Source: Sediminibacterium sp.
GTDB lineage: Bacteria > Bacteroidota > Bacteroidia > Chitinophagales > Chitinophagaceae
Assembly: GCA_965229255.1 (NCBI GenBank)
Contig: CBDDIX010000005.1
Span: 26,975 to 90,974, forward strand
Reading direction: 5' to 3'
DNA: 64,000 nt
In this document: positions 1 to 64,000 of the stretch, piece after piece
Numbering within the stretch: the stretch's first letter is position 1
Layout of the letters: each line of letters opens with the position of its first letter
Notes under the pieces: model-generated
Told to the model about the DNA's origin: nothing
What the model saw: the letters and a program-made list of their open reading frames with translations, nothing else
Database searches by the model: none
Translations under genes and position numbers: made by a program

Positions 1-1
1 G

Positions 2-832
2 GCTAAAATATTAAATGAGCTGAAGGACGAGTGGGAAGGAACAGTGAAACTTATTTTTCAACCCGGTGAAGAAAGAAACCCCGGTGGTGCCAGTTACCTG
101 ATCAAAGAGGGGGTGCTTGAAAATCCAAAACCGCAAGGCATCTTTGGATTGCATGTACATCCCGGTCTTGACCTTGGTAAATTAAGTTTCAGAAAAGGAA
201 GAGTGATGGCAAGTGCAGATGAGATCTATGTTACTATCAAAAGTAAAGGCGGACATGCAGCGGCACCACATTTAACGGCAGATACGGTGCTCATTGCTTC
301 TCATCTTATCGTTGCGCTGCAACAGATCATATCAAGAAATAATAATCCTACTTCACCTTCTGTATTATCTATCTGTTCAATACAGGGTGGACATACAACG
401 AATGTGATCCCGAGTGAAGTAAAATTAATGGGTACATTTCGTGCGATGGATGAGGAATGGAGATATAAAGCACATGCATTAATCCGCAAAGTAGCCACAG
501 GCGTTGTTGAAGGAATGGGAGCAGAATTAGATCTTCTTATTGATGTAGGATATCCAACGGTTGATAACGACCCGGTGCTTACAGAAACCGCATGGCAGTT
601 GGCGGATCAATACATGGGAAAAGAAAATGTGCTGCAAACAGAAATGAGAATGGGTGCCGAAGATTTTGGTTATTATACACAGGTGATACCCGGTTGTTTT
701 TACAGGCTGGGTGTACGTAACGAAGAAAAAGGTATTATACACAACGTGCATACTCCTCAGTTTGATATTGATGAGAGAGCAATTGAAACAGGAATGGGCA
801 TGATGGCGTTTCTGGGCGCAAACGCACGTTAG
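2..832 (+). CDS. M20 family amidohydrolase (N-acyl-amino-acid amidohydrolase-like), 5'-truncated by window edge
   Basis: The frame is open from base 2 (AKILNELKDEWEGTVKLIFQPGEE...). It has the M20D motifs FQPGEE, GHAAAPH, MGAEDF and a C-terminal HTPQFDIDE. The track start at 44 (GTG) is internal. Confidence 0.88.
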   Translation, partial: AKILNELKDEWEGTVKLIFQPGEERNPGGASYLIKEGVLENPKPQGIFGLHVHPGLDLGKLSFRKGRVMASADEIYVTIKSKGGHAAAPHLTADTVLIASHLIVALQQIISRNNNPTSPSVLSICSIQGGHTTNVIPSEVKLMGTFRAMDEEWRYKAHALIRKVATGVVEGMGAELDLLIDVGYPTVDNDPVLTETAWQLADQYMGKENVLQTEMRMGAEDFGYYTQVIPGCFYRLGVRNEEKGIIHNVHTPQFDIDERAIETGMGMMAFLGANAR

Positions 833-918
833 TCTAAAGTTGATTGGTCTATTGTCTAAGGTTAACCTTTAACAGTAAACTTGAAACAACCGTAGACCTT
901 AGACACTAAACTTTAAAC
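832..918. repeat. Intergenic imperfect inverted repeat built from degenerate heptamers (GTCTAnn / nnTAGAC / nnTAAAC)
   Basis: Perfect 10-bp IR: TGTCTAAGGT (853-862) and ACCTTAGACA (896-905). GTCTA occurs at 847 and 854; TAGAC at 893 and 900; TAAAC at 907 and 914 (7-bp spacing). Confidence 0.55.
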
Positions 919-929
919 TGATTTTAAAC

Positions 930-3266
930 ATGTCGAAAAACACCGATTTACGCAAAGAACAGGCACTTGAATACCATTCCAGCGGAAGACCCGGTAAAAT
1001 AGAAGTGGTTCCTACCAAAGAAGCGAAAACACAACGCGATCTTTCACTCGCGTATAGTCCCGGTGTGGCCGAACCCTGCAAAGAGATTGCAAAAAATCCT
1101 GAAGATGTTTATAAATATACTGCCAAAGGAAACCTTGTTGCCGTGATCACCAATGGTACTGCGGTGTTAGGGTTAGGTGATATCGGTCCCGAAGCCAGTA
1201 AGCCTGTCATGGAAGGGAAGGGTGTACTCTTCAAAATATTTGCTGATATAGATGTATTCGATATCGAGATAAATGAGAAGGATCCTGAAAAATTTGTACA
1301 GATTGTCAAGTCGCTCGAACCCACTTTCGGTGGTATCAATCTTGAAGACATCAAAGCACCTGAATGTTTTTATATTGAACAGCAGTTGCGCGAGCAGATG
1401 AATATTCCTGTGATGCATGATGACCAGCATGGCACGGCCATCATCAGCAGTGCGGCGTTATTAAATGCACTCGAGCTCCAGAAAAAGAAGATCGAAAAAG
1501 TTTGTTTTGTTGTTAATGGCGCCGGTGCAGCAGCAATGGCCTGCGTACAATTATATGTGGCGCTGGGCGCAAAGCATGAAAATTTTATATTGTTTGATAA
1601 GGATGGTGTATTGCATAAAGGAAGAACAGATCTTGGTGAGATAAGAGAGCGTTTTGCTGTTAAGAAAAGCGATCTGACATTGGAGAAAGCGATGAAGGAT
1701 GCAGATGTATTTCTTGGCTTGAGTGTAGGAAACGTGATCACACAGGCGATGGTAAAAAGTATGGCGAAGAACCCCATCGTTTTTGCGATGGCCAATCCCG
1801 ACCCGGAGATCAGTTATGAAGATGCGATCGCTGTGCGCAAAGATCTTATCATGGCTACCGGAAGAACAGATTATCCTAACCAGGTAAACAATGTACTGGG
1901 CTTCCCCTATATATTCAGGGGTGCGCTGGATGTTAGGGCAAAGCAGATTAATGAAGCCATGAAACTGGCTGCTGTAAAAGCTTTGGCTGGTCTCGCAAAA
2001 TCTTCTGTTCCTGATATTGTGAACATGGCATATAACCAGAGTAATATGTCATTCGGTCCTGAATATATTATCCCCAAACCATTGGATCCCCGCTTACTTT
2101 CAACAGTGGCGCCGGCTGTGGCAAAAGCAGCAGTGGAAAGTGGCGTGGCACAAAAAACAATTGCTAACTGGGACGCGTATGCGTTAGAACTGAATAAACG
2201 ACTCGGTCTTGATAACCAATTAATCCGGGCGATAGGTAATAAAGCCCGCCGCGACCCTAAGCGTTTAATATTTGCAGAAGCGGATAATCTTAAGATCTTA
2301 AAAGCAGCCAGTATTATTTATGATGATGGTATCGCTTACCCGATCCTGTTGGGTGACCCTGTTAAGATTAACCGTATTGCAGAAGAGAATAATATTGATA
2401 TCATGGATCTTCCGATCATCGACCCAACGAGTGATGAGATGGAATCGAAACGTGAGTTCTATGGAGAACTGTTCTTCAAGAAAAGACAGCGCAGGGGCGT
2501 TAACCGGTATGAGAGCCGCAAGATGATGAACGACCGGAACCATTTCGGTTGTATGATGGTTGAAACCGGCGATGCGGATGCGATGTTATCCGGTCTCACA
2601 AAGAATTATGCAGAAGCGATCCGTCCAGCTTTACAGATCATTGGGACAGAAGAAGGTGTAAAGAAGATCGCGGGTATGTACCTGCTGCTTACCAAAAAGG
2701 GACCTTTGTTCCTCGCAGATACTACGGTCAATTTTCATCCTACGGCAGAAGAGCTGGCAGATATTACATTGATGGTGGCGAAAGAGGTAAGAAATTTTAA
2801 CCTTACCCCACGTATCGCCATGCTCAGTTACAGCAATTTTGGCAGTAGCGATTCGCCGGAAGCAAAACTGGTAGCAGAAGCCACGCGTATCCTTAAGCAA
2901 AAGAATCCATCGCTGATTGTTGACGGGGAAATGCAGGCCAGTATGGCATTTAATAAAGAGATCCTCCGCGATAACTATCCTTTCAGCGAGCTTGTGGATA
3001 AGGATGTAAACGTATTAATGTTTCCCAATTTAAGTGCGGGTAACGTAACTTACAATCTATTAAAGGAAGTAGGTGGTGCAGATGCGATCGGGCCAATATT
3101 GTTAGGATTAAAAAGACCTGTTCACGTACTGCAACTCGGAAGCACATCAAGGAGTATTATCAATATGGCGCTCGTTGCCGTGGTGGATGCGCAGATGAAA
3201 TGCAGAACCAATACAGATGAAGCGGTGCAGAAGAGCTCATGGTGGAAAAGGAAGAAAAGTAAATAG
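930..3266 (+). CDS. maeB: NADP-dependent malic enzyme with C-terminal phosphotransacetylase-like domain
   Basis: 778 aa. Motifs [39 protein letters not shown] and MANPDPEI, followed by a PTA-like domain (DGEMQ, FPNL.AGN, IGPILLG). Confidence 0.95.
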
Positions 3267-3304
3267 ACCCCTGCCCCCTGTTAGGGGGTTCAAAAAACAT
3301 AACT

Positions 3305-4042
3305 ATGTCGTTTTTTACACATTTAGGCAGTTATCTTCTCATGTTAAAAGGCATGTTTACCAAACCGGAGAACTGGCGGATGTATTGGAAAGAGTTCATG
3401 CATCAGTGTGCTGAAATCGGGATTGGTGCATTACCGATCGTGGTGATCATTTCATTGTTCCTGGGTGCGGTAACTACTGTACAGACTGCTTACCAGTTAG
3501 TGAGTCCGTTAGTGCCTGCATCTACCATTGCGCAGATCGTGCGGGATAGCATGATCCTTGAGTTATCGCCTACTGTATTAAGTGTTGTGTTAGCCGGTGT
3601 GATCGGAAGTAAGATCGCCAGTGAGCTGGGTAATATGCGCATCAGTGAACAGGTAGATGCATTGGAGATCATGGGTATCAATACAAAAAGTTATTTAGTA
3701 ATGCCCAAGATATTGGCATCGCTGGTGGTGATACCTTTTCTTATTATTATCTCTGCGGTGTTGGGTATATGGGGTGGCAGAACAGCAGGCGCAATGGCAG
3801 GCATTTTAGCTACAGATATTTTTGATGTGGGTCTCAGGCAGAATCTTAATATCTACAATATCAATATCGCGTTATACAAATCCTACACATTCGCATTCAT
3901 CATTAGTAGTGTATCAGCTTATTATGGATACAATGTAAAAGGTGGTGCATTGGAGATCGGTCGTGCGAGTACAAGTGCGGTTGTAGTGAGTTGTATTCTT
4001 ATTCTTGTGGCGGATTATGGATTGGCAGCTTTATTATTGTAA
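3305..4042 (+). CDS. mlaE: MlaE-family ABC transporter permease
   Basis: Hydrophobic 245 aa protein with ELSP...GVIGSKIASELGNMRISEQVDALEIMG and STSAVV motifs. Confidence 0.9.
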   Translation: MSFFTHLGSYLLMLKGMFTKPENWRMYWKEFMHQCAEIGIGALPIVVIISLFLGAVTTVQTAYQLVSPLVPASTIAQIVRDSMILELSPTVLSVVLAGVIGSKIASELGNMRISEQVDALEIMGINTKSYLVMPKILASLVVIPFLIIISAVLGIWGGRTAGAMAGILATDIFDVGLRQNLNIYNINIALYKSYTFAFIISSVSAYYGYNVKGGALEIGRASTSAVVVSCILILVADYGLAALLL

Positions 4043-4069
4043 GACACTGCTGATCGGGAACACTGACAT

Positions 4070-4157
4070 TTCACCGCAGAGGCGCAGAGCACGCAGAGTT
4101 TTCGCAGAGAAACTTGTCTCTGCGAAAACTCCCCGATCTCCGCGCCTCTGCGGTGAA
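4070..4157. repeat. REP-like nested palindromic element with four CGCAGAG units
   Basis: Outer perfect 16-bp IR: TTCACCGCAGAGGCGC (4070-4085) / GCGCCTCTGCGGTGAA (4142-4157). Inner perfect 15-bp IR: GAGTTTTCGCAGAGA (4096-4110) / TCTCTGCGAAAACTC (4117-4131). CGCAGAG occurs at 4075, 4083, 4092 and 4103. The element is GC-rich and intergenic. Confidence 0.85.
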
Positions 4158-4178
4158 GAAAAAACTCAAATGTAAAGG

Positions 4179-4667
4179 ATGAACCCAAGCTTTAACAAAT
4201 TCCGAAAGCAGATCGTAAATCCGATCAAGTTCCGTTTGTTCATGCTGCAAAAATTGCCATCAACTTTTTTTGCGGGATTAAAGATCAATGAACTGGATGA
4301 AAAACATGCGGTTGTTTCAGTAAAACATAAATGGTTCAACCAAAATCCTTTCCGTTCTATGTACTTTGCCATTCAATCCATGGCAGCTGAAATGAGTACA
4401 GGCATTCTTGGGTTTGGGCAGATCTATCAACGCGATCCCAAAGTGAGTATGCTGGTTGTTGGCATTGAAGCAAAATTCCTTAAAAAAATTACCGGTGTTA
4501 TTTCATTTACCTGTTCAGACGGAGAAGCAATCAATACAGCGATTGAACATTCTATTGCCACAGGGGAAGGAGTGACCGTTGTTTGCAGGTCGGCAGGCAC
4601 CAATGAAGAAGGAGAACTGGCAGCTGAATTTTTTGTTACCTGGAGTTTTAAAGCCAGGCAAAAATAA
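4179..4667 (+). CDS. DUF4442 / PaaI-like hotdog-fold thioesterase
   Basis: 162 aa. The pattern NQNPFRSMYFAIQSMAAEMSTG followed by EAKFLKK...G.I.F is typical of hotdog-fold DUF4442 proteins. Confidence 0.75.
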   Translation: MNPSFNKFRKQIVNPIKFRLFMLQKLPSTFFAGLKINELDEKHAVVSVKHKWFNQNPFRSMYFAIQSMAAEMSTGILGFGQIYQRDPKVSMLVVGIEAKFLKKITGVISFTCSDGEAINTAIEHSIATGEGVTVVCRSAGTNEEGELAAEFFVTWSFKARQK

Positions 4668-4674
4668 TGATCCA

Positions 4675-6075
4675 ATGAAAATAGCATTTCACGGCGCGGC
4701 ACGCGTAGTTACCGGTTCCAAGCATTTAGTTACTTTGAACAATGGAAAGAAGATCCTGCTCGATTGTGGTCTTTTCCAGGGGATGGGTAAAGACACCGAA
4801 GTGCTGAACAGTAGTTTTGGATTTGATGCGGCTTCTATCGATTGCCTGGTTCTTTCCCATGCGCATATTGATCATTGCGGACTCATACCCAAATTAGTAA
4901 GAGAAGGGTTCAAAGGAAATATATATGCTACGCCGGCTACACAGGCGTTGGCAGCGATACTGCTCGAAGATTCTGCAGAGATACAGCGGGATGATACAAA
5001 ATTCATCAACAAAAAAAGAGCCAGAACAGGTCTTCCGCCTTACCAGCCATTATATGTACCGGAAGATGTTGCCAACTCGCTCCCGTTATTTAAGCGTGTT
5101 GAATACGATCAGTGGACAACAATAGAACCGGGTGTAGAGGTACTTTTTACTGATGCGGGTCATATTATTGGTAGTGCGGCCGTACACCTTCGCATTACAG
5201 AAGATAATAAAACAATGCAGTTATCATTCAGTGGTGATGTTGGTCGCTACAACGATGCGATCCTCCGTGCCCCGTCAACTTTTCCACAGGCAGATTATAT
5301 ACTATTGGAAAGCACTTACGGTAATAAACTGCATGCAGATGTATTAGGTTCTGTTGATACCTTATTACAATGGGTAACCAGGACATGCATTGAAAAGAAA
5401 GGAAAACTTATCATACCTTCTTTTAGTGTGGGACGTACGCAGGAGCTATTGTATATGCTGAACCAGCTGGAGCTTGAAAACAGGTTGCCACAGGTACCTG
5501 TGTATGTAGACAGCCCTTTAAGCCGCGAAGCCACTGATCTTTTAAAAATGTTCCCGCAATATTTTAATGCACACATCAAGGAGGTGATGAAGTCGGATAA
5601 AGACCCTTTTGATTTTAAAGGGTTGAATTTTATCAAGACGGTAGATGAAAGCAAACGTCTCAACGAATTGCCGCAACCCTGTGTGATCATTTCTGCCAGC
5701 GGCATGGCAGATGCGGGAAGAGTAAAGCACCATATTATGAATAATATCGGTGATCAGAAAAACACGATACTGATGGTGGGTTATTGCGAGCCGCGTTCCT
5801 TGGGTGGAAGATTAATGAATGGTGCAAAAGAAGTAAAGATCTTTGGTGATATGTTTAAAGTGGTAGCGGAAGTGGGATCAATGCGCAGCATGAGTGCACA
5901 TGGCGATTATGATGATCTCTGCGAATTCATATCGGGGCTGGATACTTCAAAGTTGAAAAAAATATTTCTTGTACATGGTGAGTACGATGTTCAACAGGAA
6001 TTTGCAGACAGGTTAAGAAAGAAAGGGTATAAAGATGTAGTGATACCGGAACTCCACTCGGAAGAAAATTTATAA
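4675..6075 (+). CDS. MBL-fold metallo-hydrolase with beta-CASP/RNA-specificity domain (putative ribonuclease)
   Basis: Begins MKIAFHGAARVVTGSKH (ATG at 4675; the track start at 4579 overlaps the upstream gene). Motifs LDCG, SHAHIDHCG, AGHIIGS, FSGDVG, ESTYG, GRTQE, SAHGD and VHGE. Confidence 0.9.
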   Translation: MKIAFHGAARVVTGSKHLVTLNNGKKILLDCGLFQGMGKDTEVLNSSFGFDAASIDCLVLSHAHIDHCGLIPKLVREGFKGNIYATPATQALAAILLEDSAEIQRDDTKFINKKRARTGLPPYQPLYVPEDVANSLPLFKRVEYDQWTTIEPGVEVLFTDAGHIIGSAAVHLRITEDNKTMQLSFSGDVGRYNDAILRAPSTFPQADYILLESTYGNKLHADVLGSVDTLLQWVTRTCIEKKGKLIIPSFSVGRTQELLYMLNQLELENRLPQVPVYVDSPLSREATDLLKMFPQYFNAHIKEVMKSDKDPFDFKGLNFIKTVDESKRLNELPQPCVIISASGMADAGRVKHHIMNNIGDQKNTILMVGYCEPRSLGGRLMNGAKEVKIFGDMFKVVAEVGSMRSMSAHGDYDDLCEFISGLDTSKLKKIFLVHGEYDVQQEFADRLRKKGYKDVVIPELHSEENL

Positions 6076-6093
6076 AAGATTGAAAAGATAGCA

Positions 6094-7251
6094 ATGCCAG
6101 AAACGATCATTACACAGATTAAGCATGTATTTCATCAACATTTTGGAGAGCCTGATCTCATCGTCCGTTCACCGGGAAGAATTAACCTGATAGGCGAGCA
6201 CACGGATTATAACCTTGGTTTTGTTTTACCCGCTGCTATTAATAAAGCTATTTATATAGCCATACAAAAAAGAGAGGACCAGGAGATCCATCTTGTAGCA
6301 GCAGATCTTGAAGAAACCTTTCAAACAACGGTTGATAATGTGATCTATAGCGATCTCCATTGGCCCAATTACATTTTGGGTGTGGTGGATCAGTTACAAA
6401 AAGCAGGGCATCCCATAAAAGGGTTTAGTGCTGTGGTAACAGGGGATGTGCCTTTGGGCGCCGGCTTATCATCTTCTGCTGCTGTGGAATGTGCCGTAGC
6501 TTATGCATTGAATACATTGTTTGAACTGGGTATTTCTACAAAGGATATGGTCCTGATATCCCAGAAAGCGGAAAATGATTTTGTTGGGTTACAATGTGGT
6601 GTCATGGATCAGTTTGCCAGTATGTTTGGTAAAAAAGATCATGTGATCCGCCTCGATTGCCGTTCACTGGAGTATGCTTATATGCCTTTTGATACAAAAG
6701 ATGTACAGGTCATATTAATGGATACGGGGGTAAAACATTCACTCGCTTCAACAGCATATAATTTGCGGAGACAGGAATGTGAAGAAGGTGTTTGTACCAT
6801 ACAACGCAGATACCCGGCTGTTCAGAGCCTGCGGGATGCCACGATAGAAATGGTCAATGAATGTTTAACGGTAGATACGAATGTCTTTAAAAGATGTAAG
6901 TTTATTGTAGAAGAGATCCTGCGGTTGCAGGAGGGATGTGATGACCTTGTGCGGAATGATCTTCTCGCATTCGGTAAAAAGATGTTTGATACGCATCATG
7001 GACTCAGCCGGTTATATGAAGTAAGCTGCATAGAAGCAGATGCATTGGTAGAAGCAGTTATCAGCGATGAAGCTGTATTAGGCGCACGTATGATGGGTGG
7101 GGGGTTTGGCGGATGTACGATCAACCTGGTAAAAAAAGAAAAAGCAGATGAGGTGATCAACAGGGTCAGTTCTTTTTATTTTCACCGTTTTGCCATACCG
7201 CTTAAGACCTACCTGGTAAGTATAGAAGATGGAACCTCACTGGTAGAATGA
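6094..7251 (+). CDS. galK: Galactokinase
   Basis: GRINLIGEHTDYN signature, GHMP motif PLGAGLSSSAA, CGVMDQ, and GARMMGGGFGG. Confidence 0.95.
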   Translation: MPETIITQIKHVFHQHFGEPDLIVRSPGRINLIGEHTDYNLGFVLPAAINKAIYIAIQKREDQEIHLVAADLEETFQTTVDNVIYSDLHWPNYILGVVDQLQKAGHPIKGFSAVVTGDVPLGAGLSSSAAVECAVAYALNTLFELGISTKDMVLISQKAENDFVGLQCGVMDQFASMFGKKDHVIRLDCRSLEYAYMPFDTKDVQVILMDTGVKHSLASTAYNLRRQECEEGVCTIQRRYPAVQSLRDATIEMVNECLTVDTNVFKRCKFIVEEILRLQEGCDDLVRNDLLAFGKKMFDTHHGLSRLYEVSCIEADALVEAVISDEAVLGARMMGGGFGGCTINLVKKEKADEVINRVSSFYFHRFAIPLKTYLVSIEDGTSLVE

Positions 7252-7261
7252 AAACATAATT

Positions 7262-9040
7262 ATGCAGGAAGCGCAGTTAAATATATATACAAACAGGATT
7301 ATTGAATTCAATAAAGAGCAGGCAGCTATCCGTAAGCAGTTATCACTGATCAGTGTGTTGCGTCTCCTGTTATTCCTGGTATTTGCCGGGTTCCTTTACC
7401 AAGCATTTAAGGAAAGGTTTGCAGGTCATTCGCTTCTGTATTCGCTCCTTACGATCCCTGTTTTTATCGTACTTGTTTTATTGGCCGGCAGAAAGAAAGC
7501 AAAATTTAAATTTCTACAGCAATTGATCTTTATCAACCAGAATGAGATCGACATTACCCTTGGAAAAGATTCATTCCTCGACAACGGGCATGCCTATTCA
7601 CCGCAGAAAGGTTTTACAGTGGATCTCGGTCTTTTTGGAAAAGATTCTTTATTTCACCTGGTCAATCGTGTAGGTAGTTTGCCTGGCAGGGAGCAGCTGA
7701 CAGAAAGGCTCACTCATCCGTTTCTAGTCCCTGCAGATATCATTAATTACCAGGGTGCAGCAAAAGAACTATCAGGCAAACTTGTTTTCAGGCAAAACTT
7801 ATTGGCCCATGCTTTATTATTGGAAGAAGATGAAGCGCTTCCGCAATTACGAGCAGGCATTCTCATGGAACAATTTTCAACATTGGAGAGTGTAATATGG
7901 ACAGTAATTGCCAAAGTGTGGCCCATTGCCGGTATCATCATCAGTATATACTCAGTATGGGTAGATAGTTACCGCCTTTTACTTTTGTTTGGCGTGCTGG
8001 GTCTCTTATTGCTTTCTTTCACATTCCGGAAAGTATCACAGCTGTATAACCATATTTCGAAGCGCAGTTATTTGTATAATCAGTATGCAAAGTGTTTTAG
8101 TCTCATACTCAATGAAAAATTTGAGCATCCCTACCTGTTGAAAAAGCAGGAAGAAATAGGCGAAGCTGCGCTGGCATTTCAGCGGCTCTCCAAATTAACA
8201 GGCCTGTTCGATCTCCGTATGAGTTTGTTCTCGTTTGTGATCAATGGCTTATTTGTACTGGACCTTATTTGTGCACGTGCCTATGTTACGTGGAACAGGC
8301 AATACCAGCCACAGATCCCTAATTGGTTTGATACATTAGGTGAAATGGAGGTGCTCAATTCCCTGGCTACTTTTCATTATAATCACCCGGCCTTTATTTT
8401 TCCCGAAGCAATCACGGGGGCATTATCCATTGAGGCAAGCGGTATGGGGCATCCATTGATGAATGAAACCGCTGCTGTAACAAACGATATTTCTATCGGC
8501 AACCAGTCAAAGCTCCATATCATCACCGGCTCGAATATGTCAGGCAAAAGTACTTTCCTGCGCACATTGGGATTGAATATGGTCTTGGCACAAACAGGGG
8601 CACCGGTATTTGCGAATTCTTTTGTTTTCCGACCGGTAATTTTTTTGACATCCTTCCATCATATCGATTCACTTTCTGAAAGCACTTCTTATTTCTATGC
8701 AGAGTTACGTGCACTGCAAAGTATTATCCAGTCGCTGGATGAACCTACTCCTTCACTGGTATTGCTTGATGAGGTAATGCGGGGCACCAACTCAAAGGAT
8801 AAGCATGATGGAACCGCATTGCTCATCAAAAAGATACTAGGTTTCCAATGCCTCACATTGATTGCCACGCATGATACTGAATTAGGTATCTTAGCAGATG
8901 CGCATCCCGGCGAAGTAGCCAACTTTTGTTTTGAAAGTGAGTTATCTTCCGAAGGGTTGACATTTGATTTCAAAAAACGAAAGGGTGTGGCCCAATCAAC
9001 CAATGCAACCTATCTAATGAAGCAAATGGGCATCATTTAA
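7262..9040 (+). CDS. Membrane-anchored MutS-related ATPase (MutS domain V only)
   Basis: N-terminal TM segments. Walker A GSNMSGKSTFLR, SYFYAEL, Walker B LLDEVMRGTNS, ATHD. No mismatch-binding domain is visible. Confidence 0.85.
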   Translation: MQEAQLNIYTNRIIEFNKEQAAIRKQLSLISVLRLLLFLVFAGFLYQAFKERFAGHSLLYSLLTIPVFIVLVLLAGRKKAKFKFLQQLIFINQNEIDITLGKDSFLDNGHAYSPQKGFTVDLGLFGKDSLFHLVNRVGSLPGREQLTERLTHPFLVPADIINYQGAAKELSGKLVFRQNLLAHALLLEEDEALPQLRAGILMEQFSTLESVIWTVIAKVWPIAGIIISIYSVWVDSYRLLLLFGVLGLLLLSFTFRKVSQLYNHISKRSYLYNQYAKCFSLILNEKFEHPYLLKKQEEIGEAALAFQRLSKLTGLFDLRMSLFSFVINGLFVLDLICARAYVTWNRQYQPQIPNWFDTLGEMEVLNSLATFHYNHPAFIFPEAITGALSIEASGMGHPLMNETAAVTNDISIGNQSKLHIITGSNMSGKSTFLRTLGLNMVLAQTGAPVFANSFVFRPVIFLTSFHHIDSLSESTSYFYAELRALQSIIQSLDEPTPSLVLLDEVMRGTNSKDKHDGTALLIKKILGFQCLTLIATHDTELGILADAHPGEVANFCFESELSSEGLTFDFKKRKGVAQSTNATYLMKQMGII

Positions 9041-9056
9041 TTAAACCGAATTTCCC

Positions 9057-9722
9057 ATGTGTTTTTCCGCTACGGCAAGTTTTGCGTCAGGCATTATTTT
9101 AACCGGCGTTGGCGTTGCCGCACTTTCTACAACAAAGCATCGGTCAGAATGGGTGTTTGCAGGAATTCCGCTTTTATTCGGTATTCAGCAGATAGCGGAA
9201 GGTTTCACATGGCTCACCCTGATGCATTCTGAATATATGCAATGGCAAACCTTAGCCATCAATTGTTTCCTATTTTTTGCGCATATTCTCTGGCCTTTCT
9301 GGATACCGCTTTCTGTTTATCTCATGGAAAAAGAACCGGTCAGGAAAAAAATATATGCTGCGATCCTCGGACTGGGCATTATTCTTGCCATAAGTGAACT
9401 CTATTGCATGATTGTTTTTCCAACTATCGCTATTGTGAATGAGCACCATATAGATTACACGGTTGCCTTTCCACGATGGTATGCGATCGTTACAGAAGGT
9501 ATGTATTTCGTGGTCACACTGGTTCCCTGTTATATATCTTCTGTTAAAAAAATGTGGTTATTTGGCTACTGTCTTACGCTTACACTGGTTATGTCTGCGA
9601 TATTTTATAAGATGTACGTGGTTTCTGTATGGTGTTTTTTTGCTGGACTAACCAGTGTGGTGATCTATTTTATCCTTTGGGATATGCGCAAATCTGCCAA
9701 AAGGCAACTATTTACCCCATAG
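9057..9722 (+). CDS. DUF6629-like multi-pass membrane protein
   Basis: Conserved N-terminus MCFSATASF, IPLLFGIQQIAEG and C-terminal SVWCFFA; about 7 hydrophobic segments. Confidence 0.7.
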   Translation: MCFSATASFASGIILTGVGVAALSTTKHRSEWVFAGIPLLFGIQQIAEGFTWLTLMHSEYMQWQTLAINCFLFFAHILWPFWIPLSVYLMEKEPVRKKIYAAILGLGIILAISELYCMIVFPTIAIVNEHHIDYTVAFPRWYAIVTEGMYFVVTLVPCYISSVKKMWLFGYCLTLTLVMSAIFYKMYVVSVWCFFAGLTSVVIYFILWDMRKSAKRQLFTP

Positions 9723-9756
9723 CAACGTTAACTATAAAACTTACCCCCGCCTGTCC

Positions 9757-10623
9757 ATGCCCCTCCAGAAATCCACGATACAACTCCTCCGCTTCCCCTT
9801 TTCTTTTTTCCTGATGCCTGTATTCTGGTTCGCACTGAGTTGTATTCCTGTGATTGCCGTTCCGAAAGCCCTGCTTATTTTTTTTATTGTTCACCTGCTT
9901 GTATATCCGTCAAGCAACGGGTATAATAGTTATATGGATAGGGATACAGGCAGTATCGGCGGGATTAAGCACCCGATGGCGCCGGAAAAGGAATTATTCT
10001 ACGTAACCATCGGGATGGATATACTGGCCATCGGTCTCTCATTACTAGTGTCCCAACTGTTTTGTATCCTCCTGCTTTGTTATATTATCTGTTCCCGTTT
10101 ATATAGCTATCGGGGTATCCGTTTAAAAAAATATGCTGTTATCGGCTACCTGACTGTGATCCTTAACCAAGGGGGATTGATGTTCCTCATGGTTTACCAG
10201 GGGAGCTCTGCACAGGCTTTTACAGAATGGCCCTGGCTCGGTATGATCACCGCTTGTTTTTTGATTGGCGGTTTTTATCCTATCACACAGGTTTACCAGC
10301 ATGCGGCAGATAAGCAGGATGGCGTAAAAACGATCTCAATACTGTTGGGTAAGCGGGGTACGTTTATTTTCTGCGGACTCATGTACCTCGTAGCTTTTTC
10401 GGTACTCTTCTTCTATTACCAGCAAAAAGATGAGATGATATATTTTGGGTTATTGCAAATATTCTTTCTCCCCGTTCTCGTATATTTTATACAGTGGTTC
10501 CTGAAAGTATGGGATAATCCTGCCATGGCTGACTTTTTGCATACAATGAAGATGAACTGGCTTGCCTCAACCTGTACAAACCTGGGTTTTATTACCCTTT
10601 TAATATGTAGAACTATTGGCTGA
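9757..10623 (+). CDS. UbiA-family prenyltransferase
   Basis: Polytopic membrane protein with the UbiA acidic motifs NGYNSYMDRD and YQHAADKQDGVKT. Confidence 0.85.
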   Translation: MPLQKSTIQLLRFPFSFFLMPVFWFALSCIPVIAVPKALLIFFIVHLLVYPSSNGYNSYMDRDTGSIGGIKHPMAPEKELFYVTIGMDILAIGLSLLVSQLFCILLLCYIICSRLYSYRGIRLKKYAVIGYLTVILNQGGLMFLMVYQGSSAQAFTEWPWLGMITACFLIGGFYPITQVYQHAADKQDGVKTISILLGKRGTFIFCGLMYLVAFSVLFFYYQQKDEMIYFGLLQIFFLPVLVYFIQWFLKVWDNPAMADFLHTMKMNWLASTCTNLGFITLLICRTIG

Positions 10624-11698
10624 TATCATTTCCATAGCAACCGCAGTACCCGGATTTTGTCACAAGCAATCTGATATCTTTCAGTTCATGCAGGATATTT
10701 ATGCATTGGGAGAGGAGGATAAAAGAAAGTTGAAATTCCTCTACGATCATAGCGGTATCGATACACGCTATTCTGTTGTTGGCGATTATGGTAATGTTTC
10801 AGCGAAAAGGGATTTTATCCCGGATGCTGCTGATGCCGATTTTCCTTCGCTGGAAGAAAGGATGAAAATATATGAACGCGAAGCAACAGGATTATCTGTT
10901 GAAGCCATCCATCGCTGCATCGAAAACAAGGTCACAAACAAAGAAGTGACGCATTTAATCACCGTAAGCTGCACAGGAATGAGTGCACCGGGGCTCGATC
11001 TACAGATAATGGGTGCCATGGATCTCTCTCCTGATATATTCAGAACTTCGGTAAATTTTATGGGATGCTATGCGGCGATACATGCATTGAAGCTGGCAAA
11101 AATGATCTGTGATAGTACGCCGGATTCCAATGTGGTGATCGTAGCCACAGAGTTTTGTACACTTCATTTTCAAAAAGAATTCACAGCCGATAATGCAGCC
11201 AGCAGTCTGCTATTTGCAGATGGTGCCGCAGCCGTATTGGTTTCCAATCATATCAAGGATAAGCATGCTTTGTCGCTCCGGGGGTTTTATTCATACGTTG
11301 CACAGGAAGGAAAAGCCGACATGGCCTGGCAATTAAGCAGCCAGGGGTTTTTAATGAAACTTAGTGGCTATATACCCCAATTGATCGGTGGTGATATTGC
11401 TAAATTGGTATCATCCGCTGTAGAGCATCGGGGGCTTTCATTGGATGATATCACTCACTGGTGCATACATCCGGGTGGTAAACGGATCCTTGATGTGATT
11501 CAAAAGCAGTTACATCTTTCTGATGATGACCTGAAGTATGCAAGAACTGTATTATCCCGCTATGGAAATATGTCTTCCCCATCTGTGTTATTTGTTTTGA
11601 AGGAATTAATGAATCAACAACATAATGGGCCTGTAAAAATCATGGGTATGGCATTTGGGCCGGGACTTACTATGGAAACTTTTATCGCCGAAAATTAA
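10616..11698 (+). CDS. Type III polyketide synthase (chalcone/stilbene synthase family)
   Basis: Catalytic triad C (FMGCYAA), H (WCIHPGG), N (YGNMSS); also LFADGAAA and AFGPGLTME. TTG start overlaps the UbiA stop. Confidence 0.93.
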   Translation: MADIISIATAVPGFCHKQSDIFQFMQDIYALGEEDKRKLKFLYDHSGIDTRYSVVGDYGNVSAKRDFIPDAADADFPSLEERMKIYEREATGLSVEAIHRCIENKVTNKEVTHLITVSCTGMSAPGLDLQIMGAMDLSPDIFRTSVNFMGCYAAIHALKLAKMICDSTPDSNVVIVATEFCTLHFQKEFTADNAASSLLFADGAAAVLVSNHIKDKHALSLRGFYSYVAQEGKADMAWQLSSQGFLMKLSGYIPQLIGGDIAKLVSSAVEHRGLSLDDITHWCIHPGGKRILDVIQKQLHLSDDDLKYARTVLSRYGNMSSPSVLFVLKELMNQQHNGPVKIMGMAFGPGLTMETFIAEN

Positions 11699-12387
11699 TG
11701 TTTTTACAAAACCGCTCATATCAGAAAGAACTGCTGGATGGAGACGATATCCCTTTTGCAGATATCAAGAAGAACATGGAGGAATTGAATACCATTAATA
11801 CCCTGCTGCGCGGACATGACATTACCATCAAAGGGTTTAAAGAATTGTTGCATCAGCATAAAAAGATCACTGTTTGTGAAATAGGTTGCGGGGGTGGAGA
11901 TAATCTTACAGCCATTGTAAAATGGTGCCGGAAGCGTGGGATCGATGTTCATTGTATCGGAATAGATATGAAGGAAGCGTGTATAGCGTTTGCACGATCA
12001 GGTCCTATACCCGATGCAGAGTGGATGACGAGTGATTATGCAGCTGTAAAGTTTGAAACAAAACCCGATATTATTTTTTCCAGTTTATTCTGTCACCATT
12101 TTACGGATGAGCAGTTGGTAAATCAGCTTCAGTGGATGCGCGCCAACAGCCGGATAGGTTTTTTTATTAATGATCTGCACCGGCATAGCATAGCATACCA
12201 TTCTATCCGTTTATTGACCCAATGGTTTTCTTCTTCTTATCTTGTAAAGAATGATGCGCCTTTGAGTGTGGCGAGGGGATTTCTAAAAAATGAGTGGGAG
12301 CAACTTTGCGCGAAAGCGCAATTGGAAAAAGCGGTTGTGAAATGGATGTGGGCATTCCGTCACTTAGTTACCTGGAAACATGCATAA
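11698..12387 (+). CDS. SAM-dependent methyltransferase
   Basis: Motif I CEIGCGGG, IGID, and SSLFCHHF...INDLHR. Overlaps the PKS stop by 1 bp (TAATG). Confidence 0.85.
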   Translation: MFLQNRSYQKELLDGDDIPFADIKKNMEELNTINTLLRGHDITIKGFKELLHQHKKITVCEIGCGGGDNLTAIVKWCRKRGIDVHCIGIDMKEACIAFARSGPIPDAEWMTSDYAAVKFETKPDIIFSSLFCHHFTDEQLVNQLQWMRANSRIGFFINDLHRHSIAYHSIRLLTQWFSSSYLVKNDAPLSVARGFLKNEWEQLCAKAQLEKAVVKWMWAFRHLVTWKHA

Positions 12388-13525
12388 TATTTCATCCTGT
12401 GATTTTGATATAGCGGTTATCGGTGGTGGTCTTGCCGGGCTTACGCTTGCCATCCAGGGAGCCAATGCCGGCTATCGCGTTATTCTTTTTGAAAAAGAGC
12501 AGTATCCTTTCCATAAGGTATGCGGTGAATATATCAGTATGGAGAGCCGCGATTTTCTCATGCGTTGCGGTATCCCTTTTCATGAATGGCAATTGCCGGA
12601 GATCAGCCAACTCCATGTTTCCGATGCTCTTGGAAAAGGGTATGATTTTTCACTTCCACTCGGAGGTTTCGGAGTAAGCCGTTACCTGCTGGATGATACA
12701 TTGTATCAAATTGCCAAACAAAAGGGAGTAACTGTTCTTACTGGTAACAAGGTGCAGGATGTAAATTATAGCGGCAATCATTTTAACATTCACGCGGGTT
12801 CAATAAATTATACTGCATGCATAGCAGCAGGGTCTTTCGGCAAGCGAAGTAACCTTGATCTTAAGTGGAACCGAAAGTTCGTGCATACAAAACCCGGGAA
12901 GATCAATAACCTCATTGGAGTTAAGTATCATATCCGTTATCCACATGATAAGGCTACGATAGCCCTGCACAATTTTCATGATGGCTATTGTGGTATGTCG
13001 CTCATAGAAAACGATACAAGTTGTCTTTGTTATCTCACCACAGCAGAAAATCTTAAAAAATCCCGGAACTCTATTCCTGTGATGGAAAAAGAGATCCTTT
13101 CAAAAAATGTACAACTGAAAAAAATCTTCCATGAAGCGGAGTATCTTTACGAACAACCGGTAACCATATCGCAAATTAGTTTTGAGCAGAAATCACTTGT
13201 AGAGGATCACATACTCATGATAGGTGATGCAGCCGGAATGATCACACCTTTGTGTGGCAATGGGATGAGCATGGCTATGCATGCATCGAAGATAGCGTTT
13301 GATAATATCTTATTATTCCTGAACGGTCAGATAACGCAAAGCCAGCTGGAAGAGAATTACCAAACGCAATGGAAAAAACAATTCGCCAACCGAACACAGA
13401 TAGGAAGAACAGTTCAATATTTTTTTGGCGGAACTACTGTTACTTCCTTATTTTTAAAAATGATGAATACTTTTCCAGTATTTAGCAGGATGCTTATCAG
13501 GCAAACGCATGGTAAATCATTTTAA
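12380..13525 (+). CDS. FAD-dependent oxidoreductase (GGR/aromatic hydroxylase-like)
   Basis: Rossmann motif VIGGGLAG, KVCGEYIS, and second FAD motif IGDAAGMITPLCGNGMSMA. Overlaps the methyltransferase by 8 bp. Confidence 0.88.
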   Translation: MHNISSCDFDIAVIGGGLAGLTLAIQGANAGYRVILFEKEQYPFHKVCGEYISMESRDFLMRCGIPFHEWQLPEISQLHVSDALGKGYDFSLPLGGFGVSRYLLDDTLYQIAKQKGVTVLTGNKVQDVNYSGNHFNIHAGSINYTACIAAGSFGKRSNLDLKWNRKFVHTKPGKINNLIGVKYHIRYPHDKATIALHNFHDGYCGMSLIENDTSCLCYLTTAENLKKSRNSIPVMEKEILSKNVQLKKIFHEAEYLYEQPVTISQISFEQKSLVEDHILMIGDAAGMITPLCGNGMSMAMHASKIAFDNILLFLNGQITQSQLEENYQTQWKKQFANRTQIGRTVQYFFGGTTVTSLFLKMMNTFPVFSRMLIRQTHGKSF

Positions 13526-13534
13526 AAAAAATGT

Positions 13535-13975
13535 ATGGTCAACGATCTCGCTTTATTATTTGAAAGGGATATTAATAGATTAAAAACGGAAATGCTGGCA
13601 TATACTGATCCGGCTAAGATGTGGCTAAACGTAAGCGGGATTAATAACCCGGGAGGAAACCTTTGCCTTCATTTATTAGGAAATACGCAATATTATATTG
13701 GTACAGTATTAGGAAACAGCGGTTATATCCGAAACAGACCCGAAGAGTTTTCACTTAAAAATATTCCCGTTGAAGAATTGATTGTAAAAATAGATGCTGC
13801 GCAAAAAATAATAGTAGAAACTATCCGGTCGCTGGATATATCTGTCCTGGAAAATGAGTATCCGGAAAAAGTGCTGGGTTATGAGATGACTACGCGTTAT
13901 TTTTTACTGCACTTACTTGCACACTTTAGTTATCATCTGGGTCAGATCAATTACCACAGGAGGATCACAGGTTAA
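13535..13975 (+). CDS. DinB/DUF1572-family protein
   Basis: NPGGNLCLHLLGN, RNRPEEF and C-terminal HLLAHFSYHLGQI (DinB His pattern). Confidence 0.8.
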   Translation: MVNDLALLFERDINRLKTEMLAYTDPAKMWLNVSGINNPGGNLCLHLLGNTQYYIGTVLGNSGYIRNRPEEFSLKNIPVEELIVKIDAAQKIIVETIRSLDISVLENEYPEKVLGYEMTTRYFLLHLLAHFSYHLGQINYHRRITG

Positions 13976-14229
13976 CCAACCAGTTCATTCTCATTTTCGT
14001 CAACACTGATGAGTTTATAGGAGACAGAATTTTTTGCAAAAGAAATGAGGAATTCAGTACCCACATAGATGCCACGGTATTCATAAAGGCAGATGATATT
14101 GCCTTCTTCTTCCATCGATCCGGTAATCGTTGTTTCTACATTATTAAAGCTATAGGTAATGCGCTGCTTTGCGTCGAGTGATGACCTGCTTTTGTGCTTG
14201 ATGATATGTTCGAAATTATTTGCTTTCAA
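13972..14229 (-). CDS. Small hypothetical protein
   Basis: 85-aa ORF with a TTG start, convergent with DinB. No recognisable motif. Confidence 0.35.
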   Translation of the reverse strand: MKANNFEHIIKHKSRSSLDAKQRITYSFNNVETTITGSMEEEGNIICLYEYRGIYVGTEFLISFAKNSVSYKLISVDENENELVG

Positions 14230-14305
14230 AGCGGTCCTTATTAGAATGAAAAATGAATCGAATGTAAGGTAGCGAAAGTTTTAGATGTTGTAGGGTTGTT
14301 GAAAC

Positions 14306-14325
14306 ATATAATAATATTATTATAT
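14306..14325. promoter_or_regulatory. Perfect 20-bp AT palindrome, candidate operator
   Basis: ATATAATAATATTATTATAT is its own reverse complement and lies about 24 bp upstream of a TATCTTTG box. Confidence 0.4.
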
Positions 14326-14348
14326 AATGTTAAACGATACAGGCTCTT

Positions 14349-14356
14349 TATCTTTG
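14349..14356 (+). promoter_or_regulatory. Bacteroidota -7 promoter element (TAnnTTTG)
   Basis: TATCTTTG lies 33 bp before the ATG of the Hpt gene. Confidence 0.6.
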
Positions 14357-14388
14357 TAAACGAAAAGAACTGCAACAATAACATTCAT

Positions 14389-14730
14389 ATGGTTCATTTT
14401 GATTACGAGAAGGTTAAGGGCTATTTTGATAATGATACAACTATCCTGAAAGGCTTTTTGGCACTTTTGAAAAAAGAGTTGCCCAAATCACAAAACGAGA
14501 TAGAGGCCCGATACATTGATAAAGATCCTCTAGGTATCATGGAGGCCGCGCATAAACTAAAAGGCACAGGACTTTCCGGAGGTTTGCCTGTGGTTACCGA
14601 AATTGCTGCCAAACTTAATAAGCTGGATAAGTTTGATGAGATCCTGGCAGGTGAACTGATAGCCGAGCTAAAAAAAGAGATTTCCATTATTCTTACGCTC
14701 ATAGATGAAAAAAGTGCTGCATTGGGATAA
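14389..14730 (+). CDS. Stand-alone Hpt (histidine phosphotransfer) domain protein
   Basis: AAHKLKG phospho-His motif in a helical protein of about 113 aa. ATG 14389 is preferred because it lies downstream of the promoter box. Confidence 0.8.
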   Translation: MVHFDYEKVKGYFDNDTTILKGFLALLKKELPKSQNEIEARYIDKDPLGIMEAAHKLKGTGLSGGLPVVTEIAAKLNKLDKFDEILAGELIAELKKEISIILTLIDEKSAALG

Positions 14731-14822
14731 ATATGGAATTGGACAATATCTGTTAACTCTTGATTAATTCAGGCATATGCTTACCCTTCTATTGAAACGA
14801 TTTTTGGTGAAACCCAAATAGA

Positions 14823-16973
14823 ATGCGCACTTTTCTAACCGTAATACTTTGCCTGTCTGTTATATTTTCTCATGCACAGTTTAACTGGAGCAAAGATGGA
14901 AACAGTTATGTGTCTATTGAAAATGGGGCACTGACACAAACGGATTTACCTGCCTTTACAAAAACGGTATTAGTGAAAGCTGATCAGCTTACAATTCCGG
15001 GTAATACATCCACCGGTCGTTTTCAACAAACCGTACTTTCAGCCGATCATCAGAAGATACTTTTTTACGTTAATGCAAAACGTATTTATCATAATAGTTT
15101 CAGTAGCATCTGGATATTTGACAGGGTGTCCGGTAAGTTTTTTCAGGCCGGTAAAAAATTTGGCGAAAGCAAATTGTTGAACGCGAAATTTTCTCCTGAT
15201 GGAAATAAACTCGCTTATGTGTATGAGAGTAATATTTATATAGAAGATTTAAATAACGGAGAAGTACAGCAAATCACCAGTGATGGAAATGATACGAAAA
15301 GAAATGGCTGGTTTGATTACGCATCCAGTGAAGAATTATTCTGTACAGATGGATTACGCTGGAGCCCTGACAGCAGGCAGATAGCATTCTGGCAAATGGA
15401 TCTATCAAAGGTGAAGACTTATTACCTGATCAACAATACGGATAGTAATTACTCAAAACCCATTGGATTACCTTTCCCAAAAGTTGGAGAGGCAATAGCT
15501 GAAGCAAAGGTTGGTGTTTTTACACTTGGTAAAAACAAGTTGCAATGGCTTTCGATAGCCGGTGATCCCGCTACGCATTACCTTACGCGCATGGAGTGGT
15601 TGCCCGATGGAAGCCAGGTGATCTTACAACAAATGAACAGGGCACAGAATGAAAGCAATTTGATATCAGCCAATCCTGCTGATGGTACCACAAAGATGGT
15701 ATATCATGAAACGGATGAAGCCTGGATTGATTTAAAAGCATTCTGGAGAGGTGGTGGTGATGGCTGGGATTGGTTAAGTAACGGAAAGTCTTTTCTGTGG
15801 ACCAGCGAAAAAGACGGATGGCGTCATCTATACCGTGTGGGGCTCGATGGTTCTGAGATATTATTGACCAAAGGGAATTTTGATATCACAACCATCTGTG
15901 GTAAAGATGAAAAAAACGGATGGGTTTACTTTATAGCTTCGCCTGATACAGCCACACAGCGCTATCTCTACCGTTCAAAGCTCGATGGTAAGGGTAATGC
16001 TGAACGCGTTACGCCATCTGGATTACCCGGTACGCACAGCTATTCCTTTTCACCAGATGGCAGATGGGCTCTGCATAACTTTTCTGGGTATCGTTATATG
16101 CCGGCTTCAGAATGGGTGGAAATGCCTTCGCATCAACCGGTTAATCCTGCAGAAAGTATTGCGCGCAAAATTGTTGCCAATCCCGCAGCAGCTAAAACGA
16201 GTTTTTTTACAGTGACCACTTCCGAAGGAATTACCATGGATGGCTGGATGGTGAAACCGGCTGATTTTAATCCTGCAAAAAAATACCCTGTAATTTTTAC
16301 TGTGTATTCTGAGCCTTTTGCTACTACCGTAACTGATGTGTCAGGCGTTGGAAGAGGCGGTGGCTTTTTTAATGTAGACAGCGGATACATTTTTATATCA
16401 GTGGAAGGTCGAGGCGCACCTGCATCAAAAGGGAGAGGCTGGCGGAAAGCGATTTACAGGAACCTGGGTTGGTTGAATTCGAACGACCAGGCAATGGCTG
16501 CAAAAGAAATTATCAAATGGCCATTCATCGACCCAACGCGTGTGGCTGTATTTGGTGGCAGCGGCGGCGGCTCCACAACCATGCACCTGTTGTTCAGATT
16601 TCCCGAAATATATAAAGTGGGTATTGCCAGTGCCGGTGTTCCCAACCAGTTGGTATACAACAGTATCTATGAAGAGCGGTTTATGGGACTGCTGCCGGAT
16701 AACAAAGCAGATTACATCAAAGGATCTGCCATCACCTATGCAAAGAACCTGCAGGGGCATCTGCTGATCCTGCACGGCACAGGCGATCATAATGTACACT
16801 ACGATGGTGAAGAAATGCTCTTGAATGAATTGATAAAATATAACAGGCAGTTTGTTTTCATGCCCTATCCCAACAGAACACATGGAATTTCTGAAGGAGA
16901 AGGAACAGGATTACACAGAACTACTTTGTCTGCCAATTTCCTGAAACAGTATTGTCCCCCTGGCGGAAGATAA
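14823..16973 (+). CDS. S9B dipeptidyl-peptidase IV-like serine peptidase
   Basis: Signal peptide and beta-propeller repeats (FSPDG, WSPDS). Catalytic S in GGSGG, D in GTGDHNVH, H in RTHGI. Confidence 0.9.
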   Translation: MRTFLTVILCLSVIFSHAQFNWSKDGNSYVSIENGALTQTDLPAFTKTVLVKADQLTIPGNTSTGRFQQTVLSADHQKILFYVNAKRIYHNSFSSIWIFDRVSGKFFQAGKKFGESKLLNAKFSPDGNKLAYVYESNIYIEDLNNGEVQQITSDGNDTKRNGWFDYASSEELFCTDGLRWSPDSRQIAFWQMDLSKVKTYYLINNTDSNYSKPIGLPFPKVGEAIAEAKVGVFTLGKNKLQWLSIAGDPATHYLTRMEWLPDGSQVILQQMNRAQNESNLISANPADGTTKMVYHETDEAWIDLKAFWRGGGDGWDWLSNGKSFLWTSEKDGWRHLYRVGLDGSEILLTKGNFDITTICGKDEKNGWVYFIASPDTATQRYLYRSKLDGKGNAERVTPSGLPGTHSYSFSPDGRWALHNFSGYRYMPASEWVEMPSHQPVNPAESIARKIVANPAAAKTSFFTVTTSEGITMDGWMVKPADFNPAKKYPVIFTVYSEPFATTVTDVSGVGRGGGFFNVDSGYIFISVEGRGAPASKGRGWRKAIYRNLGWLNSNDQAMAAKEIIKWPFIDPTRVAVFGGSGGGSTTMHLLFRFPEIYKVGIASAGVPNQLVYNSIYEERFMGLLPDNKADYIKGSAITYAKNLQGHLLILHGTGDHNVHYDGEEMLLNELIKYNRQFVFMPYPNRTHGISEGEGTGLHRTTLSANFLKQYCPPGGR

Positions 16974-16988
16974 TACTGCGTTATTATT

Positions 16989-18812
16989 CTATCTGTCGCT
17001 TCTTGACCAACTTTTCAATATTTCCGACTGCAAGGCATCGGGATTATCTTTTTTGCTGATGGTATAAGGCGCTTCTTTTTTTATTCCTAATACGATATCT
17101 GCTTCCTTTGTACCGGATGCAGTTGCAAATTGGATGCTGATCTTATCACCATTTTTTGAAGAGGCAAGCAGATCAGAAAAAGATTTCGCAGTCATTTTTT
17201 TACCGTTTACCTGCAAAATGGCACGTCTGTTTCTGATGCCGGCATTCCATGCAGGCGATTGCCATTCTACATTTGTTACCCATAAAGTATCGTTACGGTC
17301 TCTTATACCGCAGCCTAACCAGGGACCCGGAATTTCTTTTGATACAGTATCGATACTCAGTCCTGCATAGTTCAAATAGCTGGGATAGTCAACCTGTTTC
17401 AGCGTATAGATATAATCAAAAAAGTCAGCAAGATTGGCTCCGGCTATTTTTTCACATTCCTGTCTGAACTCATCTTCTGTAAATCCCCTCCCTTTTTTCT
17501 TATAATACACCTGATATAATTGGCGCATCAGATCATCCAATGATTTTTTGTTTTTGGTTTCATGTCTGATTTTTAAGTCAAGCAGAATTCCAAGAGCCGG
17601 ACCTTTATCATACGGGGAGATTGTTTTATTTACATCATCACCCGTGCGACCAAACGGACCATCGCTCCATGTCTGATAGCTGGCTTCTGCAGGTGTCTGG
17701 AAATGGCGACCTGGCTTTGCTTCATAGTCTTTGATGGACGTTTGAAAAGTGTGTAAAAAATCTTCTTCTGTTGTTAATCCTGCTCTCTTTAAAATAATGT
17801 ACTCATAGTAAACGGTAATCCCTTCAGATAACCAAAGCATTTTTGTTTTACTGCCCTTATCATAGTCAAATGGTCCCAGTTCAATGGGACGGATACGTTT
17901 CACATTATAGTGATGGAAGTATTCATGTGCAAGGAAATTATAGGTTCTTATCCTGCTTTTTTCGTTCACTAATTCACCACCTGTGAATGCCACACTTGCT
18001 GAGTTTAGATGCTCAATTCCCCCGCCTCCAGGTCCCGTTCCGATAAAAGTATAGTGTTGGTAAGGTATGTCGCCAATTATATTGGAGGCTGCAGTAACAA
18101 TCTTTTTTAGATCGTTCATAAACAGATCCCTGTCAAACTTATCCGCCTTATAGGCAATGAAATAATGCGGAATATTGTTTACCATAAAAGGAGGAAAAGA
18201 TTCCAGGTTGCCCATCAGAACGGGGCTATCGTAAAGAATATCATAGTTGGGCGCAGAAAAAGTAGTTGAATTTTCTTTTACAGGATCCAGCCCGGTGGCG
18301 ATAGTTGTCCATTTATTATAAGGCTCGATAGTTATGGATACCGGGTGGTTGATAAATCCTGAGGGATGAAGATATAAACCGGTTGGTGCAATATAACCCC
18401 TGTTCTCATCGAGGTAGTTAGATGCAACGAAAGAGGTGGTTGCCTTGATGTCATAAGAAAGAATACAAGTAACTGATTTTTCTGTTTGAACGAGCCAACT
18501 GTTTTTGGTATTTTTTTTCCAGCTTAATTCTTTGCCGGATTCATCCACTGCTTTGAAGTTTTCCAGATTTAGTGCATAATCAAGTATTTGATAATATCCC
18601 GGCATCCATACAGGCATTTTAAATTCAATACTATCTTTTTTTATTCCTACACATTGAAAGACCACATGGTAAGTGTGCTTTGATGGCTCGGGCATGGATA
18701 CGGTATAAGAAAAAGCAGTTGTTTGTTTTTGTGCGTATAGCAGATTCAAAAACAGGAAACTAAACAGCATACAACAAACAAGCTTTGAAAGGAAGCCGAT
18801 GCTTTTTTTCAT
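16989..18812 (-). CDS. M61 glycyl aminopeptidase-like metallopeptidase with PDZ domain
   Basis: Signal peptide, MPVWMPGYY, GGGIEHLNS, HEYFHHYNVKRIRP, LWLSEG, YDKG; C-terminal PDZ (SPAWNAGI). Confidence 0.9.
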   Translation of the reverse strand: MKKSIGFLSKLVCCMLFSFLFLNLLYAQKQTTAFSYTVSMPEPSKHTYHVVFQCVGIKKDSIEFKMPVWMPGYYQILDYALNLENFKAVDESGKELSWKKNTKNSWLVQTEKSVTCILSYDIKATTSFVASNYLDENRGYIAPTGLYLHPSGFINHPVSITIEPYNKWTTIATGLDPVKENSTTFSAPNYDILYDSPVLMGNLESFPPFMVNNIPHYFIAYKADKFDRDLFMNDLKKIVTAASNIIGDIPYQHYTFIGTGPGGGGIEHLNSASVAFTGGELVNEKSRIRTYNFLAHEYFHHYNVKRIRPIELGPFDYDKGSKTKMLWLSEGITVYYEYIILKRAGLTTEEDFLHTFQTSIKDYEAKPGRHFQTPAEASYQTWSDGPFGRTGDDVNKTISPYDKGPALGILLDLKIRHETKNKKSLDDLMRQLYQVYYKKKGRGFTEDEFRQECEKIAGANLADFFDYIYTLKQVDYPSYLNYAGLSIDTVSKEIPGPWLGCGIRDRNDTLWVTNVEWQSPAWNAGIRNRRAILQVNGKKMTAKSFSDLLASSKNGDKISIQFATASGTKEADIVLGIKKEAPYTISKKDNPDALQSEILKSWSRSDR

Positions 18813-18923
18813 GAAGTGTATTTTTGGGTATCAAGATAGTTTTTAAAATGGAGGGCGACCTGTCAGAATTTAATACGTTATAGTCCGAAATTAGCAGCTG
18901 GCGATGACTTTTATGGCAAAATA

Positions 18924-18957
18924 AAAGGGGAGCTTACCTGCCAGTAAGCCCCCCTTT
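18924..18957 (-). terminator. Intrinsic terminator after the symporter gene
   Basis: Minus strand AAAGGGGGGCTTAC-N6-GTAAGCTCCCCTTT (one G.U pair), followed by TATTTT. Confidence 0.75.
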
Positions 18958-18979
18958 AGATATAGTGATCATGCGCAAC

Positions 18980-20665
18980 TTACCAGAAGCGAACATATAA
19001 TGCTGTAAGCAGGAGTATTGTCATCACAATTAATACGAGTACAGATTTATTAATGGCAAACATGCCTTTCTCGAAAATAAATGCCTTTGGATTTACTTTC
19101 GGACCACCCAGGCTGATGCCGATCATGATCACCATTGTGAAAAAGAAGGACCAGCCCATATTAATCAGGAATGGTATTTCATATCCGCCTTTTCCGTTAG
19201 GGTAAGCAGTATATAAAATGGTTTCATTGCCCAGTAGTGCCGGGGCATAATTGTTAAAGAATACAGACAATACAAACCCTGCGATAACCCCTGCAATGGC
19301 CGCAGAGCCGGTTGTTCTTTTCCAGAACATACCCAGTATGAACATGGCAAATACGCCCGGGCTGATAAAGCCTGTATATTTTTGGATGAAAGTAAAGCCA
19401 CCTTCGCCACCAATACCTAGTGTATCATTCCACGTAAATGCAACGCCCAGTATCATGGCTATTAAAATAGTTAGGCGACCTGTCCATACCATCTTCTTTT
19501 CATCTGCATTCTGTTTAATATATTTTTTATAGATGTCAAGTGTAAAGATGGTAGAGATACTATTGGCTTTGCCCGCAAGCGATGCTACAATAGCGGCTGT
19601 TAATGCGGCTACCGATAAGCCTTTTAAGCCGGCTGGAAGAAAACCAAGTATAGCAGAGTATGCACCATCCTTGCTTCCCCCCGCCAGTTGCGGAAGATGC
19701 CCGTTCTTATATAACACATAAGCTGCTATACCAGGAAGCATCACAATCACCGGCATCATTAATTTGAGCAGCCCGGCAAAGAGAATACCTGTACGTGCTG
19801 TTTTAAGGTTGGCACCAAGCGCCCGTTGGGTGATATATTGGTTGCATCCCCAGTAGTTGAGGTTTACGATCCATTGACCGGCAAAGTACATGGCGATGCC
19901 TGGCAAAACAAGGTATTTGTTGATGTCTTCCTGTGATGAGCCCGGGCCTGGTTTCTTCAAAATCATATGAAAGTGATCGGGTGCTTCTTTGAGCAGTGTA
20001 TTAAATCCTGCAATAACACTGCTACCCATTCCAAACTTTTCACTAACAATTAAAAGTGCCATGTAGGTAGTTGCCAATCCGCCTATAATCAGAACGGCTA
20101 CCTGTATTACATCTGTATACCCAATCACTTTCATGCCACCTAGCGTAATGAAAAGGGCAAATACAGCCAATACAACCATTACCAGGTGCAGGTGTTGGCC
20201 TCCTGCCAAACCATTAATGGCTACCGCTCCCAGGTAAAGTATGGAAGTGAGATTCACAAATACATACAAGAAAAGCCAGAATACAGCCATGATCAACGCC
20301 ACTGTTTCATTATAGCGGGTTTTCAGAAACTGCGGCATGGTGAATATCCTGTTCTTAAGATAGATAGGCATAAACCATATGGCAATGATAATGAGTGCCA
20401 GCGCGGCAATCCATTCGTAAGCAGCTACTGCAGTACCTACAAAAAAACCTTCACCACTCATGCCGATAAATTGTTCGGCTGAAATGTTAGAAGCGATCAG
20501 CGATGCGCCAATGGCCCACCAGGTGAGTGAACCTTCGGCTAAAAAGAAATCTTTGGTGTCGGCTGTAGACTTTTTCTTACGTTGATATATCCATATACCG
20601 TATCCTGCTATCAGGATAAAGTAAACGAGAAATACAACAATGTCAATGGTGGCAAGTCCTTTCAT
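18980..20665 (-). CDS. Sodium:solute (sugar) symporter, likely L-arabinose/galactose
   Basis: SSS motifs IGASLIASNISAEQFIGMSG, YWGCNQYITQRAL and LAGKANSISTIFTLDI. Last gene of the ara operon. Confidence 0.9.
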   Translation of the reverse strand: MKGLATIDIVVFLVYFILIAGYGIWIYQRKKKSTADTKDFFLAEGSLTWWAIGASLIASNISAEQFIGMSGEGFFVGTAVAAYEWIAALALIIIAIWFMPIYLKNRIFTMPQFLKTRYNETVALIMAVFWLFLYVFVNLTSILYLGAVAINGLAGGQHLHLVMVVLAVFALFITLGGMKVIGYTDVIQVAVLIIGGLATTYMALLIVSEKFGMGSSVIAGFNTLLKEAPDHFHMILKKPGPGSSQEDINKYLVLPGIAMYFAGQWIVNLNYWGCNQYITQRALGANLKTARTGILFAGLLKLMMPVIVMLPGIAAYVLYKNGHLPQLAGGSKDGAYSAILGFLPAGLKGLSVAALTAAIVASLAGKANSISTIFTLDIYKKYIKQNADEKKMVWTGRLTILIAMILGVAFTWNDTLGIGGEGGFTFIQKYTGFISPGVFAMFILGMFWKRTTGSAAIAGVIAGFVLSVFFNNYAPALLGNETILYTAYPNGKGGYEIPFLINMGWSFFFTMVIMIGISLGGPKVNPKAFIFEKGMFAINKSVLVLIVMTILLLTALYVRFW

Positions 20666-20706
20666 TATGGCATTTTTTTTATGTTAGCAATCGTAGTTAT
20701 ATACAC

Positions 20707-22197
20707 TTATTTATAAGCAACCTCATTCCAGCGGAGTTCATTTTTGAATTGATAAATTTTTGTGTCATTGTTGATGAGTACAAACTCAATACCTGCCATT
20801 TCTGCAAAGTCTTCCATTTGCTCTGCACTTATATTTTGTGAATAACAGGTATGGTGAGCACCACCTGCGAGTATCCATGCGGCGCATCCTACTTTCATAT
20901 CAGGATAAGGCTTCCATAAAACCCTTGCTACCGGAAGATTTGGTAAGCTGTTGATAGGGGCCACTGCCAGCACATCATTTACCAATAATCTGAAACGGTT
21001 ACCCATATCAACAATAGAAGCATTAATTGCAGGACCAGGTCCGGAGTTGAATACCAGTCTTACCGGATCTGCTTTTCCGCCAATCCCCAGTGGATGAATT
21101 TCGCAACTTGGTTTTGCATCTGAAATAGATTCGCATATTTCCAGCATATGTGCGCCAAGTACCATTGCATTATCAGGATTAAAGTGATAGGTATAATCTT
21201 CCATAAAAGAGTTGCCGCCTTTTAATCCACTCCCCATCACTTTCATGGCACGAACCAGTGCGGCAGTTTTCCAGTCGCCCTCACCCGCAAATCCATATCC
21301 TTTGTTCATGAGTCTTTGCGCGGCAATTCCCGGCAATTGTTTCATGCCATGGAGATCTTCAAATGTTGTGGTGAATCCTTTGAATCCTCCCTCTTCAAGA
21401 AACTGTTCAATACCCAGTTCAATGGCGGCAGCTTCACGTAAGGATTGATGGTGGTTACCATTTTTTTGCAAAGCAGGTACTACAGCATATTGCAAATGAT
21501 ACTCGTCTACGAGTTGATTGATGTCGCTTTCTTTCACATCATTAATTACCTGTACCAGGTCGCCTATACCATAGGTATTAACCGAATAGCCGAATTTTAT
21601 TTCTGCTTCCACTTTGTCTCCTTCTGTAACAGCCACATTGCGCATGTTATCTCCAAATCTTGCGAAGCGTGCGCCCTGCCAATCATTCCATCCGGCAGCC
21701 GCTCTTATCCAGCCACTTACTTTGGCAATCGATTCCTGGTCCTGCCAATGACCTACCACTACTTTCCGGTTTAACCGCATCCGGCTCATAATAAAACCAT
21801 ATTCCCTGTCGCCATGCGCTGATTGGTTCAGGTTCATGAAATCCATGTCGATGGTATTCCAGGGAATATCCCTGTTAAATTGTGTATGTAAATGAAGCAG
21901 CGGTTTGCGTAATATTTTTAAACCCGGGATCCACATTTTTGCTGGAGAAAACGTGTGCATCCAGGTAATAACACCAATACAGGAAGTATGGTTATTTGCC
22001 TGCTGGAAGATGCTGTAAATTTCTTCTGCTGTTTTTACTGTGGGCTTATATATAATCTGTACGGGTATTGCGGGGTTTTCATTAAGTGCATGGGCAATGG
22101 TTGTTGAATTTTGGGTAACCTGCAATAATGTTTCTTCTCCATATAAATGTTGGCTACCGGTAATAAACCAGACTTCCCGTGTTTTCAGATCGATCAT
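20707..22197 (-). CDS. araA: L-arabinose isomerase
   Basis: [56 protein letters not shown] and GGAHH. Confidence 0.96.
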
Positions 22198-22210
22198 GTT
22201 TGTTTTTTAT

Positions 22211-22909
22211 TTATTGTCCATAATATGAATGAGGTCCGTGCTTTCTTTCAAAATGTTTTTGAATGAGTGCATCTTTTAATACCGGCGCTGAAGAATTTAT
22301 CTGTAAAGTCAGCATCGCCATTCTTGCCAGTTCTTCCAGCACTGCTGCATTGTATACAGCTTTGGCAGCAGTTTTGCCCCAGGTAAATGGGGCATGGTTG
22401 CCTACGAGTATCATTTCCAGTTCTTCGTATGATAATCTCCGTTCCCTGAAACAATTGATGATCTGGAACCCGGTTTCAAATTCGTAATCACCTTTGATCA
22501 TTTCATCACTCATTGGCGGAGCGCAGGGGATAGGAGATACGGTATGATCTGCATGTGTGGTTCCGAATACAGGGATGTCCTTCTGTGACTGGGCCCATGC
22601 CGTTGCGTAAGTTGAATGTGTATGAACGATACTGCCGGTATTTGTCCACTGCTTGTATAATACAGCATGTGTTTTTGTATCAGATGAAGGGCGGAGCGAA
22701 CCTTCTACCACTATTCCTTCAAAATCTACGATCACCATTTTTTCAGGTGAAAGTTCCGCGTAAGGAACCCCGCTTGGTTTAATGGCAAACACGCCAATGC
22801 TATGATCTGCAACACTTACATTGCCAAATGTAAAAAGTACCAGCCCTAGTTCGGGCAGCTGCATGTTAGCATTGTAAGCTTCTGTTTTGATTGCTTTATA
22901 TTTATTCAT
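22211..22909 (-). CDS. araD: L-ribulose-5-phosphate 4-epimerase
   Basis: FTFGNVS, IKPSGV, PSSDTKTH, HTHSTYATAW and NHAPFTWG. Confidence 0.95.
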   Translation of the reverse strand: MNKYKAIKTEAYNANMQLPELGLVLFTFGNVSVADHSIGVFAIKPSGVPYAELSPEKMVIVDFEGIVVEGSLRPSSDTKTHAVLYKQWTNTGSIVHTHSTYATAWAQSQKDIPVFGTTHADHTVSPIPCAPPMSDEMIKGDYEFETGFQIINCFRERRLSYEELEMILVGNHAPFTWGKTAAKAVYNAAVLEELARMAMLTLQINSSAPVLKDALIQKHFERKHGPHSYYGQ

Positions 22910-22947
22910 AAACCGGTTCAGGCGATCAGGATGTGATCGTTTTTTAG

Positions 22948-24627
22948 TTATTGCTTGTTGGAATTATTTTCCGTGAATTGACCTGCTTTCTTGTATTGTT
23001 CGAACCTGATGTTATAGATAGCAACCTGTGCCGGCTCGGGTATATATTCTGCATCAAACCCTTGCCCCATTGCCTGCATCGCATCTTCCACCCTTGGATA
23101 AATACCAGCTGATGTGGCGGCAAACATGGCGGCACCCAATGCACAGGTTTGTTCACTTTTGTGAATCCTGATAGGCATATTCATAACGTTGCTCATTACC
23201 TGCATAATGTAAGGAGAACGTTTGGCTACGCCCCCCAGTCCGATCAGCCCTTTCACAGGAACTCCCTGCTCCACAAATCTTTCTGTTATCATACGTGCAC
23301 CAAAACAGGTGGCTTCTACCAGCGATTTAAAAATTCTTGCCGCATCGGTTGCGAGGTTCAATCCATGTATACTGCCTTTGAGAAATTGATTGGCATCCGG
23401 TGTTCTCCTACCATTAAACCAATCGATCGCCAGCTCATCTTTTTCATCAGGAGGCAATAGCGCCGCTTTTGCGCTTAGCTCAGGTAAAATATTGTCAGAC
23501 AGTTCTGTCATAAGTTGATGAAGCTGTTCAGGTGTTAACGTAGTGTTTTTTGAAAGGATAGAAAATACAGGACCCAACAACATATTTTTAAACCATGCAT
23601 AGGTATCGCCAAATGCAGACTGGCCTGCTTCGAGACCAATCATCCCGGGAATCACAGAACCATTTACCTGTCCGCAAATCCCTTTTACAAGTGTGTCATT
23701 GATTTCATTTACGGGCGCAACCAATATATCACAGGTAGATGTACCCATCACTTTGCTTAAATGATAAGGTTCGATCTGTCCGCCAACCGCACCCATATGG
23801 GCATCGAATGCACCCACTGCTATAGTTACATCTTCCGGCAAACCGAGCCTGGTGGCCCATGATTTAGAGATCGTGCCGGCTGATTGATCAGCGGTATAGG
23901 TTTCTTTCCCAAGCGTATCCACAAAACCATCGAGCAACGGGTCAAGCGATTTGAAGAAATCATTTGGCGGATAACTATCAAATGTTTCGGCCCATAAACC
24001 TTTATGTCCTGCGGCACATACACTTCTTTTTAATTGCGAAATATGTGATCCGCCTGTTAACAGAAAAGGTATCCAGTCGCAATGTTCCACCCATGAATGG
24101 CAGGCATCGCGAACGGATTTATCTATCCTTAGAATGTGTAATAGTTTTGCCCAGAACCATTCTGAAGAATAAATACCCCCTACGTATTGCAGATAGTTTG
24201 TATCAAATTTTGTAGCGTGGTCATTAATTTGGGCCGCTTCTGTTGTAGAGGTATGGTCTTTCCACAAAACAAACATGGCATTCGGGTTTTCTGCAAATGC
24301 AGGATCCAATGCAAGCGGTAACCCGGCTTCATTCACGGCTACCGGCGATGATCCGGTGGTATCAATACCAATAGCCTGTATGTTTTCTGCTACGCTGAGT
24401 CCTGCTTTGGACAGGCAATCCACAATGGTCTGTTCAAGCCCTTCTATATAATCAGCCGGGTGCTGCCGGAACTGGTTATTATCCGGATCGCAGTAAAGAC
24501 CTTTTTTCCAGCGGGGATAGTGGAAAACAGATGAGGCAATTTCTTCACCTGTGAGACTGTTAACGATGATAGAGCGCACAGAGTCGGTACCATAATCAAC
24601 CCCGATAACGAATGATTTTTTTTGCAT
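22948..24627 (-). CDS. araB: Ribulokinase
   Basis: GVDYGTDSVR, LWKDHT, YSSEWFWAK, GAFDAH, EAGQSAFGD and WFNGRRTPD. ATG 24627 is preferred over TTG 24636. Confidence 0.93.
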   Translation of the reverse strand: MQKKSFVIGVDYGTDSVRSIIVNSLTGEEIASSVFHYPRWKKGLYCDPDNNQFRQHPADYIEGLEQTIVDCLSKAGLSVAENIQAIGIDTTGSSPVAVNEAGLPLALDPAFAENPNAMFVLWKDHTSTTEAAQINDHATKFDTNYLQYVGGIYSSEWFWAKLLHILRIDKSVRDACHSWVEHCDWIPFLLTGGSHISQLKRSVCAAGHKGLWAETFDSYPPNDFFKSLDPLLDGFVDTLGKETYTADQSAGTISKSWATRLGLPEDVTIAVGAFDAHMGAVGGQIEPYHLSKVMGTSTCDILVAPVNEINDTLVKGICGQVNGSVIPGMIGLEAGQSAFGDTYAWFKNMLLGPVFSILSKNTTLTPEQLHQLMTELSDNILPELSAKAALLPPDEKDELAIDWFNGRRTPDANQFLKGSIHGLNLATDAARIFKSLVEATCFGARMITERFVEQGVPVKGLIGLGGVAKRSPYIMQVMSNVMNMPIRIHKSEQTCALGAAMFAATSAGIYPRVEDAMQAMGQGFDAEYIPEPAQVAIYNIRFEQYKKAGQFTENNSNKQ

Positions 24628-24649
24628 GGGAAGCAATGTGTTTTAGCAA

Positions 24650-24670
24650 TTCGTGTCAAAATAACACTTT
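24650..24670. promoter_or_regulatory. Candidate AraR/NrtR operator 1 (GTGT-N7-ACAC)
   Basis: TTC-GTGT-CAAAATA-ACAC-TTT lies just upstream of araB. It fits the GT-N7-AC core known for NrtR-family regulators. Confidence 0.65.
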
Positions 24671-24709
24671 ATAAATGAAAATAAAAAAAAACAGGAAAAT
24701 GTTTTCCTG

Positions 24710-25414
24710 CTATTTGATATTTCCCGGGTTGGGGATGAAGTTGAGAAAGGCGTGAAAATTCTTTTCATACCTTTTTTTGTCAAGTTTATAGTAATAGGCC
24801 CCTTTCTTGGAACTATTCTTGTCTTTGTCTTTTTGCTTAACCAATAGCTTGGTAGACTGGAGCTTCCTGCTGAAGTTGCGTTTGTCGAACTGTGTATCAA
24901 AAATGCTTTCATACAGGCTCTGCAATTGAGGCAGCGTGAATTTTTCGGGTAATAATTCAAAAAGTACAGGATGAAATGCTGCTTTGTAACGTAGCTTTTG
25001 TTTCGCCATTTCCACCATTTCCTGGTGATCAAAGATAAGTTTGGGCACTTCTTTAATGGGAAACCATCCGGCGTGAAATTCGGTATTAATCTGTTTTTCG
25101 TATTGATGGATATCGATCAAAGCAAAATAAGCAACCGATACGGTGCGCTCTATCGGATCCCTGTTCACATTACCGAAAGCATTTAATTGCTCCATGTATA
25201 CATTTTCCAGCCCCGTCAATTCTTTTAATATCCGCGCGGACCCTTTTTCAAAATCTTCTGTTTTCTGCACAAAACCACCCATCAAACTCCATTTCCCTTT
25301 TTCATATTCCAACCCCCGCTGAACCAGTAACAGTTTCAGCTCCATACCATCAAAGCCAAATATGATACAGTCGATGGCCACCAGTATACGTGTCTGTTTG
25401 TGATACCTTATCAT
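24710..25414 (-). CDS. araR: NrtR-family (Nudix + winged HTH) transcriptional regulator, AraR orthologue
   Basis: AIDCIIFGF, WSLMGGFV, RDPIER, FDHQEM, then wHTH FELLPEKFTLPQLQSLYE...DKRNFSRK. Adjacent to araBDA, as AraR is in Bacteroides. Confidence 0.85.
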   Translation of the reverse strand: MIRYHKQTRILVAIDCIIFGFDGMELKLLLVQRGLEYEKGKWSLMGGFVQKTEDFEKGSARILKELTGLENVYMEQLNAFGNVNRDPIERTVSVAYFALIDIHQYEKQINTEFHAGWFPIKEVPKLIFDHQEMVEMAKQKLRYKAAFHPVLFELLPEKFTLPQLQSLYESIFDTQFDKRNFSRKLQSTKLLVKQKDKDKNSSKKGAYYYKLDKKRYEKNFHAFLNFIPNPGNIK

Positions 25415-25490
25415 ACCCTGAAAATACGGGAATAGTTGATAAATGTATAGATGTGATGATGATTAAGTAATAAAGTTTCTTAGAAATAAA

Positions 25491-25511
25491 TAAGTGTTTT
25501 TTGGACAATTA
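25491..25511. promoter_or_regulatory. Candidate AraR/NrtR operator 2
   Basis: TAA-GTGT-TTTTTGG-ACAA-TTA in the araR/GH127 divergent region; one mismatch to operator 1's GTGT-N7-ACAC core. Confidence 0.5.
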
Positions 25512-25574
25512 ATAATTCTTCTCTATTTTAGATTTCTCATGTTGTTTGTAGTTAATTCGATTCTTACAGGCAAT

Positions 25575-25610
25575 AACACCGGAACCATTTCTGTGGTTTC
25601 GGTGTTTTTT
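25575..25610 (+). terminator. Intrinsic-terminator-like hairpin in the GH127 leader
   Basis: AACACCGGAACCA-TTTCTG-TGGTTTCGGTGTT (13 bp, one G.U) plus TTTT, ending 32 bp before the GH127 ATG. There is no upstream co-oriented gene. Confidence 0.6.
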
Positions 25611-25642
25611 AACCCGGTTTTACATACCATAAATGCTTCCCT

Positions 25643-28036
25643 ATGAGAAAAGTTTCTTCACTGATCCTGCTGATTTCCTGTAGTACTTTACTGGCACAGA
25701 ACAAGGATTATCCTATTCAGCCTGTAACATTTAATCATGTGCATGTACATGATGAATTTTGGGCACCACGGATTGCCATTAACCAGGAGATCACCATACC
25801 GTATGTGTTGCAGAAATGCAGGGAAACAGGGCGTATTGATAATTTTGTGAAAGCAGCAGGAAAGAAGGACCCTACAAATATTACAGAGTATCCATTTGAT
25901 GATACGGATGTGTTTAAGGTGATAGAAGGGGTATCCTATGCTTTACAGGTAAAGCCGGATGCCAAGCTTGAGCAGGCGGTAGACTCCCTCATTACCATTA
26001 TTGGTGAGGCACAGGAGCCGGATGGTTATTTATATACATTCCGTACCATGAAGCCCGCCAAAATGCATCCCTGGATTGGCGCAAAGCGATGGGAAAAAGA
26101 TCCTGATCTTAGTCATGAGTTGTACAACTGCGGACACCTGTATGAAGCGGCAGTGGCCCATTTCCTGTCAACAGGAAAAAAAACATTACTCAACATTGCC
26201 ATTAAGAATGCCGATCTGCTGGTAAAAGATTTTGGTCCCGGTAAGGCTGCTTATTTCCCGGGGCACCAGGTAGTAGAAATGGGACTTGCGCGTTTATATC
26301 GTGTAACCGGCAAAAAGGAATACCTGGCGCTGGCGAAATTTTTTCTGGACATACGTGGTAATGGTAATATCAAAGGATCTGAGTATAACCAATCTCAAAA
26401 ACCTGTAACCGATCAGCATGAGGCCGTTGGACATGCTGTACGCGCTGCTTATATGTATACAGGTATGGCTGATGTAGCCGCACTCACGGGTGATGCTTCT
26501 TATATCAAAGCGATTGATGATATATGGTCCGATGTGGTAAACAAAAAAATGTACTTAACAGGTGGTATCGGCGCAACCGGAGCCGGTGAAGCTTTTGGTG
26601 CCGCCTACCATTTACCTAATATGTCGGCGTATGCTGAAACCTGCGCATCCATTGCAAACGTTTACTGGAATAACCGTATGTTTCTTTTGCATGGCGATGC
26701 CAGTTATATTGATGTGATGGAAAGGGTATTATACAACGGGTTGCTTTCAGGCATTTCTCAAAGTGGTACACGTTTCTTTTATCCCAATCCGCTTGCCTCC
26801 ATGGGGCAACATCAACGCAGTGCATGGTTTGGTTGTGCGTGCTGTATATCAAATCTAACACGGTTTATGCCTTCGGTTCCAGGGTATGTGTATGCACAGG
26901 ATAACAACAATGTGTATGTGAACCTTTTTATGACCAACCAGGCAGATATTACATTGCCCGCTGGTAAAGTAACCATCAGTCAGCAAACAGCTTACCCGTG
27001 GAAAGGGCAGGTAAAGATCCAGGTAGACGTACAGAAAAAAACCGCTTTTGCATTGAGGGTGCGGATCCCGGGCTGGGCAAGACAACAGCCAGTACCAGGC
27101 GATCTTTATCGCTTCGCTGATTATAAAATGGTATCCATACCTATCCGCATCAACGGGAAAGCTATGACCTATACAGTTGAAAAAGGTTATGCTGTTTTTA
27201 ACCGTACATGGAACAAAGGGGATGTGGTAGAAATGGATCTGCCAATGGAAATAGAAAAAGTACTGGCCAATGAAAAAGTAAAGGACGACCAGGGTCGTTT
27301 TGCTTTTCAGAAAGGTCCGCTGGTATATTGTTTGGAGGGTCCCGATAACAAAGATGGTGCTGTTCAGAATATCGTAATGGGGCAACAGGCAGTTGTAAAA
27401 GAGAATTATGAACCGCAATTGCTGAATGGTGTATTGGTGTTAACAGCTCCGGCTTCTGCCACCAGCAGACAGGTAAACAATACTGAATTACTGAAAACAG
27501 AATTGCAGGCAAAAGCCATTCCTTACTATGCATGGAGCAATCGCGGACCATCAGAAATGGTGGTATGGATACCCTACCAGGAATCTGCTGCACGCCCCAA
27601 ACCGGCTGCAACACTTGCCTCTAAAAGTAAGGCAAGCGCCTCCATTAATAATCCACGGATGCTAACAGCATTAAATGATCAGTTTGAACCGGCTAATTCA
27701 GAAGACAAATCCGGTCTGTACCTGCATTGGTGGCCAAAGAAGGATACCGATGAATGGATTCAGTATGATTTTGATACCGAACAAACCGTTTCAGAATCCA
27801 GTGTTTATTGGTATGATGATGGCCCTTTCGGTGGATGCAGGATACCTGCATCGTGGAGGGTTCTTTATAAAGATGGAGATAGCTGGGTGCCGGTAAAAAA
27901 TACAACACCTTATGAACTTGCCAAAGACAAATACGATAACGTAAAATTTGAACCTGTTAAAACCAAAGCATTGCGGATGGAGATCAGGTTGCCGAAAGAT
28001 CATGCTACAGGGGTTCATGAATGGGTGGTTAAATAA
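25643..28036 (+). CDS. GH127 beta-L-arabinofuranosidase with C-terminal discoidin-like domain
   Basis: Signal peptide; HELYNCGH, GHQVVE, GHAVRA, Zn/Cys motifs YAETCAS and CACCISN; C-terminal beta-sandwich (WIQYDF, VYWYDD). Confidence 0.88.
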   Translation: MRKVSSLILLISCSTLLAQNKDYPIQPVTFNHVHVHDEFWAPRIAINQEITIPYVLQKCRETGRIDNFVKAAGKKDPTNITEYPFDDTDVFKVIEGVSYALQVKPDAKLEQAVDSLITIIGEAQEPDGYLYTFRTMKPAKMHPWIGAKRWEKDPDLSHELYNCGHLYEAAVAHFLSTGKKTLLNIAIKNADLLVKDFGPGKAAYFPGHQVVEMGLARLYRVTGKKEYLALAKFFLDIRGNGNIKGSEYNQSQKPVTDQHEAVGHAVRAAYMYTGMADVAALTGDASYIKAIDDIWSDVVNKKMYLTGGIGATGAGEAFGAAYHLPNMSAYAETCASIANVYWNNRMFLLHGDASYIDVMERVLYNGLLSGISQSGTRFFYPNPLASMGQHQRSAWFGCACCISNLTRFMPSVPGYVYAQDNNNVYVNLFMTNQADITLPAGKVTISQQTAYPWKGQVKIQVDVQKKTAFALRVRIPGWARQQPVPGDLYRFADYKMVSIPIRINGKAMTYTVEKGYAVFNRTWNKGDVVEMDLPMEIEKVLANEKVKDDQGRFAFQKGPLVYCLEGPDNKDGAVQNIVMGQQAVVKENYEPQLLNGVLVLTAPASATSRQVNNTELLKTELQAKAIPYYAWSNRGPSEMVVWIPYQESAARPKPAATLASKSKASASINNPRMLTALNDQFEPANSEDKSGLYLHWWPKKDTDEWIQYDFDTEQTVSESSVYWYDDGPFGGCRIPASWRVLYKDGDSWVPVKNTTPYELAKDKYDNVKFEPVKTKALRMEIRLPKDHATGVHEWVVK

Positions 28037-28057
28037 TTACTAATCAAACGTTTTATT

Positions 28058-30625
28058 ATGTTCCGTGTTTTCCTGTCAGTTCTTTCGATCATCCTGTGTC
28101 TTTCTTCCATAGCGCAGCAACGCGCATTGATGCAGATACAAACAGATCGGGTAAAAAACACAGTATCGCCTAACCTGCATGGAATTTTTTTTGAAGAGAT
28201 CAGTCATGGAGGTGAAGGTGGGTTGTATGCCGAGTTGATACAGAACAGGGGCTTTGAAGAAAGCAGGATACCTCCCGGATCGGTAGTTGAAAATGGAATG
28301 TTGAATCCCAATCCTGGTAAGAAACCACATTACAATCTCAACGGGCGTGCCAGTAATTTCCGTTTGCCCTGGCCCGTTAAAACCGAGTTCCCTTATTGGA
28401 AACTGGAAAAAGATGCAGGTTCAGATATCGAACTCTCGCTCGATAAAAAGAATCCCCTAACAGAAGCTACCCCGCAATCAGCTTTCATCAGCATCAAAAC
28501 ATTAGGTGCGGGCAGTAAAAATTATTTTGTGAACGAGGGTTTTTGGGGCATCAATGCCCGGAAGGGAGAAACCTACCAACTGAGTTTTTATACGCGTTCA
28601 GATGGCACCTATCAAGGTCCGCTCACTGTCATGCTTTTATCGCAGGATGGCACCCAACTCGCTGCGTATACTTTTACTTCGGTGAACAGCGGTGAATGGA
28701 AAAAATATACCTGTTCATTAAAACCAGCAGCATCGGATGGCAAAGCACGTTTCGCATTCTCTTTTGGATCTGTTGGAAATATATGGTTTGATTTTGTTTC
28801 ACTCTTTCCGGGAAAAAAATATAAGAACCGTCCCAATGGAGTACGTGCAGATCTTGGTCAATACCTGGCCGACCTCAAACCTGCCTTTGTACGCTGGCCC
28901 GGCGGTTGTTTTGTAGAAGGTATCAATGTAGAGAGTGCTCCTAACTGGAAAACATCCATTGGACCGCTTGAAAAAAGACCCGGCACTTTTAGTGTTTGGG
29001 GATATTGGTCAAGTGATGGTTTTGGGTATCATGAATACCTGCAGTTTTGTGAAGATATTGGCTCAGATGCACTTTATGTTTTTAATGCAGGTGTATCCTG
29101 TGAGTTCAGAAGCGGAACTTTTATCAGTAATGAAGAATTACAACCGGTAATTGATGATGTATTGGATGCCATTGAGTATGCGGTAGGTGATGTTAATACG
29201 AAGTGGGGAAAAGTGCGTGCTGCTAACGGACACCCCAAACCCTTCCCTTTAAAATATGTAGAAGTAGGAAATGAGCAACATGGTCCATGGTATGCACTTC
29301 GCTACAATCGTTTCCATGATGCCATCAAAAGAAAATACCCGGATGTGAAAATCATTTCCAGCATGGGCATCGGTGATATTAATAAAAGAACACTGGATAG
29401 TATACAGGTCACTGATATGGCTGATGAACATGCCTATAAAGGTGCTTACTGGGCGTTTACCAATTACGACCATTTTGACCGGTATAAGCGTGGCGACTAT
29501 GAGGTATATGTTGGAGAGTATGCTACCAATGCCGGTGTTGGCAATGGTAATATGCTGGCTGCCTTAAATGATGCAGCCTATATCATGGGAATGGAAAATA
29601 ATGGCGACCTCATTAAAATGTCGAGCTACGCACCGCTTTTTGAAAATGTAAATACAAGACACTGGCCCGTAAACCTGATCAAGTTTAAGTCGGATAGCAG
29701 TTTTGCAAGAATATCTTATTACACCATCAAAATGTTGAATGAGCAGCGTGCAGATGAGAACCTCCCGGCGCAGCTAACGATTATTCCTTCGGCTTCACCA
29801 AAACCGCGTAACAAGGGAGGGATAGGCCTGGCAACATGGGATACACAAACAGAATACAAGGATATTGAAGTAACAGAGAATGGGAAAGTAGTTTACAAAA
29901 GCGATTTTAATCATCTCCCGGAAGAATGGCAATCAATACGTGGTAACTGGAAAGTACAGGAGGGAGCCATGGCACAAACAGTGCAGGGGCCGCAAAGGCT
30001 GATGCTTTTAAAAGATAGGTCTTTTGAAATCTATACCCTGAAGATGAAGGCGAGAAAAATTTCAGGAACCAATGCATTTATCATTCCCTTTGCTGTGAAT
30101 GGATCAGGGTCTATGCTAAGGGCACATATCGGTGCTTTGGTAAATAACAGTGCTGTGTTCGAACTGGTAATGGAGGAATCTGTTTCAAATGTTTCGCAGG
30201 TGAAAAAATTACCAAAACCTATTGAAACAGGCAGGTGGTATGATATCCGCCTGGAAGTAGGTCTTGATAAAGTAGATTGTTACCTGGATGATCAGTTATT
30301 AATGACTTATTCAGAACCCAATAAGTTACTGGCACTGGCAGGCAGGGATGCAACGAATGGCGACCTTATCATCAAAGTGGTCAATGTATCTGACGAAACA
30401 TATGATATGGATATCAAACTGGATGGGAGTATGAATTTATCTTCCGTTGGTTCGGCGTATGCTATTTCATCCTCATCGCTGGATGTTGAAAATTCGTTTA
30501 CGGAACCCATCAAATACGTTCCCGTTAAGACTTCAATAAAAGATATCACCAGCAAAAAAATACAGTATAGCTTTCCAAAATACTCCGTTACGGTATTAAG
30601 AGTCAAAACACGAAAAGCAGGGTAA
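28058..30625 (+). CDS. GH51 alpha-L-arabinofuranosidase with inserted DUF1080/LamG-like domain
   Basis: GIFFEEISHGGEGGLYAELIQNRGFE, RWPGGCF, acid/base EVGNE, nucleophile YVGEYA, MSSYAPLF. An insert of about 180 aa precedes the C-terminal IKVVN. Confidence 0.9.
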   Translation: MFRVFLSVLSIILCLSSIAQQRALMQIQTDRVKNTVSPNLHGIFFEEISHGGEGGLYAELIQNRGFEESRIPPGSVVENGMLNPNPGKKPHYNLNGRASNFRLPWPVKTEFPYWKLEKDAGSDIELSLDKKNPLTEATPQSAFISIKTLGAGSKNYFVNEGFWGINARKGETYQLSFYTRSDGTYQGPLTVMLLSQDGTQLAAYTFTSVNSGEWKKYTCSLKPAASDGKARFAFSFGSVGNIWFDFVSLFPGKKYKNRPNGVRADLGQYLADLKPAFVRWPGGCFVEGINVESAPNWKTSIGPLEKRPGTFSVWGYWSSDGFGYHEYLQFCEDIGSDALYVFNAGVSCEFRSGTFISNEELQPVIDDVLDAIEYAVGDVNTKWGKVRAANGHPKPFPLKYVEVGNEQHGPWYALRYNRFHDAIKRKYPDVKIISSMGIGDINKRTLDSIQVTDMADEHAYKGAYWAFTNYDHFDRYKRGDYEVYVGEYATNAGVGNGNMLAALNDAAYIMGMENNGDLIKMSSYAPLFENVNTRHWPVNLIKFKSDSSFARISYYTIKMLNEQRADENLPAQLTIIPSASPKPRNKGGIGLATWDTQTEYKDIEVTENGKVVYKSDFNHLPEEWQSIRGNWKVQEGAMAQTVQGPQRLMLLKDRSFEIYTLKMKARKISGTNAFIIPFAVNGSGSMLRAHIGALVNNSAVFELVMEESVSNVSQVKKLPKPIETGRWYDIRLEVGLDKVDCYLDDQLLMTYSEPNKLLALAGRDATNGDLIIKVVNVSDETYDMDIKLDGSMNLSSVGSAYAISSSSLDVENSFTEPIKYVPVKTSIKDITSKKIQYSFPKYSVTVLRVKTRKAG

Positions 30626-30652
30626 CGCGTCCTTATCAATAAAACAGATTGC

Positions 30653-31891
30653 ATGCTTAAGAAACGTTGGTTTCGCGTAATGTTAGCACTCGTTGCCACA
30701 GGATTGTTCTTTTACGAATGCAGCATGCAGGAACAAAAAAAAGTAATAGATGGGAGAGGGGAAGGCTATGCCGGAGATGAAAAATGTGTAAACTGCCATG
30801 CAGATATTTCCAGGAGCTACGCTGCAACCGCACATGCCAATACTACTTCTCCTGCCAACAGTGAGCATATAGCGGGGAGCTTTCACAAAGACAGTAACCA
30901 TTTTCAATATACTGCACACCTGAAGGTTGCGATGGAAAAAAGGGACGGGCGTTTTTTCCAGGTGGCTTTCCAGGATGAAGTGGAGAAAGCGGCCTTCCCG
31001 TTTGATGTAGTGATCGGCTCAGGTCGTAAAGCGCAAACCTATCTTTATTGGTATGGACCCAATGCCTTTCAATTGCCTGTTACCTATTCTGTTGCGGCAA
31101 AAGCATGGGTTAACAGTCCGAATTATCCGGCAGACAAAGTTCGGTTAGACAGGATGATACCGGTTGGGTGTTTTGAATGCCACAGTTCTTTTATTGAAAG
31201 AACCGGCATTCATGAAAGTAAAGGATACAGGGTCGATGATTTTAATCCCTCCACTATTATTTACGGAATTAATTGTGAACGTTGCCATGGGCCCGCGGCT
31301 AAACATGCAGATTACCAGGCAGAACATCCTTCCGAAAAAATAGCCAAGTATATTACCAGTTATAAGACCCTCACCAATCTTCAGCGCCTGGAAAACTGTG
31401 CGGCATGCCACTCAGGGATACGTGAACCTGTTAAATCTCCATTTCTTTTTAAACCGGGAGAAATACTCAGTGATTATTTTCGGACCGATACCACAACACC
31501 TATTGCAACTGAACTGGATGTGCATGGTAATCAATACCAACTGCTGCAGGCAAGTAAATGTTTCAAAGGTTCCATTCAGCAAATGAATTGTTCTACCTGT
31601 CATAGCCCGCACAAACAGGAGCGGAATAATTTACAGGTCCTATCTGTTAAATGCATGAACTGCCATGCGCCGGGTAGCAATCAATTCTGTCCGCTTGCTG
31701 AAAAAGTAGGAAATGTTATTACAACCAATTGTATTGATTGTCATATGCCGTTGAGTGCTTCAAAAATTATTACACTACAGTCTGAAGGCAAAAAAAATCC
31801 AATTCCCAACATGGTACGTTCACATTTAATTGGCGTCTATCCTGAGATAACTAAAAAGAAATTGGTTCATCTCACACCCGCTCATCAATAG
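30653..31891 (+). CDS. Multihaem c-type cytochrome (7 CxxCH)
   Basis: CVNCH, CFECH, CERCH, CAACH, CSTCH, CMNCH and CIDCH; N-terminal hydrophobic segment ending in Cys. Confidence 0.88.
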   Translation: MLKKRWFRVMLALVATGLFFYECSMQEQKKVIDGRGEGYAGDEKCVNCHADISRSYAATAHANTTSPANSEHIAGSFHKDSNHFQYTAHLKVAMEKRDGRFFQVAFQDEVEKAAFPFDVVIGSGRKAQTYLYWYGPNAFQLPVTYSVAAKAWVNSPNYPADKVRLDRMIPVGCFECHSSFIERTGIHESKGYRVDDFNPSTIIYGINCERCHGPAAKHADYQAEHPSEKIAKYITSYKTLTNLQRLENCAACHSGIREPVKSPFLFKPGEILSDYFRTDTTTPIATELDVHGNQYQLLQASKCFKGSIQQMNCSTCHSPHKQERNNLQVLSVKCMNCHAPGSNQFCPLAEKVGNVITTNCIDCHMPLSASKIITLQSEGKKNPIPNMVRSHLIGVYPEITKKKLVHLTPAHQ

Positions 31892-32022
31892 CAATTGATA
31901 ATCAGCAACATCATTGCTTAATACATCAATGTTTAAACAACTACCAACCCATTGAATTTGTGATGATCAATCATTACTACTTTATGACCATTTCCTGACG
32001 AATAAGTTCTTTATTCTGATTT

Positions 32023-32088
32023 AGTTAAAATACAGTTACCATCAGTTAAAATCGTGTCATTTTAAAATTATATTAATATTAATTTTAA
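32023..32088. promoter_or_regulatory. Candidate regulator sites upstream of susC
   Basis: Direct repeat AGTTAAAAT at 32023 and 32044 (21-bp period), with AGTTA also at 32034. IR TTAAAATTA-N9-TAATTTTAA at 32062-32088. Confidence 0.4.
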
Positions 32089-32117
32089 GTTTCAATTTGA
32101 CCATTAAAAAACTGTTT

Positions 32118-35096
32118 ATGAAAAAGACCATTGCTTGCCTGCTGCTTTTTTCATTACTGTGTACGAGTATGCTTCATGCCAGAAATGAAAACAAGAACAA
32201 AAACAAATTTTATGTCCCGGCAAAAACGGTTACCGGATCTGTGTTCGATGCACGATCAGGTGAACCACTGCCAGGTGCCACTGTTTCCATTAAAAATTCT
32301 TCCGGAATTACAGCCACAGATGCTTCCGGTAAGTTCAGTATCCAGGTATCTTCAGATGATGCTGTATTGATAGTTACCTACGTGGGGTACGCTTCTATGA
32401 CTGTTAATGTGAAAGGACAAAACCAAGTGGTGGTAAGGCTTAACAAAGATGTCAATAGCCTCGATGAAGTAGTGGTTGTTGGGTACGGTACCCAGAAAAA
32501 GGGTGATGTTACCAGTGCGGTAGCGAGTGTAAAACAGGAAAATTTTGTGAAAGGATTTGTTAGGGATGCAGGACAGCTCATCCAGGGAAAAGTAGCCGGG
32601 TTAACGGTGTCAACTTCTTCTGGTGATCCTACCGCAGGTACCCAAATACAATTACGTGGTATTACTACATTGAACTCATCTACCTCTCCACTCGTTTTGA
32701 TTGACGGTGTGCCGGGTAATCTTAATTCAGTTGCGCCGGAAGATATAGAATCGATCGATGTATTGAAAGATGGTTCTGCAGCTGCCATTTATGGTACCCG
32801 CGGTACCAATGGTGTTATATTAATTACCACACGCAAGTTACGTGGAGATGGAAGGTCTTCAGTAGAATACAATGCTTATATGACTGCGCAAACCATTGCA
32901 AGGCGCCCGCAGTTCCTCACAGCTTCTCAATTCAGAGAAAAAAGTAAACAGGGACTTCCTTTTATTGATTATGGATTGAACACAGATTGGTTCAAAGCAA
33001 TTTCCAATGATCTGCCACTGAGCCAAACACAGAATCTTACATTCCAGGGAGGTAGCAGAACAACCAATTATACAGCTTCTGCCAACTACAGGGGATGGCA
33101 GGGTATGTTTCTAAATTCAGTAAACAGGCAACTTACTTTACGCGCAGACATTAATCACTCAATGTTCGAAGGCAAAGTGAAAGTGAACCTGAACGCAACC
33201 AGTCGCGCCAGGAATGATGATGGTGTTTTTAACACTTATATCTATCGTCAATCTGTTATCCGTAACCCTACAGACAGTATTTATGATTTCCAGGGAAAAT
33301 GGAAAGAAAGGAATATATACTTCTACGATAATCCATTGGCTTATATAAAAGAAACAAAAGCCAGGAATGAAGTGCAGGAAACGCGTTTGTCGGGAAACAT
33401 TACGGCTAACCTTTTCAAAGGATTTAACCTGAAATTGCTTACTGCAAATGTTAAGCAGTCAAGCCTTACCGGATCTTCAGAAACTAAAAATCACGTATCT
33501 ACCACTAAGAATGGTAGAAATGGAAATGCTGGAAGGAGCACCAGTTCCAACGTTGATAACCTGCTTGAGCTTACGGCAGATTACACCCGCAGTTTTGGAG
33601 ATCACAGGCTTACTGTTTTAGGTGGGTATAGCTACCAGGATCAGTACATTGAGAATTTTTCTGCATCCAACTGGGATTTCCCAACGGATCAGTATTCTTA
33701 TGATAACCTCGCTGCCGGTAATGCACTCGGCCGCGGAGAAGCTTCTATGAGCAGTAATGCCGTAGAAAGCAAGTTGATCGGATTTTTTGGAAGGATCAAT
33801 TATAATTATGCTGATAAGTATATCGTTGCTGCCAGTGTAAGACGTGAAGGTTCTTCTAAATTTGGAGAAAATAATAAATGGGGTACGTTCCCGGCTATCT
33901 CGGCGGGATGGAGAATTAAGAAAGAAAAATTCATGCAGGGTGTTGAGTTTATTAATGACCTGAAATTAAGGGTAGGGTTTGGTGTAACAGGTATTGCACC
34001 TTCTTCTTCTTACTTATCTCTTACCAGTCTTAACTATGGTACAAGGTTCCTGAATAACGGTGTATGGATCCAATCACTCTCTCCAGTACGTAACCCCAAT
34101 TCTGATCTGCGTTGGGAACGTAAAGAAGAATTCAACATTGGTCTTGACGTAAGTGTTTTGAAAAACAGACTGAGTGCTTCTGTGGATCTATACAAACGTA
34201 CCACCAGGGATATGTTATACAACTATTCAGTTCCTGTTCCTCCGTACCTGTTTAACAGCATTCTTGCGAACGTGGGTGTAATGGAGAATAAAGGAATTGA
34301 AGTAATGCTTAATTACACGGCTGTTCAGAAAAAAGACTTCCAATGGGAGGGTAATCTTAGCTTCTCTACCAATGCTAATAAACTGGTTTCATTATCCAAT
34401 GACCAATTCAGAACAACCAGTAACTTCTTTACAGCCGGTGGTACAGGCGAACCTGTACAGGATGTAACGCACAGGATTGATATTGGAGGACCTATCGGTA
34501 ATTTCTGGGGTTATAAATCAGTAGATATTGATGCCAATGGATTATGGATCATTGAAGGTGCTGATGGAAAACCTAAACCGTATGCACAAGCCAAGATCGA
34601 AGACAAACAAATCTTAGGAAATGGCTTGCCTAAATATTATGTAGGATTTAATAATACGTTCCGCTACAAAAATTTCGACCTGAGTATTTTAATGCGCGGA
34701 GCTTTTGGTTACCAGATCCTGAACTTTCAACGGATGTTCTATGAAAACTCACAGCCGCAAATTCTGGGTAACTACAATGTGCTTGTTTCAGCATTCGATA
34801 AAGTGTACGGAAAAACAGAGTTGAAAAATTCACAGGCATATGTTAGTCACTATATTGAAAACGGTGATCATCTGAAAGTAGATAATATCACAATCGGGTA
34901 CAATGTGCCTATGAATAATAAAAAATATATCAAGAACCTGAGAGTATATGTTTCAGGATTGAATACAATTACGATTGCAGGTTATAAGGGTATTGATCCC
35001 GAGGTTACCAGAAGCGGTCTTGCTCCAGGCAACGATGAGAGAGACAAGTATCCAACTACCCGGACTTTTACTATAGGTACACTTGTAAATTTTTAA
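32118..35096 (+). CDS. susC: SusC/RagA TonB-dependent outer-membrane transporter
   Basis: CarboxypepD-like N-domain, EVVVVGYGTQKK, PLVLIDG, IESIDVLKDGSAAAIYGTRGTNGVILITT, and C-terminal YPTTRTFTIG...F. ATG 32118 is preferred over TTG 32097. Confidence 0.95.
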   Translation: MKKTIACLLLFSLLCTSMLHARNENKNKNKFYVPAKTVTGSVFDARSGEPLPGATVSIKNSSGITATDASGKFSIQVSSDDAVLIVTYVGYASMTVNVKGQNQVVVRLNKDVNSLDEVVVVGYGTQKKGDVTSAVASVKQENFVKGFVRDAGQLIQGKVAGLTVSTSSGDPTAGTQIQLRGITTLNSSTSPLVLIDGVPGNLNSVAPEDIESIDVLKDGSAAAIYGTRGTNGVILITTRKLRGDGRSSVEYNAYMTAQTIARRPQFLTASQFREKSKQGLPFIDYGLNTDWFKAISNDLPLSQTQNLTFQGGSRTTNYTASANYRGWQGMFLNSVNRQLTLRADINHSMFEGKVKVNLNATSRARNDDGVFNTYIYRQSVIRNPTDSIYDFQGKWKERNIYFYDNPLAYIKETKARNEVQETRLSGNITANLFKGFNLKLLTANVKQSSLTGSSETKNHVSTTKNGRNGNAGRSTSSNVDNLLELTADYTRSFGDHRLTVLGGYSYQDQYIENFSASNWDFPTDQYSYDNLAAGNALGRGEASMSSNAVESKLIGFFGRINYNYADKYIVAASVRREGSSKFGENNKWGTFPAISAGWRIKKEKFMQGVEFINDLKLRVGFGVTGIAPSSSYLSLTSLNYGTRFLNNGVWIQSLSPVRNPNSDLRWERKEEFNIGLDVSVLKNRLSASVDLYKRTTRDMLYNYSVPVPPYLFNSILANVGVMENKGIEVMLNYTAVQKKDFQWEGNLSFSTNANKLVSLSNDQFRTTSNFFTAGGTGEPVQDVTHRIDIGGPIGNFWGYKSVDIDANGLWIIEGADGKPKPYAQAKIEDKQILGNGLPKYYVGFNNTFRYKNFDLSILMRGAFGYQILNFQRMFYENSQPQILGNYNVLVSAFDKVYGKTELKNSQAYVSHYIENGDHLKVDNITIGYNVPMNNKKYIKNLRVYVSGLNTITIAGYKGIDPEVTRSGLAPGNDERDKYPTTRTFTIGTLVNF

Positions 35097-35114
35097 TCGT
35101 TAAAAATATTAGTT

Positions 35115-36713
35115 ATGAAAAATTATTATAAGAACATAAAGATCGGTTTGCTGGCCCTGGTTGGTGGACTATTATTCAACGGTTGTACCAAGCTTACTGA
35201 AACGGTACACTCCGAGTTACTGGCATCTAATTTCCAGGCTACAGCCAATGATGTACCATCCCTGATTGCTCCGGTATATACCAATCTCAGAGGTATGGTG
35301 GCAGGCTGGCAGGGATACTTTGATGTGGAGGAAGAAGCTGCTGATGCGATTGTTACCCCGGCACGTCCTAACGGATGGGTAGATGGCGGAACCTATCAGC
35401 GTATGCACCAGCACGTTTGGACACCTACGCAAGGACAACCCAACGGTTTGTACAGTAACTGTTACAGAGGCATTAATAATGCAAACCGGGTGATTTTCCA
35501 GATTGAGTCTGGTGAAATTCCTGTGCCATCAGGCAAAGCCAATATCATCGCAGAGTTAAAAACAGCGAGGGCTTATTATTATTCTATTTTGCTCGATAAT
35601 CATGGCAATGTGCCTATCGTAACTGATTTTAAAGATACGACGCTGCCGAAGCAAAGTACCCGTCAGCAGGTATATGACTTTGTAGTAAAAGACCTTGTTG
35701 AAAATATACCCTTATTAACGGAAGTGGTAGATAAAACTACATATGGCCGTTTCACAAAATGGGCCGGTAAAGCAGTATTAGCCAGGGTATACCAGAATGC
35801 TGAAGTATATACAGGTACGGCACAATGGGATAAATGTATCAAAGAATGTGATGATATTATTACAAAGGCAACCGCAACGGGTATCTATGCGCTCGCTGCC
35901 AAGTACAAAGAAAATTTCTCTTCTGTAAATGAAACCTGCAAGGAGATCATATTCAGTGTTCCTTACGATGAGATTTTCGCAACAGAAAGTGTTATACATA
36001 TGAAAACGCTTGATCCGCTTATGCAGCTTGTGTATCCTATGCAGGTTCAGCCTTGGGGCGGTAATTGTGCAGTTCCACAATTTATCGATACCTATGATCC
36101 GGATGATCAGCGCTTAAAAGATACCTGGATCCAGGGTCCTCAATACAATGCAACTACGGGCGCATTGGTGATCAATTATGTAAAAACAGTAAAGTCTGTT
36201 TTTGAAAGTGCTTCCAATGAAGGATACCGTATTGGTAAGTTTGAGATCAAGGCAGGCATGAGAGGTGGTTCAAGTGTTGACTTCCCTTTGTATAGATATG
36301 CAGATGTTTTACTGATGAAAGCGGAAGCATTATTGCGTACCGGCAAAGCACCAGAGGCGGCTTCTATCGTTACACAGGTAAGACAAAGAAATTTTACCAC
36401 CAATCCTGCCAAAGCGGTTGTTACAGCAGCTCAATTGATGCAGGGCAGTTCTTATAATTATGGTGAGTGGCAGAATGGTGCTGTGATCAATCCACAGGGT
36501 GGTGCGGATATTGCTTTCGGCAGAATGCTTGATGAGCTGGGATGGGAGTTTGCTGCAGAAGCAAAACGCCGCCAGGATATCATCAGGTTTGGCGTGTTTA
36601 CCAGGAAAAAATGGTTTTCGCACACTGCATCCAGTAGTAACTATATCATTTTCCCGATTCCTCAGAATTCATTGTTAACCAATGTAAATCTGAAACAGAA
36701 CCCCGGGTATTAA
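35115..36713 (+). CDS. susD: SusD/RagB lipoprotein
   Basis: Lipobox FNGC; RAYYY...GNVP, RYADVLLMKAEA, ELGWEFAAEAKRRQDIIRFG, FPIP...NLKQNPGY. Confidence 0.95.
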   Translation: MKNYYKNIKIGLLALVGGLLFNGCTKLTETVHSELLASNFQATANDVPSLIAPVYTNLRGMVAGWQGYFDVEEEAADAIVTPARPNGWVDGGTYQRMHQHVWTPTQGQPNGLYSNCYRGINNANRVIFQIESGEIPVPSGKANIIAELKTARAYYYSILLDNHGNVPIVTDFKDTTLPKQSTRQQVYDFVVKDLVENIPLLTEVVDKTTYGRFTKWAGKAVLARVYQNAEVYTGTAQWDKCIKECDDIITKATATGIYALAAKYKENFSSVNETCKEIIFSVPYDEIFATESVIHMKTLDPLMQLVYPMQVQPWGGNCAVPQFIDTYDPDDQRLKDTWIQGPQYNATTGALVINYVKTVKSVFESASNEGYRIGKFEIKAGMRGGSSVDFPLYRYADVLLMKAEALLRTGKAPEAASIVTQVRQRNFTTNPAKAVVTAAQLMQGSSYNYGEWQNGAVINPQGGADIAFGRMLDELGWEFAAEAKRRQDIIRFGVFTRKKWFSHTASSSNYIIFPIPQNSLLTNVNLKQNPGY

Positions 36714-36746
36714 TTTTCAATTGGCAAGTTGGTTGTTGAGTTGAGC

Positions 36747-36786
36747 AAAGTAGGGCCTGCATGTTATCATTGCAGGTCTTACTTTT
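36747..36786 (+). terminator. Stem-loop/terminator after susD
   Basis: AAAGTAGGGCCTGCA ... TGCAGGTCTTACTTT (two G.U pairs), followed by T. Confidence 0.65.
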
Positions 36787-36810
36787 ATCTTTCTATTTTA
36801 AATCACAATT

Positions 36811-39579
36811 ATGAATAATCTCAGGTTAATACTATCCGGTGTTGCAGTATTGGTGGCTAATTTGATTACCTCGCCGGCCAAGGCGCAGGAGGCAAAACCA
36901 TTAACAACCCGCCCCAACCTGGCAGTGGTTGCTACAACAACTGCATCCATGCGCGGAGGTTTTAATGCCGCCGCGTTAAATGATGGATTGGCTCCTGTTT
37001 TTAATGGCAACCGGTTTGGTGGTGGGCCCAATAACAGGGTACAACCGCGCCAGAATATATGGGTTCAGTATGAATGGGCACAGCCGGTTAGTACCAAAGA
37101 AGTGGCTATATTCTGGTCGGACTTTAATAAGAATATCCGCTTGCCGGAAGCATACAAAATACAGTACTGGAACGGAAGTGCATACGTGCCTGTACAAAAT
37201 GCAAGTGGACTCGGAAAAGAATCCAATCAATTAAACACTACCTCTTTCGATGAAATTAAAACGACCAGGATAAGGCTGGAGCTTGATTCTGCAGACAGGG
37301 GTCTGGCAACCGTATTGGAATGGATCGTATTTAAAACCGACAATTCTGCCAGCCCCGCACCGGTAGTAAGTGCCGGCCTGGATAGAGATGTGATGATCAA
37401 TGGTAAAACCTATCTGTTGGCTTCGGCCAAAGCGGTAACGCCGATTACTAAAGTTGAATGGAAAAAAGTTTCCGGACCGGGTACCGTTCAGTTTACAGGT
37501 GCCAATAACCTGAAAGGAGGAACAGCCAGTTTTTCTGCAGTAGGAGATTATGTTCTTGCCATGACTGCATCTGATGGCAACCTGGAACAGACTTCCTCTA
37601 TCAAAGTAAAGGTTCATGAACCACCTAAAGAAAAACGCCTGGATGTAGTATATACCAAGCGCTATAAAATTGATAATAAACTCTGGAACGATAGGGCAAA
37701 AGCAATGATCACCAGCTGGATCCCATACTGTGTTGATCAGAATGAAAGAACAGACCTTACCATTGGTGAAGGTGGTCTTGATAATTTTATTGAAGCAGCC
37801 AAAGCATTGCGCGGAGAAAAATTTGCAAAACAAAAAGGATATGTCTTCTCTAATGCATGGGTTCACCAGACAGTAGAAGCGATGTGTATTGCATTAATGG
37901 TAGATCCACAGGGCGATAAACAAATGATTGCCGCTCAGGATAAAATGAAAATAACACTCGAAAAATGGATTCCTATTATATTGGCAGCACAAGAACCGGA
38001 TGGATATCTGCAAACTGCCTACACACTAAGGGATACCACCAAATGGAAGGAACGCTGGTCGCCACGTAACCGCGGTGATCATGAAGGGTATGTGTCTGGT
38101 TATTTTATCGAATCGGCCATTAACCATTACACACTCACTAACGGTAAAGACAAACGTTTATATGATGCAGCTAAAAGACTGGCTGACTGCTGGGTGAGAA
38201 ACATCGGACCCGGAAAAAAGGAATGGTATGATGGGCACCAGGAGATGGAACAGGCCCTTGTACGTTTTGGTCGTTTTGTAAATGATATGGAAGGAGGCGG
38301 AAGAGGAGATAGCTATGTAAGCCTGGCTAAATTCCTGCTGGATAGCCGTAAGAACGGAAGCGAGTATGATCAAAGCCATGTTCCGGTGCAGCAGCAATAT
38401 GAAGCAGTTGGTCATGCTGTTCGTGCCACCTACAATTATTCAGCCATGGCCGATGTTGCTGCTGAAACAGGTGATGTAGATTACCAGAGTGCAGTGATGT
38501 CTTTATGGAATAACCTGACTAACAAAAAATACTATTTTACCGGCGGCATCGGAAGTGGTGAAACTTCGGAAGGGTTTGGACCAAACTATTCATTGCGCAA
38601 CAATGCTTACTGCGAATCCTGTTCAAGTGCCGGTCTTATTTTCTTCCAGTATAAAATGAACCTTGCATACCACGATGCACGTTATGCTGATCTGTATGAA
38701 GAAACGATGTACAATGCATTATTAGGGTCACTGGACCTGGATGGTAAAAGTTTTTATTATACCAATCCATTGTCTTCTTCACAGGCCCGTGATCCATGGC
38801 ATGTATGTCCTTGCTGCGTTGGAAATATACCACGCACATTATTGATGTTGCCAACCTGGACCTATGTAACAGGCGATAAAGCGATCTATGTAAATCTTTA
38901 TATAGGTAGTACCATTAATGTAGAGAAGGTGGCGGGTACAGATGTAGAGATGATCCAAAAAACTGAATATCCATGGAAAGGAAATGTGGCCATCACTGTA
39001 AATCCAAAAGTATCCAAAGAGTTTGCAGTATATGTACGCGTTCCCAACAGAACAACCAGCGAATTGTATACGCCTGATAAAGAAGTGAACGGTTTAAAAT
39101 GGTTGAAAGTAAACGGTAAAACAATAGCCATACAGGTTGAGAAAGGATATGCTGTGATAACAAGAAAATGGAAAGCAGGTGATAAGATAGAACTTGAAAT
39201 GCCTATGGAAGTTCAGCGCTTTACCGCAGATGAGCGTATCGAAGGCAATAAGGGAAGAGTGGCATTGCGTTATGGACCATTGGTATACAATGTTGAGAAA
39301 GCCGATCAGCAGGATATCAATAAGTCTATTGGAAACCAGCCCCTTTCTGTAGAATGGAACAAAGATCTTTTGTTTGGTGTAATGGTGATCAAAGGTTCAT
39401 GGGCCGATGGCTCTGCACTTACAGCGATACCTAACTACGCACGTAATAACAGGATCGTAAAAGCAGAAACGGCACCTGTTGTTTCACAAACCACCACACC
39501 TACGCAGGCAGCCGAGCCGCCGCAAAGGTTTGTTGACAGAACGCCAACTTCCATTATCTGGATTAAAGCAGATAAATAG
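36811..39579 (+). CDS. GH127/GH146 beta-L-arabinofuranosidase with N-terminal discoidin-like and PKD/Ig domains
   Basis: Signal peptide; N-terminal WVQYEW discoidin-like and VSAGLD...WKKVSGPG PKD-like modules; GHQEME, GHAVRA, YCESCSS, CPCCVGN. Confidence 0.85.
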   Translation: MNNLRLILSGVAVLVANLITSPAKAQEAKPLTTRPNLAVVATTTASMRGGFNAAALNDGLAPVFNGNRFGGGPNNRVQPRQNIWVQYEWAQPVSTKEVAIFWSDFNKNIRLPEAYKIQYWNGSAYVPVQNASGLGKESNQLNTTSFDEIKTTRIRLELDSADRGLATVLEWIVFKTDNSASPAPVVSAGLDRDVMINGKTYLLASAKAVTPITKVEWKKVSGPGTVQFTGANNLKGGTASFSAVGDYVLAMTASDGNLEQTSSIKVKVHEPPKEKRLDVVYTKRYKIDNKLWNDRAKAMITSWIPYCVDQNERTDLTIGEGGLDNFIEAAKALRGEKFAKQKGYVFSNAWVHQTVEAMCIALMVDPQGDKQMIAAQDKMKITLEKWIPIILAAQEPDGYLQTAYTLRDTTKWKERWSPRNRGDHEGYVSGYFIESAINHYTLTNGKDKRLYDAAKRLADCWVRNIGPGKKEWYDGHQEMEQALVRFGRFVNDMEGGGRGDSYVSLAKFLLDSRKNGSEYDQSHVPVQQQYEAVGHAVRATYNYSAMADVAAETGDVDYQSAVMSLWNNLTNKKYYFTGGIGSGETSEGFGPNYSLRNNAYCESCSSAGLIFFQYKMNLAYHDARYADLYEETMYNALLGSLDLDGKSFYYTNPLSSSQARDPWHVCPCCVGNIPRTLLMLPTWTYVTGDKAIYVNLYIGSTINVEKVAGTDVEMIQKTEYPWKGNVAITVNPKVSKEFAVYVRVPNRTTSELYTPDKEVNGLKWLKVNGKTIAIQVEKGYAVITRKWKAGDKIELEMPMEVQRFTADERIEGNKGRVALRYGPLVYNVEKADQQDINKSIGNQPLSVEWNKDLLFGVMVIKGSWADGSALTAIPNYARNNRIVKAETAPVVSQTTTPTQAAEPPQRFVDRTPTSIIWIKADK

Positions 39580-39594
39580 AAATGAAGAAATAAT

Positions 39595-39630
39595 AAAAAA
39601 GCCCGTAGCTGATAAACTACGGGCTTTTTT
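39595..39630. terminator. Bidirectional intrinsic terminator
   Basis: AAAAAA-GCCCGTAG-N8-CTACGGGC-TTTTTT between convergent genes. Confidence 0.88.
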
Positions 39631-39640
39631 ATTGTTTGTA

Positions 39641-41026
39641 CTACCTCATCGCTTCAATGTCTTCCGGCGAACTTGCCAAAGGATTTCCTAATAATCTTGC
39701 TCCGGCAGGCGTAACCAGGTAATCATCCTCGATCCTGATTCCGCCGGCTTGCCTGAACATTTTCAGTTTGTTATAATCGATAAAATCGGCTAACAAGTTT
39801 TGCGACTCCCATTGATCCATCAAAGAAGCATTAAAATATAATCCAGGTTCAATGGTAACAACGAAACCCGCTTCGAGAGCCCGTCCAAGGCGTAAAGATT
39901 TTAATCCAAATTGGGTACTTTTTTTAATATCATCAGTATAGCCAAGGTATTGCTCTCCAAGGTTTTCCATATCATGTACATCTAACCCCATCATGTGTCC
40001 AAGCCCACACTGGAAAAACAGTGCGTGCGCACCCGCTCTAACGGCTTCCGTAGTATCGCCTTTCATCAGTCCCAGACTCTTTAAGCCATCCGTGAGAATT
40101 TCACATGCCGTAGTATGCACATCCCTGAACAAAACCCCTGGCTTCAATGCGGCTACTGCAGAACCATGCGCCTGCAAAACAATCGCATACAATTCTTTTT
40201 GAAGGGTTGTAAATGTTTTGGCAACAGGAAATGTACGTGTCATGTCTCCTGCATAATGAGAAGCGGCTTCTGCACCACAATCGCATATTACCATTTGCCC
40301 ATTTTCAAGAATGGTATTTCCTGCGTGGTTATGCAGATACTGACCATTTACGGTAAGTATGATCGGGAATGCAAGCTGACCTCCCTTGCTCACAGCAATC
40401 CCCTGCAAAATGCCCGCAAGTTCTGTTTCAGACATACCGGCACAAGCTGTTTGTATGGCAGCGGTATGCATGGCGGTGGTGATATTCACCGCTTTTTCAA
40501 TTTCAGTAATTTCTTCTTCCGATTTAATGGAACGTTGTTTTACAATAGCCCTGATCAGTGTAACTGATACAGCACCTGCAACGGATTTCCAGGGAATGGC
40601 TAACCATTCAGATAATTGCAGCGTTATTTCGGCACGATAGGGATTTGTATAATGAATTTCCTGCCCCTTTTTTTGTTTCTCCTGTAAGTAGGATGCCAGT
40701 TCGGACAAAGGCTTTACAAACCGGATACCTGCCTTTGCAGCATCTTCCTGTAAAGCTGCCCTTGGACCCGTCCATACCATTTCTTCAACGGTAGCCTCCG
40801 TTCCAAAAAGATACTCGCTGTTATCATCAATGTCCATTACCAGCACAAGACCCGGTATATCAATCCCTGTAAAATATAAAAATGAACTATCCTGCCTGAA
40901 GTGATAAAGGTTGTCGGTATAGTTCATACTGCTTTCCCCATTTCCGGGAAGGAGAATGATCCCATGGTTAACATCAGCGGAAAGTGTTTTCCGTCTTTGC
41001 CGGTAGGTAGCGGTTGTAAACATCAT
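39641..41026 (-). CDS. pepP: Xaa-Pro aminopeptidase (M24B)
   Basis: FRQDSSFLYFTG, DCGAE, GDMTRT, GHMMGLDVHD, TIEPGLY and GIRIEDD. Confidence 0.9.
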   Translation of the reverse strand: MMFTTATYRQRRKTLSADVNHGIILLPGNGESSMNYTDNLYHFRQDSSFLYFTGIDIPGLVLVMDIDDNSEYLFGTEATVEEMVWTGPRAALQEDAAKAGIRFVKPLSELASYLQEKQKKGQEIHYTNPYRAEITLQLSEWLAIPWKSVAGAVSVTLIRAIVKQRSIKSEEEITEIEKAVNITTAMHTAAIQTACAGMSETELAGILQGIAVSKGGQLAFPIILTVNGQYLHNHAGNTILENGQMVICDCGAEAASHYAGDMTRTFPVAKTFTTLQKELYAIVLQAHGSAVAALKPGVLFRDVHTTACEILTDGLKSLGLMKGDTTEAVRAGAHALFFQCGLGHMMGLDVHDMENLGEQYLGYTDDIKKSTQFGLKSLRLGRALEAGFVVTIEPGLYFNASLMDQWESQNLLADFIDYNKLKMFRQAGGIRIEDDYLVTPAGARLLGNPLASSPEDIEAMR

Positions 41027-41156
41027 AACCGAAAATATAGCAAAAACGGAATAAAGACATTCAATGGTTAAGAATGGCGAATCTTACGTCAAATACGGTA
41101 AACAACAATCAGCATAAGAAAACCATATTTGAGATGTATTTGCTAAAACTGCCCTT

Positions 41157-42854
41157 ATGAATCCTTTTCTCCAGAAGTTTCGAAGCCTGTTGTTGGTGGC
41201 TGCTACACTCTTTTTCTGTAATAGCCTGTTGGCACAGTCCAAAAAAGTTTTCACGCATGCAGATACACTGCGTGGAGCTATTAACAGTGAAAGGGATTGG
41301 TGGGATGTGATGCGGTATGATATTTCTGTAACACCGGATTATAACGCAAAAACAATTGTTGGAATCAATAGCCTTGCCTACAAGGTGGTGAAGGATAATA
41401 AAAACGAAAAGATGCAACTCGACCTGAGGGATCCTTTAGTGATCGATAGCATTTTATACAATGGCAAACAAAAACTATCTTTTAATAAAGATGGTCTTGT
41501 TTGGCATGTAACCGTTCCTCAACAAAAAAAGGGGGCATTGAACCGCGTAGATATTTATTACGGCGGCAAGGTACAGGAAGCTGCCAGGCCACCCTGGGAT
41601 GGAGGATGGACCTTTACCAAAGATTCATTGGGAAGACCCTGGATGACGGTAACCTGCCAGGGTGCCATGGGTGCATCTGTCTGGTACCCATGTAAGGATC
41701 ATCAAAGCGATGAGCCGGATAAAGGGGCATCACTTACCATGACTGTACCTGATACACTGGTAGCCATAGCGAACGGGAAAATGGCGTTTAAAAAGGATAA
41801 TAAAAACGGAACGGCTACTTATAAATGGTTTGTAGTAAATCCCATCAGTAATTATTGCATCATTCCGTATATCGGCAAGTATGTAAATTTTTCAGAAAAA
41901 TACCCTGGCGAAAAAGGCTTGCTGGATCTGAATTACTGGGTACTGGATTATAATTACGATCGTGCAAAAAGCTATATGCCCGGCCAGGTAAAACAAATGC
42001 TGAAAAGCTTTGAATACTGGTTTGGTCCTTATCCTTTTTATGAGGATGGATATAAGCTGATAGATGTACCGAATACAGGTATGGAGCACCAGAGTGCGGT
42101 TTCCTATGGCAACCAATACAAGTTTGGATACCGGGGAAGAGATGGTTCAGGAACCGGCTGGGGAATGAAATGGGATTTCATCATCGTACATGAAAGCGGG
42201 CATGAATGGTTCGGCAATAATATCACTACCAATGACCTGGCTGATATGTGGGTGCACGAAGGGTTTACCAATTACAGTGAAACACTTTTTATTGATTATA
42301 CATTCGGACCCGCGGCGGCTGATGCTTATAACCATGGTATCAGAAGAGGGATCCGCAATGATAAAACGGTTATACCCGAGTATAACGTAAATGCACAGGG
42401 CAGTGGAGATATGTACCCTAAACCCAGCAATATGCTTCATTCCATCCGGCATGGTTTGAACAATGATTCACTTTTCAGAAAGATCCTGCGGGGACTCAAC
42501 AGTAATTTTTACCATAAAACAGTTAATTCTAGTGATATAGAAAAGTATGTTTCTCAAAAAGCAGGATATGATTATAGTAAAGTATTTGATCAATACCTGC
42601 GTACCATACAGGTTCCCAAACTGGAGTTTTATTTCAGTGCCGATGAAGGTGCCATCAATTACCGGTGGGCCAATGCCGTGAAAGGATTTAACCTGCCGGT
42701 TTTACTAAAGCTGAACGATCACATAATAAGTTTTATTCCGGCTGAAGAATGGAAAACCACAAAGCTTTCAGATGGTGATGCAAAGGTGATCACACAGGAT
42801 GCCATTGAAAAAATGTTTTATGTAAAAGCAGAAAAAGTAAATGGTGTACAGTAA
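41157..42854 (+). CDS. M1-family aminopeptidase
   Basis: Signal peptide; GMEHQS, HESGHEWFGNN followed by the third ligand in WVHEGF; MYPK. Confidence 0.9.
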   Translation: MNPFLQKFRSLLLVAATLFFCNSLLAQSKKVFTHADTLRGAINSERDWWDVMRYDISVTPDYNAKTIVGINSLAYKVVKDNKNEKMQLDLRDPLVIDSILYNGKQKLSFNKDGLVWHVTVPQQKKGALNRVDIYYGGKVQEAARPPWDGGWTFTKDSLGRPWMTVTCQGAMGASVWYPCKDHQSDEPDKGASLTMTVPDTLVAIANGKMAFKKDNKNGTATYKWFVVNPISNYCIIPYIGKYVNFSEKYPGEKGLLDLNYWVLDYNYDRAKSYMPGQVKQMLKSFEYWFGPYPFYEDGYKLIDVPNTGMEHQSAVSYGNQYKFGYRGRDGSGTGWGMKWDFIIVHESGHEWFGNNITTNDLADMWVHEGFTNYSETLFIDYTFGPAAADAYNHGIRRGIRNDKTVIPEYNVNAQGSGDMYPKPSNMLHSIRHGLNNDSLFRKILRGLNSNFYHKTVNSSDIEKYVSQKAGYDYSKVFDQYLRTIQVPKLEFYFSADEGAINYRWANAVKGFNLPVLLKLNDHIISFIPAEEWKTTKLSDGDAKVITQDAIEKMFYVKAEKVNGVQ

Positions 42855-44346
42855 GCATCCTAAAGGGCTTTACCTATTGTTCACCATTGAGATGTGGGAA
42901 CGTTTCAGCTTTTATGGAATGAGGGCCGTATTGGTCTTGTTTATGACCAAGGCTTTGCTTTTTGATAAAGCCTTCGCATCTAACCTCTATGGCAGTTATA
43001 CAGGGTTTATTTACTTAACACCATTGATCGGCGGATATATTGCAGACAGGTGGTGGGGAAACAGCCGCTCAATTCTTGCGGGTGGCTTGTTAATGGCCTT
43101 TGGTGAGATCATTCTTTTTTTTGCCGGTTCGCTATATCATTCGGCATCAGAAGTATCCACTATTCTATTTTTTAGCGGGCTGGGTTGTATGATAGCGGGT
43201 AACGGTCTGTTCAAGCCCAATATTTCATCGCTGGTGGGTCAGCTGTATACAAAAGAGGATACCAGGAAGGATGTTGCCTATACCATTTTTTATATGGGGA
43301 TCAATCTTGGGGGAGCTTTAGGTCCCATATTGTGTGCCTTTGCCGGAGATACCGGAGACCCGGCTGATTTTAAATGGGCTTTTCTCACTGCCGGAATCGC
43401 CATGCTGATAGCTGTTGTGATCAAACAGGCACTCTTTAAAAAGTATATTACAGATCCTTCAGGAAAGATCCTTGGGGATGTACCTGTGAATGCACCTGTA
43501 AAAAAATCATCCCCCTTCTTTATTACAGGATTTCTCCTTATATACCTGTTTATCACCATCACCTTATTGTACATTGATATTCGGGTGCTTGGGTTTCTTC
43601 CTTACTTACTGCTGGCAGGAGCCATATTGATCGCGTTACTTGTTTTTACCGATAAACAGCTTGGACAAGCAGAGAAAAAAGGAATTGTGGTGATATTTAT
43701 CGTGGCTTTTTTTGTGATTTTTTTCTGGAGTGCATTTGAGCAAACCGGAGCGGCACTCGTTTTTTTTGCAGACGAGCAAACCAATAGGCATCTACCGCTG
43801 ATCAACAAAGAACTACCCACCAGCCTGTTTCAATCTTTCGGCTCTGTTTTTCTTGTGATGCTGGCACCTTTCTTTGCATGGCTATGGACAAAACTCGGAA
43901 AAGCACAACCCTCTTCTCCCGCAAAAATGGCCATCGGATTGTTTTTGCTTGGGGTGGGTTATCTCTGGATAGCCCAGGGGGTAAAGAATGTAGATTCAGG
44001 CGTTAAAGTAAGTATGGTATGGCTAACGGTGATGTATGCCTTACATGCAGCAGGAGAGTTGTGTTTGTCGCCCATCGGTCTATCCCTCGTAAACAAACTG
44101 GCCCCGGTAAAATTTGCTTCTATATTGATGGCTGTCTGGTTCCTGGCAACGGCAGCTGCACAGAAATTTGCAGGTATATTAAGTGCATTATATCCTGCAG
44201 ATGGAAAACAAACTTCATTTTTAGGATACCAAATTCATAACCTGTATGATTTCTTTATGTTTTTTGTAGGAATGACAGGATTAGCATCTATCCTTCTCTT
44301 CCTGCTTACCAAAACATTGCTTCGTATGGCACCGTCTCTAAAGTAG
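42841..44346 (+). CDS. POT/PTR-family proton-dependent oligopeptide transporter
   Basis: HPKGLYLLF..EMWERFSFYGMRA (ExxERF), GNGLFKPN, FYMGINLG and ELCLSP. Overlaps the M1 gene by 14 bp. Confidence 0.92.
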   Translation: MVYSKHPKGLYLLFTIEMWERFSFYGMRAVLVLFMTKALLFDKAFASNLYGSYTGFIYLTPLIGGYIADRWWGNSRSILAGGLLMAFGEIILFFAGSLYHSASEVSTILFFSGLGCMIAGNGLFKPNISSLVGQLYTKEDTRKDVAYTIFYMGINLGGALGPILCAFAGDTGDPADFKWAFLTAGIAMLIAVVIKQALFKKYITDPSGKILGDVPVNAPVKKSSPFFITGFLLIYLFITITLLYIDIRVLGFLPYLLLAGAILIALLVFTDKQLGQAEKKGIVVIFIVAFFVIFFWSAFEQTGAALVFFADEQTNRHLPLINKELPTSLFQSFGSVFLVMLAPFFAWLWTKLGKAQPSSPAKMAIGLFLLGVGYLWIAQGVKNVDSGVKVSMVWLTVMYALHAAGELCLSPIGLSLVNKLAPVKFASILMAVWFLATAAAQKFAGILSALYPADGKQTSFLGYQIHNLYDFFMFFVGMTGLASILLFLLTKTLLRMAPSLK

Positions 44347-44354
44347 TTAGCTGA

Positions 44355-45284
44355 TTATTTGGTTACTCTTCTTATAGGTTTGATATTACGGCCATAGTAC
44401 ACATCGGCAGGATTGTGGTGACCAATGTATACTTGCTCAAGTAAGGCATACAATACAGGGTCGTATGTTTTTAAATCATCCGGTGTCTGTACTCTTTGTT
44501 CGCCATCATAGAACTCAAAGTTCGACCAGAACCACCATTGCGTTCCTTCTGCCCAGTATTCAGCAGACGTGTTGATGGCATACTGACCCTTGTACATGTC
44601 TTTGGTTTTGGCTACTTCATAGGCAGCAAGTATCTGTTTATATAAAGTCGTATCGCAAGACCTGAGGGCATTCATAATATTGTGGCTGAATTCATGAACC
44701 AATATATTCTCTCCATAATAACGTGTGCCCGGGTAACCCAGCAGGTTTTCTTCTGCGCAGGAAGTAACATTGCCACCCATACCACGTGCTCTCCGGTTCC
44801 AGTAATCGCGGTCCGTCATACTGGCAATTCCTCCGGGCTTATCATAATTATCACGCTCGCCGGGTGTCAGGCGCCTGTCATCCCGTGTTGGTTTTTTCCA
44901 ATTGCTTCTTTCCGGCAGATCGGTTTCCATTTCTGTAGCAGCCATTACAAGCACTCTTGCTTTTGAACGCATTAGCGCCGACCGCACATCGGGTCTTTTA
45001 ACAAGCATATAGTTTACAATATCCCGGGCCATCAGTAATGCATCGTCAGGAACTTTGGCTGATGAAACGATGGGGATGCCAAATGCATCTGAGTATTTTT
45101 TATAAAAAGTATCTACTGCAATAGCCAAAGGCGGAGCAGCTATCATGGCTGCTTCGTAGGAGCTCACTATCTTTTGTTCTACGGGTGTTGTGCTTGTGTT
45201 GGCATTTGTATTTGTGCGTGATGAGGAGCAACCCAGGATAAGGCTGGCAAATCCTGAAATAGTAAGTATGCTGATTTTATTCAT
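44355..45284 (-). CDS. Lipoprotein zincin metallopeptidase (HExxH), possibly ATLF/PPEP-like
   Basis: Lipobox LILGC; HEFSH and a downstream AEYWAE third-ligand motif. The DP.LY..L C-terminal pattern is typical of anthrax-LF-like zincins. Confidence 0.65.
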   Translation of the reverse strand: MNKISILTISGFASLILGCSSSRTNTNANTSTTPVEQKIVSSYEAAMIAAPPLAIAVDTFYKKYSDAFGIPIVSSAKVPDDALLMARDIVNYMLVKRPDVRSALMRSKARVLVMAATEMETDLPERSNWKKPTRDDRRLTPGERDNYDKPGGIASMTDRDYWNRRARGMGGNVTSCAEENLLGYPGTRYYGENILVHEFSHNIMNALRSCDTTLYKQILAAYEVAKTKDMYKGQYAINTSAEYWAEGTQWWFWSNFEFYDGEQRVQTPDDLKTYDPVLYALLEQVYIGHHNPADVYYGRNIKPIRRVTK

Positions 45285-45330
45285 AATGTCTTTTATTATC
45301 GGTTAAATATGATGTAGTGATAGGATACCG

Positions 45331-47577
45331 CTACTTATTAAAATTGCTGATCTTAATAAGGCTTACGCCATGCGGTGGTATCATCACTTCGTAGCTATCT
45401 TTTTTAATCCCAAGATCTTTCTGCTGCCATAGATCTCTTACATTAATATTGCCGGAAAGAGCCAGGTCGTTCCATTGAACAGTTGTTTTTCTAAAATGCG
45501 TTGACAGGTTAAAAATGCCAATGGCTTTTGATCCATCTGAAAGTTCTTTGATCCATACCTGTGTAGAATCTTTGTCAATCACCCGCCTTGCCTGTATCCC
45601 CAGGCGATCCTGGTCAACAGCAATTACTTCATCATTGGTAAGCAGGTTGAGTGTGAATGAATCGAGTTTACTTATATCACAACCCAGCAATAAGGGTGCA
45701 GATAATAAACTCCACAAACTCATATGTGTATATTGTTCATAAGGCGTTAAGCGAGTAGGATGCAGGTTTTCTCCCCAGCCAACCATTCCCAGGATCAGCA
45801 TATCAGGATCGTTCCAGCCACCTGGCTTAGCATACGCTGATAATTTAGCCTGGCTAAAACCAATGCGGTATAAACTATTCCAGGTGTCTTCTATATCTCC
45901 TGTGGTTCTCCAGAGATTTCCATTCATTTCAGGTCCCCATTTCCAAACTTCCTGCGAGCCGTATTGGCAAAGACTATATACAATATCACGTGATTGTTTT
46001 TTTAGCCCATCGCGCATAATCACATAAGGTGCCTGGTTTTGTTCCAGTGTGCTGTTACGGCGCGGCAACAGGTCTGTATAACTGCATAAATCATATTTCA
46101 GGTAATCAACTCCCCATGATGCATACGTATCTGCATCCAGTACCTCGTTCTTATAGGAACCCAAAAACCCACCACAGGTTGTTCTACCCGGCGATGAATA
46201 AATACCAAAGCGAAGACCATTACCGTGAAGAAAGTCTCCCAGTCCTTTCATGTTGGGGAACTTTTCGTTGGGAGTCAAAACACTGTCAGCTCTCCGTTCA
46301 GGAGCTTCCCAGCCATCATCAATGTTCATATATGTCCAGCCGTGATCAATTAATCCTTTATCCAGTAAAGCAAGTGCCGAACTTCTTACTTTTTCATCAC
46401 TCACGCTCAATCCCCAACAGTTCCAGCTGTTCCATCCCATGGGAGGTGTTAATGCCAGCAGATCGCCCACCTGTATACGGAATGATTTTTCTGTTTTGCC
46501 AAGTTGGTTTTTTGCAGATAAGGTAATGGTATAATCTCCTGCTTTTGCAATACTACCTGTGATGATACCTGTCTTGCTGTTCAAACTTAAACCTGCAGGA
46601 AGATTGCCGGCAGTATAGCTGATGGGCTTTTTACCTGTTGCAGGAATTTTAAAAAGGAAAGGAGAGCCTGGGCGAACACCCACTACGTCTGCACCATTGA
46701 TGCGTGGTTTTTCTGAAGTAGCCGGTGTTAATATATAAGGCAAGATCTGGTCAAAACTCCGTTTGATGCCAGACCCTGTTTCAGTAAATGTTATATGTAT
46801 TTCCATCCCCATTTTGTGCGGCATGGTGAGTGTATATTTTTTTACAGACAATGGCGCAAGCTCAACAGGTATTTTTTCATTCCGCAGGATGGTATTGTTG
46901 ATGGCATCCTTCACTGTATAGGCAATCTCTCCTTTTACGTTGGTCTGAAAACTATTGGTTAACAGCAATGTTTTTTCAGCATTCCCGTCTTTTTTATAAC
47001 GGATCGCAGACTTCGATTCATCGATAGTGATTCCGTCAATCTTTTCAAGCATATCGATATAAGGACTGCCCATAAAAATTCCGCCGGAACCTCCGCCATC
47101 AAACACTTTTACAGCAATGATGTTTTCTTTGTCCCATTTGATAACCGGATTATTCACAGACAAGCAATAGGTTCTTATCGCGGGCCACTTGCTTACATAG
47201 CCTCCCGGATCATCAGGGAACATGCCTGTTTTTCCAATCTTCACACCATTCAGATAAGTTTCGTCAACATCATTCACGTGTGCCAGGAAAATGCGTAAAC
47301 TGTCTTTCCAGTTGCCTTTACTTTTTAAGGATGATGGAATGGAGATGCGTATCCTATACCATGCATAACCATGGTAATCCGGAAAGCCTTGTCTTTGCCA
47401 CACTTCACCCAGTCGTGCATCTTTCCACTGACTGTCATCTGCCTCATTGTTTTTCCATGAAGTATTGTCACCGGTTGTAAACTTGCCATTTAACAAAGGA
47501 ATGAAACCGTTGTTCTGGCTAAATACACAGAGTTGAAAAAAGATAAGCAGCAAAGAGGTGAGAGATAGTTTACGCAT
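45331..47577 (-). CDS. GH27 alpha-galactosidase / beta-L-arabinopyranosidase with N-terminal sugar-binding and Ig (He_PIG) domains
   Basis: TPPMGWNSWN, YMNIDDGW, DYLKYD, WRTTGDI and GGWNDPDML; N-terminal GYAWYR galactose-binding-like domain. Confidence 0.9.
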   Translation of the reverse strand: MRKLSLTSLLLIFFQLCVFSQNNGFIPLLNGKFTTGDNTSWKNNEADDSQWKDARLGEVWQRQGFPDYHGYAWYRIRISIPSSLKSKGNWKDSLRIFLAHVNDVDETYLNGVKIGKTGMFPDDPGGYVSKWPAIRTYCLSVNNPVIKWDKENIIAVKVFDGGGSGGIFMGSPYIDMLEKIDGITIDESKSAIRYKKDGNAEKTLLLTNSFQTNVKGEIAYTVKDAINNTILRNEKIPVELAPLSVKKYTLTMPHKMGMEIHITFTETGSGIKRSFDQILPYILTPATSEKPRINGADVVGVRPGSPFLFKIPATGKKPISYTAGNLPAGLSLNSKTGIITGSIAKAGDYTITLSAKNQLGKTEKSFRIQVGDLLALTPPMGWNSWNCWGLSVSDEKVRSSALALLDKGLIDHGWTYMNIDDGWEAPERRADSVLTPNEKFPNMKGLGDFLHGNGLRFGIYSSPGRTTCGGFLGSYKNEVLDADTYASWGVDYLKYDLCSYTDLLPRRNSTLEQNQAPYVIMRDGLKKQSRDIVYSLCQYGSQEVWKWGPEMNGNLWRTTGDIEDTWNSLYRIGFSQAKLSAYAKPGGWNDPDMLILGMVGWGENLHPTRLTPYEQYTHMSLWSLLSAPLLLGCDISKLDSFTLNLLTNDEVIAVDQDRLGIQARRVIDKDSTQVWIKELSDGSKAIGIFNLSTHFRKTTVQWNDLALSGNINVRDLWQQKDLGIKKDSYEVMIPPHGVSLIKISNFNK

Positions 47578-47809
47578 GTAGAATATTTTTCAGGTAAAAT
47601 TTCATCACCAAATTAGAAGTTTTATATCCATACATCAGCAACGCGATTAACCCGTAATTAGCGGTTTTTGATAAGATTTTTATGCCAAAATATTATCCAT
47701 CCCTACCCTATCAATATCTGCCTATATTTCATTAAAAACAAGGAAGTAGCCATGTGGGTATGGGAAATATATTTGGAATAACGTTATGCTAACCTTTAAA
47801 TAAAAGCTT

Positions 47810-49162
47810 GTGAAAAAGTTTATCCTGTGTTTATCTATACTCCTTACTTCTTCTGTTTTGCTACCTGCTCAAACCAGTGGTGAAGCAAAGCAATTGCTGC
47901 TTGCAGACACGATATATCGTATCCCTGTCAAAAATGATTTTAAAAACGATGAGAGTGAGTACAGTTTCAAACGAATGGTACAGGGAGATAATATTGCTAT
48001 TTTCTGGAATAAAGAATTTGGGAATGATCCTACTGTCAATCCAAATGAGAAAAAGCGTTTTGATCCCAATGAGGCCCTGAAAGAATGTGAGCGTTTTTAC
48101 AACTACTATGTCAACGACTTAAAGCTTGTTCAAAAAGGAAAGTCTTACACAGACAAATACAAAATGGTCCTATTTGTGATCAATGGGGAAGGTGCCACTG
48201 CATTTGGCGGAGGAACGGGTAAAGTAGGTATGTTGTGGACACCCGCTGTAAGAATGAGCAAAGCGCCCTATGGAGCACTGGCGCATGAGCTGGGGCATTC
48301 CTTTCAATACATGGCTGCGCAGGACAATGGTCGCGGACCGAGAGGTGCCATCATGGAAATGTCTGCACAGTATATGTTGTGGCAGGTATATCCTGAATGG
48401 ATGACATTTGAAAATTACCACCTGGTAGATTTTTTAAAAGGAACGCATTATTCATTTTTGCATGCTTACAATACGTATCATTCGCCATATGTGTTTGAAT
48501 ACTGGTCCAATAAACGCGGTATAGAATTCTTTGGTGATTTCTTCCGTGCCACGAAAGAAGGAGATGATCCGGTAATGACCTATAAAAGAATCACCAATCA
48601 AACCCAGGAACAGTTTAATGATGAGATGTTCGATGCATCACGCAAATTTATTACATGGGATATGCCGCGTATTGAGCAGGTTGCCCATCAATATGCTAAC
48701 CAGCACACAACAACATTGAATGCAGCCGCTGATGGCTGGTACCAGATTGCCAAAGATAAATGCCCGCAGAACTATGGTTACAATGGAATTAAGTTGAAAG
48801 TTCCCTCTGCCGGTAAAAAAGTAACGGTTAGCTTTAAAGGCATCGCCGGTGCCGAAGGGTTTAATGCAGTGAAGACTGATAAGGCAGGATGGCGCTATGG
48901 ATTTGTGGCCTCCAAAAAAGATGGCAGTCGCGTATATAGCGATGTATACAAAGATGCGGCGGGCACAGCCAAATTTAAAGTACCCCGCGATACGGAATAT
49001 TTATGGCTGGTTGTAATGGGAGCCCCTACAGAACATTGGCCTATTGTAATGAACAGGAGAAGACCCACAGATGGAACTCCCCCTGTTGTGATTCCGGATG
49101 AGCAGTGGCCATACCAGGTTAAATTCAAAGGAACATCTCCTGATGAATCGGTGATTAAATAA
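47810..49162 (+). CDS. DUF6055-like secreted protein, putative zincin
   Basis: Signal peptide (GTG start); AHELGHSFQ followed by IMEMSAQY (HExxH...E). Confidence 0.65.
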   Translation: MKKFILCLSILLTSSVLLPAQTSGEAKQLLLADTIYRIPVKNDFKNDESEYSFKRMVQGDNIAIFWNKEFGNDPTVNPNEKKRFDPNEALKECERFYNYYVNDLKLVQKGKSYTDKYKMVLFVINGEGATAFGGGTGKVGMLWTPAVRMSKAPYGALAHELGHSFQYMAAQDNGRGPRGAIMEMSAQYMLWQVYPEWMTFENYHLVDFLKGTHYSFLHAYNTYHSPYVFEYWSNKRGIEFFGDFFRATKEGDDPVMTYKRITNQTQEQFNDEMFDASRKFITWDMPRIEQVAHQYANQHTTTLNAAADGWYQIAKDKCPQNYGYNGIKLKVPSAGKKVTVSFKGIAGAEGFNAVKTDKAGWRYGFVASKKDGSRVYSDVYKDAAGTAKFKVPRDTEYLWLVVMGAPTEHWPIVMNRRRPTDGTPPVVIPDEQWPYQVKFKGTSPDESVIK

Positions 49163-49193
49163 GGGAATCGAACGATACTTAATAAAATTGTCC

Positions 49194-50588
49194 ATGAAAC
49201 ATTTTTTATTAGCTACATTATCATTCATTGTTCTTTTATCTGCTTCTGCACAGGATAAAACAAATTCTGATGTTGAACTTAATTCTTTTTATAAGTCTAG
49301 GTTTGATCAGCATCGAGGCAAGAGTGTGGACTCTGCCTTTTTTTATATCAAAAAACTTACTTCCAATCAAAAAGGATTATCTGTCGTTAGCAATATTGTT
49401 CATGTAGGTATTGCTGGTGATTTTTTTGGATTGGTAACAGTGCATGAAAATGAACTTGAGGCCCATTCCCTGTTATTGAATAAAGCATCTTCCACAGTTG
49501 ATAAGCGTCTTACAAGTATTACAAGCCCCCTTTTTTTGTGTATCCAGGTGAAGAAATATATAAACGATGATTCAAAGCTTATATACCTGGTTAATAAATT
49601 TATAGACACACAATTAGGTACAAACAGTTTGTACGAGAACCGGATTGCCACATATGCCCTTATTATTTATGATATTATATCCCAAAAGAAAGCTTTAAAA
49701 ACTAGCTCAGATAAGCTTTTGCGAGTTTTAGCCAGTAAGCTGAAAAATAATTTACTCAAAAAAAATATGGATACTGCAACATCATCAGACCTCCTTATAA
49801 AAGAAGCTTGGTATAGATGGATGTATGCCTGCACTAACTATTTCATAGCAAATAGGGAATTAAGGCAAAGTAAAATAAAAGAAGCCGGCGCGTATTTTAA
49901 AATTGCCAATAAGTATGGACCAGATCAATGGTCCAAAATTAATAGTGTCTATTATTATCGCGACATGATCTTTATTTTCAAGCAGGAAAGATCTTTTAAT
50001 AATGAGTATATCAACTATTTAGAAAAGTATAATGCAAATAAAGAAGATGCCTTTCGTATTCTATCAGCTGAATCACTGGTAGATCCCTCCATGAAACCGG
50101 CATTAAAAGCCTACTACAATGCTAATTTCTCAGATAGAGTCTCGTTTGATATGTATTGGTTAGAAAATGTAAACAAAGTAGCGATAAGTGCACCGGGTAT
50201 TGATCTGCCAACAATTAATGGGTTACAGTTTTCATTGTCAGAGCAAAAAGGGAAATGGGTGTTACTTGATTTTTGGGGAACCTGGTGTGGACCCTGCAGA
50301 ATGGAACATCCGGATCTACAGAAATTTTATGAGAAAACAATCACTACTCATCCAGAAAAGATATCGCTTCTTACAATAGCTTGCAGGGATAATAAGGATA
50401 CTGTTACTAAGTACATGCAGCAGTTCAGGTATTCTTTTCCTGTAGTGATGGCTGATAATGTAATTCAAAAAAAATATCAGGTAGGTGGTTACCCATCAAA
50501 ATTTCTAATTACTCCACAAGGCAGGTATATCCCGATCTCATTGGATGTAAATTGGGTTGAGTTTGTGGAAAATTATGTTGGGTTATAG
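49194..50588 (+). CDS. TlpA-family thiol:disulfide oxidoreductase with long helical N-domain
   Basis: Signal peptide; C-terminal KGKWVLLDFWGTWCGPC and YPSKFLITPQG. AT-rich coding sequence. ATG 49194 preferred. Confidence 0.82.
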   Translation: MKHFLLATLSFIVLLSASAQDKTNSDVELNSFYKSRFDQHRGKSVDSAFFYIKKLTSNQKGLSVVSNIVHVGIAGDFFGLVTVHENELEAHSLLLNKASSTVDKRLTSITSPLFLCIQVKKYINDDSKLIYLVNKFIDTQLGTNSLYENRIATYALIIYDIISQKKALKTSSDKLLRVLASKLKNNLLKKNMDTATSSDLLIKEAWYRWMYACTNYFIANRELRQSKIKEAGAYFKIANKYGPDQWSKINSVYYYRDMIFIFKQERSFNNEYINYLEKYNANKEDAFRILSAESLVDPSMKPALKAYYNANFSDRVSFDMYWLENVNKVAISAPGIDLPTINGLQFSLSEQKGKWVLLDFWGTWCGPCRMEHPDLQKFYEKTITTHPEKISLLTIACRDNKDTVTKYMQQFRYSFPVVMADNVIQKKYQVGGYPSKFLITPQGRYIPISLDVNWVEFVENYVGL

Positions 50589-50617
50589 CGACAATTGTAG
50601 CATAATAAATACTTTGA

Positions 50618-51985
50618 TTAATCTTTATCAGGTGATTCATCTTTTCCTGCAGGCACTGCCCCTTTAAGCATTTCCTGCAGCCGATTGCGCATGGTGGCAA
50701 CCCTGTCTGGATATTGCGAAGCGAGGTTTTTAGTTTCGCCTGGATCATCTTCCAGATTAAAGAGTGCTAGGGGCTCGTATTTGGCAGCCACTTTGGCCGA
50801 AGGTTTCATGGCCGCGCCGTTTTCACCGGCACCAAGGGCAATTAATTTCCAGTTACCCATTCTAATCGCTGCTTCATTCGGGCCGTGTGTAGAAACCGAG
50901 AGAATAGCATCATGCGGCGAGGGTCTGGATTGGGTAATCATGGGCCAGATATTAAGACCATCAAGCGGCAATGTTTGTTGAATATTTCCACCCGCCAGCC
51001 CGATCAGTGTTGGATACCAATCAACCGCATGCATCGATTCTTTAATGCGCTTCCCGGAAGGTATATGACCGGGCCAGTTCACAAAGGAAGCACCTCTAAT
51101 ACCTCCCTCATATATCGTTGCCTTAAAGTCGCGCAGAGGTGAATTATCACCTGGGGGCGGGGCACCATTATCACTCAGGAAAACAATCAGTGTATTTTCG
51201 CGCATCCCTGCTTTGTCGATTGTGGCAACAATCTGACCAATGGCCTCATCAACGGCAGCGAGCATCCCCGCAAGTATCTGGCGGTTGCCTTTTAAGTCGG
51301 CATAAGGTTTCAGGTAGCTCTCAGGAACCTGGTAGGGAGCATGAATGCCATTAAAAGGGATGTATAAAAAGAGAGGTTTTTTAGCATCATTTTTTTCAAT
51401 GATGCTGCAAGCCTCGCGGGTGATGAGATGTGTACTGTAGCCTTCTTCTTTCAATGGTTCGCCATTACGGTACCAATCGGGAATATTATTGCGTTCATGT
51501 TTAAAGTAGTCGATGTTGCCAAAAAAGAAACCATATTGGTGATCAAAACCGCGGGCATTGGGTTGATAGGCTTTGCTGGATTCTCCCAGGTGCCATTTTC
51601 CGGTAATGGCTGTTCGATAACCCGCTGCGCGAAGCGCATCGGGCAGGGTGCGCTCATTTAGTGGCAGCCCCCATTTTGCACCGGGTGGAACAATGCTGTA
51701 AATGCCGGTATGGGTAGGATAACGGCCAGTTAACAACGCTGCCCTTGTAGGGGAGCAGACCGGTTGAACGTAACTGTTCTCCAGCACTGTGCCACCCTTT
51801 GCCAGTAGATCTATATTAGGCGTTAAAATCTGTTTTCCCCCATTGAATCCGCATTCGCCGTAACCCATATCATCCACCAATATGAATACAATGTTCGGCT
51901 GCTTTGTTTTATTAGTTTGCGCCGAACCAATTGCCAGTATAAAGAAACCAAAGCAGCAGCAAAAAAGTTTAATCGTATTTGCCAT
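50618..51985 (-). CDS. S1 formylglycine-dependent sulfatase (arylsulfatase-like)
   Basis: PNIVFILVDDMG, CSPTRAALLTG (CxPxR), TGKWHLG and SDNG. ATG 51985 is preferred over the track start. Confidence 0.92.
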   Translation of the reverse strand: MANTIKLFCCCFGFFILAIGSAQTNKTKQPNIVFILVDDMGYGECGFNGGKQILTPNIDLLAKGGTVLENSYVQPVCSPTRAALLTGRYPTHTGIYSIVPPGAKWGLPLNERTLPDALRAAGYRTAITGKWHLGESSKAYQPNARGFDHQYGFFFGNIDYFKHERNNIPDWYRNGEPLKEEGYSTHLITREACSIIEKNDAKKPLFLYIPFNGIHAPYQVPESYLKPYADLKGNRQILAGMLAAVDEAIGQIVATIDKAGMRENTLIVFLSDNGAPPPGDNSPLRDFKATIYEGGIRGASFVNWPGHIPSGKRIKESMHAVDWYPTLIGLAGGNIQQTLPLDGLNIWPMITQSRPSPHDAILSVSTHGPNEAAIRMGNWKLIALGAGENGAAMKPSAKVAAKYEPLALFNLEDDPGETKNLASQYPDRVATMRNRLQEMLKGAVPAGKDESPDKD

Positions 51986-52068
51986 TCCTTCATTCAGGAA
52001 CTCATTACTTTTCTTCTTAGGGAAATTAAACATAGACTGAAAATTAAGATAACCGGATAAGATATTTA

Positions 52069-54087
52069 CTACCAGATCTTTATTCTCTGGCTCTCAGGTT
52101 TGTAATTCTTATCGCCGGGCTGTACATTAAATGCTTTATAAAAAGGATCAAAGTTCATCAATGGACCATTTACGCGCCAGGTAGCCGGCGAATGCGGGTT
52201 GGTGTTAACGTAGGTAAGCATAAACGCGTCCCTTGTTTTCACTCTCCAGATCCTGGCAATGGATAAAAAGAAACGTTGATCCGGAGTGAAGTCGTCAATC
52301 TTTTCAGAACCCTGTCCCTGCTTTGTTAATTTAAAGGCATCATAGGCAATCGCAATACCACCATTGTCTGCCGTGTTCTCGCCCAGGGTGAGACCACCCT
52401 TCACATGAACCGTATCTAAAACAGTGAAAGAACTATACAGGTCCACCACCATTTTTGTTTTCACTTTGAACTTGTCGTAGTCTTCTTTTGTCCACCAGTT
52501 TTTTACGTTCCCGTCTTTATCGTATTGCGCACCCTGGTCATCAAAAGCATGGGTCATCTCATGCCCGATCACCATCCCGATACCTCCATAGTTAATGGCG
52601 TCATCTGCGGCAAAATCAAAATAAGGGAACTGTAAAATACCGGCAGGAAATACAATCTCATTTAATGGGGGATTATAGTACGCGGTAACGGTAGATGGCG
52701 TTGCACCGAATTCAGTTCTGTCAACAGGTTTGTTCAGTTTTGCCAGTTGGTACTGGTATTGATTCCTGCCAAGTGCCAGTATGTTTTCAAAATATTTGTT
52801 TCTGTCGATGGGCACTTTATCGTAATTGCGCCAAACATCGGGGTAGCCTATTTTTTTGGTGATGGCATATAATTTTTCTTTTGCTTTTTGTTTAGTGCTG
52901 TCGCTCATCCAGTCAAGATGGTTGATCCTGTTTTCGAAAGCTTTTTGCAGGTTGTTCACCAATGCAAGCACACGTTTTTTTGCATCCTCATTAAAATATC
53001 TTTTTACATAGAGTTGTCCTAAAGCCTGACCTAAATAACCGTCCACATTTTGGGTCATGATCTGCCTGCGCGATTGCTTAACTGCCTGACCCGACATTAC
53101 TTTCGCAAATTCAAAAGACGCATCCGTAAATGGTTTACTAAGCGTTGCAGCATATGTTTTCAAAGTGGTCGCTTTCAGATAGGTCTTCCAGTCATTAACA
53201 GGAATGGAGCCTAGTAACTCATTTAACTTAGTATAGTAAGCTGGCTGACCCATATCAACAGAGTCGGTCTTAGCCCCGATGTTTACCAGCAGTGCAGACC
53301 AACCGATATTGGGTTGTGTTTGGTTAAGAGATGCAATGGATAATTTATTGTAGTTAGCTTTCACATCTCTCATCTCAATATTTGTTTTATGAGAAGCCGC
53401 AATCTGTTTTTCGAGATCGTAAACAGTCGTTGCATTTTTTTCTGCCATAGCCGCATCGCTGCCGGTTAATTCAAACAGGTTGCTGAGATATTTTTTATAA
53501 GCCTGCTGAATGCGAAGGGTAGATGGATCTGTTTTGAAATAATAATCCCGGTTTGGTAAGCCAAGCCCTGTTTGTGAAACATGGGCAATATTGATTTTGC
53601 TGTTCTTGTCATCTGGTGAAACACCAAAACTGATCATAGAGCGGTTACCAGCCTTTAGTTCACCCGCTACAAACTTGAGCAAAGAGGGAAGATCGCTGAT
53701 CGCATCAACCTGTTTTAATATGGGTAGGATGGGTTCATAACCACGCTTGTTGATAGTGATCGTGTCCATACCGGAAGCGTAGAAATCGCCCACTTTCTGT
53801 TCAATGGTTCCGGCAGTATGTTTACTTTTCGATACACTATCCAGTATATGTTGCAACAGTTCTTTCTGCGGAATATTCATAAACGAATAAGAGCCCACCC
53901 CTGATTGGTCATCGGCGATCTTTGCGGTATCATACCAACGCCCGTTCACATACCGGAAGAAATCATCGCCGGGTTTGATAGACGGATCAATGCCATGTAC
54001 ATCTACAAAGCCTTTTTTTGGGGCATCAAGATTATTCCATGCGAGGGATAGGAACATAAGGAAAGTGAGGGAAAGGTATTTCTTCAT
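52069..54087 (-). CDS. M13 family metalloendopeptidase (PepO/neprilysin-like)
   Basis: PGDDFFRYVNG, KIGYPD, TAYY, GHEMTHAFDDQG, GENTAD and HSP...RVNGPL. ATG 54087 gives a signal peptide. Confidence 0.92.
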   Translation of the reverse strand: MKKYLSLTFLMFLSLAWNNLDAPKKGFVDVHGIDPSIKPGDDFFRYVNGRWYDTAKIADDQSGVGSYSFMNIPQKELLQHILDSVSKSKHTAGTIEQKVGDFYASGMDTITINKRGYEPILPILKQVDAISDLPSLLKFVAGELKAGNRSMISFGVSPDDKNSKINIAHVSQTGLGLPNRDYYFKTDPSTLRIQQAYKKYLSNLFELTGSDAAMAEKNATTVYDLEKQIAASHKTNIEMRDVKANYNKLSIASLNQTQPNIGWSALLVNIGAKTDSVDMGQPAYYTKLNELLGSIPVNDWKTYLKATTLKTYAATLSKPFTDASFEFAKVMSGQAVKQSRRQIMTQNVDGYLGQALGQLYVKRYFNEDAKKRVLALVNNLQKAFENRINHLDWMSDSTKQKAKEKLYAITKKIGYPDVWRNYDKVPIDRNKYFENILALGRNQYQYQLAKLNKPVDRTEFGATPSTVTAYYNPPLNEIVFPAGILQFPYFDFAADDAINYGGIGMVIGHEMTHAFDDQGAQYDKDGNVKNWWTKEDYDKFKVKTKMVVDLYSSFTVLDTVHVKGGLTLGENTADNGGIAIAYDAFKLTKQGQGSEKIDDFTPDQRFFLSIARIWRVKTRDAFMLTYVNTNPHSPATWRVNGPLMNFDPFYKAFNVQPGDKNYKPESQRIKIW

Positions 54088-54174
54088 AAAGAGTGTTTGG
54101 CTAAAGATAATGATATCTGGGGCTTGTTCCATGGTTACAACATCGCGAAATAGCCTACATGAATTTGTGATCAT

Positions 54175-54825
54175 TTAATTTGTAAGCGTAACCTGACCGA
54201 TATAGGCAGTGGATGAGACACCAGTTTGATTCTCCGATACCAACAGTAACCAGCAGTGTACTGATTGGTTGGGAAAAACAGATACATCTACGGTTGCCAT
54301 TTCATCGCCGCGGGTGGCAATATCCTGGTAATAAATAAACTGCTTCTCTGCTTCGCAAAACACAACCACCGTGAGCTTGTCGGAGTTAAGGGCTCTTCCT
54401 ACACCGGGGTTCTTTGTCCATATGAACGTGATCTGCTGGTTGGCTTCAGCGGCTGCTAAAACGCTTCCTACATTCGGCATACTGCTATTGCCGCTGCTGA
54501 ACTGCAATTGGGTGATATCGATACTGAAAGGCGAAGTATCGCCTGCAATGGCCAGGCGGATGTTATGGGCCACCGCCGCATTAAGCCCCGATACAGAATT
54601 TGAGTAGCGTTTGAATGTAGTGCGGAACAGCTGAGAAAGACCTGCTAACAGGGTTACAATCCGTGTGAATTTTTCACGCTGGTCTGCCTGGGCAGGGCTA
54701 GGCTTTCTATTCTTTTTGATTGCAGGAAGCGAGCGCATAACCTGTTTGCCTTTCCAGGTACTGCCAATAACCCCTCCCGTTTTTCCTGCGAATCCTCCAA
54801 GGATCCCGTTGTTAAGAACTGACAT
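54175..54825 (-). CDS. DUF6266-family protein (unknown function)
   Basis: Characteristic N-terminus GILGGFAGKTGGVIGSTWKGKQVMRSLP...PSPAQADQREKF and a beta-rich C-terminus. Confidence 0.8.
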   Translation of the reverse strand: MSVLNNGILGGFAGKTGGVIGSTWKGKQVMRSLPAIKKNRKPSPAQADQREKFTRIVTLLAGLSQLFRTTFKRYSNSVSGLNAAVAHNIRLAIAGDTSPFSIDITQLQFSSGNSSMPNVGSVLAAAEANQQITFIWTKNPGVGRALNSDKLTVVVFCEAEKQFIYYQDIATRGDEMATVDVSVFPNQSVHCWLLLVSENQTGVSSTAYIGQVTLTN

Positions 54826-54904
54826 GATTTTTCGATTTAAAGTGTTTTACAATTTGGTTTTAGTGTTCATCTTCCAGCAGGTATCACCGGTGAATGAACA
54901 GGAA

Positions 54905-54912
54905 CAAAGCTA
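54905..54912 (-). promoter_or_regulatory. Bacteroidota -7 promoter element for DUF6266
   Basis: Minus-strand TAGCTTTG, 80 bp upstream of the ATG. Confidence 0.55.
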
Positions 54913-54931
54913 ATAGGAGCTTACATACGCA

Positions 54932-55136
54932 GGGGGTTGCAGGGGTTGCACAACCCCCGGTAACTGCTTGATAACCAGTCAGATGTTACAAAAAAAATGT
55001 TTGGATCAGGGAGCCGTTTTTAAACATTTTTTTTATTTAAAGATGTTGGTAATTGATTTATAAATGTTTATATATGGTGATAAATAAGAAAAATCACCTA
55101 GTTGCAACCCCCAGTAACTGATTGATAATAAGTTAC
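54932..55136. repeat. Origin-like repeat block: two 24-bp direct repeats, GGGGTTGCA units, AT-rich IR core
   Basis: CAACCCCCGGTAACTGCTTGATAA (54951-54974) vs CAACCCCCAGTAACTGATTGATAA (55105-55128), 22/24 identical. GGGGTTGCA occurs in tandem at 54933 and 54942. Perfect 13-bp IR at 54990-55002 / 55022-55034. Confidence 0.75.
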
Positions 55137-55251
55137 TTGTTCCAAAAAAAATGCTTGAATTTTCCTCTTTTATGCGTCATATGATTTTGGGTGCATCTGG
55201 CTCCTTTTTTCGCTCTTTCTTCGCTTCACAGCCTGTATTTCTTCTTATCAA

Positions 55252-55397
55252 AGCCTTATCAGCCTCGTTCATGGACGAAGAATGTTCTAGTGTGGACGAA
55301 GGATGTTCGTCCGTGGACGAAGAACGTTCGAGTGTGAGCGAAGAATGTTCGTCTGTGAATGAAGGGAGGAAGGAGGAATGATGGAGCTGATAAGGCT
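55252..55397. repeat. 21-bp tandem array (about 5 units) bracketed by a perfect 12-bp inverted repeat
   Basis: Units start at 55265, 55286, 55307, 55328 and 55349 (consensus TCGnnnGTGGACGAAGAATGT). IR AGCCTTATCAGC (55252-55263) / GCTGATAAGGCT (55386-55397). Confidence 0.85.
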
Positions 55398-55429
55398 GTG
55401 ATATGGGGGTGGTAGGGAGCGCGAAGAAA

Positions 55430-56386
55430 TTACAATCGATGTAATTGCGAATGAAGTCTTTCAAGCAACTCCTCAAAGGGCGGTTGCCCATTATAATACA
55501 AGGCAGACGTTGCTTCATAACGCACCTTAAATTGTTCCTTTAATGTAGAATCACTCAGTAAAAATGCTTGGTTTTCCTGGATAGGAATGTCTAGGTCTTT
55601 TTTAAACTTTACAATCTTGTATTCCTCATATTCTTTTGTGCCGATAAACGTCAATACTCTTTCAATATTGAGGAGTGAGTAAACATCATAGTATTGACGC
55701 ATCAAATTCGGCTTCTCACCTTTTTTCTCAACTTGCTCCTGTCTAAACATCCTGGCAATTGTCTGCAGTTTTTCTACAAAAGTGTACCCGGGATCATAGC
55801 ATGCGATATCGATAGCTCTATTGTCTACTATTTGAATCGAATCAATAGATATAGCTTTTTCGTAAGCCCATGAACTAATCGTTTTTCTTTCAAAAGGAGT
55901 CACCTTGTCAAAACCGGCTTCCAGCAGGATTCCATCTTTAATACCAGTAACCGTGTCAAACAGACTATTGTAATGAAGGCGTATGCCCCCACTAAAATAA
56001 TACCTGGTATCATCAAAAGAGGTATCCCTGGCTAAGGAAATAATTCCATCGATCTTAATGTTGTTTACCAGGAAATCATAAAACTCATTTCTGCCCTTGA
56101 TTTGGTTTTCTTTTAGTTTGTTGCGCTCCTCTGCAACCCCCATTGCAGGTGGAGGCGTTATATGAATATCAATATCCTCCGAAAAACGATGGATGATCCC
56201 ATAGCCTTTCGACAGGGATGTACCTCCTTTCAATTCAAAGGCGTAGCCACCTTTTGTAAGGCCGTATAATACATGCATGATCCAATAGTCCTTCTCAACC
56301 AATACCGGCAGAATATTTTTTTCCTCAGCCACAATCTGCAGCAGTGCTTTGAATTCCGGGTGTTCATGAAGATATGCAGCAGGCAT
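55430..56386 (-). CDS. AbiEii/AbiGii nucleotidyltransferase toxin (type IV TA)
   Basis: LVEKDYW, FELKGGTSL, HRFSEDIDI, TFVEKL and RQYYDVY. ATG 56386 is preferred over TTG 56419. Confidence 0.9.
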   Translation of the reverse strand: MPAAYLHEHPEFKALLQIVAEEKNILPVLVEKDYWIMHVLYGLTKGGYAFELKGGTSLSKGYGIIHRFSEDIDIHITPPPAMGVAEERNKLKENQIKGRNEFYDFLVNNIKIDGIISLARDTSFDDTRYYFSGGIRLHYNSLFDTVTGIKDGILLEAGFDKVTPFERKTISSWAYEKAISIDSIQIVDNRAIDIACYDPGYTFVEKLQTIARMFRQEQVEKKGEKPNLMRQYYDVYSLLNIERVLTFIGTKEYEEYKIVKFKKDLDIPIQENQAFLLSDSTLKEQFKVRYEATSALYYNGQPPFEELLERLHSQLHRL

Positions 56387-56402
56387 TGTTGCTAATTGTG
56401 TT

Positions 56403-56972
56403 TTATAAGTATTGGGCAAATAATTTCCTGGCTTTTACACCACCGTATTCTGAAACCGCATGTGCCAGCTTCTTCCTATTCATAGACATCGCCTTGGCAG
56501 GAAGGTTATTCAACACCAGGCTTTTATCTTCAGCCAGTGAGTTCAGGTTATTCACCATATCCACTATCAAAAATTCCGGCGACACCTTTTTCGGAAAATG
56601 AGGCTTTATCCTGAAATTGAATGTCCGGTTCCCAAGTTTGAATTCGCCATGGCGTTTATGGTTGTAAACAACACGGCTATTATACAGCTGGGTAGTGCCA
56701 AGCCCCAGGCTGTTATAGGAATTCGGGGAGGTGAGTAGGAACCTGTCATCTTTCAGGAAACTGCGTACCAATGCCTCATCTTCTGGCGGTGCCGCCCCGA
56801 AAGCCGTCATTCTTGGATAATAGTACACCCCCTGGGAAAGTTTCTGCAAAGTGCCTTCCTGCACAAGCTCTTCCAGGTGCCGGTCAACAGAAGTGGACCA
56901 TTGCGTAAGATCTTCCCGGCGATACACATTACCCTGTTTCAGGTGTTTTTTTAGTTTATCCAGTTTCGACAT
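56403..56972 (-). CDS. AbiEi-like antitoxin (wHTH N-domain)
   Basis: VDRHLEELVQEGTLQKLSQGVYYYP wHTH, NSLGLGTTQ; directly upstream of the AbiEii gene. Confidence 0.8.
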   Translation of the reverse strand: MSKLDKLKKHLKQGNVYRREDLTQWSTSVDRHLEELVQEGTLQKLSQGVYYYPRMTAFGAAPPEDEALVRSFLKDDRFLLTSPNSYNSLGLGTTQLYNSRVVYNHKRHGEFKLGNRTFNFRIKPHFPKKVSPEFLIVDMVNNLNSLAEDKSLVLNNLPAKAMSMNRKKLAHAVSEYGGVKARKLFAQYL

Positions 56973-57207
56973 ATAAAAATTCTACATAAAGGTAGGGAAA
57001 GTAGATAAAATGAATAGTTATTTATTTAAAATTCATGCAAAATGAAGAAAATTTTACTTGTAATTGCTTTGAAACCTTTATTGGGGAGTAGGGGCAAATA
57101 GAGTTGGCAGAACTTGTACCAAATCTTGGCACAACACCTACTAGTAAATCGGACAAACTGGATTTATGCAATCGGATTTTGCGCGCATGAGGTTAAACCA
57201 AGTTAGG

Positions 57208-58275
57208 CTAATGTTCTTCTGAATAGCCTAACAACTCCGTCTGTATTATTCGTAATCGCTCTTTGATATTTGCAACATCATTCGTGCCATGTTGAGTTAG
57301 CCTATCGTATTCTAGCAAATCATAATCTGCATTTTCATAAGATGTTTCCGCAATAGTTCTATTGGTTTTAACTTTTTCTGTAAAAGCCAATAACGATGAT
57401 CTTGAAATACTATGACCACCTTTGGATGCATTTTTAAAAAGTAGATAGAAAACCACAATATTACCCTGTGCTCTAAGAAGATTGTCTGCAAGCACAAAAC
57501 AACGATCCATGGTATTCAGAACGGATTTTACAATTGTGCTTACATTATTAACTACAGTAATGTTTCCCGTTTTATATTTTTTAGCCATTGAATCCAGGTA
57601 CACTTTTTTTGTATCAATAAGTTTACCATATTCTATTTTCGAAATTTCAACTAATAGAAGTCGAGCGGCAACCTCGTAATGTTGATATCTATTATTCGCA
57701 AATTTCACTTTAGTAAAAAAAGAATGATTAGAAAGTTTTCGAATCTCGCTAACCATATCCCCACCAAATGCATTTCTTTTTTCAGCAGAATTTAACGGAG
57801 CAGCTTCATTCAATCGAGAAAACATATCCTCAATCAAATCCAAATCGTCAGTTTGGACACCAACAATCGGCAAAACAAACGAATCAAATTTGATCTTAAT
57901 TTTCGGATATTCCTTCGATAAATCGTCATAGCTTAATCCGCAAAGTTTCAAATGAGGATCATCTTGATACTCGAAATCATCTGAAAGACAAAACTTGCCA
58001 TCAACGAATGCCCATATGGTTTCTAGTCGTTGTTTGCCGTCAATAATTGCGTAAGACTTTCCTGTCTTTTGTTTTTCTATTCTATCAAACTGATGAAAAT
58101 ATATTTTTGGAATGTCATAGTTATTTAAAATAGAATCAATAAGCAACTGTTTTTTTTCGGGTGTCCAAATTCCTCCGTTACGCTGATATTCAGGATCAAC
58201 AATAATTTCATCCTTTTCAGAGTAAACTCTGAGAATTGTAGCATGTTGAACGGGGTTGGTTTCTATATAACTCAT
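57208..58275 (-). CDS. DUF262 (ParB/GmrS-like) domain protein, no HNH domain apparent
   Basis: PEYQRNGGIW...LLIDSILNNYDIPKIYF, IIDGKQRLETI and MFSRLNEAAPLNSAEKRNA. Confidence 0.88.
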   Translation of the reverse strand: MSYIETNPVQHATILRVYSEKDEIIVDPEYQRNGGIWTPEKKQLLIDSILNNYDIPKIYFHQFDRIEKQKTGKSYAIIDGKQRLETIWAFVDGKFCLSDDFEYQDDPHLKLCGLSYDDLSKEYPKIKIKFDSFVLPIVGVQTDDLDLIEDMFSRLNEAAPLNSAEKRNAFGGDMVSEIRKLSNHSFFTKVKFANNRYQHYEVAARLLLVEISKIEYGKLIDTKKVYLDSMAKKYKTGNITVVNNVSTIVKSVLNTMDRCFVLADNLLRAQGNIVVFYLLFKNASKGGHSISRSSLLAFTEKVKTNRTIAETSYENADYDLLEYDRLTQHGTNDVANIKERLRIIQTELLGYSEEH

Positions 58276-59006
58276 TTGTAATGTCCTTTTAGTATTTCGC
58301 CTATGCTTGATAATTCCGGGAACAATGTGAACTTACTGATCCCTAATAACTTTAATTCTTTTCTTATCTCTTCTTTACAATTTTGGGGGATAAGATATTT
58401 TACAACTTCATTTGAATTGCAAAAATCTTCAATAGGTCTAACATCTAAATGATGTATCGTGAAAACTCCTAATTGAGCTTGTATTCTTGAATTATTTCTA
58501 GTGGCAATGGTAGCTAAAGGTGTTAATTTATTTCTTGGATTTTGGTTTAACACTTCAACTGAATAGCTTTTAAGCTCCAGATCATCAAAACAAAGGATGA
58601 AATTCTTTTCACCAACACTAATGCCGGCAATTTTATTTAGCTCAGTTGGTTTTAACGACCACAATGCCGCATCATTTGCTTCAGTTGCCACATCTGATAC
58701 TGCAAAATAGAGGGCAGTTAAAGGGCTTTCCGTCCAATCCAATAACCTAGTAGGTACCCCATAATGTTGCATAAGAAACATCCAGTCGAAATCATCTTTA
58801 GGGTGTCTATCTAACAGCATTCCAGCAGATTGCTTAAATCGAGTCAAAAAACTCCCCTCTGATGGTCCTCCGGTTGTGCGTAAGAGCCCAGGTGATAAGG
58901 TCCAAGTAAATTCTCCCTGCCCTCTATACCAAATATCACCATCGTATGCAGAATTATCCGTCTTCAATATTTCAATTAAATCACTAACGCTTTTTATTTC
59001 TTTCAT
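58272..59006 (-). CDS. FRG-domain protein
   Basis: IWYRGQG...LSPGLLR, MQHYGVPTRLLDWTESPLTALYFA and NSRIQAQLGVFTIH. ATGA overlap with the DUF262 gene. Confidence 0.92.
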   Translation of the reverse strand: MKEIKSVSDLIEILKTDNSAYDGDIWYRGQGEFTWTLSPGLLRTTGGPSEGSFLTRFKQSAGMLLDRHPKDDFDWMFLMQHYGVPTRLLDWTESPLTALYFAVSDVATEANDAALWSLKPTELNKIAGISVGEKNFILCFDDLELKSYSVEVLNQNPRNKLTPLATIATRNNSRIQAQLGVFTIHHLDVRPIEDFCNSNEVVKYLIPQNCKEEIRKELKLLGISKFTLFPELSSIGEILKGHYK

Positions 59007-59120
59007 GATAGCTGTGACAAAGATTGTCTTTTAATGAAGGGGGAGGGAGCTAAGATATAAATATATAATAAGAAACACGAATGTGGGATCGATCTGCACA
59101 ATAATCAAGGAGATAAAGCA

Positions 59121-59153
59121 GAAATAAAACAACCCTTGCGGAGCAAGGGTTGT
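59121..59153 (-). terminator. Intrinsic terminator of tRNA-Glu
   Basis: Minus strand ACAACCCTTGC-TCC-GCAAGGGTTGT (11-bp perfect stem), followed by TTTATTTC. Confidence 0.85.
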
Positions 59154-59155
59154 AG

Positions 59156-59227
59156 TAGCCGGTACGGGAATCGAACCCGTCTTTGCCCCGTGAAAGGGGG
59201 CTGTCCTAACCGATAGACGAACCGGCC
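59156..59227 (-). tRNA. tRNA-Glu (anticodon TTC), CCA not encoded
   Basis: 72-nt cloverleaf: acceptor GGCCGGT/ACCGGCT, anticodon arm GCCCC-CTTTCAC-GGGGC, T arm ACGGG-TTCGATT-CCCGT. Confidence 0.97.
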
Positions 59228-59247
59228 GATTTTCTTTAATCGGGACG

Positions 59248-59255
59248 CAAAAATA
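59248..59255 (-). promoter_or_regulatory. -7 promoter element of tRNA-Glu
   Basis: Minus-strand TATTTTTG, 21 bp upstream of the tRNA 5' end. Confidence 0.7.
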
Positions 59256-59322
59256 GGCTTGAGACCCTTTTCCGCCAAATCATTTTTCAAATAAAGGGTT
59301 TTTATCTTCAAACACTGTTGCT

Positions 59323-59362
59323 GACCATAGTCAATAGACCATGGTCCATGGACTATGGTCTA
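59323..59362. repeat. Palindromic heptamer repeat (GACCATA/GTCCATG family)
   Basis: gaccata-gtcaata-gaccatg-gtccatg-gactatg-gtctatc. The 10-mers GACCATAGTC, GACCATGGTC and GACTATGGTC sit at 59323, 59337 and 59351; the outer pair is an exact IR. Confidence 0.8.
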
Positions 59363-59408
59363 TCAACTGCCATTCAAAAAATATCACTACTATTCTTCCC
59401 AATCATCG

Positions 59409-59416
59409 TAAATTTG
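59409..59416 (+). promoter_or_regulatory. -7 promoter element of gap
   Basis: TAAATTTG, 41 bp upstream of the ATG. Confidence 0.7.
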
Positions 59417-59456
59417 CGACTCAATTTGATTTTTCAATCATTTAAATACGGAATTC

Positions 59457-60473
59457 ATGAGTACAGTTAAAGTTGCCATCAACGGGTTCGGTCGTATCGG
59501 CCGTTTGGTGTTTCGCCAGATCTACAACATGGAAGGCATTGAAGTTGTAGCGATTAATGATTTGACCAGTCCTAAAGTTTTGGCACATTTATTAAAATAT
59601 GACAGCGCCCAGGGGCGTTTTGAGGGTGCCACAGTCACTTCTACAGAAGATTCTATCATCGTAAACGGCGATACCGTAAAAATATACGCACAGAAGGACC
59701 CTGCACAAATTCCATGGGGTGCGCATAGTGTAGACGTAGTGATCGAATCAACCGGTTTCTTTACCGATAAGGATAAAGCAGCGGCACACATCACTGCAGG
59801 TGCTAAAAGAGTAGTGATCTCTGCACCGGCCACCGGCGACCTGAAAACAGTTGTTTTCAACGTTAACCATGCAATACTGGATGGCAGCGAAACCATTATC
59901 TCTTGTGCATCATGTACCACTAACTGCCTGGCACCAATGGCCAAAGTGTTGAATGACAAATATGGTATCGTTACCGGTATCATGACAACCATTCATGCCT
60001 ACACCAACGACCAGAACACCCTCGATGCACCGCATCCGAAAGGGGACCTGCGCAGGGCAAGGGCGGCAGCGGCCAATATTGTTCCAAACAGCACCGGTGC
60101 GGCAAAAGCGATCGGTTTGGTATTACCAGAGTTAAAAGGAAAGCTCGATGGAAGTGCACAACGTGTTCCAACCATCACCGGTTCTCTAACTGAGCTGGTA
60201 AGTGTGTTAGGTAAGAAAGTAACACCTGAAGAGATCAATGAAGCCATGAAAGCGGCCAGCAATGAAAGCTTTGGATACAATGAAGACGAGATCGTAAGTA
60301 CAGATATCATTGGAACCCATTTCGGTTCATTGTTTGATGCTACACAAACCAAAGTGCTCACAGTAGGTGACTCACAACTGGTGAAAACCGTTAGCTGGTA
60401 CGATAATGAAATGAGCTATGTAAGCCAGCTGGTTCGTACCGTAAAATATTTTGCGGGCCTTATCAGCAAATAA
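59457..60473 (+). CDS. gap: Type I glyceraldehyde-3-phosphate dehydrogenase
   Basis: [11 protein letters not shown], active site [10 protein letters not shown], and SWYDNE. Confidence 0.97.
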
Positions 60474-60488
60474 AATTTGATATAAGAG

Positions 60489-60516
60489 AATGCCGGACCC
60501 AGTTCCGGCATTTTTT
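60489..60516 (+). terminator. Intrinsic terminator between gap and pgk
   Basis: AATGCCGGA-N6-TCCGGCATT-TTTT. Confidence 0.8.
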
Positions 60517-60541
60517 ATTTTACCCTATTAACCCACTTACC

Positions 60542-61741
60542 ATGAGCAGGTTCGCGAGCCACGATTTTAAAGGACAGAAAGCATTGATCCGTGTAGACTT
60601 CAATGTTCCACTCGATGCTTCATTCAATATCACAGACGATACCAGGATGAAGGCAACATTGCCTACCATCAACAAAGTGCTGAAAGATGGTGGAAGTGCC
60701 ATCCTGATGAGCCATCTTGGTCGCCCGAAAGACGGTCCTACGGATAAATATTCCCTCAAACACCTGGTATCGCATCTCGAAGAAATATTACAGCTAAAAG
60801 GCAAAGTTCGTTTTGCGGATGACTGTATCGGTTCTTCTGCAACAGAAGCAGCCGCTGCTTTACAGCCCGGTGAAGTACTGCTGTTAGAGAATCTCCGTTT
60901 TTACAAAGAAGAAGAAAAAGGTGATGAAGCTTTTGCCGAAAAACTCAGCAAACTGGGGGATGTATATGTGAACGATGCATTTGGAACGGCACACCGCGCA
61001 CACGCCTCAACAGCCGTGATCGCAAAATTCTTCCCGGGTGATAAGAAAATGTTTGGCTTACTCATGGAAAGTGAAGTGGCCAGCGCTGAACAGGTAATGC
61101 ACAAAGGCGAGAAACCATTTACTGCCATCATCGGTGGTGCGAAAGTGAGTGATAAGATATTGATCATCGAAAATTTATTGGAAAGAGCTACTGATATCAT
61201 CATCGGTGGCGGAATGGCCTATACATTTATGAAAGCCGAAGGCGGTGCCATCGGAAATTCACTTTGTGAAGAGGACCGCCTGCAAACCGCACTGGAGCTG
61301 ATGAAGAAAGCAGCTGATAAAGGCGTATGTATCCATCTTCCCTCAGACTCAGTGATCGCCGATAAGTTTGCCGCAGATGCCAATATATCTACAGCCCCCA
61401 GCAATGAGATCCCTGCCGGATGGATGGGTCTTGATATCGGCATGAACGCCTGCGAACAGTTCGCCAACGTAATCAAACGATCCAAAACCATTCTCTGGAA
61501 CGGTCCGATGGGCGTATTTGAAATGGAGAAATTTCAACACGGCACCAAGGGTATTGCAAAAGCAGTAGCAGCAGCCACAGAAGCAGGCGCTTTCTCATTA
61601 GTAGGCGGCGGCGACAGTGTAGCCGCTGTTAACCAATTCGGCTATGCAGATAAGGTTAGTTACGTATCCACAGGCGGTGGCGCATTACTCGAATATTTTG
61701 AAGGAAAAGTATTACCCGGTATAGCGGCCATAAACGATTAG
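60542..61741 (+). CDS. pgk: Phosphoglycerate kinase
   Basis: [42 protein letters not shown] and VSTGGGA. Confidence 0.97.
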
Positions 61742-61760
61742 AAAATAGCGTATATGTTAA

Positions 61761-61793
61761 AAAAAGACTGTCTCCGCGGCAGTCTTTTTCTTT
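61761..61793 (+). terminator. Intrinsic terminator after pgk
   Basis: AAAAAGACTGTC-N5-GGCAGTCTTTTT-CTTT. Confidence 0.8.
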
Positions 61794-61826
61794 GCGTACA
61801 TCGCGGTTCGTTGCGCCCTTTGCGTT
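61790..61826 (-). repeat. Degenerate CGCAAAG nonamer repeat (half element related to 4070-4157)
   Basis: Minus strand AACGCAAAG-GGCGCAACG-AACCGCGAT-GTACGCAAAG. Confidence 0.45.
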
Positions 61827-62006
61827 CCAGCTTTTCTCCAACAAGTATAGCTAACTCCCCAATAACAAAGCCTTCCCACCACTTATGACTGTCTTTACCC
61901 CTGAATTCCCGCCAAAATGCCATCCAAACCCACCCGGCACCTCTTTTGTAATATTTACACTGGTTTTACTACAAACAAGTAAATTACACTTAAATCTAAA
62001 ATTTGT

Positions 62007-62597
62007 ATGAGTACGAAAAACATTGTCCTTATTGTTATCGTTGGTCTGGTTTTGATACTGGGCTTCAAAGGATGTAGCGGTTATAATGGATTAGTTGTTG
62101 CAGACGAAGGCGTTAGCAATGCATGGAATAAAGTACAGAGTGATTATCAGCGCCGTTCAGACCTGATACCCAACCTTGTAAATACAGTTAAAGGCGAAGC
62201 CAATTTTGAGCAGGGAACTTTAACCAAAGTGATCGAAGCAAGAGCCAGCGCTACCCAGATGAAAGTGGATGCGAAAGACCTTACACCTGAAAAATTACAA
62301 CAGTTCCAGGCTAGCCAGGGGCAGTTATCCCAGGCACTCGGTCGTTTATTAGTGGTATCTGAGAACTATCCTAACCTTCGTGCAAACGATGCGTTCCGTG
62401 GTTTACAGGCCCAGTTAGAAGGCACTGAGAACAGGATCAAAGTAGCGCGTAACGATTTCAATGATGCTGTACTGACTTACAATGTGAAGGTTCGTTCTTT
62501 CCCTATGAATATTTTCTCGGGTATGTTCGGGTTCAAAGCAAAAGAAGGCTTTAAAGCAGAAGTGGGCGCAGAAAAAGCACCTGAAGTAAAATTCTAA
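62007..62597 (+). CDS. lemA: LemA family protein
   Basis: N-terminal TM; YQRRSDLIPNLV, ENYPNL, LEGTENRI and RSFP...GMFGF. Confidence 0.93.
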   Translation: MSTKNIVLIVIVGLVLILGFKGCSGYNGLVVADEGVSNAWNKVQSDYQRRSDLIPNLVNTVKGEANFEQGTLTKVIEARASATQMKVDAKDLTPEKLQQFQASQGQLSQALGRLLVVSENYPNLRANDAFRGLQAQLEGTENRIKVARNDFNDAVLTYNVKVRSFPMNIFSGMFGFKAKEGFKAEVGAEKAPEVKF

Positions 62598-62606
62598 AAA
62601 ACCTGC

Positions 62607-63068
62607 ATGCTGGGATTATTTCAAAAGAAACCCGTTGCTTATTTTTCGGAAGCAGAAAAGCTGGCGGTAACCACGGCTATTCAGCAAGCTGAAAAGAGAA
62701 CCAGTGGAGAGATACGGGTATACATTGAAAGTCATTGCGCCACAGCCGATCCGCTTGAGCGCGCCACCAACGTGTTCCAGGAGTTAAAGATGAATGAAAC
62801 ACACGCGCGTAACGGGGTATTGGTATATGTGGCGATGAAAGATAGAAAGCTGGCTGTGTATGGAGATGCAGGCATTCATGAAAAAGTGGGTGATGCATTC
62901 TGGCAGGAAGCAGTAACTAATATCGTTCAGCATTTTAATAAGAATAATTATGCTGAAGGCATTGCCGGTATCGTACAGGGAGTAGGGGAAGCATTGGCAA
63001 CACATTTTCCTTATGTAGCGAAAGATGATACCAATGAATTGCCCGATGACATAGTATTTGGAAAATAA
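62607..63068 (+). CDS. TPM (TLP18.3/Psb32/MOLO-1) domain protein
   Basis: AEKRTSGEIRV, RNGVLVY and DTNELPDDI. Confidence 0.88.
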   Translation: MLGLFQKKPVAYFSEAEKLAVTTAIQQAEKRTSGEIRVYIESHCATADPLERATNVFQELKMNETHARNGVLVYVAMKDRKLAVYGDAGIHEKVGDAFWQEAVTNIVQHFNKNNYAEGIAGIVQGVGEALATHFPYVAKDDTNELPDDIVFGK

Positions 63069-63075
63069 TAACAAA

Positions 63076-63100
63076 CCGGCCGGGCTAAAAACCTGGCCGG
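63076..63100 (+). terminator. GC-rich stem-loop between TPM genes
   Basis: CCGGCCGGG-N7-CCTGGCCGG (one G.U pair), followed by GCTGTTT. Confidence 0.5.
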
Positions 63101-63133
63101 GCTGTTTATAGCGCAGCAAATAAATCATATGGA

Positions 63134-63904
63134 ATGAAGAAACTGGTTCTGATACTGCTGGCATTCTTTTCTTTTACGATCATGTTTGGCCAGAAGGTTT
63201 TGCCAAGGCCTGATCCTCCCCGTCTTGTGAACGATGCCGCTAATGCACTCACACCCCAGCAGGTAGCTACGCTGGAACAAAAGCTGGTAGCGCTTGACGA
63301 CAGCACATCCAATCAAATAGCCGTTGTCCTGATCAAGACATTGGGCGATTATGATATCCAGGATTATGCAACAAAATTATTTCGCGAGTGGGGTATCGGT
63401 AACAAGAAAACCAATAATGGTATCCTCATCATTGCAGCCATTGACGACAGGAAAGTGCGGATTGAAGTGGGATATGGACTGGAAGGCGCGATGCCTGATA
63501 TAACTACCGCAAGTATTATCCGTAACGAGATCACACCCCGGTTTAAAGAACAAAATTATTACCAGGGTATCAGCGATGCGATCGATGCACTATCCAAAGC
63601 AGCCGTTGGTGAATACAAAGTAAAAACAGAAAGAAAAGCCAAAAGCCGTGATGGCGGTGGTGGATCTATCCTCACATTTATTATCATCCTCATTGTGATC
63701 TTTATTATTCTCGGCCGCGGAAGAGGCGGTGGGGGAAGTCGTGGTGGTGGTATGGGCGGTCTTGCTGAAGGTTTGATTATCGGTTCACTGTTAGGTGGCG
63801 GAAGAGGTGGCGGCGGCTGGGGTGGAGGAGACAGTGGCGGCGGCGGTTTTGGTGGCTTTGGCGGCGGAAGCTCCGGCGGCGGTGGTTCAAGCGGCAGCTG
63901 GTAA
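63134..63904 (+). CDS. TPM (YgcG-like) domain protein with Gly-rich C-terminus
   Basis: VNDAANAL, FREWGIG, NGILII, RIEVGYGLEG and terminal GGGSSGGGGSSGSW. Confidence 0.92.
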   Translation: MKKLVLILLAFFSFTIMFGQKVLPRPDPPRLVNDAANALTPQQVATLEQKLVALDDSTSNQIAVVLIKTLGDYDIQDYATKLFREWGIGNKKTNNGILIIAAIDDRKVRIEVGYGLEGAMPDITTASIIRNEITPRFKEQNYYQGISDAIDALSKAAVGEYKVKTERKAKSRDGGGGSILTFIIILIVIFIILGRGRGGGGSRGGGMGGLAEGLIIGSLLGGGRGGGGWGGGDSGGGGFGGFGGGSSGGGGSSGSW

Positions 63905-63916
63905 AAATCATTACAG

Positions 63917-64000
63917 ATGAAAAAGTATTTTTTAATAACTGCTTTATTGGGAGCATTGATGACTGCAAACGCGCAATCCATCAGTGTGCCCCCAGGTAAA
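63917..64000 (+). CDS. Secreted protein, 3'-truncated by window edge
   Basis: MKKYFLITALLGALMTANAQSISVPPGK: Sec signal peptide with the Bacteroidota AQ cleavage pattern. Confidence 0.6.
   Translation, partial: MKKYFLITALLGALMTANAQSISVPPGK

Follow-up and report, generated by a model that had tools for sequence, protein, structure and literature searches.

Helically phased repeats upstream of DUF6266 genes, including a 21-bp tandem array in Sediminibacterium sp.

Plasmid centromere and operator arrays that are bound by small repressors include parC of plasmid R1, with 11-bp iterons bound by ParR, and the heptads bound by omega on pSM19035. Pho boxes and the sites of OmpR-family response regulators consist of 11-bp direct repeats. 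The window analyzed here, a stretch of 64,000 nucleotides from a Sediminibacterium sp. contig (CBDDIX010000005.1, positions 26,975 to 90,974), carries a 21-bp tandem array upstream of a DUF6266 gene, and short phased repeats precede DUF6266 genes elsewhere (see below). Judged from sequence alone, these repeats resemble the parC and omega arrays in being numerous, short, phased at one helical turn, located upstream of a promoter, specific to one cassette and subject to fast sequence turnover; omega repeats likewise occur in both orientations. Unlike those systems, the locus has no ParR-, ParM- or omega-like gene, and the DUF6266 repeat sets converge into a palindrome, 130-350 bp from the promoter and not over it. 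With the Pho-box and OmpR-family sites the DUF6266 repeats share an 11-bp period, a short conserved core with a variable spacer and tandem units, but their orientation switches, there are up to about nine units per arm, and the motif does not occur in 1.5 Mb of control Bacteroidota DNA. Because of this absence the motif is not a regulon-wide site.

Four further systems were compared. The iterons of lambda and plasmid origins are dyad-symmetric and about 19-22 bp long, as are the five 21-bp units of the window, which in this copy only have an AT-rich stretch adjacent to them. No initiator gene is present, however, the AT-rich stretch is a window-specific insertion, and the form typical of the family consists of 11-nt repeats beside a promoter. 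The RNAs of type III toxin-antitoxin systems (ToxI, CptI, TenpI) are also made up of tandem repeats that precede a protein gene in a phage-defence setting, but their period is 34-38 nt rather than 11 or 21 nt; here the repeats alternate or converge in orientation, array and gene are separated by a promoter, and no endoribonuclease toxin is found. The AbiEi operator, made up of inverted repeats in the abiE promoter, has dyad symmetry and belongs to an AbiE module like the one next to the array, but the array is located downstream of abiEii, not upstream of abiEi, and travels with DUF6266. The invertible promoters of Bacteroides, which are switched by Mpi or Tsr recombinases, are likewise segments of about 120-160 bp between inverted repeats in a Bacteroidota genome, but here there is no internal promoter and no nearby recombinase, and a single orientation is seen.

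Structure and setting of the array

The genes flanking the array are all on the minus strand. On the higher-coordinate side these are genes for the AbiEii toxin (a nucleotidyltransferase by Pfam; 55430-56386), an AbiEi-like antitoxin (56403-56972), a DUF262/GmrSD_N protein that is NsnA-like (57208-58275), an FRG protein (PADLOC candidate PDC-S15; 58272-59006) and tRNA-Glu(TTC) (59155-59227). On the other side are the DUF6266 gene (54175-54825), which is intact and encodes 216 aa, and a gene for an M13 peptidase (52069-54087). The nearest genomes are Chitinophagaceae and Sediminibacterium-like MAGs, with 83-88% identity in the peptidase. The GAPDH-peptidase synteny is kept in two relatives, and the interval between these genes consists there of quite different DNA; a search of the relatives by M13 peptidase synteny yielded no orthologous array. 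Since the interval differs in both syntenic relatives, the segment from the FRG gene to DUF6266 represents a variable islet beside a tRNA gene. The bacterium seems to accompany a larger, coded host organism in the assembly that contains the contig. The region is identical, without indel or rearrangement, in four DNA assemblies, which represent three samples. No read of four raw DNA runs fell on the stretch; these runs have no reads from this organism.

The array is real and non-random. It comprises five 21-bp units at 55265-55369, each a decayed TTCG-N8-CGAA palindrome followed by a 5-nt spacer, enclosed by an inverted repeat. The original prediction had described five 21-bp units with a 42-bp higher-order alternation, and Tandem Repeats Finder recovered both periods: period 21 at 55272-55351 (3.8 copies, score 104) and at 55275-55364 (4.3 copies), and period 42 at 55265-55364 with the best score (130; 2.4 copies, 82% matches). 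A repeat search gave four overlapping 42-nt copies, spaced 21 nt apart. The 7-bp stem GGACGAA/TTCGTCC predicted at 55294-55312 is present in the sequence. The 16-nt unit core, GGACGAAGAATGTTCG, has four matches with up to three mismatches, all of them in the array, while 0.32 are expected from shuffles; the unit thus occurs nowhere else in the 64 kb. The inverted-repeat word is also unique within these 64 kb.

The inverted repeat had been described as a perfect 12-bp one. The repeat search confirmed this 12-mer (55252-55263 and 55386-55397), which is part of an 18-nt inverted repeat with one mismatch (94% complementary). Its proximal arm, on the DUF6266 side, is located at 55246-55263 and its distal arm at 55386-55403, and the two enclose 122 bp. 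Two details of the earlier description needed correction. The gap between the left arm and the start of the array is one base, not two, and the array, although closed by the complementary arm as described, does not adjoin it: 16 purine-rich nucleotides (55370-55385) separate unit 5 from the right arm. They belong to a purine-rich block at 55362-55385, of CTCCTCC type on the minus strand; the same pyrimidine block is conserved distal to the arrays of five other DUF6266 loci (L082, L083, L088, L091 and L134). Outside the inverted repeat there is a distal half-site, CGAAGAA (55422-55428), which is 1-2 nt away from the stop codon of abiEii and has its pairing partner, TTTCTTCG, at 55216-55223. Two half-sites phased at 11 nt, AGCGAAGAAAG and AGCGAAAAAAG, are located on the minus strand at 55204-55225; they are a CGAAGAA repeat typical of the family and were reported by Tandem Repeats Finder with period 11.

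The near-perfect 18-nt inverted repeat around 122 bp is what would be expected if the segment it bounds were an invertible switch or a MITE-like mobile element, as had been offered among the earlier options. This is extremely improbable here. No promoter box (TAnnTTTG) is located inside the segment and no recombinase is encoded within the island. The four assemblies and the paralogous locus described below have the segment in one orientation, although contigs hide minor variants. A 15-kb unitig runs unbroken through the array, so that another near-identical copy is not present; the only other copy of the array is a diverged one, at the same position upstream of a DUF6266 paralogue. No target-site duplication is visible, and nothing was found in IMG/VR or the JGI metagenomes.

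The statement that no annotated feature explains the array was partly true, since a gene caller had called a 76-aa ORF on the public contig. This frame, ORF76 (55151-55381, plus strand), covers the array and is judged to be spurious. If it were a gene, it would encode a small protein with acidic S-S-V-D-E-E-C heptad repeats, close to the heptad-repeat peptide gene of the original prediction. In favour of a gene are an open frame that a gene finder accepted and variant codons of the units that agree in part (Ser for AGT, TCC and TCT; Arg for CGT and AGG). On the other side, a search of 5.8 billion proteins returned only ORF76 itself and there was no Pfam match; the ATG is located inside a 154-bp insertion specific to the window; and the paralogous locus has TTG in place of this ATG as well as an in-frame TGA. 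Differences between the two copies (185 of 250 aligned bases are identical) are spread evenly over the three codon positions in all six frames. In the ORF76 frame they number 20, 23 and 22 by codon position, and differing codons are synonymous in 8 cases versus non-synonymous in 36; the synonymous share of differing codons is at most a quarter in each of the six frames. The opposite frame (ORF113 on the minus strand; 105 aa in the paralogous locus) is open in both copies and equally unconstrained. Because the opposite-strand frame is open too, open frames over the array are a side-effect of a repeat unit free of stop codons. The 11-nt period of the family is not divisible by 3. ORF76 was therefore rejected as a gene, for want of a homologue, a start outside the insertion, an open frame in the paralogue and a codon-position bias; a peptide gene at this place can hardly be credited.

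Linkage of the array to DUF6266

A homology search with the DUF6266 protein identified a paralogue of 73% identity on another contig of the same assembly (locus L082). Upstream of this paralogue a homologous 21-bp tandem array of 4.9 copies is located at L082:5611-5712, flanked by the same inverted repeat, whose proximal arm is kept. The full TTCG-N8-CGAA core is present in units 3 and 4 only in the window, and in four units of L082. The alignment of the two loci sets in about 40 nt outside the distal arm (at about 55440), covers the array together with a leader of about 330 nt and ends at the stop codon of DUF6266. Its outermost part has low identity, and the high-identity homology starts at the distal arm (55386-55403). 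The 307-nt upstream stretch that bears the array is 74% identical, the proximal leader and the gene 81%. Over 245 aligned nucleotides that include the array no indel occurs, at 74% identity.

The window has one additional segment, the 154-bp insertion (about 55008-55161), which is a gap in L082. This insertion combines a partial duplicate of a leader block (55105-55160) with AT-rich DNA; the original copy of this conserved block, with a T-run, TTATCAA and GTTAC, is located at 54951-55006. The insertion provides the ATG of ORF76 and moves the array 154 bp farther away from the promoter.

One option of the original prediction had tied the array to the AbiE genes, and this connection was not upheld. 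In L082 the AbiEii gene is 3.5 kb from the array and encodes a protein essentially unrelated to the AbiEii of the window, and the TTCG/CGAA motif is absent from the abiE promoter region (56973-57207). For these reasons the adjacency of array and AbiE is mere co-location in a defence island. On the evidence of the alignment, the array goes with the DUF6266 gene and not with the AbiE toxin-antitoxin pair. A more distant homologue with 47% identity (L083-L087) has, at the corresponding place, a single TTCTTCG-N8-CGAAGAA palindrome followed by GAAAGGGCGAAG, as in the window.

Within the DUF6266 family, about 6,100 clusters at 50% identity were counted in a library of 1.8 billion proteins. A literature search found no paper mentioning DUF6266, and a search of species-representative genomes confirmed no relative. 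The PADLOC library lists neither DUF6266 nor DUF5675. Many loci have DUF5675, a holin-family protein or a small membrane protein after DUF6266; in the window DUF6266 stands alone, without these partners. DUF5675 has been proposed as a C82-like peptidase lysin (2026 preprint, 10.64898/2026.04.11.717860). DUF6266 is often found beside lysin- and holin-like genes, and also in defence islands. The AlphaFold model of DUF6266 (pLDDT 78) comprises an N-terminal arm that is disordered, basic and highly conserved, together with two helices and an FN3-like sandwich, and Foldseek returned generic FN3 and phage tail-protein matches only. The idea that DUF6266 itself binds DNA found no support, as neither AlphaFold and Foldseek nor a PDB sequence search gave a recognized DNA-binding fold.

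Phased repeats across the DUF6266 family

The comparison set comprised 81 DUF6266 loci, 80 metagenomic and one viral, whose proteins are 30-40% identical to that of the window. Tandem Repeats Finder was run on the 900 nt upstream of DUF6266. Most of the loci have short repeats with a period of 10-11, or of 20-22 and 30-33. Two classes were distinguished. In class (i), units of CTTCG type occur every 11 nt distally and units of CGAAG type every 11 nt proximally (e.g. L088, L091, L093, L114, L120 and L128), with up to about nine 11-nt units per arm and the unit consensus yCCGAAGAAnnC (147 units from 32 loci). In class (ii), a 10-nt unit resembling GTCAATAG is repeated up to 12 times, nearer to the gene (L138, L155 and L133). 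The TTCG/CGAA type is present in 32 of the 81 loci, and other clades carry other repeats. It is spread over at least ten DUF6266 clades, including every member of the three clades nearest to the window.

Across the 81 loci, successive TTCG or CGAA cores of the same orientation have a spacing of exactly 11 nt in 91 cases and of 21-22 nt in 32, while no other nearby spacing occurs more than five times. A motif-free autocorrelation of the interval from -450 to -100 peaks at lags 10, 11, 20 and 22; further upstream the period is 3, as in coding DNA. Three phased CGAA cores gave 41 matches in 19 DUF6266 loci versus none in 1.53 Mb of control Bacteroidota loci. The 500 nt that precede DUF6266 contain 136 helically phased tandem repeats per 100 kb versus 3.3 in the controls, about 40 times as many. 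This family-wide, helically phased TTCG/CGAA palindrome array upstream of DUF6266 in Bacteroidota is undescribed.

The alternating 21-nt arrangement, TTCG-N8-CGAA-N5, is limited to the window and L082, and a search of IMG/VR and the JGI metagenomes with the two-unit DNA pattern of the window gave no match. This arrangement looks like a tandem amplification of an ancestral palindrome. Among the earlier options, the one that has survived best is that of an operator or iteron-like array whose units span two helical turns. The phased array stood and its ownership by AbiE or AbiEi did not, and the description is amended in that the array of the window is a lineage-specific rearrangement of the family-wide TTCG/CGAA array phased at 11 nt.

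The copy in the window looks degraded when it is compared with L082: three of its five units have lost a core, and long-range pairing is largely lost. For this copy only, it may be asked whether the array is a functionless relic, produced by slippage and amplification of a single ancestral palindrome and now decaying. The loss of cores fits such a history, as do the displacement of the array by the insertion, the z-score of the window of only -1.2 against core-preserving shuffles and the lack of the DUF5675 and holin partners. On the other hand, the DUF6266 ORF, its -7 box and the inverted repeat are all intact, the 245 aligned nucleotides have stayed free of indels at their level of divergence, and the conservation across the family speaks for a function of the element. 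A relic is therefore a rather improbable account of this copy.

Promoter position and candidate function of the arrays

A Bacteroidetes-type -7 box, TAGCTTTG, is located on the minus strand at 54905-54912, with 79 nt between the box and the DUF6266 ATG. Across the 81 loci the TAnnTTTG box forms a sharp peak 60-100 nt upstream of the DUF6266 ATG (exact in 27 loci) against a background of at most two per 20-nt bin. Since the peak is that close to the ATG, the arrays are located upstream of the DUF6266 promoter. Neither strand has a -7-like box flanking the arrays. Irrespective of the upstream neighbour, which may be a conserved protein of about 370 aa in the same orientation, a divergent HTH_17 gene or something else, 160-300 nt separate the proximal end of the array from the ATG. 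In the window the distance is 371 nt, equal to 217 nt plus the 154-bp insertion, and it is because of this insertion that the array is as far as 353 bp from the -7 box. Just upstream of the promoter, at 54933-54958, are a palindrome GGGGTTG..CAACCCC and a 9-nt tandem, TGCAACCCC; the palindrome covaries across loci (GGGGTGG/CCACCCC). A sigma-54 reading of GGGGTTG..TGCAACCCC was dropped, given that the window and L082 have no GG of a -24 box and that the palindrome covaries.

The position of the promoter also bears on the possibility that the array is a structured non-coding RNA, such as a repeat antitoxin or decoy of type III character acting on AbiEii or DUF6266. An antitoxin-like RNA linked to AbiE had been one of the original options. 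In its favour, the tandem repeat precedes a gene that belongs to a defence island, and the predicted folding of the array is strong, with z-scores near -7 on either strand relative to dinucleotide shuffles. Several points speak against it. The promoter is located between array and gene and none flanks the arrays, the homology with L082 ends at the DUF6266 stop codon, and neither an AbiE linkage nor a strand bias is seen. The units of 11 or 21 nt switch orientation, versus direct repeats of 34-38 nt in the known RNAs. Pfam and PADLOC revealed no RNase of the ToxN/AbiQ type. Rfam 15, at permissive and gathering thresholds, gave no match to the array; the best score was 16.9 bits versus a threshold of 55, for a microRNA model, and the only gathering-level match in the window was tRNA-Glu. 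As for transcripts, three host-labelled RNA-seq runs had zero reads on the whole stretch, a soil metatranscriptome contained one 47-nt contig piece on GAPDH, outside the array, and a search for RNA runs for L093 listed no run. A non-coding RNA of this kind is very unlikely.

A serious rival is a structural role, in which the array would act as a hairpin or cruciform, by RNA folding or DNA extrusion, and serve as an insulator, terminator or 3'-end stabilizer at the 5' boundary of the cassette. Such a structure would shield a possibly harmful DUF6266 module, with or without lysin and holin, from read-through, in the window from abiEii. The L082 copy folds into a single hairpin of about 100 bp, with -125.6 kcal/mol for a stretch of 251 nt. 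Relative to core-preserving shuffles, 12 of 20 loci have arms of higher complementarity (median z -3.8), central perfect palindromes of 13-20 bp are present in L088, L093 and L120, and the strong homology between window and L082 starts at the distal palindrome arm, near the cassette boundary. The structure of the window is mostly kept in L082, with 36 pairs unchanged, five changed on both sides and four broken. In the reverse comparison, however, 19 of the 60 pairs of L082 are broken in the window, with only two compensatory changes. No U-tract follows the hairpin, and in many loci the upstream neighbour is divergent, so the array is not consistently transcribed on the sense strand. Folding has no consistent strand asymmetry, with the sense strand folding more stably in 12 loci and the antisense strand doing so in 23. 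A plain hairpin would need neither the exact 11-nt phasing nor the conserved TTCG cores. As the main explanation of the arrays, a hairpin or cruciform is judged unlikely.

The helical phasing, the position, the lack of a flanking -7 box and the lack of a consistent strand preference together favour a function as double-stranded DNA. The reading to which most weight is given, tentatively and at somewhat below even probability, is that the array serves the DUF6266 promoter as an operator or nucleoprotein site at the DNA level, specific to this cassette, and that this site is degenerate and displaced in the window. In the family at large, the region some 200-450 nt before the start codon has short repeats that recur once per helical turn, and in many clades the distal CTTCG-type and proximal CGAAG-type units together form a palindrome. 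In the lineage of the window and L082, the same half-sites were rearranged, so that five 21-bp dyad units follow each other head to tail, nested in an inverted repeat of 18-20 bp. The array would act as double-stranded DNA, providing several operator sites, or a platform for a nucleoprotein complex, along one helical face. We infer that an oligomerizing protein may bind it cooperatively, and that the bound array may set the activity of a DUF6266 promoter of sigma-A type, 130-350 bp downstream. As in operators, at least three repeats at integral helical turns and a fixed position relative to the promoter were found. Among the genes near the arrays, no HTH or RHH gene is consistently linked to them, nearby HTH_17 genes being uncorrelated with the arrays. 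Against an operator count the rather large distance of the arrays from the promoter, the restriction of the TTCG/CGAA type to 32 of the 81 loci and the possibility that the copy in the window has lost its function.

The proposed control site may be conceived more broadly. The phased arrays of DUF6266, the TTCG/CGAA palindrome among them, might constitute a hitherto unrecognized type of control element that is specific to the cassette. It would serve as a 'lock', nucleoprotein or cruciform in nature, silencing a widespread Bacteroidota module (DUF6266, often with a DUF5675 lysin-like protein and a holin) until a trigger such as phage infection, and would be read by DUF6266 or another partner; this extension is quite doubtful.

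For annotation, the result means that the false small-protein call ORF76 is to be removed and that the array is not to be credited to AbiE. For the DUF6266 family, a conserved, specific and helically phased cis-element offers an experimental handle on the control of the cassette and on the proteins that may bind there.

Promoter-proximal and leader elements of the DUF6266 gene

Directly upstream of the -7 box of the minus-strand DUF6266 gene lies a palindrome, GGGGTTG..CAACCCC, followed by the 9-nt tandem TGCAACCCC (together 54933-54958). The palindrome covaries among loci, reading GGGGTGG/CCACCCC or GGTTGCG/CGCAACC in the regions upstream of the fetched DUF6266 loci L088, L091, L093 and L094, and could serve as a second regulatory site or form a hairpin. 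The 5' leader of about 70 nt (54840-54900, minus strand) carries a conserved palindrome, CACCGGTG. A further element, a CCTG-CTGCAG-CAGG hairpin, is found in the leaders of L088, L091, L093 and L082, the paralogous locus on another contig of the assembly, and is partially lost in the window. A 46-nt unitig (54770-54815), the beginning of DUF6266, matches the paralogue on another contig exactly and has twice the depth of its flanks in X3, X4 and X5, three of the DNA assemblies containing the window region.

Upstream arrays and the open frame

A minus-strand frame spanning the array of 21-bp units is open in both paralogous copies (window 55177-55518, 113 codons; L082:5531-5848, 105 codons), and the window's frame shares bases with the abiEii 3' end. 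Between the two copies, the differing codons are 11 synonymous versus 35 non-synonymous, and the differences show no codon-position bias.

Other arrays were found upstream of DUF6266. In a second class, belonging to a different DUF6266 clade, a 10-nt GTCAATAG-like unit is repeated 8-13 times, at 65-190 nt ahead of the start codon. Additional types are TATCCCAACAA (five copies), TTTGTCCAGTA (11 copies) and CCAATTCCT (eight copies); the second class and these types derive from loci L138, L155, L133, L157, L163, L106 and L151. Locus L102 has a 99-nt tandem repeat (5.7 copies, score 804) at 116-678 of the 900 nt upstream of the gene. More than 12 loci (including L114, L113, L120, L122, L134, L138 and L157) have a small HTH_17 gene (excisionase/MerR-like, about 95-120 aa) adjoining DUF6266, placed divergently upstream or convergently downstream; the occurrence of these genes is uncorrelated with the 11-nt-phased TTCG/CGAA arrays.

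Genomic setting and gene neighbours

The window copy lies in a variable 5-kb islet (54175-59150) after the tRNA-Glu(TTC) gene (59155-59227, minus strand, with a terminator hairpin). The islet contains FRG/PDC-S15, a DUF262 NsnA-like gene, AbiEi/AbiEii and DUF6266, and no integrase. In the relatives L004 and L009, the GAPDH-to-M13-peptidase interval holds cargo unlike that of the window, e.g., a secreted protein of 1058 aa.

In the clades nearest the window, a conserved protein of about 370 aa precedes the array and DUF6266 (L088:2399-3493, L093:2457-3554, L083:4551-5684, the last at the locus of a 47%-identical homologue). It shows 26% identity across clades, has no match in Pfam, and is missing from both the window and L082. 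The window copy is also without DUF5675 and membrane or holin-family partners. Elsewhere DUF5675, for which a C82-like lysin role has been proposed (preprint 10.64898/2026.04.11.717860), often comes after DUF6266, as do small membrane proteins or members of the holin family (L082:6820-7682; L083, L088-L094, L142, L166, L168), an association which suggests a lysis-type cassette.

Follow-up and report, generated by a model that had tools for sequence, protein, structure and literature searches.

In a stretch of Sediminibacterium sp. DNA, a gene for an FRG-domain protein is followed directly by a gene for a stand-alone DUF262 protein, and comparison with homologous loci supports the two as one obligate, translationally coupled two-gene operon. 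The pair is proposed, at a probability of roughly one half, to be an anti-phage or anti-mobile-element module that combines a sensor NTPase with a toxic effector. The stretch analysed (hereafter, the window) comprises 64,000 nt of assembly GCA_965229255.1 (contig CBDDIX010000005.1, positions 26,975–90,974, forward strand).

Layout and composition of the locus

The features of the locus are listed in Table 1. An earlier note on this DNA had described an FRG gene overlapping a stand-alone DUF262 gene by ATGA, 3' of tRNA-Glu and beside an AbiE pair. The open reading frames and Pfam confirmed the two genes, the overlap was read in the sequence, ARAGORN placed the tRNA 148 nt from the pair, which lies on its 3' side, and AbiEi and AbiEii were called by PADLOC and Pfam.

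Table 1. Features of the FRG–DUF262 locus and its surroundings, in positions of the window.
Feature	Position	Strand	Details
FRG gene	58272..59006	minus	244 aa, ATG start; first gene of the operon; ORF list and Pfam
DUF262 gene, stand-alone	57208..58275	minus	355 aa, ATG start; ORF list and Pfam
ATGA overlap, 4 nt	58272..58275	minus	FRG stop TGA shares bases with DUF262 start ATG; read in the sequence
Non-coding region upstream of FRG	59007..59128	minus	between the tRNA hairpin and the FRG start codon
Terminator-like hairpin	59129..59153	minus	11 bp stem with a T-rich tail; immediately follows tRNA-Glu
tRNA-Glu, anticodon UUC	59155..59227	minus	ARAGORN; context only
AbiEi antitoxin/regulator gene	56403..56972	minus	PADLOC AbiEi E=1.1e-91; Pfam DUF6088 and AbiEi_3_N
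AbiEii nucleotidyltransferase toxin gene	55430..56419	minus	PADLOC AbiEii E=7.8e-66; Pfam AbiEii E=6e-27

The pair is flanked by AbiEi, AbiEii, DUF6266, tRNA-Glu and the genes gap and pgk. AbiEi and AbiEii, which share 17 nt and have the same orientation, provide both genes of an AbiE system in one operon; they constitute a separate neighbouring system outside the FRG–DUF262 unit. The terminator-like hairpin stands between tRNA-Glu and the pair, and the non-coding region upstream of FRG should hold the predicted promoter of the operon itself. A single, weak sigma-70-like match was obtained at 59034–59005 with a scan that does not cover Bacteroidota promoters. RNA-seq runs assigned to this organism yielded zero reads, even for the genes gap and pgk. 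The surroundings of the locus showed no convincing att-like direct repeats of the tRNA 3' end marking the borders of an island, and a search for an empty-site relative via the identical GAPDH protein returned the same contig as its sole match. Adjacency to a tRNA was considered as a general trait of the pair and rejected, with a tRNA located within 1.5 kb in only 5/80 homologous loci.

The pair has a GC content of 34.7%, compared with 42.2% for the whole window; in 400-nt windows, the values are 0.32–0.35 for the pair and 0.39–0.51 for the flanks. Its earlier description as AT-rich therefore stands, whereas the reported contrast with a GC content of about 60% was not reproduced, as this value was not reached in any 400-nt window near the pair. 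Lower GC than in the flanks was found in 68/71 homologous loci (mean gap, 10 points), showing that the FRG–DUF262 pair is compositionally foreign to its hosts.

Conservation and mobility of the pair

FRG and DUF262 occur as a unit in more than 150 of the bacterial, archaeal and prophage loci sampled. Co-occurrence was determined in 80 loci from species genomes found through FRG and in 80 metagenome loci found through DUF262. DUF262 lies directly downstream of FRG on the same strand in 77/80 of the species loci, which encode FRG proteins 36–72% identical to that of the window and stem from many bacterial phyla and two archaea. The three exceptions have a truncated FRG match and no DUF262, with two of these matches reaching the end of the fetched locus. 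Conversely, FRG is located directly upstream of DUF262 in 77/80 metagenome loci; of the others, two are on contigs too short to tell and one carries an IS21 transposase in the FRG position. Among evaluable loci, co-occurrence thus amounts to 77/77 from the FRG side and 77/78 from the DUF262 side. The two genes overlap at 63/77 junctions (by 4 nt in 49/77 and by 1 nt in 14/77), while 13 of the other 14 junctions have gaps of 0–9 nt and the last is rated as overlapping by 32 nt. These data bear out the earlier note's view of a translationally coupled pair. Pairwise identities of FRG and DUF262 correlate with r=0.87 (74 pairs), showing that the proteins co-evolve. Across the 77 loci, neither a recurrent third operon gene nor a recurrent ATPase partner was detected; only restriction-modification (R-M) genes recur, at variable positions. 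Overall, at least 589 species genomes, from Bacteria and Archaea, contain the pair, out of about 185,000.

A chance adjacency of two independent elements of one gene each, a PDC-S15 FRG gene and an NsnA-like orphan, might be suspected, given that FRG is a single-gene candidate in PADLOC and that no DUF262 gene adjoins the FRG genes of other clades on plasmids and phages. This explanation is refuted by the co-occurrence data from both search directions, together with the conserved gene order and overlap and the correlated identities.

The operon travels between genomes as a cassette. Nucleotide similarity between the window pair and other loci ends at the gene borders, and on a Ralstonia megaplasmid the pair is bracketed by IS5 copies. 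Five viral contigs from IMG/VR carry the pair, including a P2-like prophage in which genes for a CI repressor, FRG, DUF262 and an integrase follow each other in this order, all on one strand, with a GC content of 0.34 for the pair and 0.41–0.55 for the phage genes. In the INPHARED phage collection, the pair was never found, the matches being only distant FRG or DUF262 relatives. A C5-cytosine methyltransferase gene is located within 3 kb of the pair in 19/77 loci, an Eco29kI-family endonuclease gene in 11 and a vsr gene in 10. The context of the pair, with AbiE in the window, m5C R-M genes elsewhere and the lysogeny operon of a prophage, fits defence or mobile elements, in agreement with this part of the defence setting proposed before. 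However, in the first 25 loci with complete flanks (3 genes per side), the pair is surrounded mostly by housekeeping genes, and it is therefore not a typical resident of defence islands.

The same cassette-like behaviour could reflect selfish addiction, with FRG acting as a toxin and DUF262 as its neutraliser, such that loss of the module kills the cell and mobile elements are stabilised without a dedicated anti-phage role. The compact, coupled two-gene structure, the foreign composition in 68/71 genomes amid housekeeping genes, and the location between copies of an IS element, on a megaplasmid and within prophages are consistent with such a toxin-antitoxin-like cassette, and the sole decayed locus with an intact DUF262 gene (L137) has lost FRG. 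Another locus (L052), however, has decayed the other way, with FRG truncated and DUF262 absent, and the 355-aa, enzyme-like DUF262 protein with its invariant NTP-binding motifs is unlike a labile antitoxin. Moreover, addiction and defence are not exclusive roles, as many toxin-antitoxin modules also defend. With the closest DUF262 relatives, NsnA and PD-T4-2_A, coming from validated defence systems (PMC10952713), a purely selfish cassette is considered unlikely.

The two proteins and their relation to known systems

The FRG protein matches Pfam family FRG (PF08867) with E=7e-25 (88 bits; cut-off 25) as well as 14 PADLOC PDC-S15 models, the best of which is PDLC04938 (E=4.6e-53, full length). 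Its motifs comprise WYRGQ at residues 26–30, LDWTESPLTALYFAV at 89–103 and QAQLGVFTI at 176–184. The FRG motifs quoted in the earlier note were all found, as was the DUF262 motif DGKQR (residues 79–83). In the Y27-R28-G29 motif, at least 95% of the 74 diverse homologues compared have R28 and G29; the other positions conserved to this degree include W26, R43, E50, Q59, H81, T86, R87, L88, L89, D90, W91, E93, N124, R170, Q178, F182, T183 and P230. The FRG family is very large (19,179 representative clusters at 50% identity and E<=0.001), with just 177 of these representatives as close to the window FRG as E<=1e-30.

Published sequence analysis by the Aravind group assigns FRG to the ADP-ribosyltransferase (ART) superfamily, predicts it to be an antiviral NADase effector, and lists FRG and RES among the ART-superfamily clades that serve prokaryotic immunity (PMC9503650). 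An AlphaFold2 (AF2) model of the window FRG (pLDDT 70) gave MbcT, of the MbcT-MbcA type of RES-domain NAD+ phosphorylase toxins, as its top Foldseek match in the PDB (E=0.018, with a TM-score of only about 0.3) and the ART toxin domain of RhsP2 at rank 3, both being ART-superfamily toxins. Sequence profiles, by contrast, show no similarity between FRG and MbcT: alignment of a 200-sequence FRG profile with an 88-sequence RES/MbcT profile (MbcT sequence checked against 6fkg) in hhalign yielded a probability of 0.1%. The partners differ as well, with an Xre/MbcA-type antitoxin for MbcT and a ParB-like NTPase for FRG. No second Pfam family, and hence no RES, DarT or ART, was detected in 50 FRG homologues at E<=10. 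PDB sequence-profile searches with FRG and DUF262 returned no significant match, and an NCBIfam model was found for neither protein.

The DUF262 protein matches Pfam GmrSD_N/DUF262 (PF03235) with E=7e-19 over residues 19–170 only. Its AF2 model (pLDDT 84) is all helical from residue 163 to 349, giving an architecture of an N-terminal ParB/Srx-like NTPase domain and an all-helical ParBDB-like C-terminal domain. Foldseek ranked BrxU (7p9k) first (E=3.9e-4), followed by SspE (6jiv) and CTP-bound ParB. At least 95% of sequences retain each of the motifs Q31-R32-x4-W37, D79-G80-K-Q82-R83 and F152-x3-N156. As the earlier note had read from the sequence, an HNH motif is absent, with no Pfam match to DUF1524/HNH in either protein. 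Among PADLOC models, DUF262 matches Menshen NsnA (E=1.1e-30, profile positions 46–376 of 385) and PD-T4-2_A (E=1.8e-17), in both cases over the full length.

An exchange of roles was weighed in this context, in which FRG would be the infection sensor or would generate a signal from NAD+, and DUF262 would supply the effector with its ParB-like domain, e.g. a nuclease or a replication-blocking DNA clamp. It would agree with two views of the Aravind group, namely that Frg is one of the ART domains that generate signals (PMC9503650) and that ParB-like domains found in R-M contexts are DNases (PMC3710099). Yet in every DUF262 system studied, this domain is an NTPase sensor, with the nuclease on a separate domain or protein (PMC10952713, PMC12065111), and Pfam and Foldseek gave no nuclease domain for the window protein. 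ADP-ribose-binding sensor domains (Macro, SLOG, TPR-S) were not detected in it either, and such an exchange appears very unlikely.

A name for the exact FRG–DUF262 pair was found neither in PADLOC-DB v2 nor in the literature searched, a search that did not include the papers first discussing Frg. The earlier claim that no named system has this pair thus holds for the combination, but the parts are known from elsewhere: FRG is the candidate PDC-S15, its ART placement is published, and DUF262 matches Menshen NsnA as well as PD-T4-2_A, so that the pair is not wholly undescribed. The window FRG shares with PDC-S15 the FRG domain and a full-length model match; PDC-S15 is, however, a single-gene computational candidate, whereas the clade of the window FRG always occurs with DUF262 at the evaluable loci. 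PD-T4-2 (Vassallo et al. 2022), which consists of a DUF262 protein and a HEPN protein (PMC10952713, PMC12065111), likewise combines a stand-alone DUF262 protein lacking the DUF1524 nuclease with a separate toxic effector. That effector is a HEPN RNase instead of an FRG protein, the predicted ART-superfamily effector, and the window FRG matches no PD-T4-2_B or HEPN model. In Menshen, the sensor NsnA likewise joins a ParB-DUF262 part to a helical ParBDB-like part (PMC12065111), but acts with the ABC-ATPase/DUF3696 protein NsnB and the inPIN-nuclease NsnC. Neither is found alongside the window DUF262, the NsnA counterpart, whose sole operon partner is the upstream FRG. GmrSD, BrxU and SspE share the DUF262 NTPase domain with its conserved DGxQR pocket, and two of them, BrxU and SspE, rank highest among its fold matches. 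Unlike the window DUF262, which ends at 355 aa, they are single polypeptides of 560–770 aa with a C-terminal DUF1524 His-Me nuclease. A DUF1524 nuclease or an adjacent GmrD, as in type IV restriction, is absent, the neighbours of DUF262 being FRG and AbiEi. The pair is assigned to the "DUF262 sensor plus swappable effector" kind, with a putative mechanism.

Proposed function and significance

The DUF262 protein may bind invading or modified DNA via its helical ParBDB-like domain, and an NTP-dependent conformational switch would then free or activate FRG. Gating of FRG is suggested by analogy with GmrSD, BrxU and SspE, whose DUF1524 nuclease is controlled by the DUF262 NTPase domain (PMC10952713, PMC12065111). 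Activated FRG is predicted to act on NAD+, either depleting it as an NADase or phosphorylase or using it to ADP-ribosylate a macromolecule; the loss of NAD+ or the modification would halt replication of the phage or cause the death of the infected cell. Prior to infection, DUF262 may also keep FRG inactive. Coupled translation fits such a role, as with FRG encoded first FRG would never be produced without DUF262. That DUF262 restrains FRG is nevertheless something we purely infer, because the toxin-first order and the large DUF262 protein do not fit a classical type II toxin-antitoxin system. Tentatively, and at slightly less than even odds, the pair may represent an unnamed, widespread and also prophage-carried immune system in which an ART-fold enzyme is under the direct control of a ParB-like DNA sensor that depends on NTP.

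Instead of depleting NAD+, FRG might be directed at DNA, in a DarT-like or type IV restriction-like manner: the DUF262-ParBDB protein would recognise phage or modified DNA and recruit FRG, which would ADP-ribosylate the DNA or a DNA-bound protein and thereby block replication. DarT, which has an ART fold, ADP-ribosylates ssDNA in phage defence, but DarT structures were absent among the top 50 Foldseek matches of the FRG model. RhsP2, the source of the ART toxin domain at rank 3, ADP-ribosylates RNA. Cassettes of m5C methyltransferase, endonuclease and Vsr genes repeatedly adjoin the pair, and the partner of FRG is a ParB-like, putatively DNA-binding protein whose relatives sense modified DNA (PMC10952713, PMC12065111). 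Against this stands the published prediction of FRG as an NADase or signal generator (PMC9503650), and transferases and hydrolases are inseparable by sequence alone; a DNA-directed activity is regarded as unlikely.

For the sensor NTPase plus toxic effector module preferred here, the significance lies in the FRG family, which is experimentally uncharacterised in function and already suspected to provide NAD+-directed immune effectors. The clade of the window FRG offers the simplest genetic handle on this family, because its minimal 244-aa FRG protein always occurs with a partner of a single, well-understood kind. Should the pair confer phage protection, a predicted ART-fold effector would join the modules gated by DUF262/ParB-like NTPases, whose effectors so far comprise HNH-like nucleases, HEPN proteins and an ABC-ATPase with a nuclease, and NTP-dependent DNA sensing would be shown to be handed to a separate protein. 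Recognition of foreign or modified DNA would then be linked to NAD+ depletion or ADP-ribosylation, experimentally a new sensor-effector wiring, and the FRG family would be assigned its first biochemical activity.

Defence-annotation tools call only half of the FRG–DUF262 unit, as single-gene PDC-S15. In the annotation of several assemblies, the FRG gene starts 62 residues too late, and the conserved YRG motif is thereby lost.

The FRG–DUF262 pair in the window

The two ORFs lie on the strand and at the positions assigned to them in an earlier note made from the sequence alone, and the ATGA overlap described there is present in the sequence, as are all motifs that it quoted from the two proteins. 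In several public assemblies, the FRG start is called at the internal Met63 (182 aa; homologous loci L081, L083 and L084), which removes the conserved W26/R28/G29 (YRG) motif (window 58821-59006). Homologues align from residue 1, and the 244-aa ORF is therefore the genuine one.

Window features and their coordinates
Feature	Position	Strand	Remarks
FRG gene	58272..59006	minus	ORF, 244 aa; Pfam PF08867 (FRG), E=7e-25
DUF262 gene	57208..58275	minus	ORF, 355 aa; Pfam PF03235 (GmrSD_N/DUF262), E=7e-19
ATGA overlap	58272-58275	minus	DUF262 ATG overlapping FRG TGA, read in sequence
tRNA-Glu(UUC)	59155..59227	minus	same strand as pair
Terminator-like hairpin	59153-59129		11 bp; directly after tRNA-Glu
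DUF6266 gene	54175-54825		E=3e-30
56-nt direct repeats (two copies)	54951-55006 and 55105-55160		82% identical, 154 nt apart
18-nt inverted repeat	55246-55263 / 55386-55403		spans 55246-55403
Tandem 21-nt unit	55265-55369		about five copies
19+19 nt palindrome	59323-59368		near-perfect; GACCATAGTCAATAGACCA / TGGTCCATGGACTATGGTC

The location of the pair 3' of tRNA-Glu was confirmed. The tRNA is followed by a terminator-like hairpin and the pair starts 148 nt downstream of it; therefore, the two genes should have their own promoter. The proposed AbiE neighbour was identified as an AbiEi/AbiEii pair downstream of DUF262 (PADLOC E=1e-91 and 8e-66, respectively). The reported AT-richness held for the pair (34.7% GC vs 42.2% for the window; 0.32-0.35 vs 0.39-0.51 in the flanks in 400-nt windows), but a value of about 60% GC cited for a flanking line was not reproduced in the 400-nt windows.

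Obligate pairing, co-evolution and mobility

Relatives of this FRG clade were found in at least 589 species, searched with one genome per species. The best 80 of these loci (36-72% identity to the window FRG protein) were analysed using HMMs built from our own alignments to detect FRG and DUF262. Their bacterial hosts comprised Bacteroidota, Alpha-, Beta- and Gammaproteobacteria, Campylobacterota, Desulfobacterota (Smithella), Spirochaetia, Nitrospirota, Planctomycetota, Chloroflexota, Actinomycetota, Acidobacteriota, Omnitrophota and Verrucomicrobiota; two hosts were archaeal (Nitrosopumilus and a Ca. Ainarchaeum). DUF262 lay directly downstream of FRG on the same strand in 77 of these 80 loci, the remaining three being truncated FRG matches without DUF262, two of which reach the end of the fetched locus. 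Conversely, FRG lay directly upstream of DUF262 in 77 of 80 metagenome loci found via DUF262. Two of the other contigs were too short to tell, and one (L137, 1268-2776) lacked FRG and carried an IS21-type transposase in its place, upstream of an intact DUF262 gene. The co-occurrence that the earlier note had left to be checked is thus obligate in both directions.

The genes are also coupled: the 77 junctions of the species loci comprised 49 overlaps of 4 nt, 14 overlaps of 1 nt, 13 gaps of 0-9 nt and one case scored as a 32-nt overlap. Pairwise identities of FRG and DUF262 were correlated (r=0.87; 2,701 pairs), with DUF262 slightly more conserved, so that the two proteins co-evolve. Chance adjacency was excluded by the co-occurrence in both search directions, the junctions and this correlation, which decisively establish that the pairing is more than chance.

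The pair is mobile. Its GC content was below that of the flanks in 68/71 loci (mean difference 10 GC points), and other loci matched the window at the nucleotide level only up to the gene borders; hence, the transferable unit is essentially FRG plus DUF262. Housekeeping genes predominated among the three neighbours to the left and right of the pair in the first 25 loci with complete flanks. A close relative carried the pair in an unrelated neighbourhood without AbiE, tRNA adjacency was seen in only 5/80 loci, and on a Ralstonia solanacearum megaplasmid (L087, 999-6751) the pair lay between two IS5-family transposase genes.

The pair also occurs in defence or prophage contexts, and five IMG/VR viral contigs carried it. 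In a P2-like prophage (L094, 4599-8798; IMG/VR UViG_3300031415_000156), a GPA replication gene, CI repressor, FRG, DUF262, integrase and HNH gene were found in this order, with CI repressor, FRG, DUF262 and integrase on one strand. The GC content of this pair was 0.34 vs 0.41-0.55 for phage genes. Its FRG protein is extended by about 30 aa at the N terminus, and a good ribosome-binding site lies 11 nt past the CI stop codon. The pair thus sits inside the lysogeny operon, in the place of a moron that is expressed together with the lysogenic genes.

In distant FRG clades (two plasmids and one temperate phage checked), FRG was longer or had other neighbours, without DUF262. Such homologues, about 445 aa long and carrying an additional region at the N terminus, were found in the temperate Escherichia phage Tritos (L088, 3437-4771), where FRG stands by itself close to hokD and the CI/Cro immunity region, and on enterobacterial plasmids such as a Citrobacter plasmid (L086, 3491-4819). 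Lacking a DUF262 partner in both settings, they are probably self-contained single-gene variants.

Domain architecture and proposed mechanism

The FRG superfamily is huge (19,179 representatives at 50% identity and E<=1e-3), with only 177 members at E<=1e-30. Residues present in >=95% of homologues include W26, R28, G29, H81, T86-R-L-L-D90-W91-x-E93, R170, Q178, F182 and T183. Frg was placed in the ART superfamily by the Aravind group, with a predicted antiviral NADase or signal-generating role (PMC9503650), a prediction echoed in bioRxiv 10.1101/2024.07.30.605764. Searches of the PDB with the FRG fold model (pLDDT 70) ranked the RES NAD+ phosphorylase toxin MbcT first (E=0.018, TM ~0.3) and the ART toxin RhsP2 third; a profile-profile comparison of FRG with a RES alignment was negative.

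The DUF262 model (pLDDT 84) comprises an N-terminal alpha/beta domain and an all-helical domain (~163-349), its closest structures being BrxU (E=3.9e-4), followed by SspE and CTP-bound ParB. Its NTPase motifs are intact, with Q31-R32-x4-W37, D79-G80-x-Q82-R83 and F152-x3-N156 found in >=95% of 74 diverse homologues. No nuclease domain was found in DUF262, and, in agreement with the earlier note, Pfam gave no DUF1524 or HNH match in either protein. Its ParB-DUF262 + ParBDB architecture is the one that has been proposed to sense DNA in Menshen (PMC12065111).

Of the possible readings, a sensor-plus-effector module has the best support. In it, DUF262 would bind DNA and be switched by NTP binding or hydrolysis, as shown for SspE, GmrSD and BrxU (PMC10952713); a signal would then pass, putatively by protein interaction, to FRG, which would act on NAD+, and phage protection may result. 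DNA-directed ADP-ribosylation is a rival explanation; a pure addiction cassette, or the same module with the roles of FRG and DUF262 reversed, are others. The closest architectural precedent for the sensor-plus-effector reading is PD-T4-2 (DUF262 + HEPN), whose effector is exchanged for FRG in the window pair.

The claim that no named system has this pair stood for the unit, which has no model in PADLOC-DB v2, but not for its parts: FRG matched the phage-defence candidate PDC-S15 (E=4.6e-53), and DUF262 gave full-length matches to Menshen NsnA (E=1e-30) and to PD-T4-2_A (E=2e-17). FRG was not found named together with DUF262 or ParB in the literature searched; an earlier mention in the Aravind-group papers introducing Frg is possible. 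The pair merits experiment and is not categorically new.

Flanking genes and repeats

Clustering of all flanking ORFs yielded one recurrent association, with restriction-modification (R-M) genes. A C5-cytosine DNA methyltransferase lay within 3 kb of the pair in 19/77 loci (L012, L024, L029, L034, L043 and the L056-L079 range), an Eco29kI-family GIY-YIG endonuclease in 11/77 and Vsr in 10/77; these genes occurred on both sides of the pair and in both orientations. The association, strongest in the more divergent FRG clade (about 15/24 loci), may reflect nothing more than residence in shared islands, or it may be functional, with DUF262 sensing cytosine modification. Three NUDIX-domain genes occurred among 150 flanking genes (neighbours of L001-L028), slightly above a rough-estimate expectation; they may bear on the metabolism of ADP-ribose.

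In the window, the DUF6266 gene, which has the AbiE pair on one side and an M13 peptidase gene on the other, marks the limit of the low-GC stretch on the far side. The AT-rich gap between it and AbiEii contains the 21-nt tandem copies, which are bracketed by the 18-nt inverted repeat and crossed by two antisense ORFs whose peptides are repetitive and SSVDE-like, as well as the 56-nt direct repeats, which could be insertion-boundary remnants or a small repeated element. The palindrome, located between tRNA-Glu and a divergently transcribed gap gene, may be an operator or terminator.
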